Notes under the pieces: model-generated
The model's input: the letters and a program-made list of their open reading frames with translations, nothing else
Told to the model about the DNA's origin: nothing
Databases searched by the model: none
Program-made: the position numbers and the translations under genes
Source of the DNA: Kofleriaceae bacterium
Lineage (GTDB): Bacteria; Myxococcota_A; Polyangia; Haliangiales; Haliangiaceae
Direction of reading: 5' to 3'
DNA: 64,000 bases
NCBI GenBank assembly: GCA_046597055.1
Contig: JBKJLC010000131.1
Location: forward strand, 32,252 to 96,251
In this document: positions 1 through 64,000 of the stretch, piece after piece
Numbering within the stretch: position 1 is the stretch's first letter
How the letters are laid out: each line of letters begins with the position of its first letter

Positions 1-417
1 CTGATCGGCGGCATCGTGGCGGTGTCCGTGGGCGGGGGCGTCCTCAGCGTGGCCTCCCTGGTCGGGTTCATCACCCTGTTCGGGATCGCGACCCGGAACG
101 GGATCATGATGATCTCGCACTACGAGCACCTGCGGACGGTGGAGGGGGCCGGGTTCGACGACGCCGTCATCCGCGGCTCGCTGGAGCGGCTGTCGCCGGT
201 GCTGATGACGGCGCTGTGCGCCGGGCTGGCGTTGATCCCGCTCGTGCTGGCGGGCGGCGAGCCGGGCAACGAGCTCCAGGCGCCCATGGGCGTCGTGATC
301 CTCGGCGGGCTGCTGTCGTCAACGGCACTCAACATGCTGGTCGTCCCCGCCCTCTACGGCTGGCTGGCGCGCCCGCGCGATCCGATCGCCTCGTCGGCAC
401 CCGAGGCCCACGCGTGA
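1..417 (+). CDS. CusA/CzcA-family heavy-metal RND permease, C-terminal part (truncated by window edge)
   Basis: [57 protein letters not shown] are the RND C-terminal TM motifs; frame is open from base 1. Confidence 0.92.
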
Positions 418-421
418 GCCG

Positions 422-1474
422 GTGACCGGGCCCAACCCCATCACGCGCGGCGTCGTCCTCGCCGCGCTGGCGGCGCTCGCCTTTGGCGTCGCCACGCCCA
501 TCGTGGCGTGGGCCGGCCGCGGGGTCGGCGCGTTCACGACCGCCGCGCTGCTCTACGCTGGTGCGGCGGTGACCGCGCTGGTCCTGCGGCTGAGCGCGGG
601 CCGGTCCGACGCACGCCTGCGGCGAGCCGACCTGCCGCGGGTGCTCGCGGTGGCGCTGGCCGGTGGCGCGATCGCGCCAACCCTGCTGGCGTGGGGGCTT
701 CAGCGCTCGGGCGCCACGCTGGGCGCGCTGGTGCTGAACCTCGAAGCGGTGTTCACCGTGCTCCTGGCGCGCGCGGTCTATCGCGAGCCGATCGGAGCCC
801 GGGTCGCCGTGGCGGTGGTCGTGATGGCCGCCGGTGGCGCGGCCCTGACGCTCGATGCCTGGCGCGGCGCGAGCTGGGGCCTGCTGGGCCTCGCGGCCGT
901 CGGCGGCGCGACCGTGGCCTGGGCGCTCGACAACACGCTGACCCGACCGCTCGCCGAACGCGATCCTCTCGAGGTCGTCGCGGCCAAGGGCCTCGTCGGC
1001 GGCGCGATCACGCTCGTCGCCGCGATCATCGCGCATGACCCGATGCCCCGGACCAACGCGATCGTCGTGCTGCTCGTGTGCGGCGGGACCGGCTACGGCT
1101 TGAGTCTGCGTCTCTATCTGCTCGCGCAGCGACGCATCGGCGCTGGGCGGACCGGCTCCGTCTTCGCGCTGGCGCCGTTCGTCGGGGCGGCGCTCGCCTT
1201 CGCGTTCGGCGACCGGACCGGCGGCGCCTTCACGCTGCTCGCCGCCGCGCTCTTTGGCCTGGGCGTATTCCTGCATGTCACCGAGCGACACGTCCATGGA
1301 CATGCCCACCCGCCGCAAGTGCACGAACATCCGCATCGTCACGACGACGGGCATCACACCCATCGCCACGACCCGCCGGTGATCGGTGAGCACACCCACG
1401 ACCATGGCCATGAACCGGTCGAGCACGACCACGAGCACGCCCCCGACATCCACCACGGCCACGGGCACGACTGA
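422..1474 (+). CDS. DMT/EamA-family transporter with long His-rich C-terminal tail
   Basis: ~10 hydrophobic segments, LNLEAVFT, W.LDNTLTR; tail HVHGHAH...HEHPHRHDDGHHTHRH...HEHAPDIHHGHGH. Confidence 0.88.
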   Translation: MTGPNPITRGVVLAALAALAFGVATPIVAWAGRGVGAFTTAALLYAGAAVTALVLRLSAGRSDARLRRADLPRVLAVALAGGAIAPTLLAWGLQRSGATLGALVLNLEAVFTVLLARAVYREPIGARVAVAVVVMAAGGAALTLDAWRGASWGLLGLAAVGGATVAWALDNTLTRPLAERDPLEVVAAKGLVGGAITLVAAIIAHDPMPRTNAIVVLLVCGGTGYGLSLRLYLLAQRRIGAGRTGSVFALAPFVGAALAFAFGDRTGGAFTLLAAALFGLGVFLHVTERHVHGHAHPPQVHEHPHRHDDGHHTHRHDPPVIGEHTHDHGHEPVEHDHEHAPDIHHGHGHD

Positions 1475-1476
1475 AC

Positions 1477-1677
1477 TCACCGCGGCGGGTCGTCCGCCTC
1501 GATGATCAGCCTGAGGTCGGCTGGCCGCGGCATCGCCTGGGCGATCGGCGCGCGCGCCCGGCCGGTGTTGCCGACCGGGTAGCGGCCCAGCGCCGAACCC
1601 AACCCTGCGACGGCCAGGCGGACGACCTGGCCGATCAGCTCCCGGACGTGACCGGCCCGCTTGAACGAAGCGGTCAT
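1477..1677 (-). pseudogene. DUF3703-like gene, 3' remnant
   Basis: RELIGQVVRLAVAGLGSALGRYPVGNTGRA...MPRPADL resembles the DUF3703 C-terminal half; the N-terminal ERAH-containing half is missing. Confidence 0.65.
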
Positions 1678-1761
1678 CCGCGACGCTCGTCAGGCTCGCC
1701 CCAGACCGAGCCGACCACCACCAGGTGCGGCAGGATGCCGACGGGCTCAGAGATTCGAGGT

Positions 1762-1790
1762 TTGACGAACCCGTGCGTCGCGTCTACCCT
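1762..1790 (+). promoter_or_regulatory. sigma70-type promoter for a leaderless transcript
   Basis: TTGACG-17 nt-TACCCT, then 6 nt to ATG 1797; no SD. Confidence 0.7.
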
Positions 1791-1796
1791 GACCCC

Positions 1797-2129
1797 ATGT
1801 GGTCGCGGATCCTCGCGTTGATCCTGGTGCTGGCCTTGTGGCCGGCGCTGGGCGAGACCGTCGAGATCGCGATGCACCTCGCCCAGCACGGTGACCTCGC
1901 CCACGAGCCCACCGACCACCATGACGGCTCGCCCCTGGGCGCCGACGAGCACGGCTGTTCGGGGACGTTTCACCTGTGTGCGTCCGGGCACGTCAGCGCG
2001 CTGTCCGCACCACGGGTGACCGTGGTCGTGACCCGGCCGTCTCGCACGCCCGCGCCTGCCATCGCGGCCCCGCTCGACGAGCTCGGTCGCGACGCTCCCA
2101 TCCCGCCGATCCGTCCTCCGATCGCGTAG
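1797..2129 (+). CDS. Secreted leader protein with His/Cys cluster and C-terminal RPP motif (CzcI/DUF2946-like)
   Basis: Signal peptide MWSRILALILVLALWPALG; HLAQHGDLAH..DHH..EHGCSGTFHLC; ends PPIRPPIA; directly upstream of czcCBA. Confidence 0.75.
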   Translation: MWSRILALILVLALWPALGETVEIAMHLAQHGDLAHEPTDHHDGSPLGADEHGCSGTFHLCASGHVSALSAPRVTVVVTRPSRTPAPAIAAPLDELGRDAPIPPIRPPIA

Positions 2130-2219
2130 CGGTTTGCTCGCGTGCCCGGGCTTGCCTGGGCTCACCCGATCGAACACCTCGTGGGCACCGCTTGAACGGC
2201 GGCGCCGCACCGGAGGACC

Positions 2220-3461
2220 ATGCGACGCCACGGCTGGATAGCTACGATCACGCTTCTTCTTGGGCTCGCCGCCGAGCGCGGCCATGCAGATCCGATCACC
2301 CTGGACCAGGCGGTTGCGCGCGCTGCGCGACGACCCGGGGTGTCGATGGCGGGCGAAGACGTCGCCGCCGCACGCGGGCTGGCCGCCAGCGCGCGGCAGC
2401 CGACATACAACCCCGAGCTCGGGGCCGCGGTCGGCCCTCGCTTCGTCGGCGGCACCACCGGCGTCGCGGTCGACGTCTCGCTGGCCCAGACGTTCGAGCT
2501 GGGCGGCAAGCGTGCGGCCCGCGCCGCGGTCGCCGATGCCCGCACACGCGCGGCGATGGCCGGGCTCGCGGTGGCGACCCGCGACGCGGAGCTCGCGACC
2601 CGCCGCACCTTCCAGCTCGCCCTGGTGGCGCGGGCCCGCCTCGACGCATCCCGACAGGCCGAGGAGCTCGCGACCCAGATGGCGACCGCGACTCGCGAAC
2701 GCCAGGAGCTCGGGGCCGGAACCCAGCTGCAGGTCAACCTCGCCACCGCGGAGGTCGGGCGGGCTCGCCATGACCGGGTCGACGCCGAGAACCTGTACGA
2801 GGCGGCCATCGCCATGCTGGCGGCCGCGGCCGGCGCCGGCCCCGACGAGCGGCTCGAGCCTGCCGGCGAGCTCGGGGCCCTTCCGGAATCGCCGTGGACC
2901 AGGTCGGAGCTGGTCCGACGCGCGCTCGAACGCCGCCCCGAGCTCGTCCAGACCCGGTCGGAGCGCGAGGCCGCCAGCGCCGAGGTGAAGCTAGCTGACG
3001 CGCTGGCGCGCCCGGATCTGACGCTGGGTGTCTCGTACGGCTTCGAGCAGGACACCGACGTCACCGCCCAGACGGTGCGGGTCTCGGCCTCGATCCCCCT
3101 GCCGTTCCGCAACCGGAACCAGGGTAACCGCACCGCGAGCCGGGCCCGATTGCGGCGCGCCCAGCTCGATGAAGGTCGCCAGCGCACCGCGATCGTTCGC
3201 GAGGCGCACCTGAGCCTGCAGAGCTACGCCCGCGCCCGTGAGGGCGTGCTCGGCTTCGATCGCGAGATCAACGAGCGCCTGTTCGAGAACCTCGAGCTGG
3301 CACGGCAGTCGTTCGAGAGCGGCAAGATCGATTACTTCGAATTCAACGTGGTGCGCCGCGAGCTGATCGCGAGCCGGACCGCATACCTCGACGCCGTCAC
3401 CGAGGCTGTCGATGCCTGGCACGCGCTCGTGCGCGCCGCCGGCGAGGAACCGACCCGATGA
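2220..3461 (+). CDS. czcC: TolC/CzcC-family outer membrane efflux factor
   Basis: Signal peptide, YNPEL, Q.FELGGKR, ASIPLPFRNRNQG, FESGKIDY; SD GGAGGA. Confidence 0.9.
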   Translation: MRRHGWIATITLLLGLAAERGHADPITLDQAVARAARRPGVSMAGEDVAAARGLAASARQPTYNPELGAAVGPRFVGGTTGVAVDVSLAQTFELGGKRAARAAVADARTRAAMAGLAVATRDAELATRRTFQLALVARARLDASRQAEELATQMATATRERQELGAGTQLQVNLATAEVGRARHDRVDAENLYEAAIAMLAAAAGAGPDERLEPAGELGALPESPWTRSELVRRALERRPELVQTRSEREAASAEVKLADALARPDLTLGVSYGFEQDTDVTAQTVRVSASIPLPFRNRNQGNRTASRARLRRAQLDEGRQRTAIVREAHLSLQSYARAREGVLGFDREINERLFENLELARQSFESGKIDYFEFNVVRRELIASRTAYLDAVTEAVDAWHALVRAAGEEPTR

Positions 3462-4708
3462 GCGTATTCGCGCGCACCATCACCGCGGTGACGCTCGCGC
3501 TGGCCGCGGCAGCCTGCGGCAAGAGCGAGCCCGCCAAGCCCGCAGCCGAGGAGGGCCACGACGAGAAGGCCCACGACGAGAAGGCCCACGACGACCGCAA
3601 AGGTGAGCACGCTGGCGAGGAGGCCGGCGAGGGCGACGAGGAGGGCATGGTGACCCTCACCCCCGAGCAGATGGCCAGCGCCAAGATCACGGTGGCGAAC
3701 CTCGAGAAGCGGGCGGTCGCATCCGAGATCACCGCGACCGGTGAGCTGGCACCGCCCGACGACGGGCTCGCCCGGCTGGGTGCGAAGCTGTCCGGCCGGG
3801 TCACGAAGCTCAACGCGGGCGTCGGTGACCAGGTCAAGGCCGGTCAGGTCCTCGGCATCATCGACTCCCCCGAGCTCGGGCGCGCGAAGGCCGACTACAT
3901 CGCGGCCGCCGCGAGCGCTGCGGTGGCGCGCGAGACCGCGGATCGGGAGAAGGCGCTGTGGGAGAAGAAGATCTCGGCGGAGCGCGACTATCGCGTCGCC
4001 CAGGCCGAGGCAACCAAGACCCGGGCTGAAAAAGAAGCGGCCGAGGTTCGACTTCACACGCTCGGCCTGTCCGACGCGCAGCTCAAGCGGCTCACCGCCG
4101 ACCAGCATCATGGGTCGTCCGTGACGCTGATCGCGCCGATCGCCGGCGTCGTCGTCGAGCGGCCCGTGACCCTCGGTCAGATGATCGATCCGAGCGTCAC
4201 GACCTTCGTGATCATGGACCTGCGCAAGGTCTGGATCCAGGTCGACATCTACGAACGCGATCTCGCGCAGATCAAGCCGGGGGCCAAGGTCGAGGCGCGG
4301 GTCAAGGCCTGGGCCGATCGCGTCTTCGTCGGGACCATCGACTCGATCGGCGCGATCGTCGAGTCGCGCACCCGTACGATCAAGGTGCGGGTCGCGGTCG
4401 ACAACGCGGACGGGGCCCTCAAGCCGGGGATGTTCGCGACCGTGAAGCTGGCCGGGAGCACCGGCGAGGCCCGGGACGGGCTGTTCGTGCCAGCGACGGC
4501 GGTCCAGCGCGACGGTGAGCAGGCGATCGTGTTCGTGCCGGTCGGCGAGCGCGAGTTCCAGCTCCGCCCGATCGAGGTCGGGATCCGCACCAACGAATGG
4601 GTCGAGGTGACCAGGGGCCTGGCGCCCGGTGAACGGGTGGTGACCACCGGTTCGTTCCAGCTCAAGTCCGAGGCTCGCCGCGAGAGCTTCGGCGGGCACG
4701 AGCACTAG
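3458..4708 (+). CDS. czcB: CzcB-family RND membrane fusion protein with His/acidic N-terminus
   Basis: Lipobox LAAAAC; APIAGVVVER, TRTIKVR...LKPGMFA; HDEKA repeats. Confidence 0.92.
   Translation: MSVFARTITAVTLALAAAACGKSEPAKPAAEEGHDEKAHDEKAHDDRKGEHAGEEAGEGDEEGMVTLTPEQMASAKITVANLEKRAVASEITATGELAPPDDGLARLGAKLSGRVTKLNAGVGDQVKAGQVLGIIDSPELGRAKADYIAAAASAAVARETADREKALWEKKISAERDYRVAQAEATKTRAEKEAAEVRLHTLGLSDAQLKRLTADQHHGSSVTLIAPIAGVVVERPVTLGQMIDPSVTTFVIMDLRKVWIQVDIYERDLAQIKPGAKVEARVKAWADRVFVGTIDSIGAIVESRTRTIKVRVAVDNADGALKPGMFATVKLAGSTGEARDGLFVPATAVQRDGEQAIVFVPVGEREFQLRPIEVGIRTNEWVEVTRGLAPGERVVTTGSFQLKSEARRESFGGHEH
3553..3595 (+). repeat. 15-bp tandem repeat encoding HDEKA, about 3 copies
   Basis: ggcccacgacgagaa units. 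Confidence 0.8.
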
Positions 4709-4717
4709 GAGCCGACC

Positions 4718-7700
4718 ATGATCGAACGCTTGCTCGAGTGGTCGCTCAACAACCGGGTGATGGTCATCATCGCCTCGCTCTTGCTGGTGGTCGGCGGGTT
4801 GAACGCGATGTCGCGGCTGCCCATCGACGCCGTTCCCGACGTCACCAACGTCCAGGTCCAGATCCTCACCACCTCGCCCGCGCTCGGCCCCGAGGAGGTC
4901 GAGAAGTTCGTGACCACCCCGATCGAACAGGCGATGAGCGGATTGCCCGACCTGGTCGAGGTCCGGTCGACGTCTAAGTTCGGCCTGTCGGCGGTCACCG
5001 TCGTCTTCGAGGACGACACCGATATCTACTTCGCGCGTCAGCAGATCAGCGAGCGCCTGGGCGCCGCCAAGGAGGCGATCCCGCCGGGCTATGGCGAGCC
5101 CGAGATGGGGCCGGTCTCGACCGGCCTCGGCGAGATCTTCCAGTTCGAGGTCAAGGGCGAAGGCAAGACCGCGATGGAGCTCCGCACGATCCTCGAGTGG
5201 GAGATCGCGCCGCGCCTGCGGGCGGTGCCCGGCGTGGTCGAGGTCAACTCGTTCGGTGGGGAGCTCAAGACCTACGAGGTCCGGCTCCGTCCCGACGACC
5301 TGGCCCGGCTCGACGTGTCGCTCGCCCAGGTGGTCGAGGCGCTCGAGCGCAACAACGCCAACGCCGGCGGCGCCTACATCGAGCAGAACGCGGAGCAGTA
5401 CCTGGTGCGCGGCGAGGGCCTCATCACCTCGAAGGAGGACATCGGCGACATCGTCGTGTTCGCCGACGACGACGGCACGCCGGTGTACCTGCGTCACGTC
5501 GCGTCGGTCGAGCTGGCGGCCATGGTGCGCCAGGGCGCGGTCACCCGCGATGGTCGCGGCGAGGTCGTCACCGGGATCGTGATGATGCGCATGGGCGCGA
5601 ACTCGCGCCAGGTCGTCATGGACGTGAAGGACGCGATCGTGCGCATCGAACCGTCCCTCACCAAGCTCGGCGTCTCGATCGATCCCTTCTACGACCGCAC
5701 CGAGCTGATCCAGAAGACGATCTACACGGTCGCCAAGAGCCTGATCGAAGGCGGGCTCCTCGTGGTGGTCGTCCTGTTCCTGATGCTGCGGAACCTGCGG
5801 GCGGGCCTCCTGGTGTCGATGGTGATCCCGCTGTCGATGCTGGTCGCGTTCCTCGGCATGCGGCAGTTCGACGTCTCGGGCAACCTGATGTCGCTGGGGG
5901 CGATCGACTTCGGCCTGATCGTCGACGGAGCGGTCATCGTGATCGAGAACTCGGTCCGGCTGCTGGCCGAACGTTCGCACCAGCTGGGTCGACCGGTCAC
6001 CTCGGCCGAACGCACGGAGATCGTGCGCCAGGCCAGCCGCGAGGTGCTGCGGTCGGCGACCTTCGGCGTGTTCATCATCGCGATCGTCTACCTGCCGATC
6101 CTGTCGCTCACCGGCATCGAGGGCAAGATGTTCAAGCCCATGGCGCTGACGGTGCTGTTCGCGCTCGCGGGCGCCCTGGTGCTGGCGATGACCTTCATCC
6201 CGGCGGTCGCGTCGCTGCTGCTGCCGAAGCAGCTGTCCGAGAAGGAGAGCTTCATCGTCGCGGGCGTACGCCGCGTCTACGAGCCCGCGCTTCGGGCCGC
6301 GCTGCGGGCGCGCTGGGTCGTGGTCGGCGTGGCCACCGTGGTGCTGGTGGGCGCCGGCCTGGTGGCCACCCGACTCGGCTCCGAGTTCGTGCCCAAGCTC
6401 GACGAGGGCGCGATCGCCCTGCAGGCGATCCGGCTGCCGAGCGTCTCGCTCGAGGAGTCGGTGCGACAGACGACCGCGATGGAGAAGGTGTTGCAGCAGT
6501 TCCCGGAGGTGACCACCGTCATCTCGAAGACGGGGCGAGCCGAGATCGCGACCGATCCGATGGGTGTGGAGATCTCCGACATCTTCGTGATGCTCAAGCC
6601 CCACGACGAGTGGACGACCGCCGACACCCGCGAAGGCCTGGTCGCGAAGATGGAAGCCGCGCTGAAGCAGTCGATCCCCGGCCAGAACTTCAGCTTCTCG
6701 CAGCCGATCGAGCTCCGGGTCGCCGAGCTGATCTCGGGAGTCCGCTCCGACGTCGCCCTCAAGATCTATGGCGACGACATGGTCGCCCTCGAGCGGATCG
6801 CGCAGGAAGCGGTGTCGGTGCTGTCCAAGGTGCCGGGGGCTGCCGACGTGAAGGCCGAGCAGACCGCAGGGCTCCCGGTGCTGCGTGTCGTGATCGACCG
6901 GCGCGCGATCGCGCGCTTCGGGCTCAACGCAGCCGACGTCCTCGACGTGGTCTCGACCGTCGGCGGGCGCCAGGTTGGCGTCGTCCTCGAAGGCCAGCGT
7001 CGCTTCGACCTGACGGTCCGGTTCGAACCCAGCGTTCGCGACTCGGTGCACAAGGTCGCCGACCTCAAGGTGCGGGCCCCGTCAGGAGCGCTGGTCCGGC
7101 TCGACGAGCTGGCCGACATCCGCATCGAGGACGGCCCGGCGCAGATCAGCCACGAGATGGGCCGGCGCCGCGTGACGGTCGAGCTCAACGTGCGCGGCCG
7201 CGATCTGGGCGGGTTCGTCGCCGACGCGCGCGCCGCGCTCGACCGCTCGGGCGTGATCCCCGCCGGCTACTTCACCGACTGGGGTGGTCAGTTCGAGAAC
7301 TTGCAGGAGGCGACCCGACGTCTTGCGATCGTCGTGCCGCTCGCGCTGGCGCTCATCTTCGTGATGCTGTTCGCGGCCAATGGCTCGGCGAAGCTGGCGG
7401 CGATCATCTACCTGAACGTGCCGTTCGCCGTGACCGGTGGCCTGTTCGCGCTGGCGCTTCGCGGCTTGCCGCTCTCGATCTCCGCCGGCGTCGGCTTCAT
7501 CGCGCTGTTCGGGGTCGCCGTGCTCAACGGGCTGGTGCTCGTCAGTTACCTCGAGGAGCGGCGCCGCGGCGGGCTGCCGGCCGCAGCAGCGGCCTACGAG
7601 GGGGCACGGGTCCGGTTGCGGCCGGTGCTCATGACCGCGCTGGTCGCGTCGCTCGGCTTCATCCCGATGGCGGTCGCGTCCGGCGCGGGCGCCGAGGTGC

Positions 7701-7891
7701 AGAAGCCGCTGGCCACGGTGGTCATCGGTGGGCTGGTGACGTCGACCCTGCTGACGTTGCTGGTCCTCCCCACCATCTACGCCTGGCTCATGGCTCGGGC
7801 GGATCCCCCCCGTCCACTCGGATCGCTGGCAGCCCACCCGCCCGTGACGCCGTCCGAGCCGGTCGAGACCGAACCGACGGAGGTGCCGTGA
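4718..7891 (+). CDS. czcA: CzcA-family heavy-metal RND permease
   Basis: [48 protein letters not shown]; 1057 aa. Confidence 0.96.
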
Positions 7892-8357
7892 TGGCGCAGG
7901 TCCCAGCAACATCGCTGGCCAGCTCGGGATCACCGAGGCGCGGGGCGATCTGCTGCCCGAGGACAAGGTCGCCGCGATCGCCGAGCTGGCGCGCTCGGCA
8001 GACGCGGTCGCGATGGTCGGCGACGGCGTCAATGACGCGCCCGCGATGGCCAAGGCCACGGTCGGGATCACGATGGGCGCCGGCGGCTCCGACGTCGCGA
8101 TGGAGACCGCAGATGTCGCGTTGATGGCCGACGATCTGCGGGCGCTACCGTTCGCGGTCGGCCTGAGCCGCGCCTGCCGGCGGATCATTCGTCAGAATCT
8201 GTGGGCCAGTCTTGGCATGGTCGGGTTTCTCATCCCGGCCACGCTGTTCGGGTTCGCCGGCATCGGCATCGCGGTGGCCCTCCACGAGGGCTCCACGCTG
8301 GTGGTGGTCGCCAACGCGCTGCGGTTGCTCGCCCACCGCGATCCACGCGCGAGCTGA
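7891..8357 (+). pseudogene. Heavy-metal P1B-type ATPase remnant (C-terminal ~150 aa only)
   Basis: From ~7911: LLPEDKV...[11 protein letters not shown]...[12 protein letters not shown]...IIRQNL...[16 protein letters not shown]. No DKTGT or CPC region; the ATG at 7891 coupled to czcA is out of frame. Confidence 0.85.
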
Positions 8358-8480
8358 TCCCGGTCAGCGCTCGCGGTCCCGCGGCCGGCGAAACCTCACC
8401 GGCGCGCACGGCGTGGTGACGCGGGCCGGTGAGCGCATGGTCGAGCGCGCTCGACCTGTCGGCAGGATCCGGAATCGTCC

Positions 8481-8524
8481 TTGACCGGGTGCCGCCGGTG
8501 CCGTATTCAAGAAATCAATTGAAT
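8481..8524 (+). promoter_or_regulatory. Promoter with ArsR-type operator
   Basis: TTGACC-17 nt-TATTCA; inverted repeat ATTCAA-N8-TTGAAT (8505-8524) overlaps the -10 and the start codon. Confidence 0.75.
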
Positions 8525-9209
8525 GCTGAGTAGCTCACCGCCCCATGCTGCCAAGCAGCGCATCTACGAGCAGTTCGCCCGTATCGCGAAGGCGCTGGCC
8601 TCCCCGGCCCGCCTCGAGCTGCTGGATCTCCTCGCCCAGGGCGAGCGCTCGGTCGACGCGCTCGCCCGCGCGACCGAGCTGTCGGTTGCCAACACGTCGC
8701 AGCACCTGCAGGTGCTTGCGGCCGCCCGCCTGACCGAGTCGCGCCGCGACGGTCAGCGCGTCGTCTACCGGGTCGCCGACGCCTCCGTCGAGACGCTGTG
8801 GCACGCGCTCCGCCACACCGCCGAGCGCCAGCTCGCCGAGCTCGACGGCGTGGCCCGTGACTACCTGATCGGGCGCGATGACTACCAGCCCATCGATCGC
8901 CAGGAGCTGGCCCGGCGCCTGCGCGCTGGCACGGTCACGCTGATCGACGTGCGCCCGGCGGAGGAGTACCAGCAGGCGCACATCGACGGCGCGATCTCGG
9001 TTCCGATCGACCAGCTACCGACGTGGGTCCGTACCGCCCCGAAGCGCCGCCAGGTGGTCGCGTACTGCCGAGGCCCGTACTGCGTGTACGCGCTGCAGGC
9101 GGTCGCCGCCCTTCGCAAGCGCGGCATCGCCGCCGTGCGTGCCGAGGACGGCGTGTCCGAGTGGCGCGCCGCCGGGCTTCCCATCGCCGCCGGGGCGGGC
9201 GCGCCATGA
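8523..9209 (+). CDS. ArsR/SmtB regulator fused to a rhodanese domain
   Basis: KALASPARLELLDLLAQGERSV...NTSQHL wHTH; IDVRP.EEY..AHIDGA; VAYCRGPYCVYA. Confidence 0.93.
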   Translation: MLSSSPPHAAKQRIYEQFARIAKALASPARLELLDLLAQGERSVDALARATELSVANTSQHLQVLAAARLTESRRDGQRVVYRVADASVETLWHALRHTAERQLAELDGVARDYLIGRDDYQPIDRQELARRLRAGTVTLIDVRPAEEYQQAHIDGAISVPIDQLPTWVRTAPKRRQVVAYCRGPYCVYALQAVAALRKRGIAAVRAEDGVSEWRAAGLPIAAGAGAP

Positions 9210-9940
9210 TCTTTCGACCGTTCTATCGCTTCGAGACCGGATGTGCCGCGTACGTCTTCGGCTGCGGCGGCCAGGGCCTGGCGTGCGTGGTGGACCCGCA
9301 GGAGTCCGAGGTCGAGGCGTACGTCGCGTTCGCCGCGTCCAAGGGCATGCGCATCACGCACGTCTTCGACACCCACGTGCACGCCGACCATCGGTCGGGC
9401 GGTCGGGCGTTGGCCGCGCGCACCGGCGCCACCTACGGCCTGCACCGCAGCGCCGACGTGGCCTACCCGTTCGAGCCGCTCGACGACGGCCAGGTGATCG
9501 CGCTCGGCAACACGATCGTCAGCGTCCTGCACACGCCGGGGCACACCGCCGAGAGCATCTGCCTGGTCGTCAGCGATCTCCGCCGAGGCCCGTCGCCGTG
9601 GTTCGTGTGCACAGGCGACACGTTGTTCGTCGGTGCGGTGGGCCGTCCCGATCTGCCGGGACACGAGCGCGAGAACGCGGCGACGCTCCATCGGAGCATC
9701 CGCGATCGGCTGCTCGTCCTCGGCGACGAGGTCGAGATCTACCCGGCGCACTTTGCGGGCTCGGCGTGCGGCGCGGGGATGAGCGGCAAGCCGAGCAGCA
9801 CGATCGCCTTCGAGCGGCGCTGGAACCCGCTGCTCGGCCTCGACGAGTCCGCGTTCATCGACGAGCTCGCGACCACCGTCGCGCCCAAGCCGGCCGAGAT
9901 GGCGGCGATCCTGCTCGCGAATCGTGGCAAGGCACCATGA
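9206..9940 (+). CDS. MBL-fold hydrolase (persulfide dioxygenase-like)
   Basis: THVHADH, HTPGHT, GDTLFVGAVGRPDL, YPAHFAGSACG; ATGA overlap with the upstream gene. Confidence 0.9.
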   Translation: MIFRPFYRFETGCAAYVFGCGGQGLACVVDPQESEVEAYVAFAASKGMRITHVFDTHVHADHRSGGRALAARTGATYGLHRSADVAYPFEPLDDGQVIALGNTIVSVLHTPGHTAESICLVVSDLRRGPSPWFVCTGDTLFVGAVGRPDLPGHERENAATLHRSIRDRLLVLGDEVEIYPAHFAGSACGAGMSGKPSSTIAFERRWNPLLGLDESAFIDELATTVAPKPAEMAAILLANRGKAP

Positions 9941-11202
9941 ACCCGCCCCGCGTTCACCTCGGGATCCGGGAGAACCTCGGGCAGTTCTCGCTGCTCGTCG
10001 TCGTCAACGCCTTCGTCGGCGCGATGATCGGGCTCGAGCGCAGCATCTTGCCGGCGATCGCCGAGGCGGACTTCGGGCTGGCCGCGAAGAGCGCGATCCT
10101 TTCCTTCATCGTGGCGTTCGGGGTCACCAAGGCGCTGACCAACTACGTCGCCGGCCGCCTGTCGGATCGCATCGGCCGCAAGCCGGTGCTGATCGCCGGC
10201 TGGCTGGTCGCGGTGCCGGTACCGCTGCTCCTGATGTGGGCGCCGACCTGGGGTTGGGTGCTGGTCGCGAACGGGTTCCTCGGCGTCAGCCAGGGGCTCA
10301 CCTGGTCGACGACCGTGATCATGAAGATCGATCTCGCGGGCGCCAAGCGCCGCGGCCTGGCGATGGGGCTCAACGAGTTCGCCGGCTACTTCGCCGTGGC
10401 GGTGAGCGCGCTCGCGACCGGCTGGATCGCGGCCCGCTACGGCCTGCGACCGGAGCCGTTTTATCTCGGGGTCGGTTATGTGGCCCTGGGCCTGGGCCTG
10501 TCGGTGTTCCTGGTGCGCGAGACGATCGGCCACGTGAACCACGAATCGCGAGTCCACGGTGAGCTGCCGTCGGACGGAGCCCCCACCCAGCGCGAGGTGT
10601 TCTGGCGGACGACGCTCTTCGACCGGAACTTGTCGAGCGTCACCCAGGCCGGGCTCGTCAACAACCTGAACGACGGCATGGCGTGGGGCCTGTTCCCGCT
10701 GTTCTTCGCGGCCGCGAAGATGAGCCTCGACCAGATCGCGATCCTCGCGGCGATCTATCCGGCGACCTGGGGCCTGGCCCAGCTGGGGACCGGCGCGTGG
10801 TCCGATCACGTCGGGCGCAAGCGGCTGATCGTCGCCGGCATGTGGATCCAGGCAGTCGGCATCGTCGTGGTGGTGCTGGCGGGCGGCTTCCTCGGGTTCG
10901 CGGCCGGGGCCGCGCTGCTGGGGGTCGGCACGGCCTTTGTCTACCCGACGCTGCTCGCGGCGATCGGCGATGTCGCCCATCCGTCGTGGCGCGCGTCGTC
11001 GGTGGGCGTGTATCGCCTGTGGCGCGACCTCGGCTACGCGATCGGTGCCGTGCTGGCCGGCCTCGCCGCCGATGCGTTCGGGCTGTCGGCCGCGATGGGG
11101 ATCATCGCCGGCCTGACGTTCGTCTCGGGTGCGCTGGTGGCGCTTCGCATGACCGAGACGCTGCCGCGCGCCCCAGCAGGGCAAGCCGCCTTGCGCGCCT
11201 GA
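9937..11202 (+). CDS. MFS transporter
   Basis: GRLSDRIGRK motif A, 12-TM pattern, GVYRLWRDLGYAIGA. Confidence 0.92.
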   Translation: MNPPRVHLGIRENLGQFSLLVVVNAFVGAMIGLERSILPAIAEADFGLAAKSAILSFIVAFGVTKALTNYVAGRLSDRIGRKPVLIAGWLVAVPVPLLLMWAPTWGWVLVANGFLGVSQGLTWSTTVIMKIDLAGAKRRGLAMGLNEFAGYFAVAVSALATGWIAARYGLRPEPFYLGVGYVALGLGLSVFLVRETIGHVNHESRVHGELPSDGAPTQREVFWRTTLFDRNLSSVTQAGLVNNLNDGMAWGLFPLFFAAAKMSLDQIAILAAIYPATWGLAQLGTGAWSDHVGRKRLIVAGMWIQAVGIVVVVLAGGFLGFAAGAALLGVGTAFVYPTLLAAIGDVAHPSWRASSVGVYRLWRDLGYAIGAVLAGLAADAFGLSAAMGIIAGLTFVSGALVALRMTETLPRAPAGQAALRA

Positions 11203-11276
11203 ACCCTGCCATCGGTGTTCGCCATCGGGCAGTCGGAAGCTGGCTGGCAGGTCGTCCGGGGCGAACGGGAGAGACC

Positions 11277-11305
11277 TTGCTGCGGCGGCATCGGTCCGGT
11301 ACAAC
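11277..11305 (+). promoter_or_regulatory. sigma70-type promoter for a leaderless transcript
   Basis: TTGCTG-17 nt-TACAAC, then 6 nt to ATG 11312. Confidence 0.6.
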
Positions 11306-11311
11306 CGCATG

Positions 11312-11632
11312 ATGGTTCGGGCCTTTCTCGTCCTCGTGCTGACCGTCCTGGTCGGCTGCGGGTTCGTGGGCACGGGCCTCGACGGTGCCTGCACCGTCGA
11401 CGATTGCGAGGCCGAGCGCGGCGACGACGACCCGGGCGCGGGTGCGGGTCAGGGCGAGTCGGACGATTGCCCCCCGTTCTGCAGTGGTTGCGTGCGCTTG
11501 CCGGTGCACACCGTCCCGCGCGTCGCGATCCAGGACGTGCCGGTTCGCGTGGCACCGATCACGACCGTGAGCCTCGTGGTGACGCCCTCGGCTCCTCCTC
11601 GGAGCGGGTTGTTCCGACCGCCGCGCGCCTGA
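11312..11632 (+). CDS. Secreted Cys-rich leader protein with C-terminal RPP motif
   Basis: Hydrophobic N-terminus; C..DDC and DDCPPFCSGC; ends SGLFRPPRA; alternative start at 11309. Confidence 0.75.
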   Translation: MVRAFLVLVLTVLVGCGFVGTGLDGACTVDDCEAERGDDDPGAGAGQGESDDCPPFCSGCVRLPVHTVPRVAIQDVPVRVAPITTVSLVVTPSAPPRSGLFRPPRA

Positions 11633-11678
11633 GCGCGTCGCGAACCCATCGGATATCAATCGTCTCGAGGAGAAGACC

Positions 11679-12038
11679 ATGAAGCGTCTCATCGTCATCG
11701 CGTTTTCGGCCGTCATGTCACTCGCCGCCTGCGACAAGGGCGGCGGCCAAGCCACCAAGCATACCGAGGCCGCTGGCGCGGCTGGGAAACCCGCGCAACC
11801 TGCTGGCACGCCGGCTCAGCCCGCCCAGCACGCCGCGGCGGCGGTGAAGCCCGGCTCGCACGAGGACTGGTGCGGCGAGCACGCCGTGGCCGAGTCGCAG
11901 TGCACCCGCTGCAACGCGGAGCTCACGCCGGCGTTCAAGGCGACCGGCGACTGGTGCGAAGAGCACGGGTTGCCCGAGTCGCAGTGCCTCAAGTGCAACC
12001 CGGACCTCAAGATCGTCCGGCCGCCCAAGGCCGAGTAG
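11679..12038 (+). CDS. Lipoprotein with two WC-x-EH...ES-x-C-xx-C metal-binding repeats
   Basis: Lipobox LAAC; DWCGEHAVAESQCTRCN and DWCEEHGLPESQCLKCNP; SD GAGGAG. Confidence 0.85.
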   Translation: MKRLIVIAFSAVMSLAACDKGGGQATKHTEAAGAAGKPAQPAGTPAQPAQHAAAAVKPGSHEDWCGEHAVAESQCTRCNAELTPAFKATGDWCEEHGLPESQCLKCNPDLKIVRPPKAE

Positions 12039-12041
12039 CCG

Positions 12042-13388
12042 ATGCGCTCGAAACGTCTGGGCGCGGCCGCGATGATCATCGCGGTGCTGGGCACGCTCGC
12101 GTGCGGACCGGGCTCCCCCGCCGAGCAGCAGCCGGCCGCGCAAGCGGCGGCGGTCGAGGGTGCCATGTGCGCGGAGCACGGCGTGCTCGAGGCGATCTGC
12201 ACCAAGTGCAACCCGAAGTTGATCCCGGTGTTCCAGGCCAAGGGCGACTGGTGCCCGGAGCACGGCTTCCCGGAGTCGATCTGCCCCATCTGTCATCCCG
12301 AGCGTGGCGGCAAGCCGGCCGGCGACGTCGGCAGCGATGCTGCGCCCGCCGATGGGACCAAGGTCCGGCTGAAGTCGCCGGACACGGCGCGGGTCGCGGG
12401 CATCACCACCATGACCGCCGAGGCCTCGCGCGAGGGCGCGCGACTCGAGGTGGTGGCGACCCTCTCGTATGACGCGCGGAAGCGCGCCGAGGTCAACGCG
12501 CGTGCGGCCGGGGTCGTGCGCACGCTGCACGTGGATGTCGGCGAGGTCGTCAAGGCGGGCGCCCCGCTCGCCACGATCGACAGCGCGTCGGTCGGCACCG
12601 ATCGCTCGCGGCTGGCGGCGTCGTCGTCGCGGGTCCGGATCGCCGAGCAGAACCACGAGCGCGAAACGGCGCTCGAGCGCACGGGCGTGTCGTCGCAGCG
12701 CGAGGTGCTCGATGCGCTGCAGGAGCTCGAGGCGGCGCGGGCCGACCGGCTCGGCGCGGTCGCGGCCCTGGGCGCGGTCGGCGGCGGCGCCCACGGCAGC
12801 AGCTACGTGCTGCGAAGCCCGCTCACCGGCACCGTCACCGGGCGCCAGGCCACGATCGGTCACATGGTCGACCTCGAGGAGATCCTGTTCGAGATCGTCG
12901 ACGTCTCCAGCATGCGCGCCGAGCTCGAGATCCCGGAGTCCGAGCTCGGCCTGGTCCGGGTCGGACAGGCGGTGACCCTGGTCGTCGACGGCCTGGGCGA
13001 GCGCGAGCTGGCCGGACGGATCGACTACATCGCCCCCGAGATCGGCCGCGAGACCCGCACGGCGAAGGCGCGCGTGATCCTCGACAACCCCGACGGCGCC
13101 CTGCGCGCGAACATGTTCGCCCGCGCCCGGATCGCGCTCGGCGCAGCGCGGCCCAGCGTGATGATCTCGCGGGACGCGCTCCAGCGCGCCGGCGCGGTCC
13201 CGCTCGCGTTCGTCGAGCTCGCGGTCGGCGAGTACGAGACCCGCCGGGTCAAGGTCGGGCGCACCGACGGCGACCAGGTCGAGATCCTCACCGGCGTGAA
13301 GCCCGGGGAGCGGGTGGTCATCAAGGGAAGCTTCCTGCTCAAGACCGAGACGCTGAAGGGCAGCATCGGCGCCGGCTGCTGCGAGTGA
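12042..13388 (+). CDS. RND membrane fusion protein with N-terminal Cys/His repeats
   Basis: MCAEHGVLEAICTKCNP / DWCPEHGFPESICPICHP; LRSPLTGTV, ETRTAKAR, LRANMF; ends GAGCCE. Confidence 0.92.
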   Translation: MRSKRLGAAAMIIAVLGTLACGPGSPAEQQPAAQAAAVEGAMCAEHGVLEAICTKCNPKLIPVFQAKGDWCPEHGFPESICPICHPERGGKPAGDVGSDAAPADGTKVRLKSPDTARVAGITTMTAEASREGARLEVVATLSYDARKRAEVNARAAGVVRTLHVDVGEVVKAGAPLATIDSASVGTDRSRLAASSSRVRIAEQNHERETALERTGVSSQREVLDALQELEAARADRLGAVAALGAVGGGAHGSSYVLRSPLTGTVTGRQATIGHMVDLEEILFEIVDVSSMRAELEIPESELGLVRVGQAVTLVVDGLGERELAGRIDYIAPEIGRETRTAKARVILDNPDGALRANMFARARIALGAARPSVMISRDALQRAGAVPLAFVELAVGEYETRRVKVGRTDGDQVEILTGVKPGERVVIKGSFLLKTETLKGSIGAGCCE

Positions 13389-13395
13389 GCGCGTC

Positions 13396-16460
<3,065 letters not shown>

Positions 16461-16464
<4 letters not shown>

Positions 16465-17009
16465 GACGGCCGGTCCGGATCGCCGCGATCGCGCTCGCGG
16501 TGATCGCGCTCCAGGCCGTGGCCGTGGTCGGCTACCTCCGGATCGAGGGCGCGCGCCGGGTCGCGTCCGGGTTCGCGGTGACCCGGTTGCCCGGCACGCC
16601 GGCGCCGTCGCTCATCGTCCTGCGACCGGACGGCACCGAGCTCGACCTGGCGACCCCACGCCCCCGCGTGCGCCTGGTCCACTTCTGGGCGACCTGGTGC
16701 GGACCGTGCCGCACCGAGCTGCCCGCGCTGCTGGCGCGCGCCGCCGAGGTCGACGGGCTCGAGCTGCTCGCGGTGTCGGTCGACGACGACTGGGACGTCG
16801 TCCGCGGGTTCTTCCCGCGCGGCCTGCCCGCCGAGGTGGTGCGCCTGCGCGACCCCGGCGCGCACCGCCGCTACGGCACCCAGGCCCTGCCCGACTCGTA
16901 CGTCCTCACCCCCGATGGCCGCGTGGTCGAGCAGATCGCTGGCGCCCGTGACTGGTCCCGCCCTGACGCCCGCCAGTACCTCCGCGCGCTGGCGACCCGG
17001 TGGCCATGA
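16461..17009 (+). CDS. TlpA-family thiol:disulfide oxidoreductase
   Basis: N-terminal TM segment; HFWATWCGPCRTELP; LPDSY; GARDW. Confidence 0.9.
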
Positions 17010-17043
17010 CCCGCCGCACGCGCGTCGCCGCGAGGCGGCCCGC

Positions 17044-17424
17044 TCAACGATAGGGCGCGCCCGGCGGTCGGCCCGGCAGCCGCGAGATCCGCTCGCCGTC
17101 GACCGGGATCGTCCCCGGATCCTTCACGTACCACTCGATGAGGCCGCACCCGGCGCAGATGTACGCCTCGATGAGGCCGATCGGCTTCGGGGTCCAGTTG
17201 TCCGTCTGGGCGATCGCCATCGGCGCCGGGATGCCCAGGTGGCTGCGATCGAGCATCTTGTCGGCGCGCAGGATGACGTCGCCGTCACACGCGCGACACC
17301 GGCCCTGGGCTCGCATCGTCCGATCGCGGACGGCGTGGGCCTCGTCGAGCTGCGCGCGCAACGAGGCGAGCTCGGTCTCGAGCGCGGCCAGCCGCGCGAT
17401 CACGGGGTCGTCAGAGTTGGCCAT
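17044..17424 (-). CDS. Small coiled-coil plus zinc-ribbon protein
   Basis: CRAC...YICAGCGLIEWY; ends GAPYR; promoter TTGACG-17-TACCGC. Confidence 0.75.
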   Translation of the reverse strand: MANSDDPVIARLAALETELASLRAQLDEAHAVRDRTMRAQGRCRACDGDVILRADKMLDRSHLGIPAPMAIAQTDNWTPKPIGLIEAYICAGCGLIEWYVKDPGTIPVDGERISRLPGRPPGAPYR

Positions 17425-17476
17425 GGCATCGCGGTACCTCGGGCGCCCGAGGTCGTCAACCGTGGACCGTCGACGG

Positions 17477-20400
17477 TCAGAACCGACCGGACAGCACGAG
17501 GCCGCCGCCGCCGCGACCGACCACCGGGGTGACCTTCACGCCGTGGACCGCAGGGGCCTGGGCGCGTCGCTCCTGACGCTGGTTGTACGCCTCGGCGATG
17601 GCGCGCAGCTCGTCCTGGTCCGGGATGCCGCGCGGCATCACCGTGCTGCTGGCGGCGGCGAGGCCGCCGATCAGGACCAACCCGACGGCGCGCTGGCTCA
17701 CCCCGCTGTTGTGGGCCTCGCAGGCGGCCTCCTCGCGAGCCGGCAATGACTTGCAGTCGTCCTGCGTGTACGCGGCGACCGCGGCGCCCGCGATCGTCGC
17801 GATCCCACCGACCAGCATCCCGCGTCGCAGCCAGTGGTAGTTGCGCATCCGGTCCCGCACGTCGTCGCGTCCGCCGATGTGGAGGAACTCGCCGAGGGTG
17901 AGCTTCCGGTCGCCGAGGAAGAAGCCGTCTTCGCGGGGGCCGCGAATCGCGTCCTTGCTGCCCAGCGCCAGGCGCGGGCCCGGCTCGGCCGCCGCGGGCC
18001 CGGGGGTCGGCGCGGGCGGCGCGGTCGGCGCGGGCGGCGCGGTCGGCCGGTCGGTCGCGGGCGGCGACTCGGTCGCGGGCGCCGCGGCGCGGTGCGAGGC
18101 GAGCCGCTCGGGCTCGACCTGCAGGCTCGCGAACGCGCGGTCGAGCGTCGCGCGGCGCCCGCGCAACTGCACGACCATGCGGGCCTCGGCCAGATCGGCC
18201 GTGGCGACGCGGCCGAGCGCGGCCGGCGTCAGGGCCGCGACCTCGCGCGCCAGCTGGGCCGCGTACTCGCTCGACAGCTGACGTTCGGCCAGATCGGCGC
18301 GCTGCGCGGCGATCGCGCGGGCGCCGCCGGTCCGCGCCAGCACCTCGCCGAGGACCTTGCGGCGGGCCCGCACGAACGACGCGCGCTCGCCGGCCGCGCC
18401 GTCGCGCAGGCGTGCGATCCCGGAGAGCACGCGGCTGGCGGCGGCGCCGGCCTGCTGCTCGTCGACGTCACCGTGGACCACCAGCGCGTGACCGGCGGCG
18501 CCGCCGATGTAGGCGGCGTGGATCCCGTAGCTGGCGCCCATCCCCTCGCGCACGACGCGGACCTCGTCGCCGAGCATCTCGGCGAGCACCGCCCGCGCCG
18601 CGGCATCGCGCATCGGATCCGAGGCGGCCGCGAAGCCGATGGTCAGGCCGACCTGCACGCGGCCGGACTCCTCGAGGGCCAACCAGCTCGGACCGGCGGC
18701 CGGCCGGGTGGTCGGGATCGCCGGACGCGCTGCCGGCGCGCGCCCCGACCACGGCCCGAACAGCTCGTCGATCTCGCGCTTCATCTTCACCGGGTCGAAC
18801 CCACCGCTCACGATCAGCGTCGCGCTGCGCGCGCGATAGTGGGCGTCGCGCCACGCCTGCAGGTCGCGGGCCCGCAGGCGCAGGAACGCCGCCCCGGTGG
18901 CCGGCGGCGCCGCCACGTAGGGGTGGCCCTCGCCGAACAGCCGGCTGGCGAACGTGCGCGCCTCGGCCGACCCGTCGTCCTGGGCGTCGCGGCGCTGCTC
19001 GGCGCGGGTCAGGTCCCGGCCGACCCGGTGCAGCGCCTGGATGTGCACGTCGTTGTAGCGGCCCTGCTCGAGCAGCCACGACAGGTACCAGACGTGCCAG
19101 TCGGACCACTGGGCGACGCCGCCGACCGAGAAGGTGGTCGCGGTCTCCGACACGTCGACGTCGGTGGCGGTGCCGCGCGACATCGCGTACCCGAGCTTCC
19201 GGATCTCGGCGTCGTCGTAGTACCCCTCGATGTCGTTGTGGAGCATCACCGCGGCGGCGGTCGCCAGGTGCGGCCGGTCGCGCGGCTCGTCGGCGCGCCC
19301 GATCGGGAAGACCAGGCGGGCGTCGAGCACCGGGCTGGACGGGTCGGGCGCGAGCTCCACGGTCAGGCCGTTGGCGAGCTGGTATCGTTCGATGCGGCGG
19401 TCGAGCGGCTGCTCGCTCACGGCCAGCGACCGGTCGGCCTCGGCGGCATCGACCGGCGCCCGCCACGGCACCTGATCGTGCGAGCCGGCCGGGATCGCCT
19501 TGGCCGTCGTGCCGGTCCGCGCCGCGGCGCTCGGCATCAGCAGCGCGACGTGGCTGTTGGCGAGCGTGAACCGGGCGCGCACCGCCCGGCTGGCGTCCCG
19601 CCAGTCGTGGGCGTCGAGCGCGCGCATCTCCTGCAACATGAACGAGTTGTGATTCGCGTACTGCAAGAAGTCGGCGAGCCAGGCGCCGCGCGCGCCCTGC
19701 TCGTCCCAGGTCTGCAGGTAGCTCAGCTGTAGGTCGGGATCGGGTTTCAGCCGCAGCCGGGCGCAGCGCGCAAAGATCTTCTCGGCGGCGGCGTCGAGGT
19801 ACCCCGCGCTGGTGACCTCGACCGCGGCGACCAGCACCGGGTGACGCCCCCCACCGAGGACGAAGACGCTGGTGTCGGCGATCCACGCGTGCGCGTCGTC
19901 GGCGTCGGCCAGCGCGGCCGCGAGCGCCCGGCGCGCCAGCATGTAGGTGGCCGTGTCGTCGGCGTGGAGGCTCGGGAACGGCAGGAACACCATCGCGGTG
20001 GGGCGCTGGATCGGCGCGGCATGCCGGCTGATCGTCCCGTCGAGCTTGGGCATCGCGACCGCCGCGCGGCGACCGCTGCGGCGGGTGAGCGGGCCGAACG
20101 CGTTGCCGATGGTCTGGGCCAGCACGTCGGGGTCGAACGGTCCGGTGACGACCAGGATCGCGCGGTCAGGTGCGTAGTGCGTGTGTATGAAGGCGCAGGC
20201 ATCGGCCCGGGTCGCGGTCGCGACCTCGGCGGAGGCGATCTTGCGCGCATAGGGGTGGTCGGCGCCGCCGTAGACATCGGCGAGCACACCGAACAACGCG
20301 TCGGCGAGCGGCGACCGGCCCTCGGCCTCCTCGGCGAGCACCACGTCGCGCTCGCGCTGAAACGTCGCCTCGTCGAGCTGGGCGCACGAGGCGCGCATGC

Positions 20401-20845
20401 GCTGCGCTTCGAGGGCGATGACCTCGTCGAGGCGCTCGATCGGCACCGTCGCGGTGAAGTGCGTCGAATCCCACGTCGTCGAGGCGTTCGAGTGGAGCGT
20501 GCGCTCGCCGAGCTCGGCGCCGAGCGTCGGACCGCCGGGGCGGGCCCGCACCTCGAACAGCAGGTGCTCCACCAGGTGCGCGAGGCCGGCCTTGCCGGCG
20601 GGGTCCTCGGCCGCCCCGACCAGGTAGCGCATGTCGACGGTGGCGAGGTTGGTGCGATCGTCGCGGAGCAGCGCGACCCGCATGCCGCTCTTGACCCTGA
20701 ACAGCTGGATGTCGTGCTTGAAGCTGAACGGGCGCGCGTCGCGGACCAGGCTCCCGTAGCGCGGGGCCGCCGCCCACCGCGCGCAGGACGCGGTCGAGAC
20801 CACGAGGACGAGGGCGAGCAGCAGGCGGACGGTCGTGCCGGACAT
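17477..20845 (-). CDS. M16 (insulinase-family) zinc peptidase with C-terminal extension
   Basis: VGAAEDPAGKAGLAHLVEHLLF (HXXEH); second M16 module LANGLTV; signal peptide. Confidence 0.9.
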   Translation of the reverse strand: MSGTTVRLLLALVLVVSTASCARWAAAPRYGSLVRDARPFSFKHDIQLFRVKSGMRVALLRDDRTNLATVDMRYLVGAAEDPAGKAGLAHLVEHLLFEVRARPGGPTLGAELGERTLHSNASTTWDSTHFTATVPIERLDEVIALEAQRMRASCAQLDEATFQRERDVVLAEEAEGRSPLADALFGVLADVYGGADHPYARKIASAEVATATRADACAFIHTHYAPDRAILVVTGPFDPDVLAQTIGNAFGPLTRRSGRRAAVAMPKLDGTISRHAAPIQRPTAMVFLPFPSLHADDTATYMLARRALAAALADADDAHAWIADTSVFVLGGGRHPVLVAAVEVTSAGYLDAAAEKIFARCARLRLKPDPDLQLSYLQTWDEQGARGAWLADFLQYANHNSFMLQEMRALDAHDWRDASRAVRARFTLANSHVALLMPSAAARTGTTAKAIPAGSHDQVPWRAPVDAAEADRSLAVSEQPLDRRIERYQLANGLTVELAPDPSSPVLDARLVFPIGRADEPRDRPHLATAAAVMLHNDIEGYYDDAEIRKLGYAMSRGTATDVDVSETATTFSVGGVAQWSDWHVWYLSWLLEQGRYNDVHIQALHRVGRDLTRAEQRRDAQDDGSAEARTFASRLFGEGHPYVAAPPATGAAFLRLRARDLQAWRDAHYRARSATLIVSGGFDPVKMKREIDELFGPWSGRAPAARPAIPTTRPAAGPSWLALEESGRVQVGLTIGFAAASDPMRDAAARAVLAEMLGDEVRVVREGMGASYGIHAAYIGGAAGHALVVHGDVDEQQAGAAASRVLSGIARLRDGAAGERASFVRARRKVLGEVLARTGGARAIAAQRADLAERQLSSEYAAQLAREVAALTPAALGRVATADLAEARMVVQLRGRRATLDRAFASLQVEPERLASHRAAAPATESPPATDRPTAPPAPTAPPAPTPGPAAAEPGPRLALGSKDAIRGPREDGFFLGDRKLTLGEFLHIGGRDDVRDRMRNYHWLRRGMLVGGIATIAGAAVAAYTQDDCKSLPAREEAACEAHNSGVSQRAVGLVLIGGLAAASSTVMPRGIPDQDELRAIAEAYNQRQERRAQAPAVHGVKVTPVVGRGGGGLVLSGRF

Positions 20846-20965
20846 GACCGCGTATACCGAGTGATCGGGACCGGTCGACAGTTGCGACAGGCGGCAACCG
20901 ACGGCAGTCGACGGCACTCGCAGGGCTCGTGGCCGTTGCCGATCGATCGTCGGCGCGAGGCGGCG

Positions 20966-22546
20966 CTACGGCGCAGGGGCGGTTGCCGGCGCGGGTGCCG
21001 CGGGCGTCCCCGCGGCTCCGTCGGGCGACGCGGCGGCGGCCTCGGCGGCCAGCCGCGCCTCCTTGAGGCGCTTCTCTCGCTTCCGGATCGTCACACGCTC
21101 CTTGGCCTCCTTCACATAGTCGAAGACCGGCGGATCGGGAGTCTTGGCGTCGTACACGCGCACGACCATCGATCCCTCCACCGGCACCTCGACCTCGCTC
21201 CACCCGGCCGGCATGACGGGCTCGGTCCATTGGTATACCCATTTCGCGTCGAGCGCCGACAGGTTCACGCAGCCGTGGCTGTTCACGTGGCCGAAGCGGT
21301 CGTGCCAGTACGCCGCGTGGAAATAGAGGCCCGATCGGAAGCGCGTCGCCCACGGGACCTCGGACACCTCGTAGTGGGAGGTCTCGCGCTCCTCGGCAGA
21401 CATCCTGGTGAGCGCCGACTTGGAACGGATCCGGTAGATCGCGGGCGGCGTGTCCTTCTTGCGCCGGCCCGACGAGAAGAGCGTCACGAAGACCGGCGTG
21501 TCGCCGTCGTACGCAATCATCACCTGTTCGTCGCGATCGAGGTCGATCCACTTGGCGTGCGCGCCGGCGACGGCGGGCCGCGGCCGGACGCGGGCGACGC
21601 GGAGGCTCTTGCGATCGATCCACTGGCCGTCCGCGACGCGGACGAACCCACCGACCTCCTCGAGCACCGGCACGGTCGCGCGGTGCTCGAACCTCCCGGC
21701 CTCCGGCGCCTTCTTGTCGGCCGCCCCGCGCGCGGTCACCGTCTTGCGATCGGCCGCGTACACCCACGCGAACGGCCATGCCGGCGGTGGCGTCGCGACG
21801 ACGTCGATGCCGGTGAACGTCGACGGACGGAACTTCGTCAGGTCGGTCGACGCCACCAGCCCGACGCTGGTCTTCACGTAGTCGACGCCGTCGATGTCGA
21901 CCGTGTTCTTGTCGTCCTTCGTGACCATGTAGGTCGACTGGGTCTTGGGCTCGGGCAGCGTGGTTCCGGCGCGCACGGCGTCTTCGGTCGCGTAGCGCGG
22001 GGCAGCCTTGTCGATGCTGTAGTAGTCCTGCGGGACGAGCCGCCCGGCGGGGACGATCGGCAGGCCGGCGGCCAGCGGCGGCTTGGGGCTCGGCCTGGCG
22101 TGACGCGCGCACAGCCAGCCGCGCGGCGCGGCAGCGAGCCAGACCTTGCACCGCTTGTCGCCGTCGACCGCCACGCCCACCGGCAGCCTGGTCCCCTCGA
22201 CGATCTTGCCCAGCGGCTCCGACGTCAGATCCGGTTCCGCGTGCGAATGGGCGTCGCGGCGCAGGACGAGCGAGGCCGTCGTCGTCGGCCATTCGAGCTT
22301 CTCCAGCGTCGCGGCATCCGGTGGGGGCGGCACCAGTTCGGGGGCGGCTGCTGGGGGGCCGGCGGACGCGGCCGGGGGGGGCGCGACGGGCGCGGCGGGC
22401 GCCGCATCGGTGGGCGGCTTCGGCGTCGCGACCTGCGGTTGGGTGACCACGTCGACGTCGAGGTCGGGACCGGCGGGTCCGCGCTCCCGGCCACCGCCAC
22501 CACATGCCAGGAGCGCCAGTACCAGGCACGATCCCAGGCGAGTCAT
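20966..22546 (-). CDS. L,D-transpeptidase-family lipoprotein
   Basis: Lipobox LLAC; HAAYWHDRFGHVNSHGCVNLS (YkuD-type SHGC). Confidence 0.92.
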   Translation of the reverse strand: MTRLGSCLVLALLACGGGGRERGPAGPDLDVDVVTQPQVATPKPPTDAAPAAPVAPPPAASAGPPAAAPELVPPPPDAATLEKLEWPTTTASLVLRRDAHSHAEPDLTSEPLGKIVEGTRLPVGVAVDGDKRCKVWLAAAPRGWLCARHARPSPKPPLAAGLPIVPAGRLVPQDYYSIDKAAPRYATEDAVRAGTTLPEPKTQSTYMVTKDDKNTVDIDGVDYVKTSVGLVASTDLTKFRPSTFTGIDVVATPPPAWPFAWVYAADRKTVTARGAADKKAPEAGRFEHRATVPVLEEVGGFVRVADGQWIDRKSLRVARVRPRPAVAGAHAKWIDLDRDEQVMIAYDGDTPVFVTLFSSGRRKKDTPPAIYRIRSKSALTRMSAEERETSHYEVSEVPWATRFRSGLYFHAAYWHDRFGHVNSHGCVNLSALDAKWVYQWTEPVMPAGWSEVEVPVEGSMVVRVYDAKTPDPPVFDYVKEAKERVTIRKREKRLKEARLAAEAAAASPDGAAGTPAAPAPATAPAP

Positions 22547-22639
22547 TCGACCAGTCTCCCACATCTCGCCAGCCCCGATCGGCGCGGATGCGATCGAGCT
22601 GTGCCCTCACGCACGCGCAAGCCACCGACACGGGCACGG

Positions 22640-23116
22640 CTACTTGCTCGTCTCCCCCGTTCCAACCGGTGCCGGGTTCGTTCGGTTCCAGAAGTGGACC
22701 CACGGCACCAGCGTCGTCGGATCAGGCGGCGGCGGGCCCGCGCCATCGGGCTCGCCAGACGACTTGGCCCTCGGCTTGATGGGCGGAATCGGCGCCGTAC
22801 GGTTCTCGTCGATCGACCACTGTACTCCTGACAGGGTCGTCTTGGACGTCGAGAACAGGCTCCCGATGATCGCCGCGCCCGTCGCCGCGACGGTCTCCAG
22901 CCGACGTGCGCGCCGCGACAACCCCTTGCGGTTCTCGGCGGTCGGCCGTGCCGACGAGGCCGCCAGCTCCTCGTTGGCCTTGATCGGGTCGGGCGACAGC
23001 GTCGACAGATCCCGCTGCACGCCCGGAGTCGCCGAGCCGACGCACCCACCGATCAGGACGAGGACCGCGAGCGAGACACCGCGCCGCGACAGCGACCGAT
23101 CCAATCGGGCACGCAT
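22640..23116 (-). CDS. Hypothetical lipoprotein
   Basis: VLVLIGGC lipobox-like; ends LVPWV; preceded by a sigma54 promoter. Confidence 0.65.
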   Translation of the reverse strand: MRARLDRSLSRRGVSLAVLVLIGGCVGSATPGVQRDLSTLSPDPIKANEELAASSARPTAENRKGLSRRARRLETVAATGAAIIGSLFSTSKTTLSGVQWSIDENRTAPIPPIKPRAKSSGEPDGAGPPPPDPTTLVPWVHFWNRTNPAPVGTGETSK

Positions 23117-23129
23117 GGGCTCTTGTCGA

Positions 23130-23145
23130 TGCAGAGCGGGTGCCA
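23130..23145 (-). promoter_or_regulatory. sigma54 promoter
   Basis: TGGCACCCGCTCTGCA = GG-N10-GC, 14 nt before the ATG. Confidence 0.7.
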
Positions 23146-23647
23146 GCGAGCGCCCCGAGTGATGACGGTTGGTTCCAGGCCCCTGGACTCGCCGGTCGTG
23201 GGTGTCGGTTGCAACACTGTGGTGCGCGCGCGACATGCCGACCCGCTCAGCCGCCGCGCGACGCGGCCCCTCCTGGTGGCCGGCGCGCGAGGATCACGCG
23301 CCATCGCCGGCGCCGGCGCGAGCGTCACGATCGCTTGTGCCACCCACCGTAGACCGTCACCACGGGCGGAGCGTCGCTGCTGTGGGCCGCAGGATCGTGG
23401 CGGCGCCCGCGGAGCGATTGCCGTGCGTTGCCGTGCCGATGCGTTGTGGGGAGGCGCGGGTTCATCGAGGTGGTTCACATGCACGCCGATCGTGTTCGAA
23501 CCCATCGAGCCGGCGATCCCGGCGTCCTTGTCGGAAGACGGCGTGTTCGCGACTGCGTCGGTCGCCTACGCGCAAGGCGGCCCGCTCGAGCGCATCGCGC
23601 AGGCTCTCCGCCGCGTCCTCGAACTGATCGAGCGCGGATCCGCGCTA

Positions 23648-24106
23648 TCAGCGCGTCGGGGATCGGCGGCGCACCGCACGACTCGCAGTACGCGTGCAGG
23701 TGACCGCCTTGACGATCCGCGCGAGTTCGCCGGGTAGGTCGACCGCGGAGCTTGCCTGCGCGGCGTCGGCCGCATCCTCGCCCTCTGGGTTTACAACCAC
23801 GCCGGCGAGGATGCGACCGGTCGCGCTCCACCGGTTGCCGGCGGCGGACGGCGTGCCGAGCCCGACGTCGCCGAACACCTCGGCGCCGCCGAGCGTGAAC
23901 CGCTGGCCGCCGGCGCCAACACCACCGCCGGCGGCGCCGCCGCCCACCCGGCCCCGCGCACGCTCGGCGTAGTAGCCGGCGCCAACCATGCCGCGGAAGC
24001 CGGCGCCATCGTTCGAGTCGTCGCGCGACCCGATGGCGCCCGCGCCGACATGCGCGTAACACCCGGGCGCGAGCGCGAGTAGCGCCAGCGCGGCCGTCGC
24101 CTTCAC
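23648..24106 (-). pseudogene. Possibly truncated or chimeric secreted lipoprotein
   Basis: SD AGGAGG, GTG start, signal peptide with Cys and Gly-rich beta-like segments; sequence character changes after ~23790. Confidence 0.4.
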
Positions 24107-24345
24107 GCGACCTCCTGGGGATCGGGCTCATCGGCGGCATCGAGCGCGACCCGATGCTGCCTGTACGGCTGCGCCGCCATCAGCGCCTCGGGCCAGGGCC
24201 GCACCGGCGGCCCACCCGCCGGGCCGAAGCGACCCTCATCGGCGGTTGGGGGGAGGTGGGCGTAGAGCTGGGAGTAAACGCTCCGAAAACAGTTACGGCC
24301 AGTTAAGCCATCGCCTAACCGGCCGTACTCCCTGGTAAATTCTTG

Positions 24346-24417
<72 letters not shown>

Positions 24418-24429
24418 AACTCGCCGGGG

Positions 24430-24457
24430 AATCTATCGCAACCGGGCCGCGAGTCAA
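24430..24457 (-). promoter_or_regulatory. tRNA promoter
   Basis: TTGACT-16 nt-TAGATT. Confidence 0.6.
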
Positions 24458-24528
24458 GCCGGCGGGGCGGGCGAGACCGGCCCGCGCCGTGCGCACCGGC
24501 CGCGGAACGGGTCAGCCGGCGGGGTGGC

Positions 24529-25515
24529 TCAGAAGCGGCCGGTGACGACCAGGCCGGCGCTGTCGTCGGTGACGCGGGGCGCGAAGGCCATGCCGGCCTC
24601 GGCGGTCTCGGGGCCGCCGATGAGCCAGAGGACGACGCCGGTGGCGACCGCCGCGCCGCCGATGCCTGCGGCGACGGTGGCGTAGAGCCGCTTCTGGTTG
24701 GCGGAGTCGAGAAGGCTGCTGCGCTCGGAGACCGTGGTGGCCGCGACCGCGTCGTCGTAGGCGCTGCGCGCGCCGAGCTCGAAGACCAGGCCGGCGCCCA
24801 GGCCGACCGCCCCGACCGCCCAGAGGCCGACGGCGGCCTTGCGCTTGCCAGTGAATGAGGACGGACGCTCGGTCGGGCCCACGCCGGCACCGGCACCGGC
24901 GGTGCCGCCCGCGACGGTGGCCGCGACGGCCTGCTCGGGCAGCTCGCGGAAGCGGGGCACGTTGACCGACTGCTTATCCTTCTCGACGCCGACCGTGACC
25001 GGCGTCGACCAGGCCTCGAACGCCGGCGCCTTGCCCTCGATGGTGTAGGTACCGCCGTCGACGGGGATGTCGCGGTTCCACTCGGCCGGATCGACCTCGA
25101 CGCCGTTGCGAGAGATCGTCAGGCCGTCGACGCGCGCCTCGTCAGGGACGTTGATGATCAGGTACGAGAGGCGGCTCTCGAGCTTCCCGGCGCGGGTGCG
25201 CGCGGTGGTATTGAGATTGGCCTGGTCGGACTTGCCGCGCGTCATGCGCTCGGCCTCGATGAACTGCCCCCACGCGCTCGCGTACTGCTCGTTCTTCTCG
25301 CGGCAGTTCGCGAGGTTGAGCAGTGTCGAGACCGCCGGGTCCTTGCGGTAGCTGCCCTCGAAGGCGTTGCACGCCTCCTTGATCTTGCCCGCGTCCATCA
25401 GCTTCTTGCCGTCACGGAAGAGCTGTTCAGCGACGCCGGTCGTCGCTGGCTGCGCCGCGACGGGCGCAGCCGTGATCAACATCGAACCTACGAATACGAT
25501 CGCTATTGCCCGCAT
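24529..25515 (-). CDS. Myxobacterial TPR/PEGA-like secreted protein (kinase-associated)
   Basis: AEQLFRDGK...AC.AFE.S...TLLNLANCRE; Ig/PEGA-like middle; C-terminal GLVVTGRF. Confidence 0.8.
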   Translation of the reverse strand: MRAIAIVFVGSMLITAAPVAAQPATTGVAEQLFRDGKKLMDAGKIKEACNAFEGSYRKDPAVSTLLNLANCREKNEQYASAWGQFIEAERMTRGKSDQANLNTTARTRAGKLESRLSYLIINVPDEARVDGLTISRNGVEVDPAEWNRDIPVDGGTYTIEGKAPAFEAWSTPVTVGVEKDKQSVNVPRFRELPEQAVAATVAGGTAGAGAGVGPTERPSSFTGKRKAAVGLWAVGAVGLGAGLVFELGARSAYDDAVAATTVSERSSLLDSANQKRLYATVAAGIGGAAVATGVVLWLIGGPETAEAGMAFAPRVTDDSAGLVVTGRF

Positions 25516-25545
25516 ATCTGCCTCCGAGACTACCGCGACCACGCC

Positions 25546-27048
<1,503 letters not shown>

Positions 27049-27450
27049 GCCGGCGCGATTATGCGTGGGGCGCCCCACGCCGTCGAGTGCCGATTCTGCG
27101 CGATCAGCGCGCGCCGTCAGCGACTGCGGCGGGGGATCGGACCGTGTGACTTCGTCGCTCATTGTCTTGCGGGCCTTCCTGTCGGCCAGGCCGCGCCGCG
27201 GTTGCGCGAAGAATTTCAGTAATTTATTTCGGTAACTTGCGGCGCACATGCGGAGTGCGCCGGGCCTCGGCCAGGCGCGGGGCCGCCCCGCAGGCGGGGT
27301 TGGCGCGGGCCCGCGACCGAGTCCCTCGCCCTCCGCGCCGCGCACGTTTCATGACGCGGCCGCCGCCCCCACCACTACGGCGCCGGCAGCGGCGCATTCT
27401 TCACCTACGACTGAAGAACGTGCCGCTGGGCGACGCGCGTGCGGCGCGCT

Positions 27451-29280
27451 TCAGAGCGCGGTCTGGCCGGCGTTGATCAAGCCGAAGGTCGACGCGCCCT
27501 GGAGCCAGTCGGCCTTGTCGTTGTCGTCGCTGTTGTCGACGCGGCGGATGCTCTCACCGGCGGCGGTGGTGCCGGTCGCGTCGAGGTCGAGGACCGCATG
27601 CTCGCGGAAGAGGTCGTCGACGTAGCCCGTGAGCGGATGGCCGCCGCCCACCATCTGCCACTGATTGGCCGTACGAACAATCGCAGCCTGAGCCTCCGTT
27701 GCGGCGGCTGCCGTGCCCGCCGCCGCATTGGCGACGAACACCGCGTCGAGAATCACGTTCGCGCCGTTGTAGAGCGTGATCACGTTGTCGGTATCCGTGA
27801 TGCCGGTGTCGGTCGAGTACCAGTCGTAGGCCGTATCGTAGTTGCGGGTGAACGTCGCGACGGGCTGCTGGGCAGGCCCGGTCGTCTCCTGGGTGCCGGT
27901 GCCGCCCGGGTTACACATCGTGTTCGCCGTGTTCATGTGGACGACGATCAGGTCGTTCGTCGCCACGCTGAGGCCGGCGAACGTCACCAGCGTGCCGGCA
28001 TTACGCTCGCGCAGGTAGAAGCCGTTCATCGAGCCACCGGCCGTCACCCGGAGCTCGATCAGGTCACAAACGTTCACGGTTTCCGCGGTCTGGATATGTG
28101 CGTTGATCTCGTTGATGCGCACGATGGCCTGGTCGGTGAAGCCGGAGAAGGTCGCCGTGCCGGGCGCCGCGATGGGGGTCATCCGGGTGTCCTGGACCGT
28201 GTTCGCGACGGTGACGGTGTATGGGGTGCTGGCGACCTGGGCGCTGGTGGTCACGGTCACGAGGCGAGCATCGGTGGCGGAGATGGCCGCCGCAGTGACG
28301 GTCAGGTTGCTGATGGTGAACTGGCTGCCGTCGGCCAGCAGCGTGGACGCCAGAACGTTGCGGCTGAAGGTGACCTGGAGCGAGGTCGCCGACAGGGCGA
28401 CGGCGCTGACCACGGTCGGGGCCGGGCAGCTGGTGACGGCGATATCGCCAGCGACGTAGACGCCGACCTGGGCCTGCGGGGCCGTGGCGCCGAACCGGCT
28501 GATCGGGACGTTGGTCGCGGTGAACGTGCACCCGTTGCCGAGCTCGAGGGACGTCTTCAGCGTCGCCGGCAGGCGAAGGCGATAGCTGGTGTTGCCGGTG
28601 AGCCCGGTGGTGTTGATCGGTGCGCTCTCGAACATGGCGCTGGCGCCGACGAAGTCGCCGGCGACCGTGGCGGTGAGGGTGCCCAGCTCGCTGTCGTAGC
28701 TCTCGATCGCGGTGACGACATCGGCGGCCGCGGTCAGGTTCTGCGCCAGCGCGGTGACGTTGGCGCCCTGCGAGTCGCGGGTGAAGCCGGTGACCGCGGT
28801 GGCGCGGCGCTGACCGCTCACGGTGGCCATCGTCGTGATCGTGAAGCTGACGACGTCGCCCACAATGGGCGGCGGGGTCAGCGTGGACGGGTCGACCGCG
28901 ATGAACAGCGCGGGGCCGGTCTGGACGATCTGGACGGTGAATCCCGCCGGGTCGCTGGCCGGGGTGCCGAGGGCCGGCTTCAGGTAGGTCACGGTCGCGC
29001 CGACGATCGGCAGCGAAAGACCGGTGCCGTCGGCGGCGGCGCGGGCGAGCGCGATCCGCTCGGTCGGGGTCGGGATCGCGTCGACCGGGGCGTCGATCGG
29101 GGGCGGGGCATCGATCGGGGTGGCGTCGATCTCGGCCGCGTCGGTGGGCACCGCGCCGTCGGTGGTGGCGGCGTCGGCCCGACGGCCATCGATGGGTGGG
29201 TTGGACCCACCGTCATCTCCACAACCAGCGGCGGTGACGAGCAAGGCGAGCGCGGCATGAGACAGCAAACGGAGACGCAT
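27451..29280 (-). CDS. Secreted lipoprotein with Ig-like and lamin-tail-like domains
   Basis: Lipobox AAGC; IDAPP linker; APTVVSA...VTFS Ig-like; VRINEINA...CDLIELRV. Confidence 0.8.
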   Translation of the reverse strand: MRLRLLSHAALALLVTAAGCGDDGGSNPPIDGRRADAATTDGAVPTDAAEIDATPIDAPPPIDAPVDAIPTPTERIALARAAADGTGLSLPIVGATVTYLKPALGTPASDPAGFTVQIVQTGPALFIAVDPSTLTPPPIVGDVVSFTITTMATVSGQRRATAVTGFTRDSQGANVTALAQNLTAAADVVTAIESYDSELGTLTATVAGDFVGASAMFESAPINTTGLTGNTSYRLRLPATLKTSLELGNGCTFTATNVPISRFGATAPQAQVGVYVAGDIAVTSCPAPTVVSAVALSATSLQVTFSRNVLASTLLADGSQFTISNLTVTAAAISATDARLVTVTTSAQVASTPYTVTVANTVQDTRMTPIAAPGTATFSGFTDQAIVRINEINAHIQTAETVNVCDLIELRVTAGGSMNGFYLRERNAGTLVTFAGLSVATNDLIVVHMNTANTMCNPGGTGTQETTGPAQQPVATFTRNYDTAYDWYSTDTGITDTDNVITLYNGANVILDAVFVANAAAGTAAAATEAQAAIVRTANQWQMVGGGHPLTGYVDDLFREHAVLDLDATGTTAAGESIRRVDNSDDNDKADWLQGASTFGLINAGQTAL

Positions 29281-29381
29281 GGGCCGGGGTTGTACACCAG
29301 CGGCATGGCCGTTCAAGCACAAGCTCGCGACGTCGGGGTGGCCCCGAGTGGGCTCCATCACGGAGTGCTACAGTGCCCCCG

Positions 29382-30602
29382 GTGACTGACCAACGCGCCC
29401 AGGGGAATGCCCGCGTCGATGGGCTGGCCTTCGTGATGGACGGGACGACCCCGCGCCTCGAGTTCCCTCACGCCCAGATCGACAACCTGCGGGGCGAGGC
29501 CGCGGGCCTGGCCTACGGCGCCACCGAGCTGGTGCTCGAGCAGCTGACCGGCCTGCTCGCCGGCGTCTCCTGGACCACCGAGGCGGCCTCCGCCGGCAAG
29601 TTCTGGGTCCGCGATGCCGAGGGCCGCTTCGAGATGACGATCGACCGGATCGAGCTCCCGCACGGGCTGCGCGTGACGCAGTCCGCCGCCGGCGGGGTCG
29701 AGCTGGTCGCGCCGCACGTGTCGCTGTCGGAGGTGCGGGTGTCGATCCCCGACCTCGCACAGCTGGGGGGCCCCCCCGGCGAATCGGCGCCGGCCTCGCC
29801 CGCCGAGGAGCCGACTGGCCTGCGCCAGGAGCAGCTGCGCTTCCTCGACGCGGTGACCGGCGAGATCGCGTTCCGCATCGCGGTGGTCCTCGACCTGCCG
29901 GTGATCGGTCACCGCACGCTCGATCAGGCGATCAAGCTCACCGTGGAGGACGGCGCGTTCAACTTCGAGAAGCTCGCCAGCGGGCTGTCGTGGCTCGAGG
30001 GCCAGTTCCTCGACATCGGCATCGAGGGTGGGCGGTTCCGGATGGCCTGGGGCGTGCCGCTGTTCGGCACCAACGAGATCGTCTCGTTTGCGCTCGACAG
30101 CGACGCGAGCGCGATGGCGGAGCGCGATCGGATCCCGCTCCGCTCGCTGTTCGACTACCGGATGGCAGGCGGCAATGGCGGCGGCGACGGTGGCAAGAAC
30201 GGCAAGAGCAGCGACAAACAGGGCCGGCTCAAGTCGCTGACGATCGGTGACATCGACGTGAAGCTGTCGCTGGTCGCGCCCCACAACGTCGAGGTCGCGG
30301 GGGGCACCGTCCGCTTCGGCGGGGACGACGCGCCCGGCATCGTCGACCTGACGGTGCACGGCGCGATGACCCATCCACCCGCGCCCGGCGCGATGAAGGC
30401 CCAGGCCGGCGCGGTCGACATGACGGTCAAGGACCTCAACCTCGGAGGGTTGCAGGTGACGGCCGATCGGATCACGGTTGGGCCCGTCGATACCCTGGTG
30501 GTCACCTTCGATGGCTTCGAGCCGCGGGCGCTCGTGGCCGTGCTGCACCGCGTGACCGCGACCAACCTGGCGCTGACGCTGGGCAGCGCCCCGATAACCT
30601 GA
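29382..30602 (+). CDS. Hypothetical beta-rich protein
   Basis: Long ORF with GC3-biased codons; TGcTACAGT -10 just upstream. Confidence 0.75.
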   Translation: MTDQRAQGNARVDGLAFVMDGTTPRLEFPHAQIDNLRGEAAGLAYGATELVLEQLTGLLAGVSWTTEAASAGKFWVRDAEGRFEMTIDRIELPHGLRVTQSAAGGVELVAPHVSLSEVRVSIPDLAQLGGPPGESAPASPAEEPTGLRQEQLRFLDAVTGEIAFRIAVVLDLPVIGHRTLDQAIKLTVEDGAFNFEKLASGLSWLEGQFLDIGIEGGRFRMAWGVPLFGTNEIVSFALDSDASAMAERDRIPLRSLFDYRMAGGNGGGDGGKNGKSSDKQGRLKSLTIGDIDVKLSLVAPHNVEVAGGTVRFGGDDAPGIVDLTVHGAMTHPPAPGAMKAQAGAVDMTVKDLNLGGLQVTADRITVGPVDTLVVTFDGFEPRALVAVLHRVTATNLALTLGSAPIT

Positions 30603-30751
30603 CGCCGCCCGCGTGGCGCCCGGACTGATCGATATCGATCACTTCTGATCGGGCGACCGATCGATCGTCCGGACCCGGACAGTGCCCCCGTCCGCAAGTG
30701 GCTGACAACGCTCGGCTCCGGGCCGGCACGCCACGTGAAGAAAGGTGGGTC

Positions 30752-31372
30752 ATGCTCCACACCCTTCCCGCCCTGCCCGCCGACTCGCAGCGTGAGGTCG
30801 CCGCGCCGTTCGAGCGCCCGCTCGCCCGGGGGACCGACGCACCCTCGCCGAGCCTGGACCTCCTGGTCTCGGTGCTCGAGTGCGCCGAGGTCGGCATGGT
30901 GGTCGCCGACGTGGCCGGCCGCGCCCTGTACATGAACGCCAGCGCGCGGGCGGTGCTCGACAGCCCGCTCGGCGTCATGCCCCCGTGGCTGGCCCCGGTG
31001 GTGCCGCGCCTGCGCGCGCAGCTCGGCCAGAGCGGCCATGCGCTCGACCGCGTCGTCAACGGCGAGCTCGCGATCCGGGTGCGGGCGCGCGCGTTACCCC
31101 GCCCCGGCGCGATGCTGCTCGAGATCGCGGTCGCGCCCGGCTCGGGTGACCGCCAGGTCGCCGAGCAGCTCGCCCGCGGGCTGGGCCTGCAGCTCACCGA
31201 CGCGCGTCTGCTGGCGCTGCTGTGGCGCGGGCTTTCGAACGACGAGATCGCCCAGGCCCTGGCGGTGCGGACCGGCACCATCAAGAGCCGGCTGTTCCGC
31301 CTGTACCAGAAGCTCGGCGTGAAGAAGCGCCCGGCCGCGGTGCTGCGCGCGCAAGAAGCGCTCGCATCCTGA
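30752..31372 (+). CDS. LuxR-family HTH regulator with PAS-like N-terminus
   Basis: GRALYMNASAR; RGLSNDEIAQAL...GTIKSRL.RLYQKLGVK. Confidence 0.85.
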   Translation: MLHTLPALPADSQREVAAPFERPLARGTDAPSPSLDLLVSVLECAEVGMVVADVAGRALYMNASARAVLDSPLGVMPPWLAPVVPRLRAQLGQSGHALDRVVNGELAIRVRARALPRPGAMLLEIAVAPGSGDRQVAEQLARGLGLQLTDARLLALLWRGLSNDEIAQALAVRTGTIKSRLFRLYQKLGVKKRPAAVLRAQEALAS

Positions 31373-31396
31373 CCGGCCGCCGCGGTCGCCGGCCGG

Positions 31397-34819
<3,423 letters not shown>

Positions 34820-34886
34820 GGGCTACTCGCCCCTCGGCGGCAAGCCGCTGGGCGGGCCCTTTACCGGGTAGAGCCGCAACAGGACA

Positions 34887-34915
34887 AGGGTATGTTTGTA
34901 AGTGACCCCGGTCAA
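34887..34915 (-). promoter_or_regulatory. sigma70-type promoter of sgmX
   Basis: TTGACC-17 nt-TACCCT in an AT-rich intergenic region. Confidence 0.65.
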
Positions 34916-35072
34916 GGAAGAGATTCAATGATTCGGTAAGTTTACGCCCCGGGTGGCACCCTGCTGGTGGGGCGCGATCCGGGGGTGCCAAGCGGTCGTG
35001 ATTCAACGAGTCTGGGGCACGAGTCCGGCTGAGACGGCCCGGTTCGTAGCCATGCGACCCGCGGCCGCCCGG

Positions 35073-36428
<1,356 letters not shown>

Positions 36429-36430
36429 GG

Positions 36431-37093
<663 letters not shown>

Positions 37094-37101
37094 GGCTCTC
37101 T

Positions 37102-37590
37102 CTAGCGGCGCTTACCTTCCACAATCGCCAGCGCGGCGTCCAGTCCCAGATAGTAGCTTTGCGCGCCGAAACCGCTGATTTGTCCGACGCAGCGCCCCGC
37201 GGTGATCGAACCATGACGGAACGGTTCGCGCGCGTGCAGGTTCGACAGGTGGACCTCGATCGTGGGCAGCTCGACCGCCTCGATCGCGTCGCGGATCGCA
37301 ACGCTGGTGTGGGTGTAGCCCCCCGGGTTGATCACGATGGCGTCGAACTGGCCGCGCGCAGCCTGGATCGCATCGACCAGCGCGCCTTCGGAGTTCGACT
37401 GCACGGACTTGACCGTCGCGCCGCGCGCGGTCGCGCGCCGGGCCAGCTCGGCCTCGACATCGGCGAGCGTGGTGGTGCCGTACACCGCCGGGTTGCGGCT
37501 GCCGAGCAGGTTGAGGTTGGGCCCGTGAACCACCAGGACGCGCGGACCCGCCGCCGGCCCGGCGACCGGGGAGCGGCGGCGCGCGCTCAC
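37102..37590 (-). CDS. aroQ: Type II 3-dehydroquinate dehydratase
   Basis: [32 protein letters not shown]. Confidence 0.97.
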
Positions 37591-37943
37591 AGCTGGGCGA
37601 CGAGCTTGGGCGAGGCGAGCCGCATCAGGTAGCGGCACTTGCCGTAGTTGCCCTCGGGCGAGAGCGCGACGGCCAGGAAGTACTGCGGCGACACCATGCG
37701 GGTCACCAGCAGCAACCGCTCGGCCTTCACCGACAGCTCCTCGAAGTTGCCGACCTTCAGGCTATCGGCCGCGCGACGGACCTGGGTGAGGATGAAGCTG
37801 AACTCCATCCCGACGGTGTTGATGTCGACGCGGTCGGGCGGCCGCGTGTATGTCTCGACGGGGATGCCGTCGAGACCCATGATGACGGCGCCCAGGCCGC
37901 CATCGACGTTGTCGACGACCTTCTTGAGGATTTCGGCGAACAA
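37587..37943 (-). CDS. mglC: Roadblock/LC7 protein, MglC-like
   Basis: TTG start with [18 protein letters not shown]...[11 protein letters not shown]; lies between pilQ and accB. Confidence 0.85.
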
Positions 37944-38041
37944 GGGACCACCTCGGTAGAGGGTGCGCCGCGGGCGAGTGCCCCGGCGGAGCCGTTGTAT
38001 CACGCGCCCGATCGCAACCGCGTCGGACCGGGGACCGGTTC

Positions 38042-38806
38042 TCACACTGGGGGCGGCGCGACCGCCATCGCCGGGCAGACCAGCTCGGTGCCGATGGAAC
38101 AACAGTCGACCCCGCTGTCCTGGAACGTGTTGCAGACGCCGCCCCCGCTGGGCATGAAGTCGTTGGCCAGCGTGTCACACGGACCCACGTACGACGTCAG
38201 GCAACCGCGGCAGACATCGATCGGGTAGTTGAACCAGTTCGAGTTGACCTCGTCGCCCCCGCGGGTCCCGTACACCTGGATCCGGGCGTCGATGACCGTG
38301 GCCGGCGCCGGATCGGTGGCCGAGGCGGCCGGCAAGATGCCGTCGACCAGGGCCAGGAGCTCGGCCGGGACCAGCTCGAACCCGATCGCGACGGTACCGC
38401 CGCCCGGATCGATCGCGCCCGACAGCAGTCGGTCGAACCGGGTGAGCCCGCGCGCGTCGAGCGTGGCGACATCGCCGGCCGGAAACAGGTCCTCGTCGAC
38501 GAACGACAGCTCGATGTGGGCACCGGTCAGGAAGATCGTCTTCGGGCCGATCGGCTCCCCCGACACCACGGTCAGATCGTTGCGGAGCAGCGGCGTGAAC
38601 ACATAGCCGTTGCCGGCCAATGTCTCGATCTGGCCCGAGGTGCGAAACGCGGTCGCCGCCGGATCGATGACGCAGCCTTCGCCGGGGACGATGTTGCGCA
38701 GGATCAGGAGCGGCGCGTCGGCGCTGTTGTCGACGCACGCGGCCAGCGAGACCAACGCGGTCGCGAGCAAGAGTGGCCGGAGCGAGATGCGGCGGGTGAG
38801 AGTCAT
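38042..38806 (-). CDS. Cys-rich lipoprotein in the pilQ-mglC interval
   Basis: SD GAGGAG; LAAC lipobox; FNYPIDVCRGCL. Confidence 0.8.
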   Translation of the reverse strand: MTLTRRISLRPLLLATALVSLAACVDNSADAPLLILRNIVPGEGCVIDPAATAFRTSGQIETLAGNGYVFTPLLRNDLTVVSGEPIGPKTIFLTGAHIELSFVDEDLFPAGDVATLDARGLTRFDRLLSGAIDPGGGTVAIGFELVPAELLALVDGILPAASATDPAPATVIDARIQVYGTRGGDEVNSNWFNYPIDVCRGCLTSYVGPCDTLANDFMPSGGGVCNTFQDSGVDCCSIGTELVCPAMAVAPPPV

Positions 38807-38847
38807 ACGGGTCTCCTCGACGAGTCGAGATCGTAGCCTACGTGGTT

Positions 38848-40443
38848 TCAGGGTCGCAAAAGATCGGCGAGATCGCTGGGCGCGACCTCGATCACTCGGC
38901 AGTCTCCCGGGGCCGCGCACGCCACGAACCCGATGTGGGTCCCACGGCGCTTCTTGTCCACCACGACGCGCGCCAGCACGTCGTCGCGCAGCCAGGGATC
39001 GAGCTGGCAGGGTAGCCCGGTCGCGCGCAAGGCGTCCGAGATCCGGACCTCGAGGTCGGCGCTGGCGACCCCGAGCCGGGCCGACAGCCGCGCCATCGCC
39101 ACCAGGCCAAGGCCGACCGCCTCGCCGTGGAGGAGCTGCCAGTCGGCCGCAGCTTCGATCGCGTGGCCGATGGTGTGACCGAGGTTGAGGAGCGCGCGCT
39201 CGCCGCGCCGCTCGAGCTCGTCGCGGCTGACCACCGCCGCCTTCAGGGCGGCCGCGCGCTCGATCACCGCCGCCACCGCCGGCGGGGTCGGGGCCGCATC
39301 GTCCGCGGCCCACCCGGTGAGCCCGGCGATCGCGTCCCACAGCGGCTCGCCGTCGAGCAGCGCGTACTTCCACAGCTCGCCGAAGCCGGCGCGGCGCTCG
39401 CGCGGCGGCAGGGTCGCCAGGGTCGGCGTGTGCGCGTGGACCAGCCGGGGCTGGTGGAACGCGCCGACCAGGTTCTTGCCGGCCGGGAGATCGACCGCGG
39501 TCTTGCCGCCGATCGCCGAGTCGGTCATCGCCACCAGGGTGGTCGGCAGCTGGACCACGGCGACGCCGCGGTAGAGCGTCGCCGCGACGAAGCCGGCCAG
39601 ATCCCCGACCACGCCGCCGCCGAGCGCCCAGATCGTCGCGTGGCGGTCGAGCCCGGCCGCGACCAGGCCGGCGGCGAGCCGACCGTACTGCTCGAGCGAC
39701 TTCGAGGCCTCGCCGGCCGGGACCACCTCGACGTGGAGCTCGGCGCCGGCCGCGGTGAGCGCGTCGTGATAGGCCGGCACCCAGCCGGCCAGGTTGGCGT
39801 CGGCGACCAGCGCGCCCTTGCCGGGCGTGACGTGGCGGGCCAGCGCGGCCTCGAGCGGCTGGTCGCTGACGACGATCGGATAGCTGCGGGCGCCGAGGCT
39901 CACCCACGGGGTCGCGGTGCCGAGCGCATCGGCGCCGCGGACCAGCCGGACCACCTCGCCGGCGACGTCGGCGGCGCTGCGGTCGTCGGTGACCACCACC
40001 GCGTGGGCGCGGCGGTAGGCGCGGGCGCGCTCGCGGTACATCGCGGCGAGCTCATCGCGGGGGCGCCCGAGCAGGGGCCGCGAGCCGCTGCTCGCGGCGC
40101 GTCCCAGCGCGGTGTCGAGATCGACCGCGAGCGCGACCACCAGGCCAGCGGCCCGCATGCGCGCGAGGTTGTCGCCCCACGCGGCGGCGCCGCCGCCGGT
40201 GGCGATCAGGCGCGGGGTGTCGCCGGGCGGGTCGGCGATCAGGCTGGCGATCGCCTCGGCCTCGCGCCGGCGGAAGTCGGCCTCGTCGGCCGCGACCAGC
40301 GCCGCGGCCGGGCGACCGGCGTGCTCGGCGATCACGTCATCGACGTCGACGAAGCCACGGCCCAGCCGCGCCGCCGCGAGCTGACCCACGGTGGTCTTGC
40401 CGGCGGCCGGGAAGCCGATCAAGAAGACGGGAAGCGACGACAT
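38848..40443 (-). CDS. aroB: Bifunctional shikimate kinase / 3-dehydroquinate synthase
   Basis: GFPAAGKTT, ATGGG, RPLL; GGGVVGDLAGF, PTTL, GGKTA, LNLGHTIGHAIE. Confidence 0.95.
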   Translation of the reverse strand: MSSLPVFLIGFPAAGKTTVGQLAAARLGRGFVDVDDVIAEHAGRPAAALVAADEADFRRREAEAIASLIADPPGDTPRLIATGGGAAAWGDNLARMRAAGLVVALAVDLDTALGRAASSGSRPLLGRPRDELAAMYRERARAYRRAHAVVVTDDRSAADVAGEVVRLVRGADALGTATPWVSLGARSYPIVVSDQPLEAALARHVTPGKGALVADANLAGWVPAYHDALTAAGAELHVEVVPAGEASKSLEQYGRLAAGLVAAGLDRHATIWALGGGVVGDLAGFVAATLYRGVAVVQLPTTLVAMTDSAIGGKTAVDLPAGKNLVGAFHQPRLVHAHTPTLATLPPRERRAGFGELWKYALLDGEPLWDAIAGLTGWAADDAAPTPPAVAAVIERAAALKAAVVSRDELERRGERALLNLGHTIGHAIEAAADWQLLHGEAVGLGLVAMARLSARLGVASADLEVRISDALRATGLPCQLDPWLRDDVLARVVVDKKRRGTHIGFVACAAPGDCRVIEVAPSDLADLLRP

Positions 40444-40470
40444 GAGCGAGGGTAGCTGACCCGCGCGGGA

Positions 40471-43400
40471 TCAGCCTCCGACGCAGCGGAGCGCGCCCTT
40501 GTTGGTGATCTTCGGCGTGATGAAGATCAGCAGCTCGGCGCGGTCGTCGTTCTCGCGGCGCGACTTGAACAGCCAGCCGAACACCGGCAGGTCGGCGAAG
40601 AACGGGACCTTCGAGTACGACAGGCCGGTGTTGCGGGTGTAGATGCCGCCCATGACCGACGTCTCGCCGTCGGCGACCAGCATGCGGGTGCTGGCCTCCT
40701 TGTTGAGGATGGTCGGATCGCCGCGCGCGCCGGTGTTGACGAAGTCGGGCTCGTCCTTGGTCACCGCGACGTCCATGACGATCGCGCAGTCGCGCTGCGA
40801 CACGTACGGCGTGACGATCAGCGACAGGTTGGCGTTGATGAACTGGGTCTGGGTGCCCTGGGCGCTGCTGATCGAGATCGGGATCTTCACGCCCTGCCGC
40901 ATCTCGGCCTTGGTGTTGTTGAGGACGGTCACCTTGGGCGCCGAGATGATGCGGACCGTGCCCGACTCCTCGAGCGCCGACAGGCGGAGGTTGATGTTGA
41001 CGTTGCCGCCGACCGACCCGAGGGTCAGGCCGATGGCGCCGTTGGTGCCGCCGGCCGGCAGGTTGATCGCGTAGTCGGCCGGCGCCGCGACCCCGACCTC
41101 GCTCTTGTCGCCGTCGGCCGCGCCACCGAGCAGGTTGACCGTCGACGGGAAGATCAGGCCGGTCGCGTTGCCGGAGGTGCTCCCGTTCAGCGAGCGACCG
41201 CCCCACTGGATGCCGATCTGGCGCTCGTAGCTCGACCGGGCCTCGACGATGCGGGCCTCGATCGAGATCTGCGGGGTCTGGGTGTCGAGCCGCGCGGCCA
41301 GGTCGATCACCTCGCGCCGGTTGCGCGCGATGTCGTTGACGATGATCGAGTTGGTCCGCTCGTCGACCTCGATCTTGCCCTTGGGCGACAGCAGCGGCGC
41401 GAGCTTGGGCTGCAGCTGCGCGGCGTTGGCGTAGTTGAGCGTGAACACGTCGGGCTGCGGCGACTCCAGCTCGACCATCGCCTTCTGGCGCGCGGCCTCG
41501 GCCTCGTCCTCGGCGTCGAGCTGCTTGCGCGGCGCGACCCGGTACAGGTTGCCCTCCTTGCGGTAGCCGAGGCCCTTGGACGCGAGGATCACGTCGAGCG
41601 CCTGATCCCACGGCACCCGCTTCATGCGGACGGTGACCGTGGCGTTGATCTCGTCGGGGACGACGATGTTGACGCGCCCGACGTCGGCCAGCAGGCGCAG
41701 CAGGTCGTGGATGTCGGCCTCCTTGAAGTCGAGGTCGATGGTCGCGCCGCGGTAGGTCTTGCGGCGGGCGCCGAGCTGGGCGACCGAGCTCTGGGTCACC
41801 GGCGCCGAGGTCGCGCCGAAGCCGCCGACCACCGGGGGCCGCTGGCGCTGGGTCCTGACCTGCGCGACACCGGCGGTCGCGAAGTGGAGGCTGACCGCGC
41901 CGCCGCTGGTGTCGAGCCGCGGGGTGGCGTCGGCGGTGAGGTCGACCACCACGCGGACGTCGCCGCGCACGTCGGTGTACGAGGACACCGCCTTGACCGG
42001 ACCGCGGAAGCGGCTGGTGTCGAGGGTCTTGGCCAGCGGGGCCGGGAGGGTCGCGCCGTGGATCACGAGCTCGGCGCGCCGGCGCGTGGTCTGCATGAGC
42101 TCGGCGGTCGCGCCCTTGCCGTCGAGATCGACGACCACGCTGTGCTGGCTGTCGGTGGGCGTGAAGTGGACCGCGGCCACCCGCGCGGTGGGCCGGGCCG
42201 GGCCGGCCTCGACGGTGGGGTTGGCGCGCGGCGCCGCCTTGCGCGCGGCGGGTGCGGCCGCGGCGGCGGCCCGATCGGCGCGCAGCGCGGCCAGCGCTTT
42301 CTCCTCGGCGGCGCGGGCCGCGGTCACCTCGGCGAGCCGGGCCTCCTCGCGGGCGCGGGCGTCGCGGGCGCTGGCGGCGGCCTGCTTGAGCCGCTCGACC
42401 TCGGTCTGCGCGGCCTTGCGATCGGCGGCGAGGCGCTCGGCCTCGCCCCGGTTGCGGGCGACCTCGCGCGAGCGGGCGGCCAGCTCCTGCTCGGCGGCCT
42501 TGCGGGCGGTGGTGAGCCGCTCGGCCTCGGCCCGCGCGCGGTCGAGCTCGACGGTGGACACCTTGCGGCGCGCGGCGTCCTTGGCGGTCGCCTCGGCGGC
42601 GGTGGCCGCGGCCTGGCGGTCGCGCGCGACCCGGGCGGCCTCGCGCTCCGAGGCCAGCGCCGCCTCGAGCTCGGCGGCCGCGGTCGCGGCGGCCTGACGG
42701 CGCGCCTCGGCGTCGCCGCGCGCACGGGTGGCGGCCTTGGTGGCCTGCTCCTCGGCGACCCGGGCGGTGCGGGCGGTGGCGGCGGCCCGCTCCTCGACCC
42801 GGCGGGCCGACCGGGCGGCGGCGGCCGCGCGCTCCTCGGTGGCGCGCTCGGTCTTGGCGGCGGCGGCCGCTTGCTCCTCGGTGGTGCGGGTCGACCGGGC
42901 GGCGGCGGCCGCCTGCTCCTCGGTCGTACGCCGGGCGCGTGCCGCGGCGGTCGCCTGCTCCTCGCTCGCGCGCGCCTGCTCGGCCGCGGCGCGGCGCGCC
43001 TCGGCCCGCTCGGCGGCGGCGAGCGTGTCGGTGCGACGCTGCTCGGTGGCCGCGAGCGCGGCCTCGGCCGCGGCGGCCCCCTTGCGGGCGCGCGCCGCGG
43101 CGGTCTCGGCGGCCTTGCGCTGCGCCTCGGCGGCATCGCGGGCGGCGTCGGCGCGGGCGAGCCGGGCGGCGGCCTCCTTCACGTTGCGGTCGGCGGCGGC
43201 GCGGGCGGCGGAGGCGTCGCCGGTCGCACCCCGGGCCTCGCGGCGCGCCTCGGCGGCGGCCTCGACCGCGGCAGCGGCGGCCTGACGCTCGCTGGCGGCG
43301 TCGACCAGCGCGGCACGGGCCGCCTGCTCGCGCGTCTCGGCCTGGGCCTGGGAGTCACGCGCAGCCGCGCCAGCCTGCTCGGCGCGACGGGCGGCGGTCT

Positions 43401-44934
43401 CGATCTTGGCCAGCTCGGCCTTGGCCTGCGCCAGCATGCGGTCGGCCTCGGCGCGGGCCTTGGCCGCGGCCTTGCGGTCGCGCTCGCTCTCGGCCTTGGC
43501 GCGGGTCGCATCGGCGCTCGCCTGCGCGGCGGCCTGGCGGTCGCGCTCGCTCTCGGCCTTGGCGCGGGTCGCATCGGCGCTCGCCTGCGCGGCGGCCTGG
43601 CGATCGCGCTCGCTCTCCTGCTTGGCCTTGGCGGCGTCGGCCACCAGGCGCACCGCCGCGGCCTTCGCCACGTCGGCGTCGGCGCGGGCCCGGACGATCT
43701 CCTGCTCGGCCGCGGTCTGCGCGGCCCGGGCGTCGGCGCGGGCCTGCTCGGCCGCGGCCTGGGCGGCCTTGGCCCGCACCAGCTCGCGCTCGGCCGCGAG
43801 CTTGCTCGCCTGGGCATCCTTGGTCGACGACGACCGCGCCTTGGTAGCCTCGGTGCGCGCGGCATCGGCGGCCGCGCGGGCGCGGACCGCGTCCTGCTCG
43901 GCGGCGGCCTGGGCCCCCTTCGCGCGCGCCAGCGCCTGCTCGGCGGCGGCCTTGGCCGCCAGCGCGTCCCGGGTGGTCAGCTGCTGCGAGCGCGCGGCCT
44001 CGGTCTTCGCCGCGTCGGCGGCGGCCCGGGCCCGGACGATCTCCTGCTCGGCGGCGGTCTGCGCAGTCTTCGCCTCGGCCTGCGCCTGCACCGCGGCTTG
44101 CTGGGCGGCAGCGGCGGCGGCGCGGGCACGCGCGAGCTCCGCGCGGGCGGCGGCGACCTGCTGATCGGCGGCGGCCTTGTCCTGGCGACCGGCGCGCGCG
44201 GCCTCGGTCTGCGCCTTCTCGGCGGCGGCCTGGGCGGCCTGGGCCCGGCTCGCCTCGATCCGGGCCGCGTCGCGCGCGGCGGCGGCATCGCCCTTGGCCC
44301 GGTCGGCGTCGGTGCGCGCGGCCGCGGCCGCGGTCCGGGCCAGGTCGGCCTCGGCCACCATGCGGGCCGCCTCGTCGCGCGCGGCCTGGGCGGCGGCGCG
44401 GTTCTTCATCAGCTCGGCCTTGGCGGCGGCGGCATCCTTGCGCGCGCTGGCCGCGTCGGCGGTGGCGCGGGCCAGGTCGGCGGCGGAGACCGCGACCGGC
44501 GCCGGATCGCGCGCGGTCACCTCGATCACGACCTCCTTGCCGACCGCCTTGACATCGTAACGCCCGGGCCGGGCCAGGGTCACCACCACCCGCACCGAGG
44601 TCGAGCCGTCCTCCAGCGCCTGCGCGGCGACCTGGCTCACGGCCCAGCTGCCGACCGCGAAGGTCACCGCCGGCTCGTCACCGCGCACCGCCTCGGCGAG
44701 GGTCGCATGGGCCACGTCGATCACGACCCGGGTCGGACGCTCGAGCTTGTAGACCGTGAAGGTCGGAGTCTCGGTGCCCTGGACGCGGACCGTCGTCGTG
44801 CCCTTGGCCTCCGCGATCGCGACGGCGCGGATCTGGTTCTTGCCCCCGGCGCGCGCCGGCAGCGATCCAACCGCGACCAGGCCCACCAGGCCCGCGATCA
44901 CGCACAGCGTCCAACGATACTTGCGATCCTGCAT
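40471..44934 (-). CDS. pilQ: Type IV pilus secretin with large Ala-rich coiled-coil insertion
   Basis: N-terminal AMIN (P.RVVIDV), second AMIN, IDLDFKEADI, VPWDQALD, QISIEARIVE, ELLIFITPKI; 1487 aa. Confidence 0.95.
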   Translation of the reverse strand: MQDRKYRWTLCVIAGLVGLVAVGSLPARAGGKNQIRAVAIAEAKGTTTVRVQGTETPTFTVYKLERPTRVVIDVAHATLAEAVRGDEPAVTFAVGSWAVSQVAAQALEDGSTSVRVVVTLARPGRYDVKAVGKEVVIEVTARDPAPVAVSAADLARATADAASARKDAAAAKAELMKNRAAAQAARDEAARMVAEADLARTAAAAARTDADRAKGDAAAARDAARIEASRAQAAQAAAEKAQTEAARAGRQDKAAADQQVAAARAELARARAAAAAAQQAAVQAQAEAKTAQTAAEQEIVRARAAADAAKTEAARSQQLTTRDALAAKAAAEQALARAKGAQAAAEQDAVRARAAADAARTEATKARSSSTKDAQASKLAAERELVRAKAAQAAAEQARADARAAQTAAEQEIVRARADADVAKAAAVRLVADAAKAKQESERDRQAAAQASADATRAKAESERDRQAAAQASADATRAKAESERDRKAAAKARAEADRMLAQAKAELAKIETAARRAEQAGAAARDSQAQAETREQAARAALVDAASERQAAAAAVEAAAEARREARGATGDASAARAAADRNVKEAAARLARADAARDAAEAQRKAAETAAARARKGAAAAEAALAATEQRRTDTLAAAERAEARRAAAEQARASEEQATAAARARRTTEEQAAAAARSTRTTEEQAAAAAKTERATEERAAAAARSARRVEERAAATARTARVAEEQATKAATRARGDAEARRQAAATAAAELEAALASEREAARVARDRQAAATAAEATAKDAARRKVSTVELDRARAEAERLTTARKAAEQELAARSREVARNRGEAERLAADRKAAQTEVERLKQAAASARDARAREEARLAEVTAARAAEEKALAALRADRAAAAAAPAARKAAPRANPTVEAGPARPTARVAAVHFTPTDSQHSVVVDLDGKGATAELMQTTRRRAELVIHGATLPAPLAKTLDTSRFRGPVKAVSSYTDVRGDVRVVVDLTADATPRLDTSGGAVSLHFATAGVAQVRTQRQRPPVVGGFGATSAPVTQSSVAQLGARRKTYRGATIDLDFKEADIHDLLRLLADVGRVNIVVPDEINATVTVRMKRVPWDQALDVILASKGLGYRKEGNLYRVAPRKQLDAEDEAEAARQKAMVELESPQPDVFTLNYANAAQLQPKLAPLLSPKGKIEVDERTNSIIVNDIARNRREVIDLAARLDTQTPQISIEARIVEARSSYERQIGIQWGGRSLNGSTSGNATGLIFPSTVNLLGGAADGDKSEVGVAAPADYAINLPAGGTNGAIGLTLGSVGGNVNINLRLSALEESGTVRIISAPKVTVLNNTKAEMRQGVKIPISISSAQGTQTQFINANLSLIVTPYVSQRDCAIVMDVAVTKDEPDFVNTGARGDPTILNKEASTRMLVADGETSVMGGIYTRNTGLSYSKVPFFADLPVFGWLFKSRRENDDRAELLIFITPKITNKGALRCVGG
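43476..43617 (-). repeat. 63-bp tandem repeat (ESERDRQAAAQASADATRAKA, ~2.3 copies) in pilQ
   Basis: Near-identical DNA copies. Confidence 0.9.
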
Positions 44935-45101
44935 GATGACTCCTCGGGGACGAGCCCACGAGACGAACGAAGACAGACCTCGGCTGACGTGCGCCCCTGG
45001 CGCACGAACGACCGAACGCGGCCGGTCACGTGGCACCGGTACGCCTACAGCGCGAATTCTCACCCCCGCAGGCGGGGATCACAAATTTTCGACTGAATCG
45101 A

Positions 45102-45845
45102 CTACTGGCGGTTGGCCCCGTCGGGCGGGACCGCGGGCGTGGCCGGCCCCGGATCCACGGTTGGACGCGCCGGCCGGGCCGGCTCGTCTGCGCCGTCATC
45201 TTCGCCGAGGGGGAGCTCCTTGGGATAGAGCGGGATCGACCGCTCCTCGGGCGCCCGCGGCGGCTGGTTGGGCACCGGCTCCGGCGACAGCTCGAGCGTC
45301 ACGAAGCCCGCGCCGATCTCCTTGACCCGGGCCTTCTCCTTGCCGAGGCAGTCACCGCGGTGGACGATCCGGCCCTCGCCGCGGGTGTCGCTGAACAACG
45401 CGTAGCGGGTGGTGCCCTGCGACACGATCCCGATCAGCCGCAGCTCGCGCACGCCGTAGCCGCGCGCGATCTGCTTCTTGATCGGGCACACGTCGGTGGC
45501 CTCGACTGCGATCCCGGGCTCGGTCACGCCGACGCCGGGCTGGGTGATCACGAAGCTGCGGAATGGATCGCGGTTCTCGGTGCCGGTCGGATCGGGCGAG
45601 AAGTCGCGCTCGCGGAAGCCGTGCCGGATGTCGGGGCGCTCCTTGTCGGTGACGACGTCCTCGACCTTCCGGTAGACCCGGAGCGTCGAGGTGTCGGTGC
45701 CGCCCTTCTTCGCCGCGGCCCCGCCGGGCTTGGCCGCCGGCTTGGCCGCGGTCGCGGCCGGGCGCGGCGGTGGCGGCGGTGGCGGGTCGTCGCCGCACGC
45801 GGCCAGCGACAGCGTGATCAGGATCAGCGCGCACGACTTGCGCAT
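45102..45845 (-). CDS. pilP: Type IV pilus lipoprotein PilP
   Basis: LAAC lipobox; RDPF; LRLIGIV; GDCLGKE; between pilO and pilQ. Confidence 0.88.
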   Translation of the reverse strand: MRKSCALILITLSLAACGDDPPPPPPPRPAATAAKPAAKPGGAAAKKGGTDTSTLRVYRKVEDVVTDKERPDIRHGFRERDFSPDPTGTENRDPFRSFVITQPGVGVTEPGIAVEATDVCPIKKQIARGYGVRELRLIGIVSQGTTRYALFSDTRGEGRIVHRGDCLGKEKARVKEIGAGFVTLELSPEPVPNQPPRAPEERSIPLYPKELPLGEDDGADEPARPARPTVDPGPATPAVPPDGANRQ

Positions 45846-46657
45846 CACATGCCTCCCTTGACGCGACCGGTGCCGGTGCCGGCACCGGTGGCAGGCTTGC
45901 CGCCGGCGTCGCCGTCCACCTTCTGCACGCGGGTCTCGGATGCGGCGCCGGCGCCCTCGACCTGCCCCTTCATCTGCTGCGGATTGCCGCTGGTACCGGC
46001 GGCCGGCTTGGCCGCGGGCGGGGTGACCGCAGGCTCGGGCTGGTCGGCCGCGCGGAAGGTCGCGGCGGTGAACTTCGCGGTGAGCATGATCTCGCCGTTC
46101 TTCACCTTGGGGTCGGCGATCGAGAGGTTCTCGATCGTCACGATCCGATCCTTCTCCTCGACCGGGTCGGACGGCAGCCGCATCGCGGCGACGTCCTCGC
46201 CATCGGGCCGGAGCGACGCGAAGAACCGCTTGAGCTGGTAGAAGGTCCCGGTCACCTCGATGTCGACGGGCACCTTGACGAAGGTCTCGATCTGGACCTC
46301 CTTGCCGACCAGGCGCTTGATGGGCTCGACCCCGGCCTCGCCGGTGCGCCGCGCCAGCATGTCGAAGAACGCCGGCATCTCCGACTCGGTCGGCAGCGCC
46401 TTCTGGTTCTGCTCGATCTGCCGCTTGAGCTCGTCCTGGCGGAGCACCTTGCGGTCGTACTCGTCCTTCTGCTCCTTCAGCTTCTTCTCGTCGGCGCGGT
46501 CGGCGGCCAGCTCGGACTCGGCCTGCGTACGCGATTTCTTGAGCGGCTGGTAGCCGAACTGCCAGTAGAGGAGCCCGAGCAGCGCGCCGAGCGCGGCGAA
46601 GATGCCGATCTTGACGCGGGTCGGACGCCGGGCGAAATCTGCGAGTGCGCCGGCCAT
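45845..46657 (-). CDS. pilO: Type IV pilus alignment protein PilO
   Basis: TM plus coiled coil; LPTESEM; VPVDIEVTGTF; RIVTIENL. Confidence 0.92.
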   Translation of the reverse strand: MAGALADFARRPTRVKIGIFAALGALLGLLYWQFGYQPLKKSRTQAESELAADRADEKKLKEQKDEYDRKVLRQDELKRQIEQNQKALPTESEMPAFFDMLARRTGEAGVEPIKRLVGKEVQIETFVKVPVDIEVTGTFYQLKRFFASLRPDGEDVAAMRLPSDPVEEKDRIVTIENLSIADPKVKNGEIMLTAKFTAATFRAADQPEPAVTPPAAKPAAGTSGNPQQMKGQVEGAGAASETRVQKVDGDAGGKPATGAGTGTGRVKGGM

Positions 46658-47313
46658 CAGTACACCACCTTCCCGGTGATGGTGAACCGGTGGTACGTGA
46701 CGTTGAGGGTCTTGTCGTCGACCCGCTGGCTCGACGGCGAGGTGACCTCGGCGAAGTAGACCGACGCCAGCAAGCGCTTGGCGAGCTGCGGGATGTCACC
46801 CTCGGACTGGGCGCCGCCCTCGAGCGTGAACAGGTCGCCCTTGAGCGTGAAGCTGGTGATCCAGACGTGCTTCGGATCCCAGTCGAGCGAGAAGCGGCGG
46901 TTGGGGTCACCCTTGTTGGTGTCGCTCACGCGCTCGGCCATCTCCTTCGACATCGTCGGCAGCCGGCCCGGCGTGAGGACCTCGCCGAGCTCGTGCAAGA
47001 CGTTGTCGGGGACGACGATGGTGCCGACCAGGCGATCGATCGCCTTGCTGCGCTCCTCGTTGGCCGCGACGGCCGCGTTGATCTTGGGCAGGTTCTTGAC
47101 CGCCTCCGAGCTGCGCTTGCGGGCGTTCTGCGCCTGCAGCTCGCGCGACTGCTCGCGCAGCGCGTCGCGCTCGTTCGCGATCGGCAGGTGCGCGACCAGG
47201 AAGACCACGACACCCAGCGCCGCCAGGGCTCCGACCCCGATCAGCAGCTCGGCCTGACCAGGCTCGGCCTGGCGCTTGGGCCGCCGCTGCGGCAGCAGGT
47301 TGATTCTGATCAT
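46657..47313 (-). CDS. pilN: Type IV pilus alignment protein PilN
   Basis: MIRINLLP; VWITSF; LEGGA. Confidence 0.92.
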   Translation of the reverse strand: MIRINLLPQRRPKRQAEPGQAELLIGVGALAALGVVVFLVAHLPIANERDALREQSRELQAQNARKRSSEAVKNLPKINAAVAANEERSKAIDRLVGTIVVPDNVLHELGEVLTPGRLPTMSKEMAERVSDTNKGDPNRRFSLDWDPKHVWITSFTLKGDLFTLEGGAQSEGDIPQLAKRLLASVYFAEVTSPSSQRVDDKTLNVTYHRFTITGKVVY

Positions 47314-47323
47314 CGGTCGACCC

Positions 47324-48370
47324 TCACTTGTCCCCCGGTCCCCGCAGGGCCAGGCCCAGACCAACCAGGGCCTCGGGGGCATGGGCGGCCAGGTATCCGC
47401 GATCGAGGCCAGCCTCGATCTCGACCTTCTTCCAGGTGTCGATCACCTCGACGGTGAGCCGGCTGCGCCGCTCGATGGCCCGGTGCAGCGCGGCGACCTT
47501 CGCGGTGCCGCCGGCCAGGCACACGCGGGTGATGTTGGCGTCGACCGTGGTCGCCATGAAGAAGTCGAGCGAGCGCTGGAACTCGCCGGCGATCACCTCG
47601 GCCACGCCCTCGATGATGCGCTCGACCTCCTGCGGCACGACCCCGTTCTCGTCGTAGTTGCCGCCGACCTTGTAGGCCTCGGCCTCGTCGGCCGAGACCC
47701 CCAGCTGCTTCTGGATCTCCTCGGTGAACGCGTTGCCCCCGATCGTCACGTCGCGGGTGAACAGGCTGGCCCCGCCGCGCACGATGTTGATGTTGGAGAT
47801 CGCGGCGCCGACGGTGATGCAGACCGCGGTCTCGCGCGGGTCGAACGTGTAGTTGAGCTCGAACCCGTTCTGGCTGGCGAACGCGGCGACGTCGACCACC
47901 TGGGGCGAGAGCGCGGCGTCCCGGACGACCTGGACGTAGTCGGCGACCACGTCCTTCTTGGCGGCGACCAGCAGCAGCTCGGTCTGCCCCATCGCGTTCT
48001 GCTGGTTGATGACGTGGTAGTCGATCTCCACGTCATCCTTGGCGAACGGGATGTGGTGCTCGGCCTCTTGCTTGATCTGGTTGGCCAGATCGTCGGGCCG
48101 CATCTGCGGGACCGCGATCTTCTTGATGATGACCGAGTGACCGGCGATCGCGATCGCGACCTCCTTCTGACGCAGGCGCAGGCGGCTCCACAGCGCGCGG
48201 ATCGCCTCGACCACCGCCGACTGATCCATGATCGCGCCATCGACGATCGTCTGGGGCAACAGGGGCTGCATCCCGAACGCGGTCAAGACGTAGCCGGTGC
48301 GGCCCTTCTTGATCTGGACCGCCTTGATGCTGCTGGAACCGATGTCCAGACCGATGCAGTTCTTTGCCAT
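47324..48370 (-). CDS. pilM: Type IV pilus assembly protein PilM
   Basis: GLDIGSSSIK, LLVAAKK, GGNAFTEEI, GLALR. Confidence 0.96.
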   Translation of the reverse strand: MAKNCIGLDIGSSSIKAVQIKKGRTGYVLTAFGMQPLLPQTIVDGAIMDQSAVVEAIRALWSRLRLRQKEVAIAIAGHSVIIKKIAVPQMRPDDLANQIKQEAEHHIPFAKDDVEIDYHVINQQNAMGQTELLLVAAKKDVVADYVQVVRDAALSPQVVDVAAFASQNGFELNYTFDPRETAVCITVGAAISNINIVRGGASLFTRDVTIGGNAFTEEIQKQLGVSADEAEAYKVGGNYDENGVVPQEVERIIEGVAEVIAGEFQRSLDFFMATTVDANITRVCLAGGTAKVAALHRAIERRSRLTVEVIDTWKKVEIEAGLDRGYLAAHAPEALVGLGLALRGPGDK

Positions 48371-48431
48371 GGGTGTCCCCTACCTACGCTTGCCTACATG
48401 GTAGGTCCAGGTCGGATGAGATCGCAAATTT

Positions 48432-49682
<1,251 letters not shown>

Positions 49683-49843
49683 GCGTCCGACCCACCCCGG
49701 GCTCGACGAGGTCGCGAGCGACGTCAAGACGATCACGGTAACACGTGGCAAGACAGCGAGCCACCCGACCGCGGGTGGGGGGTCTGACACGCTTGCGGGC
49801 GCTTCCAGGCTTGATCTAGGATGCGCGAGCTTCTTGAGGGTGC

Positions 49844-49877
49844 GCCAACCACGTTGGCAATGCCAACCAGGTTGGCA
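49844..49877. promoter_or_regulatory. Tandem palindromic enhancer sites
   Basis: GCCAAC-CAC-GTTGGC and TGCCAAC-CAG-GTTGGCA. Confidence 0.7.
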
Positions 49878-49929
49878 GGCCGGGCGCCCACGGCCACACG
49901 TAACCTCCCGTCGCGACAGCAACGTATCG

Positions 49930-49945
49930 TGGCAATCGCCTTGCA
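49930..49945 (+). promoter_or_regulatory. sigma54 promoter
   Basis: TGGCAATCGCCTTGCA (GG-N10-GC). Confidence 0.85.
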
Positions 49946-49979
49946 AAGTCGGGACGAGCTACCTGCTGGAGGCCCATCA

Positions 49980-51443
<1,464 letters not shown>

Positions 51444-51470
51444 TCGTCAGCTGACACCGCGACGAAGGTT

Positions 51471-51504
51471 GCGAACGACCTGGCAGGAATGCCGGGTCGT
51501 TCGT
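51471..51504 (+). terminator. Intergenic stem-loop (terminator or stabiliser)
   Basis: GCGAACGACCTGGCA-GGAA-TGCCGGGTCGTTCGT; weak U tract. Confidence 0.55.
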
Positions 51505-51562
51505 CGTTTCGGCTGCCGCGCTTTGCGGTGACGGAACCACGAGGTGGCGGTCACGAACCGGC

Positions 51563-52876
51563 ATGCCCCGCCTCCTCCCCGCGCTCGCCCCGCTCCTCCT
51601 CTGCTCGCTCTCGTCGTGCGTCGATCGTGAGGTCACGACGCTGATCGCGTCGCCCGATTCGGTCGAGGTCAAGTCCATCCCGGCGACCACGAACCGAGAG
51701 CTCGACATCCTGTTCGTCATCGACAACTCGGGTTCGATGACGCAAGAGCACATGGCGCTGGTCCGCGACTTCCCGCGGATGCTCGCGCACCTCGCCGTGT
51801 TCGACGGCGGCCTGCCCGATATCCACATCGGGGTGGTCACGCCCGACCTCGGCACCGCGCCCTACCCGCGCGCCAACTGCGATGGTGGCGGCGGGGACGG
51901 CGGGCGCCTGCACGGCGGCGCCTGTGCCGCGCTCGGCGGCAACTCGTTCCTGTCCGACGTCCGCGATGCCAGCGGCGGCCGCGTGCGCAACTACACCGGC
52001 TCGCTCGAGGCCGCGTTCTCGTGCATGGCCAATGTCGGCACCACCGGCTGCGGCTTCGAGCAGCACCTGGCCGCGATGGAGAAGGCGCTGACGCCCACGA
52101 TCAACCCCGGGTTCATCCGGCCCGACGCGGTGCTGGCGGTCGTGATCATCGCCGACGAGGACGACTGCTCGGCGTCGAACCCGATCGTGTTCGCCCGGGC
52201 CGAACAGCTCGGCGACTGGGAGTGTCATCCGCGCGGCATCGTCTGCGACGACGACCCCGACCCGGCTGCGCCCGGGATCAAGACCAACTGCCGGCCCGAC
52301 GACAGCTCTCCGTTCATGACCCGCGTCGATCACTACGTGGAGGCGCTGACCAGGCTCAAGGGCGACCCGACCAAGATCGCGCTGGTCGGCATCATCGGCG
52401 ACCCCGACGACGTCGAGGTGGGCGTGGTCAACGGCGATCCCGCGGTGCTGGCGAAGTGTCCGACGGGTGGGCTCGGCACGTCGGAGCCGGGGCTGCGGTT
52501 CGCCGCGTTCTTCGACAAGTTTCCAGCCGCACAGGTCTCGGTCGACAGCCTGTGCACCGCCGACCTGTCGGCGGCGCTCGAGCGCGCCGGCATCGTCATC
52601 AGCGACCGGGTCGGGTTCGCCTGCCTCGATCACGCGCTCGCCGATCGCAACCCGACCCTGCCCGACGTCCAGCCCGAGTGCTCGGTCCTGCAGCGCGCCG
52701 GCACCGAGACCACCGTGCTGCCCGCATGCGCGGCCGGCGCCGCCCGCCCGTGCTGGTCGGTCGCGCCCGACCTCCAGAACTGCCGGGCTTCGGACCACCA
52801 CCAGCGCATCACGATCGAGCGTGACGTGGCGGCCCCGCCCGAGGCCACCCTCTCGATCCAGTGCGCGGTCGAGTAG
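51563..52876 (+). CDS. Cys-rich vWA-domain lipoprotein (paralog)
   Basis: LSSC lipobox; DILFVIDNSGSM; GCGFEQ; IADEDDCS. Confidence 0.85.
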   Translation: MPRLLPALAPLLLCSLSSCVDREVTTLIASPDSVEVKSIPATTNRELDILFVIDNSGSMTQEHMALVRDFPRMLAHLAVFDGGLPDIHIGVVTPDLGTAPYPRANCDGGGGDGGRLHGGACAALGGNSFLSDVRDASGGRVRNYTGSLEAAFSCMANVGTTGCGFEQHLAAMEKALTPTINPGFIRPDAVLAVVIIADEDDCSASNPIVFARAEQLGDWECHPRGIVCDDDPDPAAPGIKTNCRPDDSSPFMTRVDHYVEALTRLKGDPTKIALVGIIGDPDDVEVGVVNGDPAVLAKCPTGGLGTSEPGLRFAAFFDKFPAAQVSVDSLCTADLSAALERAGIVISDRVGFACLDHALADRNPTLPDVQPECSVLQRAGTETTVLPACAAGAARPCWSVAPDLQNCRASDHHQRITIERDVAAPPEATLSIQCAVE

Positions 52877-52927
52877 TCGGGGAGTAGTCGCTGGAAACCG
52901 GGGCGGGATCCGCGCTAGCTTCCCGTC

Positions 52928-54064
<1,137 letters not shown>

Positions 54065-54100
54065 CCGCCGGGCCGGCGGGCGCGGCCGGGAATGCGCCCG

Positions 54101-54892
54101 CTACTTGAGGCGGGCGATCATCTCGTCGCGCGAGACCAGACCCTTCTCGATCATCAGGCCCATGAGCTTCTTGATGACGTCCTCGTCGCGGCGGACCAGC
54201 GCCTCGAGGCTGGCGACGCGCTCCTGCAGGGCGGCGAGGGCCGCGAAGCTGGGCGGCACCGACGCTGCGGCCGGGGGCTCGAACGGCGGCGGCAGGGTGG
54301 TGCCGGTGGCGTAGGCCGGCGGGCGGGTCTGGCTCGGGCCACGCGTGGTGCGGGCGTCGAGCTCGTAGCCGCCGGTGACCTCCATGCGCTCGCCCGGCGC
54401 CGCGCCGCTCATGGCGACGCTGTCGCGGGTGCGGCGATTCGCGGTGCCCCGGGCGGTGGCGACCCCGCGGCCGTAGTAGCGAGCGACCGCGCGCTCGATC
54501 GCCTTGGGTCCCGCCAGATACGGGCGAAGGTTGAGCTTGGTCTTGACCCGCAGCTCGTCGATGATCCCATCGTTGGTGGGGTCGCTCATGGCGAGGTCGA
54601 GGAACTTCATCGGCTGCGCGAACGGCACCAGGCCGTGGGCCTCGGCCATCTCGCCGGGGACCAGATCGAGCACGCTCTGCGGGATCTCGAGGTGGTCGAG
54701 ATCGATCGTCGGGACCGCCAGCTGCTTGGACAGGGCGGCGACCAGGTCCTCCTCGAGCACCAGCTTGAGATCGACCAGCACCCGCCCGAGCGGGCCACCG
54801 TAGCGACGCTGCTCGGTCAACGCCTGACGCAGGTGGGCCTCGTCGATCAGGGCGGCCTCGATCAGGATCTCTCCGAGACGTTTGCGGGCCAT
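54101..54892 (-). CDS. Stand-alone MshEN (GspE N-terminal) domain protein
   Basis: [12 protein letters not shown]...LRQAL.EQ / LGRVLV...L...LSKQ; LAMSDP; no ATPase domain. Confidence 0.88.
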
Positions 54893-54923
54893 GGGGACTT
54901 TCAGGTGCGGACCGGGGAAGTGC

Positions 54924-56828
54924 CTAGGGCGTCACCAGGGTCGCGGCTCCGGTGCGCGCGAGAGTACCGAGGAACTGGGCCGATTGCCGCTGCGCGGCCG
55001 GCACGTCGAACACCACGAAGTGACCGTCGCCGCGGGACGCCTCGTACTGCACGACCACCGCGGTCGTGCCGTCGAGGTTGTTGCTGACCGGGGCCGCGAC
55101 CGCGGTCCGACCCCGCAGCGTCAGCCCCTCGATCGACTCGATCGACGGCTGCACGTGATCGCCGCCGATCGACACCGCCAGCGCTGCGATCGACGGCAGC
55201 GGCGTGAAGTGATCGACGAAGCCCATGCTCTGGTAGATCGGCCGCGCGGTCAGCCCCGCCGGCGGCTCGCGCACCAGCAGCGGGCCGTAGTTGACCGCGT
55301 CGGCGCGCTCGATCCACATCTGCAGGAGCGACAGCACCGGGTTGAACTCGTCGAGCGGGGTGTCGATGATCACCGCGTGGACCAGGCTCGAGATGTCGAC
55401 CGGCTCGGTCTTGTTGAGCAGCGCGTAGATGAGGAGACCGCCGGCACCCGACAGCACCGAGCCCTTCACCTGCGGCTCGTAGGCGACGAACGGAGGCCCG
55501 GTCAGCCCGCCCTGCGAGTGGCCAAAGAAGTAGATCTTGGTGGGATCGAAGCGGATCGTGCGCGCGGGCAGGTCGCCGCTGGCCGGCTCGACCCGCTCGA
55601 AGGTCTCGACCAGGCGCACCACCGAGAAGTCATCGGCGGCGCCCTGGATCGGGTTGTCGCGCACCGACAGCGGGTTCTGGTAGTTGAAGAAGTTCACCTC
55701 GGGATCGCCGCCCGGGTTGCGCGGCCCGTGCAGCACCTGATCGATCGAGATCACCGCGATGCCCTCGGCGGCGAGCCGGGTGGCGGTGCCGTCGGTGACG
55801 AACGAGTGAAAGTCGCCGCCGGTCCCGTGGGCGTAGATCGCGACCGGCCAGCCAGCGACCGGGGCCGTGGTCGGCGGGACCGTGATCGAGAATCGCAGCG
55901 ACTCGGTGCGCTGCACCGCCGGCAGGCCATCCGGCCCGTCGACGATGTGGCCACCGTCGGCCGGTGACAGGTAGGGCACGGTGCCGGTCTGGAAGTTGGG
56001 CGCGTCGAAGACCCCGTCGAACCAGAGGTAGGGATCGCCGCTCTCCACCCGCACCACGTCGCGCGCGACCGGGGCCGGCAGCGACCGCACCCGCGCGCGC
56101 AGCCCGGCCATGATGCCGGTGACCGACTGGGTCGTGAACACCGCGGCCGACACCAGGTCGCTGCGCTCGTCGTCGCCGGGCTCGTCGAGCCAGTCGAGCA
56201 GCGGCTGGTAGCGACCGCGCGCGCGGATCAGGTCGGGGTCGATCGGCGCGGCCTGGTCGAGGATCGCGGTGAAGTCGGCGGCGGGCGCGACGTCGAGCGC
56301 GCCCGTGTTGATGCGGCGGGTGACGACCAGCGCGTAGGTGGTGCGCTGGCGCAGCGGAAAGCCGGGATACGGCAGCGCGGCCAGCCAGTTGTCGCCGATG
56401 GTCCACCCCGGGTAGCTCTGGAACCGGAGCTGGATCGGGTGGCGCTGGCCCCGGCTCGGCGAGCCGGGCTGGATGTCGACCAGGTAGACGCTGGCGTCGG
56501 TCGCGAGCGATGCCGGCGCGTCGGCGGGCAGGTTGGCGTCGGTGAGCGGGACCGAGAACCGCGCGAAGATCGCGTTGTTGGTGCCGAACCCGTCGAGGGT
56601 CGCGCAGGCGTCGACGTAGAGCGCGACCAGGCTGGCCCGCCGCGGGTAGTCGTCGAGCATCGGGTGCCCGGCGTCGTCACGGCGGATGTCGTTGGGGAAC
56701 GGCAGCGCGTAGAAGTCCGCGGTCGGGGTCTGGCCGCGGGGTACCTCGAACAGCGCGGTGCCGTGGACCGTGTCGCACGCCGCTCCCGCGAGCAGGATCG
56801 AGACGCAGATCAGCGTGCCAGGACGCAT
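54924..56828 (-). CDS. Secreted alpha/beta-hydrolase lipoprotein
   Basis: Lipobox AAC; PFPND; AHGTGG; GHSQG nucleophile elbow. Confidence 0.85.
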   Translation of the reverse strand: MRPGTLICVSILLAGAACDTVHGTALFEVPRGQTPTADFYALPFPNDIRRDDAGHPMLDDYPRRASLVALYVDACATLDGFGTNNAIFARFSVPLTDANLPADAPASLATDASVYLVDIQPGSPSRGQRHPIQLRFQSYPGWTIGDNWLAALPYPGFPLRQRTTYALVVTRRINTGALDVAPAADFTAILDQAAPIDPDLIRARGRYQPLLDWLDEPGDDERSDLVSAAVFTTQSVTGIMAGLRARVRSLPAPVARDVVRVESGDPYLWFDGVFDAPNFQTGTVPYLSPADGGHIVDGPDGLPAVQRTESLRFSITVPPTTAPVAGWPVAIYAHGTGGDFHSFVTDGTATRLAAEGIAVISIDQVLHGPRNPGGDPEVNFFNYQNPLSVRDNPIQGAADDFSVVRLVETFERVEPASGDLPARTIRFDPTKIYFFGHSQGGLTGPPFVAYEPQVKGSVLSGAGGLLIYALLNKTEPVDISSLVHAVIIDTPLDEFNPVLSLLQMWIERADAVNYGPLLVREPPAGLTARPIYQSMGFVDHFTPLPSIAALAVSIGGDHVQPSIESIEGLTLRGRTAVAAPVSNNLDGTTAVVVQYEASRGDGHFVVFDVPAAQRQSAQFLGTLARTGAATLVTP

Positions 56829-56939
56829 GCCGGAACCCCCATTCCCCGCGAGCGTACGCGAGGGCGCGCGTGAATGGGAAAGAGATCCCCGGGGGCCCCG
56901 GCGCCGCCGGTCACGGCGCGGTGCGGCACCGGGCAGCCG

Positions 56940-57449
56940 CTAGGCTTCGTCGACCTCGGCCGTGAAGCGCTTCATCAGTCCGTCGATCATCAGGTTGCGA
57001 TCGGCGACGCCATACTTGCCGTCGCGCCAGCCGTCCTGGGTCTCCTGGTACTTCGTGCTCACGTCGGCGATCACGACCTTGTAGCGCGACACCTTGCGCA
57101 GGATGTCCTTCTGGTTGCGGATGAAATACGCCACCATCGAGGCCCCGGCCGCGACCGTCAGCACCAGACCGAGCGGCCCACCGACGGCGTAGCGCAGGCC
57201 GATCCGCAGCGCGAGCATCGCGGCTGCGCCGATCGCGACCTTCTTGGTGCCGGTGCCGTCGATCACCGAGTCCTTGGCCAGCGCGAACGCGGTCTGCCCG
57301 CTCGCGATGAGCAGCGCGATGAAGTTGCCGCGCCGGGTGGTCCACCCGCGGTCGTAGTACTCCTTGATGCCCTGCTTCAGGAACGAGTCGAAATCGGCAT
57401 AGATGCCGCCGTCGATCCCGACCTCTGCCGGGGCTTTGCCCTCTGCCAT
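56940..57449 (-). CDS. Hypothetical membrane protein
   Basis: 169 aa with hydrophobic middle; extended -10 TGcTATCAT just upstream. Confidence 0.75.
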   Translation of the reverse strand: MAEGKAPAEVGIDGGIYADFDSFLKQGIKEYYDRGWTTRRGNFIALLIASGQTAFALAKDSVIDGTGTKKVAIGAAAMLALRIGLRYAVGGPLGLVLTVAAGASMVAYFIRNQKDILRKVSRYKVVIADVSTKYQETQDGWRDGKYGVADRNLMIDGLMKRFTAEVDEA

Positions 57450-57527
57450 CTCCTGATGATAGCACCCGCTCGGCGGCCGCCGAGTCCTCGCGTTGACTTG
57501 CACCACACCGTCGCTCACGATTCGGGG

Positions 57528-60309
<2,782 letters not shown>

Positions 60310-60317
<8 letters not shown>

Positions 60318-61248
60318 CGCGGCGCCGCGGCCGCCCGCGGTCGCGACCGACGGTGCGCAGCTCGCCGAGCGTGCGGCGCACCGCCTCGATCACGAGCTGG
60401 CCGGGCGCGCGGCCGAGCGCGCTGCCGTGGCGCGCCGCGAACACCTCGATCGGCGGCAGCACCAGCACCGGCAGCCGGCGCAGCTCGCCGGTCGTCACGT
60501 GCGGGGCCGCGGTCACGTCGGGCAGCACCGTGACCAGCGCGCCCGACAGTGCGACCACCAGGTTGGAGCGGAGCAGCGTGATGCGCATCCCGACCGTGCG
60601 CGGCACGTGCGACGGCCAGCCGTCCTGGACCCGGCCCGAGTCGCCGATGCGCGGGACCGAGAACGGATGGGCCTGCACGGCGGCGAGCGTGACCTTGCGG
60701 GCCGCGAACAGCGGGTGGCCGCGGCCGCAGTAGATCGACGCGGTGAGCTGACCGATGCGCTCGACCACCAACTCCTCGCGGGTGACCTCCTCATAATAAA
60801 AGGCGACGTCGAGCAGGCCGCGCACGAGCAGCGTGGTCGCCTCGGCCGGCCCCAAGTTGGCGTGCTCGGGCACCAGCGCCGCGTGGGCGCGCTTGAGGTC
60901 GAGCAGCGCCGGCACCACGACGTGCTCGGTCAGGACGCCGATCGAGGCGACGCGGAGCGGGCCGAGGAAGGGATCGCCCAGGCTCTCGGACAGGCCGGCG
61001 TCGACCGCGCGGGTCGCGGCGCGGACCGCGTCGCGCAGGGCGGCGCCGCTGGTGTTGAGCACCAGCGTCTTGCCGACCCGGTTGAACACCGGCGCGCCCA
61101 GCGCGTCCTCGAGCAGCCGCAGCGTGCGCGAGACCGCCGCCGGCGTGAGGGCGAGCCGGCGGGCCGCCGCGACCACCGAGCCGGCCTCCGCCACCTCGAG
61201 GAATGCCGGCAGCCAGTTCCACAGGTTCCGGCGCAGGTTGGTGAGCAT
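60310..61248 (-). CDS. LysR-family transcriptional regulator
   Basis: AFLEVAEAGSVVAAARRL.LTPAAVSR.LR.LE..LG..VFNR. Confidence 0.93.
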
Positions 61249-61320
61249 CAAGATTTCCTTGCGAGTCGACGCAGGAAGTATCGCTTTTCTGTGCGCGGGT
61301 CGCGCGGGTACGGTGGCGGC

Positions 61321-62025
61321 ATGTCGCTGCTGCATCGTCGCGAGCTGTTGCGCTGGATCGGCCGGGCCTCGGCCGGCGTGGTCGCGGTCCGGGTCGGGGC
61401 CGCCTGCGGCCATGGCAGCACGGTGGCCGGGCCCCTCGACGCCGCGGCCCTCGACGCCGCGGCCCTCGACGCCGCCGCTCTCGACGATGCCGGCGAGGCG
61501 TGCCGGGTCAGCACCGGTGACGTGCTGGGGCCGTATCACCGGCCGGGCGCGCCCTCGCGCATGGCGATCGCCTCGGCGACCGAGCCCGGCGAGCGGCTGC
61601 GGCTCGACGGCGTGGTGCTCGCCGACGACTGCACGACGGTGCTCGCCGGCGCCGGCCTCGACGTGTGGCAGGCCGACGCCGCCGGCGGCTACCACGAGCC
61701 GGCCGCGGCCGGCAGCGAGCCCTACCGGCTGCGCGGCAAGCTGGCCGCCGCCGCCGACGGCACCTGGGCGCTCGACACCATCCGTCCCGGCAACTACCGC
61801 CTCGACGCCAGCTCGTGGCGCCCGGCCCACGTGCACGTCACCGTCACCCATCCCGGCTACCGGCCGCTGACGACCCAGCTCTACTTCGCGGGCGACCGCT
61901 ACCTGCCGCCGAACGACGGCTGCACCACCTGCGGCTCCGACGACCCGGCGCGCATCCTCCCGCTGGTCCCCGGGTTCGCCGGCGGCTGGCGCGGCGAGTG
62001 GCGGGTGATCCTGCAGCGGGCGTGA
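61321..62025 (+). CDS. Tat-exported intradiol ring-cleavage dioxygenase-like protein
   Basis: HRRELL Tat motif; GPYH; DVWQADAAG.Y; LRG; TIRPG.Y; RPAHVH; TTQLYF; LDAAA repeats. Confidence 0.88.
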   Translation: MSLLHRRELLRWIGRASAGVVAVRVGAACGHGSTVAGPLDAAALDAAALDAAALDDAGEACRVSTGDVLGPYHRPGAPSRMAIASATEPGERLRLDGVVLADDCTTVLAGAGLDVWQADAAGGYHEPAAAGSEPYRLRGKLAAAADGTWALDTIRPGNYRLDASSWRPAHVHVTVTHPGYRPLTTQLYFAGDRYLPPNDGCTTCGSDDPARILPLVPGFAGGWRGEWRVILQRA

Positions 62026-62085
62026 ACCGTCGGCGCGGCGCGTTTGGTCCGACCAGCCGTGCCCGGGCAGTGCTATCTCTCGAAG

Positions 62086-63363
62086 ATGGCGCTTCCCCGC
62101 GAGGTCGATGTCGCGATCGTCGGGGCCGGGACCGCCGGGGCCGCCGCCGCCGGCTACTTCGCGCGGCAGGGTGCCCGGGTGGTGTGTCTCGAGCGCCGCC
62201 CGCTCGACCGCGCCGGCGCCCGCTGGGTCAATGGGGTCACCCGCACCGCCATGGCCGAGGCCGGGATCGACCTGCCCCGCTCGGCCATGATGGGCGACCC
62301 GCATCCGTTCTGGATCGCGACCCGCGGCGGCCGGCTGCTGATCACCGACCACGACGTGATCGACGTCGACATGCGCGCGCTGGTCGCCCTGCTCCAGGAG
62401 GTCGCGCAGCAGGCCGGGGCCGCGCTTCACGGCGGCGTGGCGGTCCGCGGGCGCGACGGCCACGCGCTGATCACCGACCGCGGCCGGGTGCGCGCGCGCT
62501 GGATCGTCGACGCGTCGGGGCTGGCCGGCGCCCGGCTCCTCGATCAGCCGGCGGTCGCCGCCGAGCACCTGTGCGCGGCGGCGCAGGAGGTCCGCGAGGT
62601 CCGCGACCGCGCGGCGGCGCTCGCGTACTGCGCCGAGGTCGGGGTCGCGCCCGGCGACGTGCTGGCTCGGGTCGGCCTGGCCGGTGGCTTCTCGGTGCTC
62701 AATGTCCGGGTCTCGGACGACGGCGAGCGGGTGAGCATCCTGACCGGCTCGATCCCGGCGCTCGGCTTCCCGTCGGGCAAGGCGATCCTCGACGAGTTCG
62801 TGCGCGGCCACCCATGGATCGGCCGCCGCCTGTTCGGCGGGGCCGGCCCGATCCCGCTGCGCCGCCCCTACGACCGGCTGTCGGGCGAGGGGGTCGCGCT
62901 GCTCGGCGACGCCGGCTGCCAGGTGTTCCCGGCCCACGGCTCGGGCATCGGCGCCGGCATCCTCGCCGCCAAGCTGCTGGCGGCCACCCTCGCCGCCGGC
63001 GGCACGCTGCGCGACTACGAGGTCGCGTGGCACCGCCGGTTCGGCGGCCTGTTCGCCGCCTACGACGCCGTGCGCCGCTGGAACTCGGAGCTCGACGACG
63101 AGACCCTCGGCGTGATCATGGAGCTCGGCCTGCTCGACGGCGCGACCGCGCGCGCCGCGCTCGACCAGACCATGCCGCCGCTGTCGCTGGCGTCGCTGCC
63201 GCCCAAGGCGCGCGCCCTGCGCCACCGCCCCGCGCTGGTGCCGGGCCTGGCCAAGGTCGCCGCGCGGATCGGCGCGGCCCACCTGCTGTCGGCGGTCTAC
63301 CCGCGCAGCCTGCGGGCGCTCGGCGCGTGGAGCCGCGGCATGGCGCGCGTGCTCGCGGTCTGA
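62086..63363 (+). CDS. FAD-dependent oxidoreductase (geranylgeranyl-reductase-like)
   Basis: VGAGTAG; VDASG; LGDAGCQVFP.HGSGI. Confidence 0.85.
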   Translation: MALPREVDVAIVGAGTAGAAAAGYFARQGARVVCLERRPLDRAGARWVNGVTRTAMAEAGIDLPRSAMMGDPHPFWIATRGGRLLITDHDVIDVDMRALVALLQEVAQQAGAALHGGVAVRGRDGHALITDRGRVRARWIVDASGLAGARLLDQPAVAAEHLCAAAQEVREVRDRAAALAYCAEVGVAPGDVLARVGLAGGFSVLNVRVSDDGERVSILTGSIPALGFPSGKAILDEFVRGHPWIGRRLFGGAGPIPLRRPYDRLSGEGVALLGDAGCQVFPAHGSGIGAGILAAKLLAATLAAGGTLRDYEVAWHRRFGGLFAAYDAVRRWNSELDDETLGVIMELGLLDGATARAALDQTMPPLSLASLPPKARALRHRPALVPGLAKVAARIGAAHLLSAVYPRSLRALGAWSRGMARVLAV

Positions 63364-63433
63364 TCGACTTCCGCCCGGTCGGGTCGCCGAACGCGCGGCG
63401 CGGTGGGGACGCCTCCGCTACCATCAACCGTCC

Positions 63434-64000
63434 ATGCGCGAGCTCACCTATTACGTCGCCTGCTCCGCCGACCGCTTCATCGCCCGCGACGACGGCTCGG
63501 TCGACTACATCCTGGCCCACGGTCCCCACCTCGACGACCTCGTCGAGATCTATCCCGAGACGATCCCGGCCCAGGTTCGGACCGCGCTCGGGCTGCCCCC
63601 GGCGGTGAACCGCTGGTTCGGCGCCGTCCTCATGGGCCGCAAGACCTACGAGGTTGGCGCGCGGGTCGGGATCACCAACCCATACCCGACGATGAAGCAG
63701 TACCTCTTCTCGCGATCCCTGGGCACCTCGCCCGATCCCGCGGTCGAGCTCGTCTCCGGCGATCCGCTCGCCTTCGTGCGTGCGCTGAAGCACCAGCCCG
63801 GGCTCGGCATCTGGCTGTGCGGCGGTGCCGCGCTCGCGGCCGACCTCCTCCCCGCCATCGACGAGCTGGTCCTGAAGGTGAACCCGGTCGTGATCGGCGC
63901 CGGCATCCCGCTCTTCGCGCACGCCATCCCGACCACGCCGCTGACCCTGGTCGACACCAAGATCTACCCGAGCGGCTTCATGCTCCTGCGCTACCGCGTC
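63434..64000 (+). CDS. Dihydrofolate reductase/RibD C-terminal family protein (runs off the window)
   Basis: MRELTYYVACSADRFIA...VLMGRKTYEVG...IWLCGG..LA...IDEL.LKVNPVVIG.GIPLF; absent from the ORF track because there is no stop. Confidence 0.9.
   Translation, partial: MRELTYYVACSADRFIARDDGSVDYILAHGPHLDDLVEIYPETIPAQVRTALGLPPAVNRWFGAVLMGRKTYEVGARVGITNPYPTMKQYLFSRSLGTSPDPAVELVSGDPLAFVRALKHQPGLGIWLCGGAALAADLLPAIDELVLKVNPVVIGAGIPLFAHAIPTTPLTLVDTKIYPSGFMLLRYRV

Follow-up and report, generated by a model that had tools for sequence, protein, structure and literature searches.

CutF of Rhodobacter capsulatus (cutFOG) is a short, exported protein that an upstream open reading frame (uORF) encodes; it carries a metal motif and is rich in proline at its C-terminus, and its stalling in copper unmasks the Shine–Dalgarno (SD) element of the downstream detoxification gene cutO (PMC9973294). 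Stalling occurs at PPP and is described as copper-induced and as overriding EF-P (bioRxiv 10.1101/2025.02.05.636593); the proline tail of CutF alone is no strong staller. CutF carries a CxxxC motif, senses copper, has a multicopper oxidase as its target and uses an anti-SD sequence (CTTC) in a stem-loop described as intergenic. The CutF-like proteins reported so far number 5,334, their commonest neighbours being OEP genes annotated CusC, CzcC or SilC, and some may sense nickel or cobalt; the published lists consist mostly of Pseudomonadota and Bacteroidota, and ‘Myxo’ is absent from the main text (PMC9973294). Unmasking of an SD by a metal-stalled leader, and CutF-like uORFs upstream of CusC/CzcC genes, are thus already on record.

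Other leaders share part of this design. In CruR, a DUF2946 protein, copper relieves a stall at RAPP and Rho then terminates transcription (PMC9426467), the two proline codons sitting in the ribosomal P and A sites (PMC12992588); CruR has a CXXC motif, its target is an importer and its signal peptide is not needed. SecM, ApdA, ApdP and ApcA are likewise exported uORF products that stall close to their C-terminus and thereby release the SD of a downstream gene, as stated for SecM, but they monitor Sec/YidC activity, carry Arg two residues before the P-site proline and are without a metal motif, according to a source that also places RAPP/RGPP peptides upstream of metal genes (PMC12992588). CopL (NF033807) is described as a cis-acting copper regulator and heads copA (PMC9973294). 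CzcI of Cupriavidus metallidurans, which we liken to the present leader by description only, is the product of a small uORF upstream of czcCBA; it is suggested to be a metal-sensing regulator and reportedly lacks a C-terminal proline motif (PMC9973294).

Here, we analyse a uORF upstream of a czcCBA-type operon in a 64,000-nt stretch (the window) of contig JBKJLC010000131.1 from a Kofleriaceae bacterium. A preliminary description of this DNA had proposed that a ribosome stalled on the terminal R-P-P codons frees the SD of czcC and so switches on a metal exporter. We find that the leader is a real, conserved regulatory element and that the proposed mechanism is probably right in outline. A literature search, in which subscription journals were thinly covered, brought up no account of this leader family, of any non-copper member put to experiment or of stall codons that contain an anti-SD.

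Materials and Methods

The 211 loci collected gave 207 profile hits and, from these, 158 distinct leaders that end in a stop; in 148 of them a PP motif was present and a downstream start could be called. Downstream starts were picked by SD score, some by hand. Six doubtful starts were dropped and seven reset by hand, leaving 142 loci, or 130 at ≤85% identity; removal of one mis-indexed locus, two with wrong starts and one with a non-PP ending left 126. Subsets of 110 and 113 loci comprise those with a recognisable SD plus a gap or length range.

In the footprint test, pairing was forbidden under a ribosome footprint ending at +15 and the opening cost of the initiation region was compared. MAFFT aligned only the leader tail and the SD among 26 close intergenic regions, so swap tests, in which tails and SD regions were exchanged between loci, were used in place of RNAalifold or a covariance model.

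Results

Locus and target operon

The features of the locus are collected in Table 1. The leader is, as first described, a 110-residue protein ending in PPIRPPIA; its 3′ end, R-P-P-I-A-stop, is encoded CGT CCT CCG ATC GCG TAG, and a gap of 90 nt separates this stop from the czcC ATG. The target operon encodes a CusA/CzcA heavy-metal RND system, as judged from the TIGR00914 match above cut-off and the presence of outer-membrane factor and adaptor genes. DFG in TM4 we take to be the signature of a CzcA-type (divalent cation) pump. The window also holds an ArsR/SmtB-rhodanese fusion (8523–9209; NF033788, 81 bits, cut-off 55), which probably heads its own operon; the earlier remark that no metal-responsive transcription factor was visible in the window was therefore too strong. 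The genome encodes EF-P and has only one leader of the type aligned here (alignment A1, 127 sequences).

Table 1: Features of the leader–czcCBA locus (positions are those of the window).
Feature	Position (strand)	Details
Sigma-70-like promoter, TTGACG-17 nt-TACCCT (putative)	1762..1790 (+)	Sequence, and recurrence of TTGAC in homologs
Leader uORF	1797..2129 (+)	110 aa, ATG 1797 to TAG 2129; mRNA probably leaderless (ATG = predicted +1)
Hydrophobic N-terminal helix (signal peptide or signal anchor)	1800..1844 (+)	Ends at near-invariant Pro16 (126/127)
Second helix with E20, E23, H27, then G32, H36	1848..1904 (+)	Each residue in 117–121/127; modelled helix 18–31
Candidate metal site, E-H-G-C-x4-H-x-C-x-C-H	1947..1991 (+)	C54 124/127, H59 124/127, C61 123/127, C63 119/127
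Linker, variable in sequence, fixed in length	1992..2111 (+)	C54–P107 = 52.5 ± 1.1 residues (123 sequences); mean top-residue frequency 0.24
R-P-P codons CGT CCT CCG	2112..2120 (+)	Candidate stall site; anti-SD = 2113–2120
Inner hairpin GCCCGGG-CUUG-CCUGGGC	2144..2161 (+)	Pair probabilities 0.86–1.0
Secondary CCUC	2177..2180 (+)	Can re-pair with GAGG 2213–2216 under imposed footprint
czcC Shine–Dalgarno and start	2211..2222 (+)	GGAGG 2212–2216, ATG 2220; spacing only 3 nt
CzcC-like outer-membrane factor	2220..3461 (+)	Pfam OEP, E 2e-40
CzcB-like periplasmic adaptor, His-rich N-terminus	3458..4708 (+)	HlyD_D23, E 5e-56; TIGR00999 best match, below its cut-off
CusA/CzcA-family RND pump, DFG-x-IVD TM4 motif	4718..7891 (+)	TIGR00914, 1240 bits, cut-off 701

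The putative promoter ends 6 nt 5′ of the leader ATG, a distance that fits transcription starting at the ATG, so the leader is plausibly translated from a leaderless mRNA, as had been suggested. Because a strict consensus scanner found no promoter at the locus, the call rests on conservation across genomes: TTGAC lies 25–65 nt upstream of the start in 44 of 128 homologs, whereas only 1 of 128 has it in a control window placed 100 nt upstream. A loose promoter-plus-start pattern fits 63 of the 128 (a figure without a control window), with a modal gap of 6 nt, and an SD-like site precedes a candidate leader start in only 18.

Leader family

Relatives of the leader number 182 among 50%-identity representatives at E ≤ 0.001. 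A single-protein search gave a match in 29 of 61 related genomes, with four of the 30 loci returned not being leaders; matches occur in 52 of 147 genomes of the order (a tally that takes in one unpublished genome) and in 42 of 401 genomes of a phylum sample. A single-protein locus scan across genome contigs found nothing, and a broad alignment of relatives gave no usable pattern. The titles of named records carrying relatives read Kofleriaceae, Myxococcales, Polyangia, Acidobacteriota, Thermoanaerobaculia and one Coxiellaceae.

The gene 3′ of the leader is OEP-like at 140 of 148 loci. Six of the other eight were scanned with Pfam and gave four adaptors, one OEP and one gene without a match; nearly all genes downstream of leaders thus encode RND pump subunits. 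The pump TM4 motif was legible in 24 of 37 sufficiently long loci and reads DFG in 23 of these 24. Leader-to-gene gaps have a median of 111 nt.

Residues conserved in at least 90% of alignment A1 are P16, E20, E23, H27, G32, H36, E51, G53, C54, H59, C61, C63, P107 and P108. The His/Cys cluster noted earlier recurs across the family; its third Cys has been lost in this copy (S63 for C63). Cys-to-Pro spacing is a ruler like the 45-residue spacer of CruR (PMC9426467): the standard deviation in length is 1.1 for the 52-residue C54–P107 stretch versus 1.9 for a 17-residue His-rich segment, a comparison in which whole-length scoring may favour equal lengths. PP lies within seven residues of the stop at 154 of 158 loci and is followed by exactly two residues at 137, RPP occurs at 130, and the residues preceding the stop vary (A, V, G, S). 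An AlphaFold model (pLDDT 78, pTM 0.47) has helices at residues 2–14 and 18–31 and is otherwise mostly coil; the first of these, a hydrophobic helix after an Arg, is also evident in the alignment and may be a cleaved signal peptide or an anchor. Foldseek found no PDB match to the model.

The leader query has no Pfam family, with no match to DUF2946 (PF11162) at E ≤ 1. The best profile match of the family is CopL (NF033807), against which the query scores 14.2 bits (curated cut-off 40); among members of A1, 64 of 127 match the CopL profile at E ≤ 0.1 (best 1.5e-8) and 18 match DUF2946 weakly at the same threshold (best 8e-5). Its Atlas neighbours include clusters named DUF2946 or DUF6660 (cosine 0.96–0.97). 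The family forms a distant branch of this CopL/DUF2946 group.

Against published rule sets, the leader has the attributes of a CutF-like protein (PMC9973294): fewer than 150 residues (110), PP no more than 15 residues from the C-terminus (here two residues before the stop), a Cys/His metal motif and a same-strand metal-homeostasis neighbour within 1000 nt. The rule set also asks for an N-terminal Sec signal peptide, for which the hydrophobic helix at residues 2–14 is a candidate. Folding predicts that the downstream SD is hidden in an RNA structure that a stalled ribosome could reach; this applies to the present locus and to the family average, though individual homologs differ, some lacking such a structure. 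With the CutF-like proteins upstream of OEP genes (including the nodes CusD and SilD) it shares both rule definition and commonest neighbour, and the 5,334 proteins may already include this family. It departs from CutF itself in its motifs (H...EHGC-x4-H-x-C-x-CH and RPPxx-stop), in its RND pump target and in an anti-SD that often lies within the stall codons. With CruR it has in common a constant spacing between metal motif and C-terminal Pro-Pro, but the CXXC and RAPP motifs are replaced by C-x6-C-x-C and RPP. Pattern classing of 150 listed relatives gave no RxPP, 113 RPP and 37 other endings. Assignment to the RAPP/RAGP type typified by SecM, ApdA and ApdP, as proposed at first, must hence be withdrawn, RPP lacking the core motif.

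RNA pairing at this locus

The R-P-P codons contain GTCCTCCG (2113–2120), the exact reverse complement of CGGAGGAC (2211–2218) in the czcC SD region. All eight pairs are present in the minimum-energy fold and have predicted probabilities of 0.90–0.99 whether 180 or 460 nt are folded; an exact complement of at least 8 nt between a gene tail and the next ribosome-binding region was found in 4 of 576 control pairs. The native tail also pairs better with its SD region than synonymous recodings do (z –3.7). Both this pairing and the inner hairpin had been pointed out previously. Overall stability, by contrast, does not set the leader–czcC junction apart: the fold of 2090–2235 is no stabler than shuffles (z –0.46), and with whole-region z-scores of –0.46 and –1.36, both unremarkable, nothing can be argued from stability alone.

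A further helix, 2128–2142 with 2180–2192, had been put forward; the two strands are complementary, yet its ensemble probability is close to zero.

When a footprint is imposed at this locus, GAGG re-pairs with the secondary CCUC, and the opening cost falls from 8.1 to 6.6 kcal/mol for the stretch between SD and AUG or, for –16 to +4, from 14.9 to 10.8 kcal/mol. Because of the re-pairing, the predicted gain is only 1.5–4 kcal/mol. If real, this would amount to roughly tenfold or more, short of a fully freed SD, which in an equilibrium model is still ~95% paired after the footprint.

Codon bias and SD complementarity across homologs

The first proline of the final PP is encoded CCT at 73 of 126 loci, against 14.1 ± 3.5 expected from each locus’s own usage, and the second at only 11. 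CCT makes up 10–11% of codons at other prolines of leaders and downstream genes and 18–20% at first prolines of other PP pairs. Within this genome (crude gene set), it encodes the first proline in just 20 of 684 R-P-P motifs, which bears out the earlier impression that these codons are unusual. CCU is normally avoided at the first proline position, and CCC is the slowest proline codon (PMC8129111). That CCC occupies this position at only 12 of 126 loci favours selection for CCUCC over slowness, so a CCT bias due solely to a slow-codon effect is less likely.

Native tails pair with their own SD region better than do synonymous recodings at 96 of 126 loci (31 at p ≤ 0.05, a significance that, as for all family p values here, is overstated because kin are not independent). 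Own tail–SD combinations are favoured over swapped ones by –1.5 kcal/mol, against +0.27 for control gene pairs (n = 130). The effect holds below 50% identity (–1.24 over about 67 loci, worst p 0.01), is weaker below 40% and gives a marginal signal in swaps between nearest relatives (own favoured 36 versus 26 of 63 pairs, p 0.02). Imposing a footprint cuts the SD-opening cost by a median of 2.30 kcal/mol (n = 110) versus 0.12 in 130 control pairs, and at least 4 nt of SD pairing with the footprint were predicted at 49 of the 110 loci versus 6 of the 130.

The site of pairing varies. Sliding along the leader relative to the first proline, we found complementarity at –3 to +3, +9 to +12 and –24, weak signals at –150 and –90, and none at –60, –45, –18, –12 or beyond +18; the strongest locus-specific complementarity is in the stop region (window +9, z –5.1). 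At three loci, a CCUCC just 3′ of the stop takes the anti-SD role. The SD is predicted to pair with the whole footprint at 54 of 126 loci and with the X-P-P codons at only 31, so that the claim that the R-P-P codons are themselves the anti-SD is predicted to hold at this locus and in a minority of its relatives. Of 66 CCT loci, only 23 have X-P-P pairing of the SD predicted. Footprint gain is nil at 24 of 126 loci and reaches at least 3 kcal/mol at only 51. CCT loci show no larger gain than non-CCT loci (p 0.47), and the association between CCT and a GGAGG SD falls short of significance (p 0.15). Covariation, which had been suggested as a check, is seen between the base after CCTCC and the base before GGAGG (40 loci having both, p 0.007–0.016) but is not significant at the Arg wobble base (p 0.14–0.27).

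Discussion

On this sequence evidence, the leader is probably a cis-acting sensor uORF of the CutF/CopL kind, by which translation of a CzcCBA-type exporter is switched on. That a ribosome held at RPP would free the czcC SD is backed by the family-wide sequence evidence and by the precedent of CutF; the principle, however, is not new, and the gain predicted at this locus is modest. The architecture, the ruler, the codon bias, the SD complementarity and the gene neighbourhood are properties of the DNA itself, and we infer export, metal binding, RPP stalling, the sign of the response and the identity of the metal as follows.

A constitutive-type promoter, with the conserved spacing noted above, would give a leaderless mRNA. 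While no ribosome occupies the last codons of the leader, the czcC SD is predicted, in line with codon bias and covariation, to be paired with the R-P-P codons or, in related leaders, with the region of the stop codon. The leader would be exported co-translationally, and if Pro107 occupies the P site, as the CruR case suggests, its His/Cys motif would lie 43–53 residues from the peptidyl-transferase centre, about where a chain would emerge from tunnel plus SecY, while the footprint would reach the stop codon. Binding of a divalent metal (Zn, Co, Cd or Ni, going by pump type) may lower the pulling force or alter folding, and the ribosome may then dwell at RPP, as in CutF; the dwelling ribosome would cover both anti-SD and stop region and so raise czcC initiation. 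Without metal, EF-P would be expected to resolve the pause, as for CutF. Metal-induced dwelling, the sign seen in CutF, would be the sensible direction for an exporter. In RPPP reporters, an Arg that precedes prolines makes for a strong pause (PMC8129111).

Several observations, besides the limits of the RNA evidence given above, count against this reading: RPP is without the spacer residue of RAPP, RGPP or RAGP (PMC12992588), the proline tail of CutF is on its own no strong staller, EF-P is present, the third Cys is missing here and the czcC SD lies only 3 nt from its ATG.

Plain translational coupling, or a pause at termination, is an unlikely alternative, in which any finishing ribosome covers the anti-SD and control is exerted through termination or an unseen transcription factor and not through an elongation stall at RPP. 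The regular placing of the stop two codons after PP and the peak of complementarity at the stop region speak for it, and a terminating ribosome would cover the R-P-P codons too; simple coupling, however, has no need of a near-invariant R-P-P, a fixed Cys-to-Pro ruler or a metal motif, and the pre-stop residues are variable.

We regard CruR-like control of transcription as quite improbable. The stalled ribosome would then keep Rho from loading on the leader’s C-rich 3′ half, with SD pairing secondary. CruR does act through Rho (PMC9426467), the gaps are long and the last 150 nt of the leaders are C-rich (skew 0.15 versus 0.03 in the downstream gene), but Pro and Ala codons would be expected to give such a skew, a consensus terminator scan of the locus found no intrinsic terminator, and both the locus-specific SD complementarity and the CCT bias would be left unexplained.

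There is a similarly small chance that the switch is real but has another input or sign: copper or silver, thiol-disulfide state, secretion capacity, or a metal that relieves a default stall as in CruR. Every studied relative responds to copper, two or three periplasmic Cys residues could form disulfides, as proposed for CutF, and the signs of CruR and CutF are opposite. Against this stand the DFG-type pumps and a motif that is rich in His and Glu and is not CXXC, and metal-relieved stalling would turn the exporter off when it is needed. It is very unlikely indeed that the leader encodes a stable metal-binding accessory protein of the pump, periplasmic or anchored in the membrane, and that the RNA pairing is incidental: the conserved E20, E23, H27 and H36 do reach past a minimal site, and CzcI lies upstream of czcCBA without a proline tail (PMC9973294), but the model is mostly coil and the synonymous CCT bias, the footprint effect and the fixed linker would have no explanation.

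Measured against the published leaders, what appears new in these sequences is an unclassified His/Cys subfamily, RPP in place of RAPP, divalent-cation pumps as targets, a leaderless mRNA and stall codons that also encode an anti-SD. More tentatively, and with somewhat less confidence than an even chance, we suggest that these leaders form a widespread, unnamed family of leaderless nascent-chain sensors that detect, through the membrane, periplasmic Zn, Co, Cd or Ni and not copper, in which the stall codons are dual-coded as anti-SD, so that one 9-nt element would be both brake and lock on a CzcCBA exporter.

The leaders that we found with a worked-out mechanism, CruR and CutF, are both copper-responsive and act in opposite directions, and the large group of leaders upstream of RND pumps has so far merely been catalogued. 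The present family offers a compact test case for trans-membrane nascent-chain switching, by divalent metals and at the level of translation, of heavy-metal exporters in Myxococcota and Acidobacteriota, and for the bare RPP motif as a conditional stall. Its synonymous CCT bias provides a handle that separates RNA pairing from peptide stalling, as well as a search signature for leaders of this type, which Pfam and NCBIfam overlook.

A second leader in the same island

Judged by sequence, the leader at 11312-11632 is of a type related to that of the leader preceding czcC, because one locus matches both leader queries. Its match to DUF2946 has an E-value of 0.03, and homologues occur in 15 of 147 genomes. 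The genes that follow encode a small lipoprotein-like product, an adaptor and a further RND pump. The next Shine-Dalgarno sequence (SD) would, by prediction, base-pair with the leader's upstream CCT CCT codons. Among the scored loci of this type, CCU is the first proline codon of the final PP in 10 of 13. The C-x-E-H-x4-5-C-x2-C repeats common to the small gene and the N-terminus of the adaptor represent a possible metal-binding module.

Features around the czc operon (window coordinates unless stated)
Feature	Position	Strand	Remarks
Third RND operon (L212)	G000:C41:25297-32668 (host contig), extending into window 1-417		First gene, BlaI/CopY-type repressor
EamA-family transporter	422-1474	+	Long His-rich C-terminal tail
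Apparent C-terminal P-type ATPase remnant	8013-8357	+	Directly 3′ of czcA
ArsR/SmtB-rhodanese fusion, hydrolase-like ORF, MFS transporter	8523-11202	+	
Second leader	11312-11632	+	C-x3-C-x2-C; C-terminal end GLFRPPRA*
Small gene	11679-12038	+	Repeated C-x-E-H-x4-5-C-x2-C
Adaptor	12042-13388	+	The same repeat, in N-terminus

Variation among homologous leader loci

Three loci (L098, L114 and L121) carry two leaders each, on opposite strands, which suggests leader-headed operons arranged back-to-back. At L003/L067, L005/L071 and L007/L095, TGACCTCC, spanning the stop codon, is complementary to GGAGGTCA of the SD, and RPP retains CCT as well; these loci would possess two alternative anti-SDs, one at and just beyond the stop codon and one in RPP.

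Neighbouring genes

The three genes at 8523-11202 appear to form a unit for handling sulfur and not to be the regulator of czc. The apparent ATPase remnant was recognised by GDGVNDAP, a motif of P-type ATPases; neither this ORF nor the hydrolase-like ORF had a match in a Pfam scan at 1e-3. The EamA-family gene sits between the upstream pump and the promoter of the first leader. That upstream operon, the third with an RND pump, also encodes an outer-membrane component (OEP), an adaptor and a 314-aa membrane protein, presumably M56-like. Its repressor gene is of the Penicillinase_R family and heads the operon, while the other two operons are headed by leaders, so that the island has one repressor-headed and two leader-headed pumps.

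Follow-up and report, generated by a model that had tools for sequence, protein, structure and literature searches.

CutF and CruR are metal-sensing leader peptides with reported experiments behind them, and both are described as copper-responsive. For CutF, the published model combines ribosome stalling with the melting of a stem-loop (PMC9973294; bioRxiv 10.1101/2025.02.05.636593), and the mature forms of both proteins have been reported as undetectable. Ozturk et al. (PMC9973294) defined CutF-like proteins by their size, a terminal Pro-Pro, a signal peptide and a close neighbour on the same strand, and listed 5334 of them; RND efflux genes are among the commonest neighbours in that account, which also mentions His-only clusters. 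CutF-like proteins of delta-proteobacteria have been reported as well (PMC8456105). Our literature search found no paper on the Myxococcota leaders described below, and members of the group may already be included in list D of PMC9973294.

The leader considered here lies in a 64,000-nucleotide stretch of DNA from a Kofleriaceae bacterium, and this whole stretch is what we call the window. We consider it probable that the leader is a CutF-like element that switches on, in cis, the translation of a CzcA-type operon for divalent-metal efflux, and that a pause prolonged by metal opens a hairpin that hides a Shine–Dalgarno (SD) sequence.

A Cys-Rich Leader Ahead of an RND Operon

The leader reading frame encodes 106 amino acids on the forward strand (11312..11632), or 106–107 if the alternative start at ATG 11309 is allowed for, and its codon use is gene-like (GC3 0.85). 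The frame and codon-bias check agreed with the preliminary description, which had read the open frame, a hydrophobic N-terminus, a CPPFCSGC motif and a terminal GLFRPPRA from the letters. The N-terminal stretch (11315..11365, +) has a hydropathy of up to 3.0, is predicted to be helical over residues 2–18, and presumably directs Sec export or anchors the peptide; of 14 members of the Cys family, one has a lipobox-like LVGC. CPPFCSGC (11468..11491, +) is a CxxxCxxC cluster of C53, C57 and C60, a putative metal or disulfide site located 41 residues ahead of the Arg preceding the terminal Pro-Pro. The tail reads SAPPRSGLFRPPRA and contains two proline pairs. The terminal pair, P103-P104 (11618-11623), belongs to FRPPRA (11612..11629, +), the presumed pause site, and is written CCG CCG. 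The other pair, P95-P96, sits 8 codons upstream within SAPP and is written CCT CCT (11594..11601, +).

Sequence searches placed the leader in no named family. A protein database search with the reading frame retrieved only itself and one relative, the leader alignment gave 23 database matches with neither a Pfam domain nor an informative name among them, and NCBIfam held no match at E ≤ 0.1. Against Pfam DUF2946 (PF11162) the leader scored 15.4 bits (E = 0.033), below the 23.7-bit cut-off.

The presumed first regulated gene follows after a gap of 46 nt and encodes a small Cys/His lipoprotein of 119 amino acids without a Pfam family (11679..12038, +). Behind it are a CzcB-like membrane fusion protein (MFP) with a Cys/His N-terminal domain (12042..13388, +), a CzcA-type heavy-metal RND transporter (13396..16464, +), and a TlpA/ResA-like thioredoxin that overlaps the RND stop (16461..17009, +) and has an equivalent position at three other loci (L133, L134, L138). 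Since these later genes are 3–7 nt apart or overlapping, translational coupling among them is expected. The RND transporter scores 1152 bits with TIGR00914 (cut-off 701), and its best PDB match is ZneA. At the columns of the CusA Met triad, described as M573/M623/M672 (PMC3637150), it has Asn, Leu and Glu, with a Met beside the third. The other RND pump of the window is 49% identical to it; both pass TIGR00914, and both are of the CzcA type without the CusA triad.

The lipoprotein has features of its own. Its unit WCxEHxxxExxCxxC is repeated and recurs at the N-terminus of the MFP, and by the filters of PMC9973294 the lipoprotein itself would count as CutF-like. Its tail, KI(V/E)RPP, is conserved, with RPP in 65 and RPA in 9 of 78 relatives. 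We considered this tail as a second arrest site and set it aside: there is no CCT bias (8/78), and the next gene, that of the MFP, starts within a few bases.

Upstream of the leader, a putative −35 hexamer TTGCTG (11277..11282, +) and a putative −10 hexamer TACAAC (11300..11305, +), whose last base is C and not T, are separated by 17 nt; the −10 ends 6 nt short of ATG 11312, or 3 nt short of ATG 11309. The leaderless-type promoter proposed earlier is there in these letters, with a non-consensus −10. A consensus scan for a promoter and a terminator at the leader found neither, so the promoter call rests on recurrence in the family. TTGC is kept in close relatives, and TAnAAC stands 6–7 nt before the start at L081, L082, L083 and L128. 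A relaxed pattern, TTG[C/A]-16..18-TA, is present, as a raw count, at 11 of 14 Cys-family loci, and at 9 of the loci it ends 2–12 nt before the chosen start; no SD precedes the leader start at 13 of the 14. The promoter at the equivalent place in the His family is clearer (23/29 loci vs. 8/507 background windows). Taken as a pattern of sequence, these features imply a leaderless or near-leaderless transcript, as far as conserved hexamers can predict one.

Window positions 8523-11202 separate the two RND operons and carry, in the same orientation, an ArsR-rhodanese fusion, a hydrolase of the metallo-beta-lactamase fold and an MFS transporter, which we take to be, possibly, a sulfur-handling cassette.

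A Predicted Hairpin over the Lipoprotein Start

The SD of the lipoprotein gene, CGAGGAG (11666..11672, +), is predicted to be sequestered in a hairpin; this hidden SD belongs to the 119-residue lipoprotein gene at 11679, not to the MFP. Its partner CTCCTCG (11595-11601), spelled by the CCT CCT of the upstream proline pair, pairs with it at a computed probability of 0.75–0.99, as had been proposed, and the position of this anti-SD is kept at L082 and L083. CCT is a rare codon in this genome: of the 107855 Pro codons counted in long ORFs, 3926 are CCT. The preliminary description had also drawn two stems around the RPP codons and the stop. Its CGCGC/GCGCG stem forms with a probability of 0.93–0.94, while GGGTT/AACCC comes out at 0.00, and crossing stems take its place: TCCGA/TCGGA (0.95–1.0) and GGTTG/CAATC (0.64–0.92). 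The inner stems of the computed fold (within 11607..11661, +) pair 11607-11 with 11657-61, 11613-17 with 11649-53 and, around the stop, 11619-28 with 11633-42; compensatory changes in these stems are found in relatives. The anti-SD does lie upstream of the terminal Pro-Pro, as described; it starts about 21 nt (7 codons) before that pair, where about 5 codons had been given.

The stability of the whole hairpin is not beyond chance (z = −1.3; 18 of 200 shuffles as stable), nor is the corresponding z-score significant for the leader of the other operon. Unlike the total folding energy, the cost of opening the SD is beyond chance: it amounts to 9.3 kcal/mol, whereas 6 synonymous recodings average 3.9 and all stay below 9.3, and 10 of 150 control junctions reach a cost of 8.7 kcal/mol. 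When a ribosome is modelled with P95 or P96 in the P site, the opening cost falls from 8.7 to 2.5–4.0 kcal/mol; with P103 it falls to 4.4–6.5, with P104 to 3.8–4.6, and at termination, when A106 occupies the P site, to 6.2–6.5. Under another folding window and footprint, a ribosome at the terminal Pro-Pro lowers the cost from 9.3 only to 7.8 kcal/mol; the effect modelled for the terminal pair at this locus depends on the footprint. The preliminary description had cautioned that the anti-SD is at the edge of a ribosome footprint. A ribosome at the terminal pair does leave the anti-SD uncovered, and yet it removes the inner stems, so that the opening cost drops all the same. In the folding model, either P95-P96 or P103-P104 could be the pausing pair.

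The on-switch that we favour can be laid out as a series of steps. A leaderless transcript would begin at the leader frame, as the conserved hexamers suggest, and the nascent peptide, given its hydrophobic N-terminus, would be exported co-translationally. By the time the ribosome is at the proline tail, the Cys cluster, some 42 residues earlier in the chain, would have just emerged on the periplasmic side, to judge from a conserved spacing that matches CutF. When there is no metal the ribosome would finish, and the computed and conserved hairpin of ~80 nt, built from the final 14 codons together with the 46-nt gap, would hide the lipoprotein SD. When metal is bound the pause would be prolonged, a step borrowed from CutF; the paused ribosome would cover the inner stems, or the anti-SD itself if it stood at the upstream Pro-Pro, and the SD would open. 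The downstream genes would follow by translational coupling, and the His-rich leader of the other operon, as a diverged paralogue, would obey the same logic. We infer the leaderless start, the export, the pausing and the metal sensing, and likewise the on-with-metal direction, which is drawn by analogy with CutF and from what an efflux operon would be expected to do.

A plainer reading has to be weighed against these numbers: the leader and hairpin may only couple translation, or the pause may report Sec export as in SecM, with metal control being transcriptional. Every P-site position from T91 to R105 cuts the opening cost in the model (8.7 to 2.5–6.5 kcal/mol), and the hairpin would open for a moment whenever a ribosome went through, which counts against the on-switch. 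The ArsR-rhodanese gene, moreover, heads the upstream genes on the same strand, and the scan detected no terminator ahead of the leader. We consider this reading quite unlikely, for it leaves the conserved Cys cluster and its fixed distance of 39–43 residues to the tail unexplained.

Codon Choice, Pairing and Kinship among Leaders

Homologues of the leader were found at E ≤ 1e-3 in 14 of the 137 other genomes of the taxonomic family (15/138 with its own); 14 of the 16 places matched in that search are true leaders, and 2 were rejected as false. The lipoprotein was also used as bait, and the best 80 of 152 loci were taken. Directly upstream of the lipoprotein gene, these 80 have a leader in 32 cases, an outer-membrane factor gene in 16 and something else in 28, many of the last being Sorangium; the remaining 4 were unscored (2 at a contig edge, 2 in which no start was found). 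The outer-membrane gene is itself preceded by a leader in 2 of the 16 loci (L133 and L134), the two that were extended. A search with the tail pattern matched 3 loci in metagenomes and, counting the genome of the window itself, 3 genomes among 147 from the order.

In an alignment of 37 sequences, P104 is the sole invariant column, C32 and C60 are nearly invariant (at least 90%), and the middle is unconserved. CxxC is present in all 14 Cys-family members, 39–43 residues before the residue preceding the proline pair. RPP had been put forward as the shared motif, and this did not hold: 42 Cys-type leaders end in RPP (13), HPP (11), xVP (9), another PP (4), RAGP (4) or none of these (1). The Arg is not conserved, and the motif is better described as a proline pair, usually followed by Arg. 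The four RAGP leaders (L002, L006, L011, L015), of Polyangium and its kin, end in RAGP-x-S-AERCIALxVFxC, where a SecM-type motif about 14 residues before the stop replaces the terminal PP.

Selection at the RNA level can be read from synonymous codons. The counts that follow exclude L090 and L092 (false matches) and L123 (from the unpublished genome G037), which enters only the tally 43/138. At 29 of 43 loci the terminal Pro-Pro begins with CCT, namely 10/14 in the Cys family and 19/29 in the His family, against 11/430 for CCT as first codon of the pair in an [R/H]PP context genome-wide; together with the next codon this CCT spells CCTCC. Among the 14 leaders of L001-L080 with a terminal PP, CCT comes first in 6. 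Folding covered 40 of the 43 leaders (L096, L100 and L112 were dropped for gaps > 130 nt; 28 leaders from L001-L080 lie outside the set) and 150 of 532 control junctions, with 6 synonymous recodings per folded locus. The SD pairs with the leader coding strand in 26/40 leaders vs. 34/150 controls, and with the Pro-Pro codons in 14/40 vs. 1/150. A modelled ribosome lowers the SD opening cost by at least 2 kcal/mol in 21/40 leaders vs. 11/150 controls, and by less than 2 kcal/mol in the other 19/40. The leader loci are kin, and the P values of these comparisons are therefore too strong. Anti-SD-like words are reported not to be depleted in leaderless mRNAs (PMC12697547), which weakens any argument from their mere presence and leaves the positional bias unaffected. 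Three His-family loci (L099, L102, L104) have their predicted SD partner in a second CCTCC directly after the stop, which brings to at least three the number of places near the presumed pause site where an anti-SD is seen.

The window leader and its two closest relatives make up the small subfamily L081-L083, where the partner of the SD lies 21–22 nt upstream of the terminal pair, at the second proline pair. All three retain a three-helix hairpin that hides the SD, with compensatory changes in the two relatives, and each beats its 6 synonymous recodings. Nine coding-strand positions show changes on both sides across the three loci, four of them synonymous; this count has n = 3, takes the partners from each locus's own fold and includes some positions with register shifts. 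A MAFFT DNA alignment of the three loci misaligned the SD side and was not used for the pair counts. In three metagenome relatives that share the tail, the gap is longer and the fold differs; two of them are without CCT at the upstream Pro-Pro, and one is without a modelled switch (4.9 to 5.3 kcal/mol). The synonymous codon bias and the compensatory pairs are evidence, at the level of sequence comparison, that the RNA switch is probably under selection. Codon bias, folding, controls and covariation together support the central proposal of the preliminary description, a leader-peptide translational switch with its anti-SD in the last codons of the leader.

The synonymous CCT bias also bears on the idea that the reading frame encodes a periplasmic metal-binding protein with its own role, similar to CzcI, the hairpin being incidental or setting mRNA stability. 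CzcI, which stands upstream of czcCBA and has no proline motif, has been suggested to be a metal-sensing regulator (PMC9973294), and nine relatives of the window leader end in xVP and not PP. A codon preference among synonyms needs a cause at the RNA level, however; the middle of the protein is unconserved while spacing and tail are kept; and structure prediction gives two short helices and no folded domain (pLDDT 90 over residues 1–10, pTM 0.24). We regard a free protein as having only a very slight chance of being the answer.

A different signal was considered for the Cys cluster, namely the thiol-disulfide state of the periplasm: a disulfide in the cluster would pull the chain free, and blocking it would prolong the pause. 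The thioredoxin that closes the operon here and at L133, L134 and L138 fits this, the CutF model is described as invoking disulfides itself (bioRxiv 2025.02.05.636593), and RAPP/RGPP leaders are reported to precede DsbA and thioredoxin genes (PMC12992588). The pump of this operon is nevertheless of the CzcA type, one family member (L093/L137) heads a gene that reads, by eye, as a cation-diffusion-facilitator, and the paralogous family adds His ligands, all of which make a redox signal very unlikely compared with metal.

That paralogous family is represented in the window by the sister leader ahead of the other RND operon (leader 1; 1797..2129, +), whose anti-SD is the terminal CCT CCG itself. 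The split into a Cys-rich and a His-rich type, noted earlier, is borne out by core medians of 6 Cys and 1 His vs. 3 Cys and 8 His. The two leaders had further been called sequence-unrelated and convergent. Pairwise similarity between them is indeed absent, but a comparison of profiles matches the two families along 60 columns that take in the Cys core and the tail (94.8% probability, E 4.9e-8), and both Cys-family profiles rank leader 1 second of 2361 small genome ORFs with hydrophobic starts (E 3.2e-5 and 0.007). The core C-x3-[FLC]-x2-C-x-C is shared at equal spacing, and members L096, L112 and L119 look chimeric. Both families match the CopL model below its cut-off (5/37 Cys-family members, best E 7.1e-5; 13/29 His-family members), and 5/37 Cys-family members match DUF2946 (best E 0.0031). 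In the reverse direction, the His-family profile does not place the window's Cys-rich leader among its top 8 in the same ORF set and scores it at E 1.5, and common composition can inflate profile scores. On this evidence the two leaders are probably remote homologues, that is, diverged paralogues; the convergence of two unrelated leaders on one design is unlikely, and it is a question independent of the mechanism.

Leader type travels with pump clade, and co-inheritance explains this. When 10 Cys-leader loci were extended, 7 had a pump of the same clade as in the window, 1 had another clade, 1 had no pump and 1 reached the contig end; of 18 His-leader loci, 15 have a pump from the clade to which the other window pump belongs, and 3 one from a third clade. 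The metal-specific attenuators suggested earlier may exist, but nothing in these loci points to them: both window pumps are of the CzcA type, and His-type leaders head two pump clades. A tentative extension, which we rather doubt, would have the Cys-rich and His-rich leaders, paralogues carried together in one Myxococcota genome, sense different divalent metals (e.g., Cd or Zn vs. Zn, Co or Ni) through the membrane and gate different CzcA clades, the anti-SD of the L081-L083 subfamily having moved from the terminal proline codons to the second proline pair, possibly a second pause site. If true, it would extend the copper-only evidence from CutF and CruR to divalent-metal efflux, and swapping parts between the two natural leaders could then show how metal selectivity is encoded in a nascent chain. 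Being 9.5 kb apart with different ligand sets, the two paralogues make a convenient test of metal selectivity.

Several neighbouring features deserve a record. An EamA-family transporter with a long His-rich C-terminal tail (window 422-1474) adjoins the first leader. After the first RND gene, a ZntA-like P1B ATPase is represented by no more than its C-terminal part (window 7890-8357), whereas L143, L145, L146 and L161 show the N-terminal part there, which points to a deletion or an assembly join in the window. Just upstream lies a third heavy-metal RND operon (G000:C41:25300-32670; L153 plus window 1-417), headed, by eye, by genes resembling a BlaI/CopY-type repressor and an M56-type membrane protein; its pump clade is headed by a His-type leader at L157, L158 and L162. 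Elsewhere in the genome, a divergent leader-like pair (G000:C67:21787-22137, +, and C67:21461-21018, −) with tails LEKPPF and RGPPGTA precedes what look like genes for a YcnI-type protein and a TonB-dependent receptor, and a further leader-like ORF with RGPP is found near C175 position 63 (−).

Comparison with Described Leaders

The arrest peptide SecM and its RAPP/RAGP relatives (PMC10987492) share with the mechanism proposed for the window leader a stalled ribosome that opens an SD-hiding stem-loop, and RAGP itself occurs in the four Polyangium relatives mentioned above. Those peptides are described as monitoring export and as heading sec/yidC genes. FRPP and FHPP do not appear among the arrest motifs in the parts of that source available to us, which also report that most RAPP-like motifs tested in ordinary proteins gave no arrest; the window tail is FRPP, not RAPP.

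The small Cys-rich ORFs that head metal operons, CopL (NF033807), CzcI, SilD, CusD and DUF6660, resemble the leader in these respects, and a DUF6660 cluster is among its top Atlas look-alikes (0.96, 149/256 features). CopL is set apart by its 40-bit cut-off, to be compared with 15.7 bits for the relative P0002 and 14.2 bits for leader 1, and CzcI by its lack of a proline motif.

CruR (Bp2923, DUF2946) of Bordetella pertussis (PMC9426467; arrest, PMC12992588) is likewise described as an exported small uORF with CxxC, a terminal proline pair and a conserved distance between them; export is a prediction for the window leader. The latter has FRPP, with SAPP upstream, where CruR has RAPP; its motifs are 41 residues apart, outside 45 ± 2, against 45 in CruR; and its gap is 46 nt against 162 nt. 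CruR is also reported to control an importer through Rho termination, with copper relieving its arrest and the signal peptide dispensable.

CutF of the Rhodobacter capsulatus cutFOG operon is closer. The likeness covers size, an N-terminal export signal (predicted here), CxxxC, a Pro-Pro-Arg tail with a spacing of about 40 residues, a short gap, a hairpin over the next SD and a detoxification operon; C60 to P103 is 42 residues, compared with 40 from C73 to P114 in CutF (numbering of PMC8456105). By the rule-based filters of PMC9973294 as described there, the leader passes four of five: it has 106–107 residues for a limit of < 150, Pro-Pro twice within the last 15 residues, a 46-nt gap to its neighbour, and a central Cys variant of CxxxC (C53xxxC57xxC60). 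A hydrophobic N-terminus stands in for the fifth, a Sec signal peptide (SPI or SPII) predicted by SignalP. The differences are that CutF has PPP where the window leader has PP and a second PP 8 codons upstream, that the anti-SD is in the leader codons whereas the CutF stem-loop is described as intergenic, and that the target is a divalent-type CzcA operon, where that of CutF is a copper oxidase; the window leader passes the cut-off of no family model. Our literature search found no paper on an anti-SD written in the proline codons of a stall site.

The leader is CutF-like rather than a DUF2946 protein, and most likely another member of the metal-responsive translation switches already described. 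The locus brings no new mechanism; what it adds to them is an unannotated Myxococcota leader family that stands before a pump without the copper/silver signature.

Follow-up and report, generated by a model that had tools for sequence, protein, structure and literature searches.

A proline-free, predicted helical rod between the AMIN domains of the type IVa pilus secretin PilQ in Myxococcota

What holds pilus machines in place, brings them to the poles and spaces them while they pull is an open question, and the myxobacterial picture rests on M. xanthus. The window (the whole stretch of 64,000 nucleotides that was analysed), from a soil myxobacterium, encodes a secretin with a rod-like insert between two predicted wall-binding AMIN domains. 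The gene is the last of a pilMNOPQ operon (Table 1), and a GAGGAG site precedes its ATG start codon by 5 nt. The closest named relatives of its product belong to Kofleriaceae genomes, the top PDB match was M. xanthus PilQ (3jc8, E 1e-135), and PilQ matches ranged from E 1e-135 to 1e-61 versus 1e-20 or weaker for GspD. Judged by these matches, the protein is a type IVa pilus secretin PilQ, nearer to PilQ than to GspD, and by homology it would form a 12-15-subunit outer-membrane pore through which the pilus passes. Three further secretin paralogs with weaker matches lie outside the locus in the host genome. The genome also has a TsaP homolog (E 3.5e-42), whose gene is upstream of a dprA-family gene, and since TsaP is still present we discarded the idea that the rod replaces it.

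The domain order is signal peptide, AMIN1, rod, AMIN2, N0, N3 and secretin. Both AMIN domains exceeded the Pfam cut-off of 20.5 bits (41 and 31.7 bits). The initial annotation of a PilQ with a long predicted helical insert between its AMIN domains is confirmed here. Fold matches of these domains included 3jc8, AmiC and Neisseria PilQ B2. AMIN1 is homologous to M. xanthus AMIN1, retains the Rxxx-acid motif (as defined in PMC2572700) and has invariant columns in orthologs, and AMIN2 aligns with the last of the three AMIN domains in M. xanthus PilQ. AMIN domains have been reported to bind peptidoglycan and to localise PilQ (PMC5285504, PMC10653833), and a preprint on V. cholerae describes them in situ as a ring flanking the pore (PMC12632996).

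Table 1. Features of the pilMNOPQ locus and of the pilQ product, in window coordinates.
Feature	Position	Strand	Size or residues	Basis or remarks
pilM	47324..48370	-	348 aa	domain search
pilN	46657..47313	-	218 aa, normal size	domain search
pilO	45845..46657	-	270 aa, normal size	domain search
pilP	45102..45845	-	247 aa, normal size	Pfam PilP E 2.7e-5, slightly below cut-off
pilQ	40471..44934	-	1487 aa	Pfam domains, PDB match, operon context
Predicted Sec signal peptide	44848..44934	-	residues 1 to ~29	by eye: basic start, hydrophobic core, A-x-A
AMIN1, distal predicted peptidoglycan-binding domain	44512..44838	-	residues ~33-141	Pfam, PDB match, AlphaFold
Proline-free Ala/Arg/Glu/Gln rod	42253..44496	-	748 aa, residues 147-894	composition, AlphaFold
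Longer duplications in rod	43648..44109	-	150-bp (50-aa) period	76%
Duplicated block in rod	within 43648..44109	-	120 bp, second copy 342 bp away	81%
Recent tandem repeat in rod	43440..43617	-	63 bp (21 aa), 2.8 copies	92% matches
Older tandem repeat in rod	42743..42991	-	42 bp (14 aa), about 5 copies (5.3)	74-75% matches
Pro/Ala-rich low-confidence linker, rod to AMIN2	42187..42252	-	residues 895-916	composition, AlphaFold
AMIN2, proximal predicted peptidoglycan-binding domain	41875..42186	-	residues ~917-1020	Pfam, PDB match, AlphaFold, fold match
N0 (STN) domain	41530..41754	-		Pfam STN 1088-1135; PDB 4ar0 match 1061-1156
N3 (Secretin_N) domain	41269..41448	-		Pfam
Secretin barrel core	40504..40977	-		Pfam Secretin 1320-1477, E 1e-40

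The rod had been described as almost free of proline, and it contains none at all; it is 41% Ala, 14% Arg and 10% Glu, with few large hydrophobic residues (26 Leu, 23 Val and 4 Ile at residues 146-890, ~7%). Since 40 of the 739 residues outside the rod are Pro, a run of this length would be expected by chance at ~1e-18 (rough arithmetic), and it ranks third among the 69 proline-free frame stretches of at least 200 aa in the genome. The reading frame is the coding one, because third-position GC (0.95-0.96) is like that of the flanking domains (0.92-0.99), which rules out a wrong frame. The 21-aa and 14-aa units of the initial annotation were both recovered, the latter at 42743-42964 within the span given in Table 1, and the autocorrelation of the rod peaked at lags 7, 14, 21, 28, 35, 42 and 49. 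The 150-bp and 342-bp duplications are additional to the repeats listed there. Misassembly, which had been raised as a possible explanation, was ruled out by the same architecture in other genomes and by contigs of three public runs, all from a single study that may be the source of the assembly; they cover almost all of the rod, each piece differing at 0-1 positions. These contigs, which are short, break at the 63-bp array, where depth was ~3.4-6 times that of the flanks; the assembly has two copies of that piece, so that the copy number of the 21-aa unit may be under-assembled.

AlphaFold predicted five helices of 97-216 aa (residues 151-247, 250-367, 373-567, 574-789 and 794-896) joined by short Gly/Ser hinges, at a mean pLDDT of 80 for the protein and a pTM of 0.32, which means that the model does not fix the overall shape. 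The helix anticipated earlier, ~110 nm in total and too long to span the periplasm, is thus retained in length, but not as a continuous one, the longest segments being ~29-32 nm. The PilQ of Persicimonas caeni was predicted with the same plan, three helices and two hinges. In a Foldseek search against the PDB only the AMIN domains matched at E <=0.001, and the rod had no informative match.

The rod keeps a heptad register through repeats and indels, as judged from several sequence measures. Over residues 395-790, 39 of 56 heptads have Ala at a given position (p 2.6e-5 against a 42% background), and of 59 columns that are 90% Ala or more in 76 orthologs, 28 fall in this same register, a count to which the aligner can itself contribute by lining up Ala columns. 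In a scan of 222 rods, 50 had strong repeats; in 37 of these the best lag was divisible by 7, and in 8 more it was 7n+4. Among 160 gaps in 58 close pairs, 82 were multiples of 7 and 51 more were 7n+3 or 7n+4, although the periodicity of the sequence makes such counts circular in part. The earlier suggestion of expansion in heptad register is borne out by these lags and indels. Of 46 rods, 35 had their strongest hydrophobic period at 3.48-3.58. The term coiled coil fared less well, because none of 27 windows of this rod passed the Leu-zipper filter, its core being Ala, and the term rests here on the register and on relatives. Large hydrophobic residues do not occupy both core positions in this protein but do so in other lineages: Leu-zipper windows numbered 69 of 2548 in close relatives (30 shuffled), 522 of 1320 in the Persicimonas/Lujinxingia-like set (52 shuffled) and 233 of 912 in other families (52 shuffled).

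We surveyed homologs for the same architecture, and found that it is no peculiarity of one genome. In a non-random sample of 43 scorable families, 28 had AMIN1, rod and AMIN2, with rods of about 200-2020 aa. Cultured carriers include Persicimonas caeni (377-aa linker) and Lujinxingia, the label of four clusters and one variant with linkers of 394-408 aa, and rods of close relatives range from 393 to 865 aa. By this sequence survey, the arrangement extends over much of Myxococcota and is no local oddity, with M. xanthus lacking the rod. In homologs without a rod the AMIN domains are adjacent, 7-15 aa apart; one member of the same family as the window protein has a 37-aa linker instead, and another has neither AMIN1 nor rod. 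Rodless groups nest among rod-bearing ones in a quick tree, unfinished and midpoint-rooted, which for that reason does not separate one origin with losses from several gains. Such a distribution indicates that lineages can evolve without the rod. Profiles built from three rod segments of 81 residues detected no rods outside the order (15 bits was exceeded at no more than 2 of 35 loci and in 1 of 114 proteins, compared with 3 of 35 for a control segment and 2 of 35 for a reversed one), and profile-profile alignment of two rod sets started only ~130 residues before the rod end, so that a common origin across orders is not demonstrated.

On these grounds we propose an anchoring function, and see the rod-bearing PilQ as a variant of a known machine. 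Our preferred reading, tentative at a probability of roughly 0.45, is that the rods are parallel coiled-coil legs carrying a second wall anchor sideways. The insert would be a hinged alpha-helical rod, as the predicted helicity and hinges suggest; rods of adjacent subunits would pair as parallel coiled coils and lie flat between outer membrane and cell wall, and each secretin ring would be pinned to peptidoglycan twice, by AMIN2 close in and by AMIN1 up to ~110 nm away. The rod may thus be a load-spreading foot that widens the reach and avidity of PilQ for septal and polar wall. Its exact length would be uncritical, which would let it grow or shrink by slippage in register-keeping units.

The lateral orientation is suggested by AMIN2, which keeps its usual distance from N0 (31-109 aa in 29 loci with rods versus 36-75 aa in 8 loci without), and by the length of the longest segments. 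As PilM/N/O/P lengths showed no increase with rod length either, a lateral tether or spacer, one of the functions first suggested, fits best, and a wide periplasm was rejected. Two-stranded coiled coils can show Ala/Leu at one core position and Leu/Arg at the other, flanked by Glu. The rods have this pattern, with Ala/Leu at one position, Leu or Arg at the other and Glu flanking, and their indels are unbalanced: in only one of 29 informative pairs (55 pairs in all) was a change of at least 14 aa in one half balanced in the other. Both observations point to parallel pairing. The distal tip would also matter, since conservation among close relatives is higher for AMIN1 than for AMIN2 (0.66 versus 0.49) and AMIN1 is the sole AMIN, on a 240-aa rod, of one relative, although in the Persicimonas-like set its conservation is no higher (0.52 versus 0.53). 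Against two anchors, one AMIN suffices in M. xanthus (PMC10653833) and a TsaP anchor is present here, so that the need for an extra one is not obvious. The rodless relatives also speak against this reading, and the tenfold length range is a poor fit to a strut of fixed purpose.

The best alternative, which we regard as unlikely, is a spacer or bridge between machines, in which rods of different rings pair or AMIN1 docks on a neighbour ring to give a lattice with rod length as its spacing. The unbalanced indels fit equally well the pairing of identical chains from different rings, and the Ala stripe at every seventh residue resembles Alacoil pairs, which are close-packed antiparallel helix pairs, but Arg or Ala frequently takes the second core position in place of a large hydrophobic residue. 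The range of rod lengths would yield lineage-specific spacings, whereas their fast change among close relatives argues against a precise ruler, and no partner-binding motif was seen.

The scarcity of Leu-zipper windows here and in close relatives means that the rod could instead be a set of single helices, an unpaired, extensible and TolA-like leash for AMIN1 that may be loosely folded. We find this quite improbable. The high Ala content, the few large hydrophobic residues and a charge period of 7 agree with it, as do the TolA-like Ala/Lys/Glu repeats of one relative and the likening to TolA of an AMIN-linked helical region of delta-proteobacteria by de Souza et al. (PMC2572700), but a lone helix has a period of ~3.6 and no need of heptads, while the repeats, the indels and the hydrophobic period all keep to 7, and Leu-rich heptads are clear in other lineages. 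It is also decidedly unlikely that the rod is a tolerated expansion, a linker grown by slippage and kept helical and in register to spare assembly, but without a function in its own right. The length range, the recent near-identical repeats and the repeated loss would all be expected from it; independent growths are conceivable because the rod profiles do not reach beyond the order, and Neisseria PilQ with 2 or 6 octapeptide repeats is reported to have an unchanged ring structure (PMC3031610). However, the insert doubles or triples a protein of 12-15 subunits and is retained in most scored families, its high-GC DNA excludes proline for hundreds of codons, and within the family some rod columns are invariant or nearly so and the hinges are conserved.

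An intramolecular hairpin or bundle projecting a 30-55 nm arm would keep AMIN1 beside AMIN2, as in rodless homologs, and hinges are predicted, but this is very improbable: a central hairpin was rejected on the unbalanced indels, which concentrate in the N-terminal third, the central hinge (568-573) is the site of a 4-residue insertion missing from most orthologs, and no turn is predicted for the middle segment in Persicimonas. A vertical spacer for a very wide envelope, which would combine a wall-binding domain with a coiled coil and a barrel in the outer membrane, as SlpA/OmpM of Deinococcus and Thermus do (PMC9388160), is extremely unlikely, given AMIN2 at normal distance between rod and barrel, PilN/O/P of normal size, and rods of 110-300 nm that far exceed the 28-30 nm SlpA stalk (PMC9388160). 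Cleavage that frees the AMIN1-rod half to act in the periplasm as an assembly chaperone, or as the processed scaffold first suggested, is scarcely credible, even with the low-confidence linker at its end, AMIN-plus-helix proteins given as an architecture of their own (PMC2572700) and frame breaks in the rod at three loci (few assemblies), since the ortholog alignment showed no conserved cleavage motif and the secretin domain of other assemblies is also broken, which points to sequencing errors.

Laterally extended, wall-anchored legs would bear on the wider question of machine spacing. The rods are two to fifteen times the width of a machine (15-20 nm in M. xanthus, PMC10653833) and lie in the anchoring part of PilQ. 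The broader proposal that over much of Myxococcota 40-300 nm coiled-coil legs make the pilus secretin a periplasmic, wall-anchored spoke or lattice that sets how polar machines are spaced and bear load is doubtful as a whole; were it true, the textbook, rodless machine of M. xanthus would be a derived exception. We found no description of a PilQ rod in PubMed Central CC and bioRxiv texts, a search range outside which most subscription papers fall. The main texts of two myxobacterial pilus-gene surveys including Haliangium, as available, do not contain the word "coiled" (PMC6060248, PMC13190605), and the available supplement rows for Myxococcales PilQ give only Pfam domains (30 of 35 places). 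The nearest precedent found is an aside of 2008 on AMIN fused to a TolA-related helical region in several delta-proteobacteria, which is listed apart from PilQ; the available text describes no rod between secretin AMIN domains (PMC2572700).

Among known systems, TolA domain II is likewise a long Ala/charged-rich helix, but the window PilQ lacks an inner-membrane anchor and the TolA C-terminal domain. It had no TolA family match, its helix lies between two AMIN domains in a pil operon and not in a tolQRAB neighbourhood, and of the TolA-like linker first suggested only the composition stands. The octapeptide repeats of Neisseria PilQ also lie between two AMIN-type domains. These small basic repeats are similar in being of low complexity and variable in copy number (2-7 copies, PMC3031610), but they span at most 56 aa, contain proline and form no heptad rod. 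SlpA/OmpM of Deinococcus is alike in plan, with a wall-binding head, a length-variable coiled coil and an outer-membrane barrel, but has an SLH head and a trimeric porin, with the stalk directly on the barrel and fitting a 30-nm gap (PMC9388160), whereas the window PilQ has AMIN heads and a secretin, AMIN2, N0 and N3 between rod and barrel, and a rod 4-10 times longer. The closest counterpart is M. xanthus PilQ, of 901 aa (3jc8/3jc9) and without a rod, as anticipated for a protein of ~900 aa, which shares the operon, AMIN1, the last AMIN, N0, N3, the secretin and the TsaP partner. Flexible linkers connect its three AMIN domains (PMC10653833), and where it has a middle AMIN and linkers, the window PilQ has a predicted helical rod of 748 aa.

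By every testable feature, the window protein belongs to the PilQ family. Its gene is the last of a pilMNOPQ operon, its product matches the Pfam families AMIN, STN, Secretin_N and Secretin, and its best solved relative is the 901-aa PilQ of M. xanthus (E 1e-135), whose first and last AMIN domains align with the distal (AMIN1) and proximal (AMIN2) ones of the window protein, both above the Pfam cut-off. Between these two domains, residues 147-894 (the rod) contain no proline and 41% Ala, and their autocorrelation peaks at multiples of 7. The in-register 63-bp and 42-bp units described in the initial annotation are both present, and there are additional duplications of 150 bp and 342 bp. Third-position GC in the rod tract is in line with that of its flanks. 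Contigs of three public read runs, which belong to one study and are possibly the source of the window assembly, tile nearly the whole rod and break up at the 63-bp array; the elevated depth there may mean that the assembly has too few copies. The comparative evidence for the reality of the rod is stronger than that of the read contigs. In a first homolog search, which kept proteins of 817-2603 aa and by this length filter removed most rodless forms, two AMINs were found in 110 of the 120 best homologs, with linkers longer than 150 aa in 109 of those 110 (393-865 aa, median 690). A second search, with a distant relative as query and proteins of 614-1957 aa, gave two AMINs in 116/120 and such linkers in 114 (median 335 aa), including 377 aa in a protein labelled Persicimonas caeni and 394-408 aa in proteins labelled Lujinxingia, lengths that would correspond to rods of about 55-60 nm. 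The long rod between the AMINs of this PilQ is confirmed. The named genomes nearest to it are labelled Kofleriaceae or Myxococcales bacterium, the Kofleriaceae being part of the Haliangiales, Myxococcota.

A PilQ match was present in 217 of 251 genomes of the phylum, and the longest open frame among the 150 listed matches was 2830 aa. The survey of ortholog lengths that had been proposed as a check was made on 87 fetched loci, a non-random sample partly picked by length: rods were found in 28 families and rodless forms alone in 15, two more being unscored, and the longest linkers, 1905-2021 aa, would span about 300 nm if helical throughout. Farther afield, 60 loci from Pseudomonas, Acidobacteria, Nitrospirae and other groups, many of them encoding distant secretins, contained no proline-free stretch longer than 84 aa before N0, the STN domain. 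When the secretin parts (84 of 88 rows) were placed in a quick tree, groups without a rod were nested in rod-bearing clades at least three times. The window's own family holds a natural deletion series: both AMINs joined by a 37-aa linker with no rod (locus L205), AMIN2 alone (L200), and, lacking AMIN2, AMIN1 with a 240-aa rod (L053) or with a short helix (L203). Neither rod profiles nor profile-profile comparison supported homology of the rods across orders, and in one relative the rod repeats are TolA-like, made of Ala/Lys/Glu in place of the Ala/Arg/Glu type. Databases probably understate how common the rod is, because many relatives' assemblies (L005-L009, L012, L013, L016 and others) break off within pilQ on the upstream side of N0. 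Persicimonas is described as a cultured, rod-shaped bacterium encoding type IV pili (PMC7188933).

For residues 30-1030 plus 76 relatives, AlphaFold predicted AMIN1, five helices of 97, 118, 195, 216 and 103 aa (about 14, 18, 29, 32 and 15 nm at 0.15 nm per residue) connected by short hinges, and AMIN2, with a mean pLDDT of 80 and a pTM of 0.32, so that the global path of the rod is not fixed by the model. A Persicimonas PilQ was modelled with three helices and two hinges. The long helical rod of the initial annotation is therefore retained, but as predicted hinged segments and not as one continuous helix of ~110 nm. Selection acts on the heptad register. Within residues 395-790, Ala recurs at the same position in 39 of the 56 heptads, with no significant stripe in residues 147-394 or 794-894. 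Among 50 rods with strong repeats the lag was 7n in 37 and 7n+4 in eight; gap lengths were 7n in 82/160 and 7n+3 or 7n+4 in 51/160, a count that carries some circularity where sequences are periodic. Of 46 rods, 35 had a hydrophobic period with its maximum close to 3.5; in the window protein this peak was weak. Leucine-zipper windows numbered 69/2548 in close relatives (30 in shuffled sequences), and 522/1320 and 233/912 in two sets of other lineages (52 shuffled each), whereas none of 27 passed in the window rod; the coiled coil first proposed keeps its heptad register, but a classical zipper is unlikely in this protein.

We tentatively favor (probability about 0.45) that the rods form hinged legs, likely parallel coiled coils, which would lie along the cell wall, anchor the secretin ring over a wide footprint through the AMIN1 heads at their ends, and aid in capturing the polar wall. 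This reading draws on the indels, the AMIN2 spacing, the PilMNOP sizes, the roles of AMINs and the conservation of AMIN1. AMINs attach to peptidoglycan and bring PilQ to the septa and cell poles (PMC5285504, PMC10653833), and in V. cholerae an AMIN ring is described flanking the pore (PMC12632996, preprint). AMIN1 retains an Rxxx-acid motif and is more conserved than AMIN2 among close relatives, although not in the Persicimonas-like set. The initial interpretation is supported in part. A bridge between machines is an unlikely second to wall-lying legs. A single-helix leash and a tolerated expansion are each somewhat less likely still. Far down come three improbable readings: a central hairpin, which requires balanced arms, whereas indels were balanced in only one of 29 informative pairs and pairing of identical chains accepts any in-register indel; a vertical spacer, since the AMIN2-N0 distance is 31-109 aa with a rod and 36-75 aa without, and PilM/N/O/P, where captured (a few rows being truncated or mis-assigned), keep their sizes beside 2000-aa rods; and a processed scaffold.

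Features of the pilQ region and of related loci
Feature	Position	Strand	Remarks
pilQ	40471-44934	minus	1487 aa
Fused shikimate kinase and 3-dehydroquinate synthase (aroK-aroB)	38848-40443	minus	531 aa; directly downstream of pilQ
Small Roadblock/LC7-like protein	37587-38102	minus	E 3.6e-4, below cut-off; between pil operon and TPR gene
Biotin carboxyl carrier protein	36431-37093	minus	Met-Gln-Pro pentapeptide repeat in linker
TPR protein	31397-34819	minus	1140 aa; TPR clusters at both ends, acidic middle; downstream of roadblock gene, aroQ, accB, accC
Two adjacent paralogous Cys-rich predicted lipoproteins	49821-51443, 51563-52876	minus	vWA-like motif, by eye
TsaP homolog, window's genome	L210:2625-3890	minus	upstream of dprA-family gene, downstream of TPR protein
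Very long proline-free helical protein, window's genome	C122:9592-12156	plus
Very long proline-free helical protein, window's genome	C107:15289-17220	plus
Relative's rod, TolA-like repeats	L047:946-4266	minus	locus cut by contig end

A role of the rod as TsaP substitute is ruled out by the TsaP homolog still in the genome. By eye, a receiver-like domain precedes one of the two other helical proteins and an FHA-like domain the other. The paired lipoproteins we take to be reminiscent of myxobacterial adhesin-like lipoproteins. In size and domains alone, the 1140-aa TPR protein resembles SgmX, which activates polar pili in M. xanthus and has 1060 aa and 14 TPRs.

No description of a rod between PilQ AMINs was found in the PubMed Central and bioRxiv literature searched. 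As for the TolA-like linker of the initial annotation, the rod shares its composition with TolA and nothing beyond that. de Souza et al. (2008) report that several delta-proteobacteria have AMIN fused to a helical region related to TolA, an architecture listed separately from PilQ (PMC2572700). SlpA/OmpM proteins (PMC9388160) are alike in working plan, but the window PilQ lacks the features that define them. The octapeptide repeats described for Neisseria PilQ (PMC3031610) are a small precedent for the rod.
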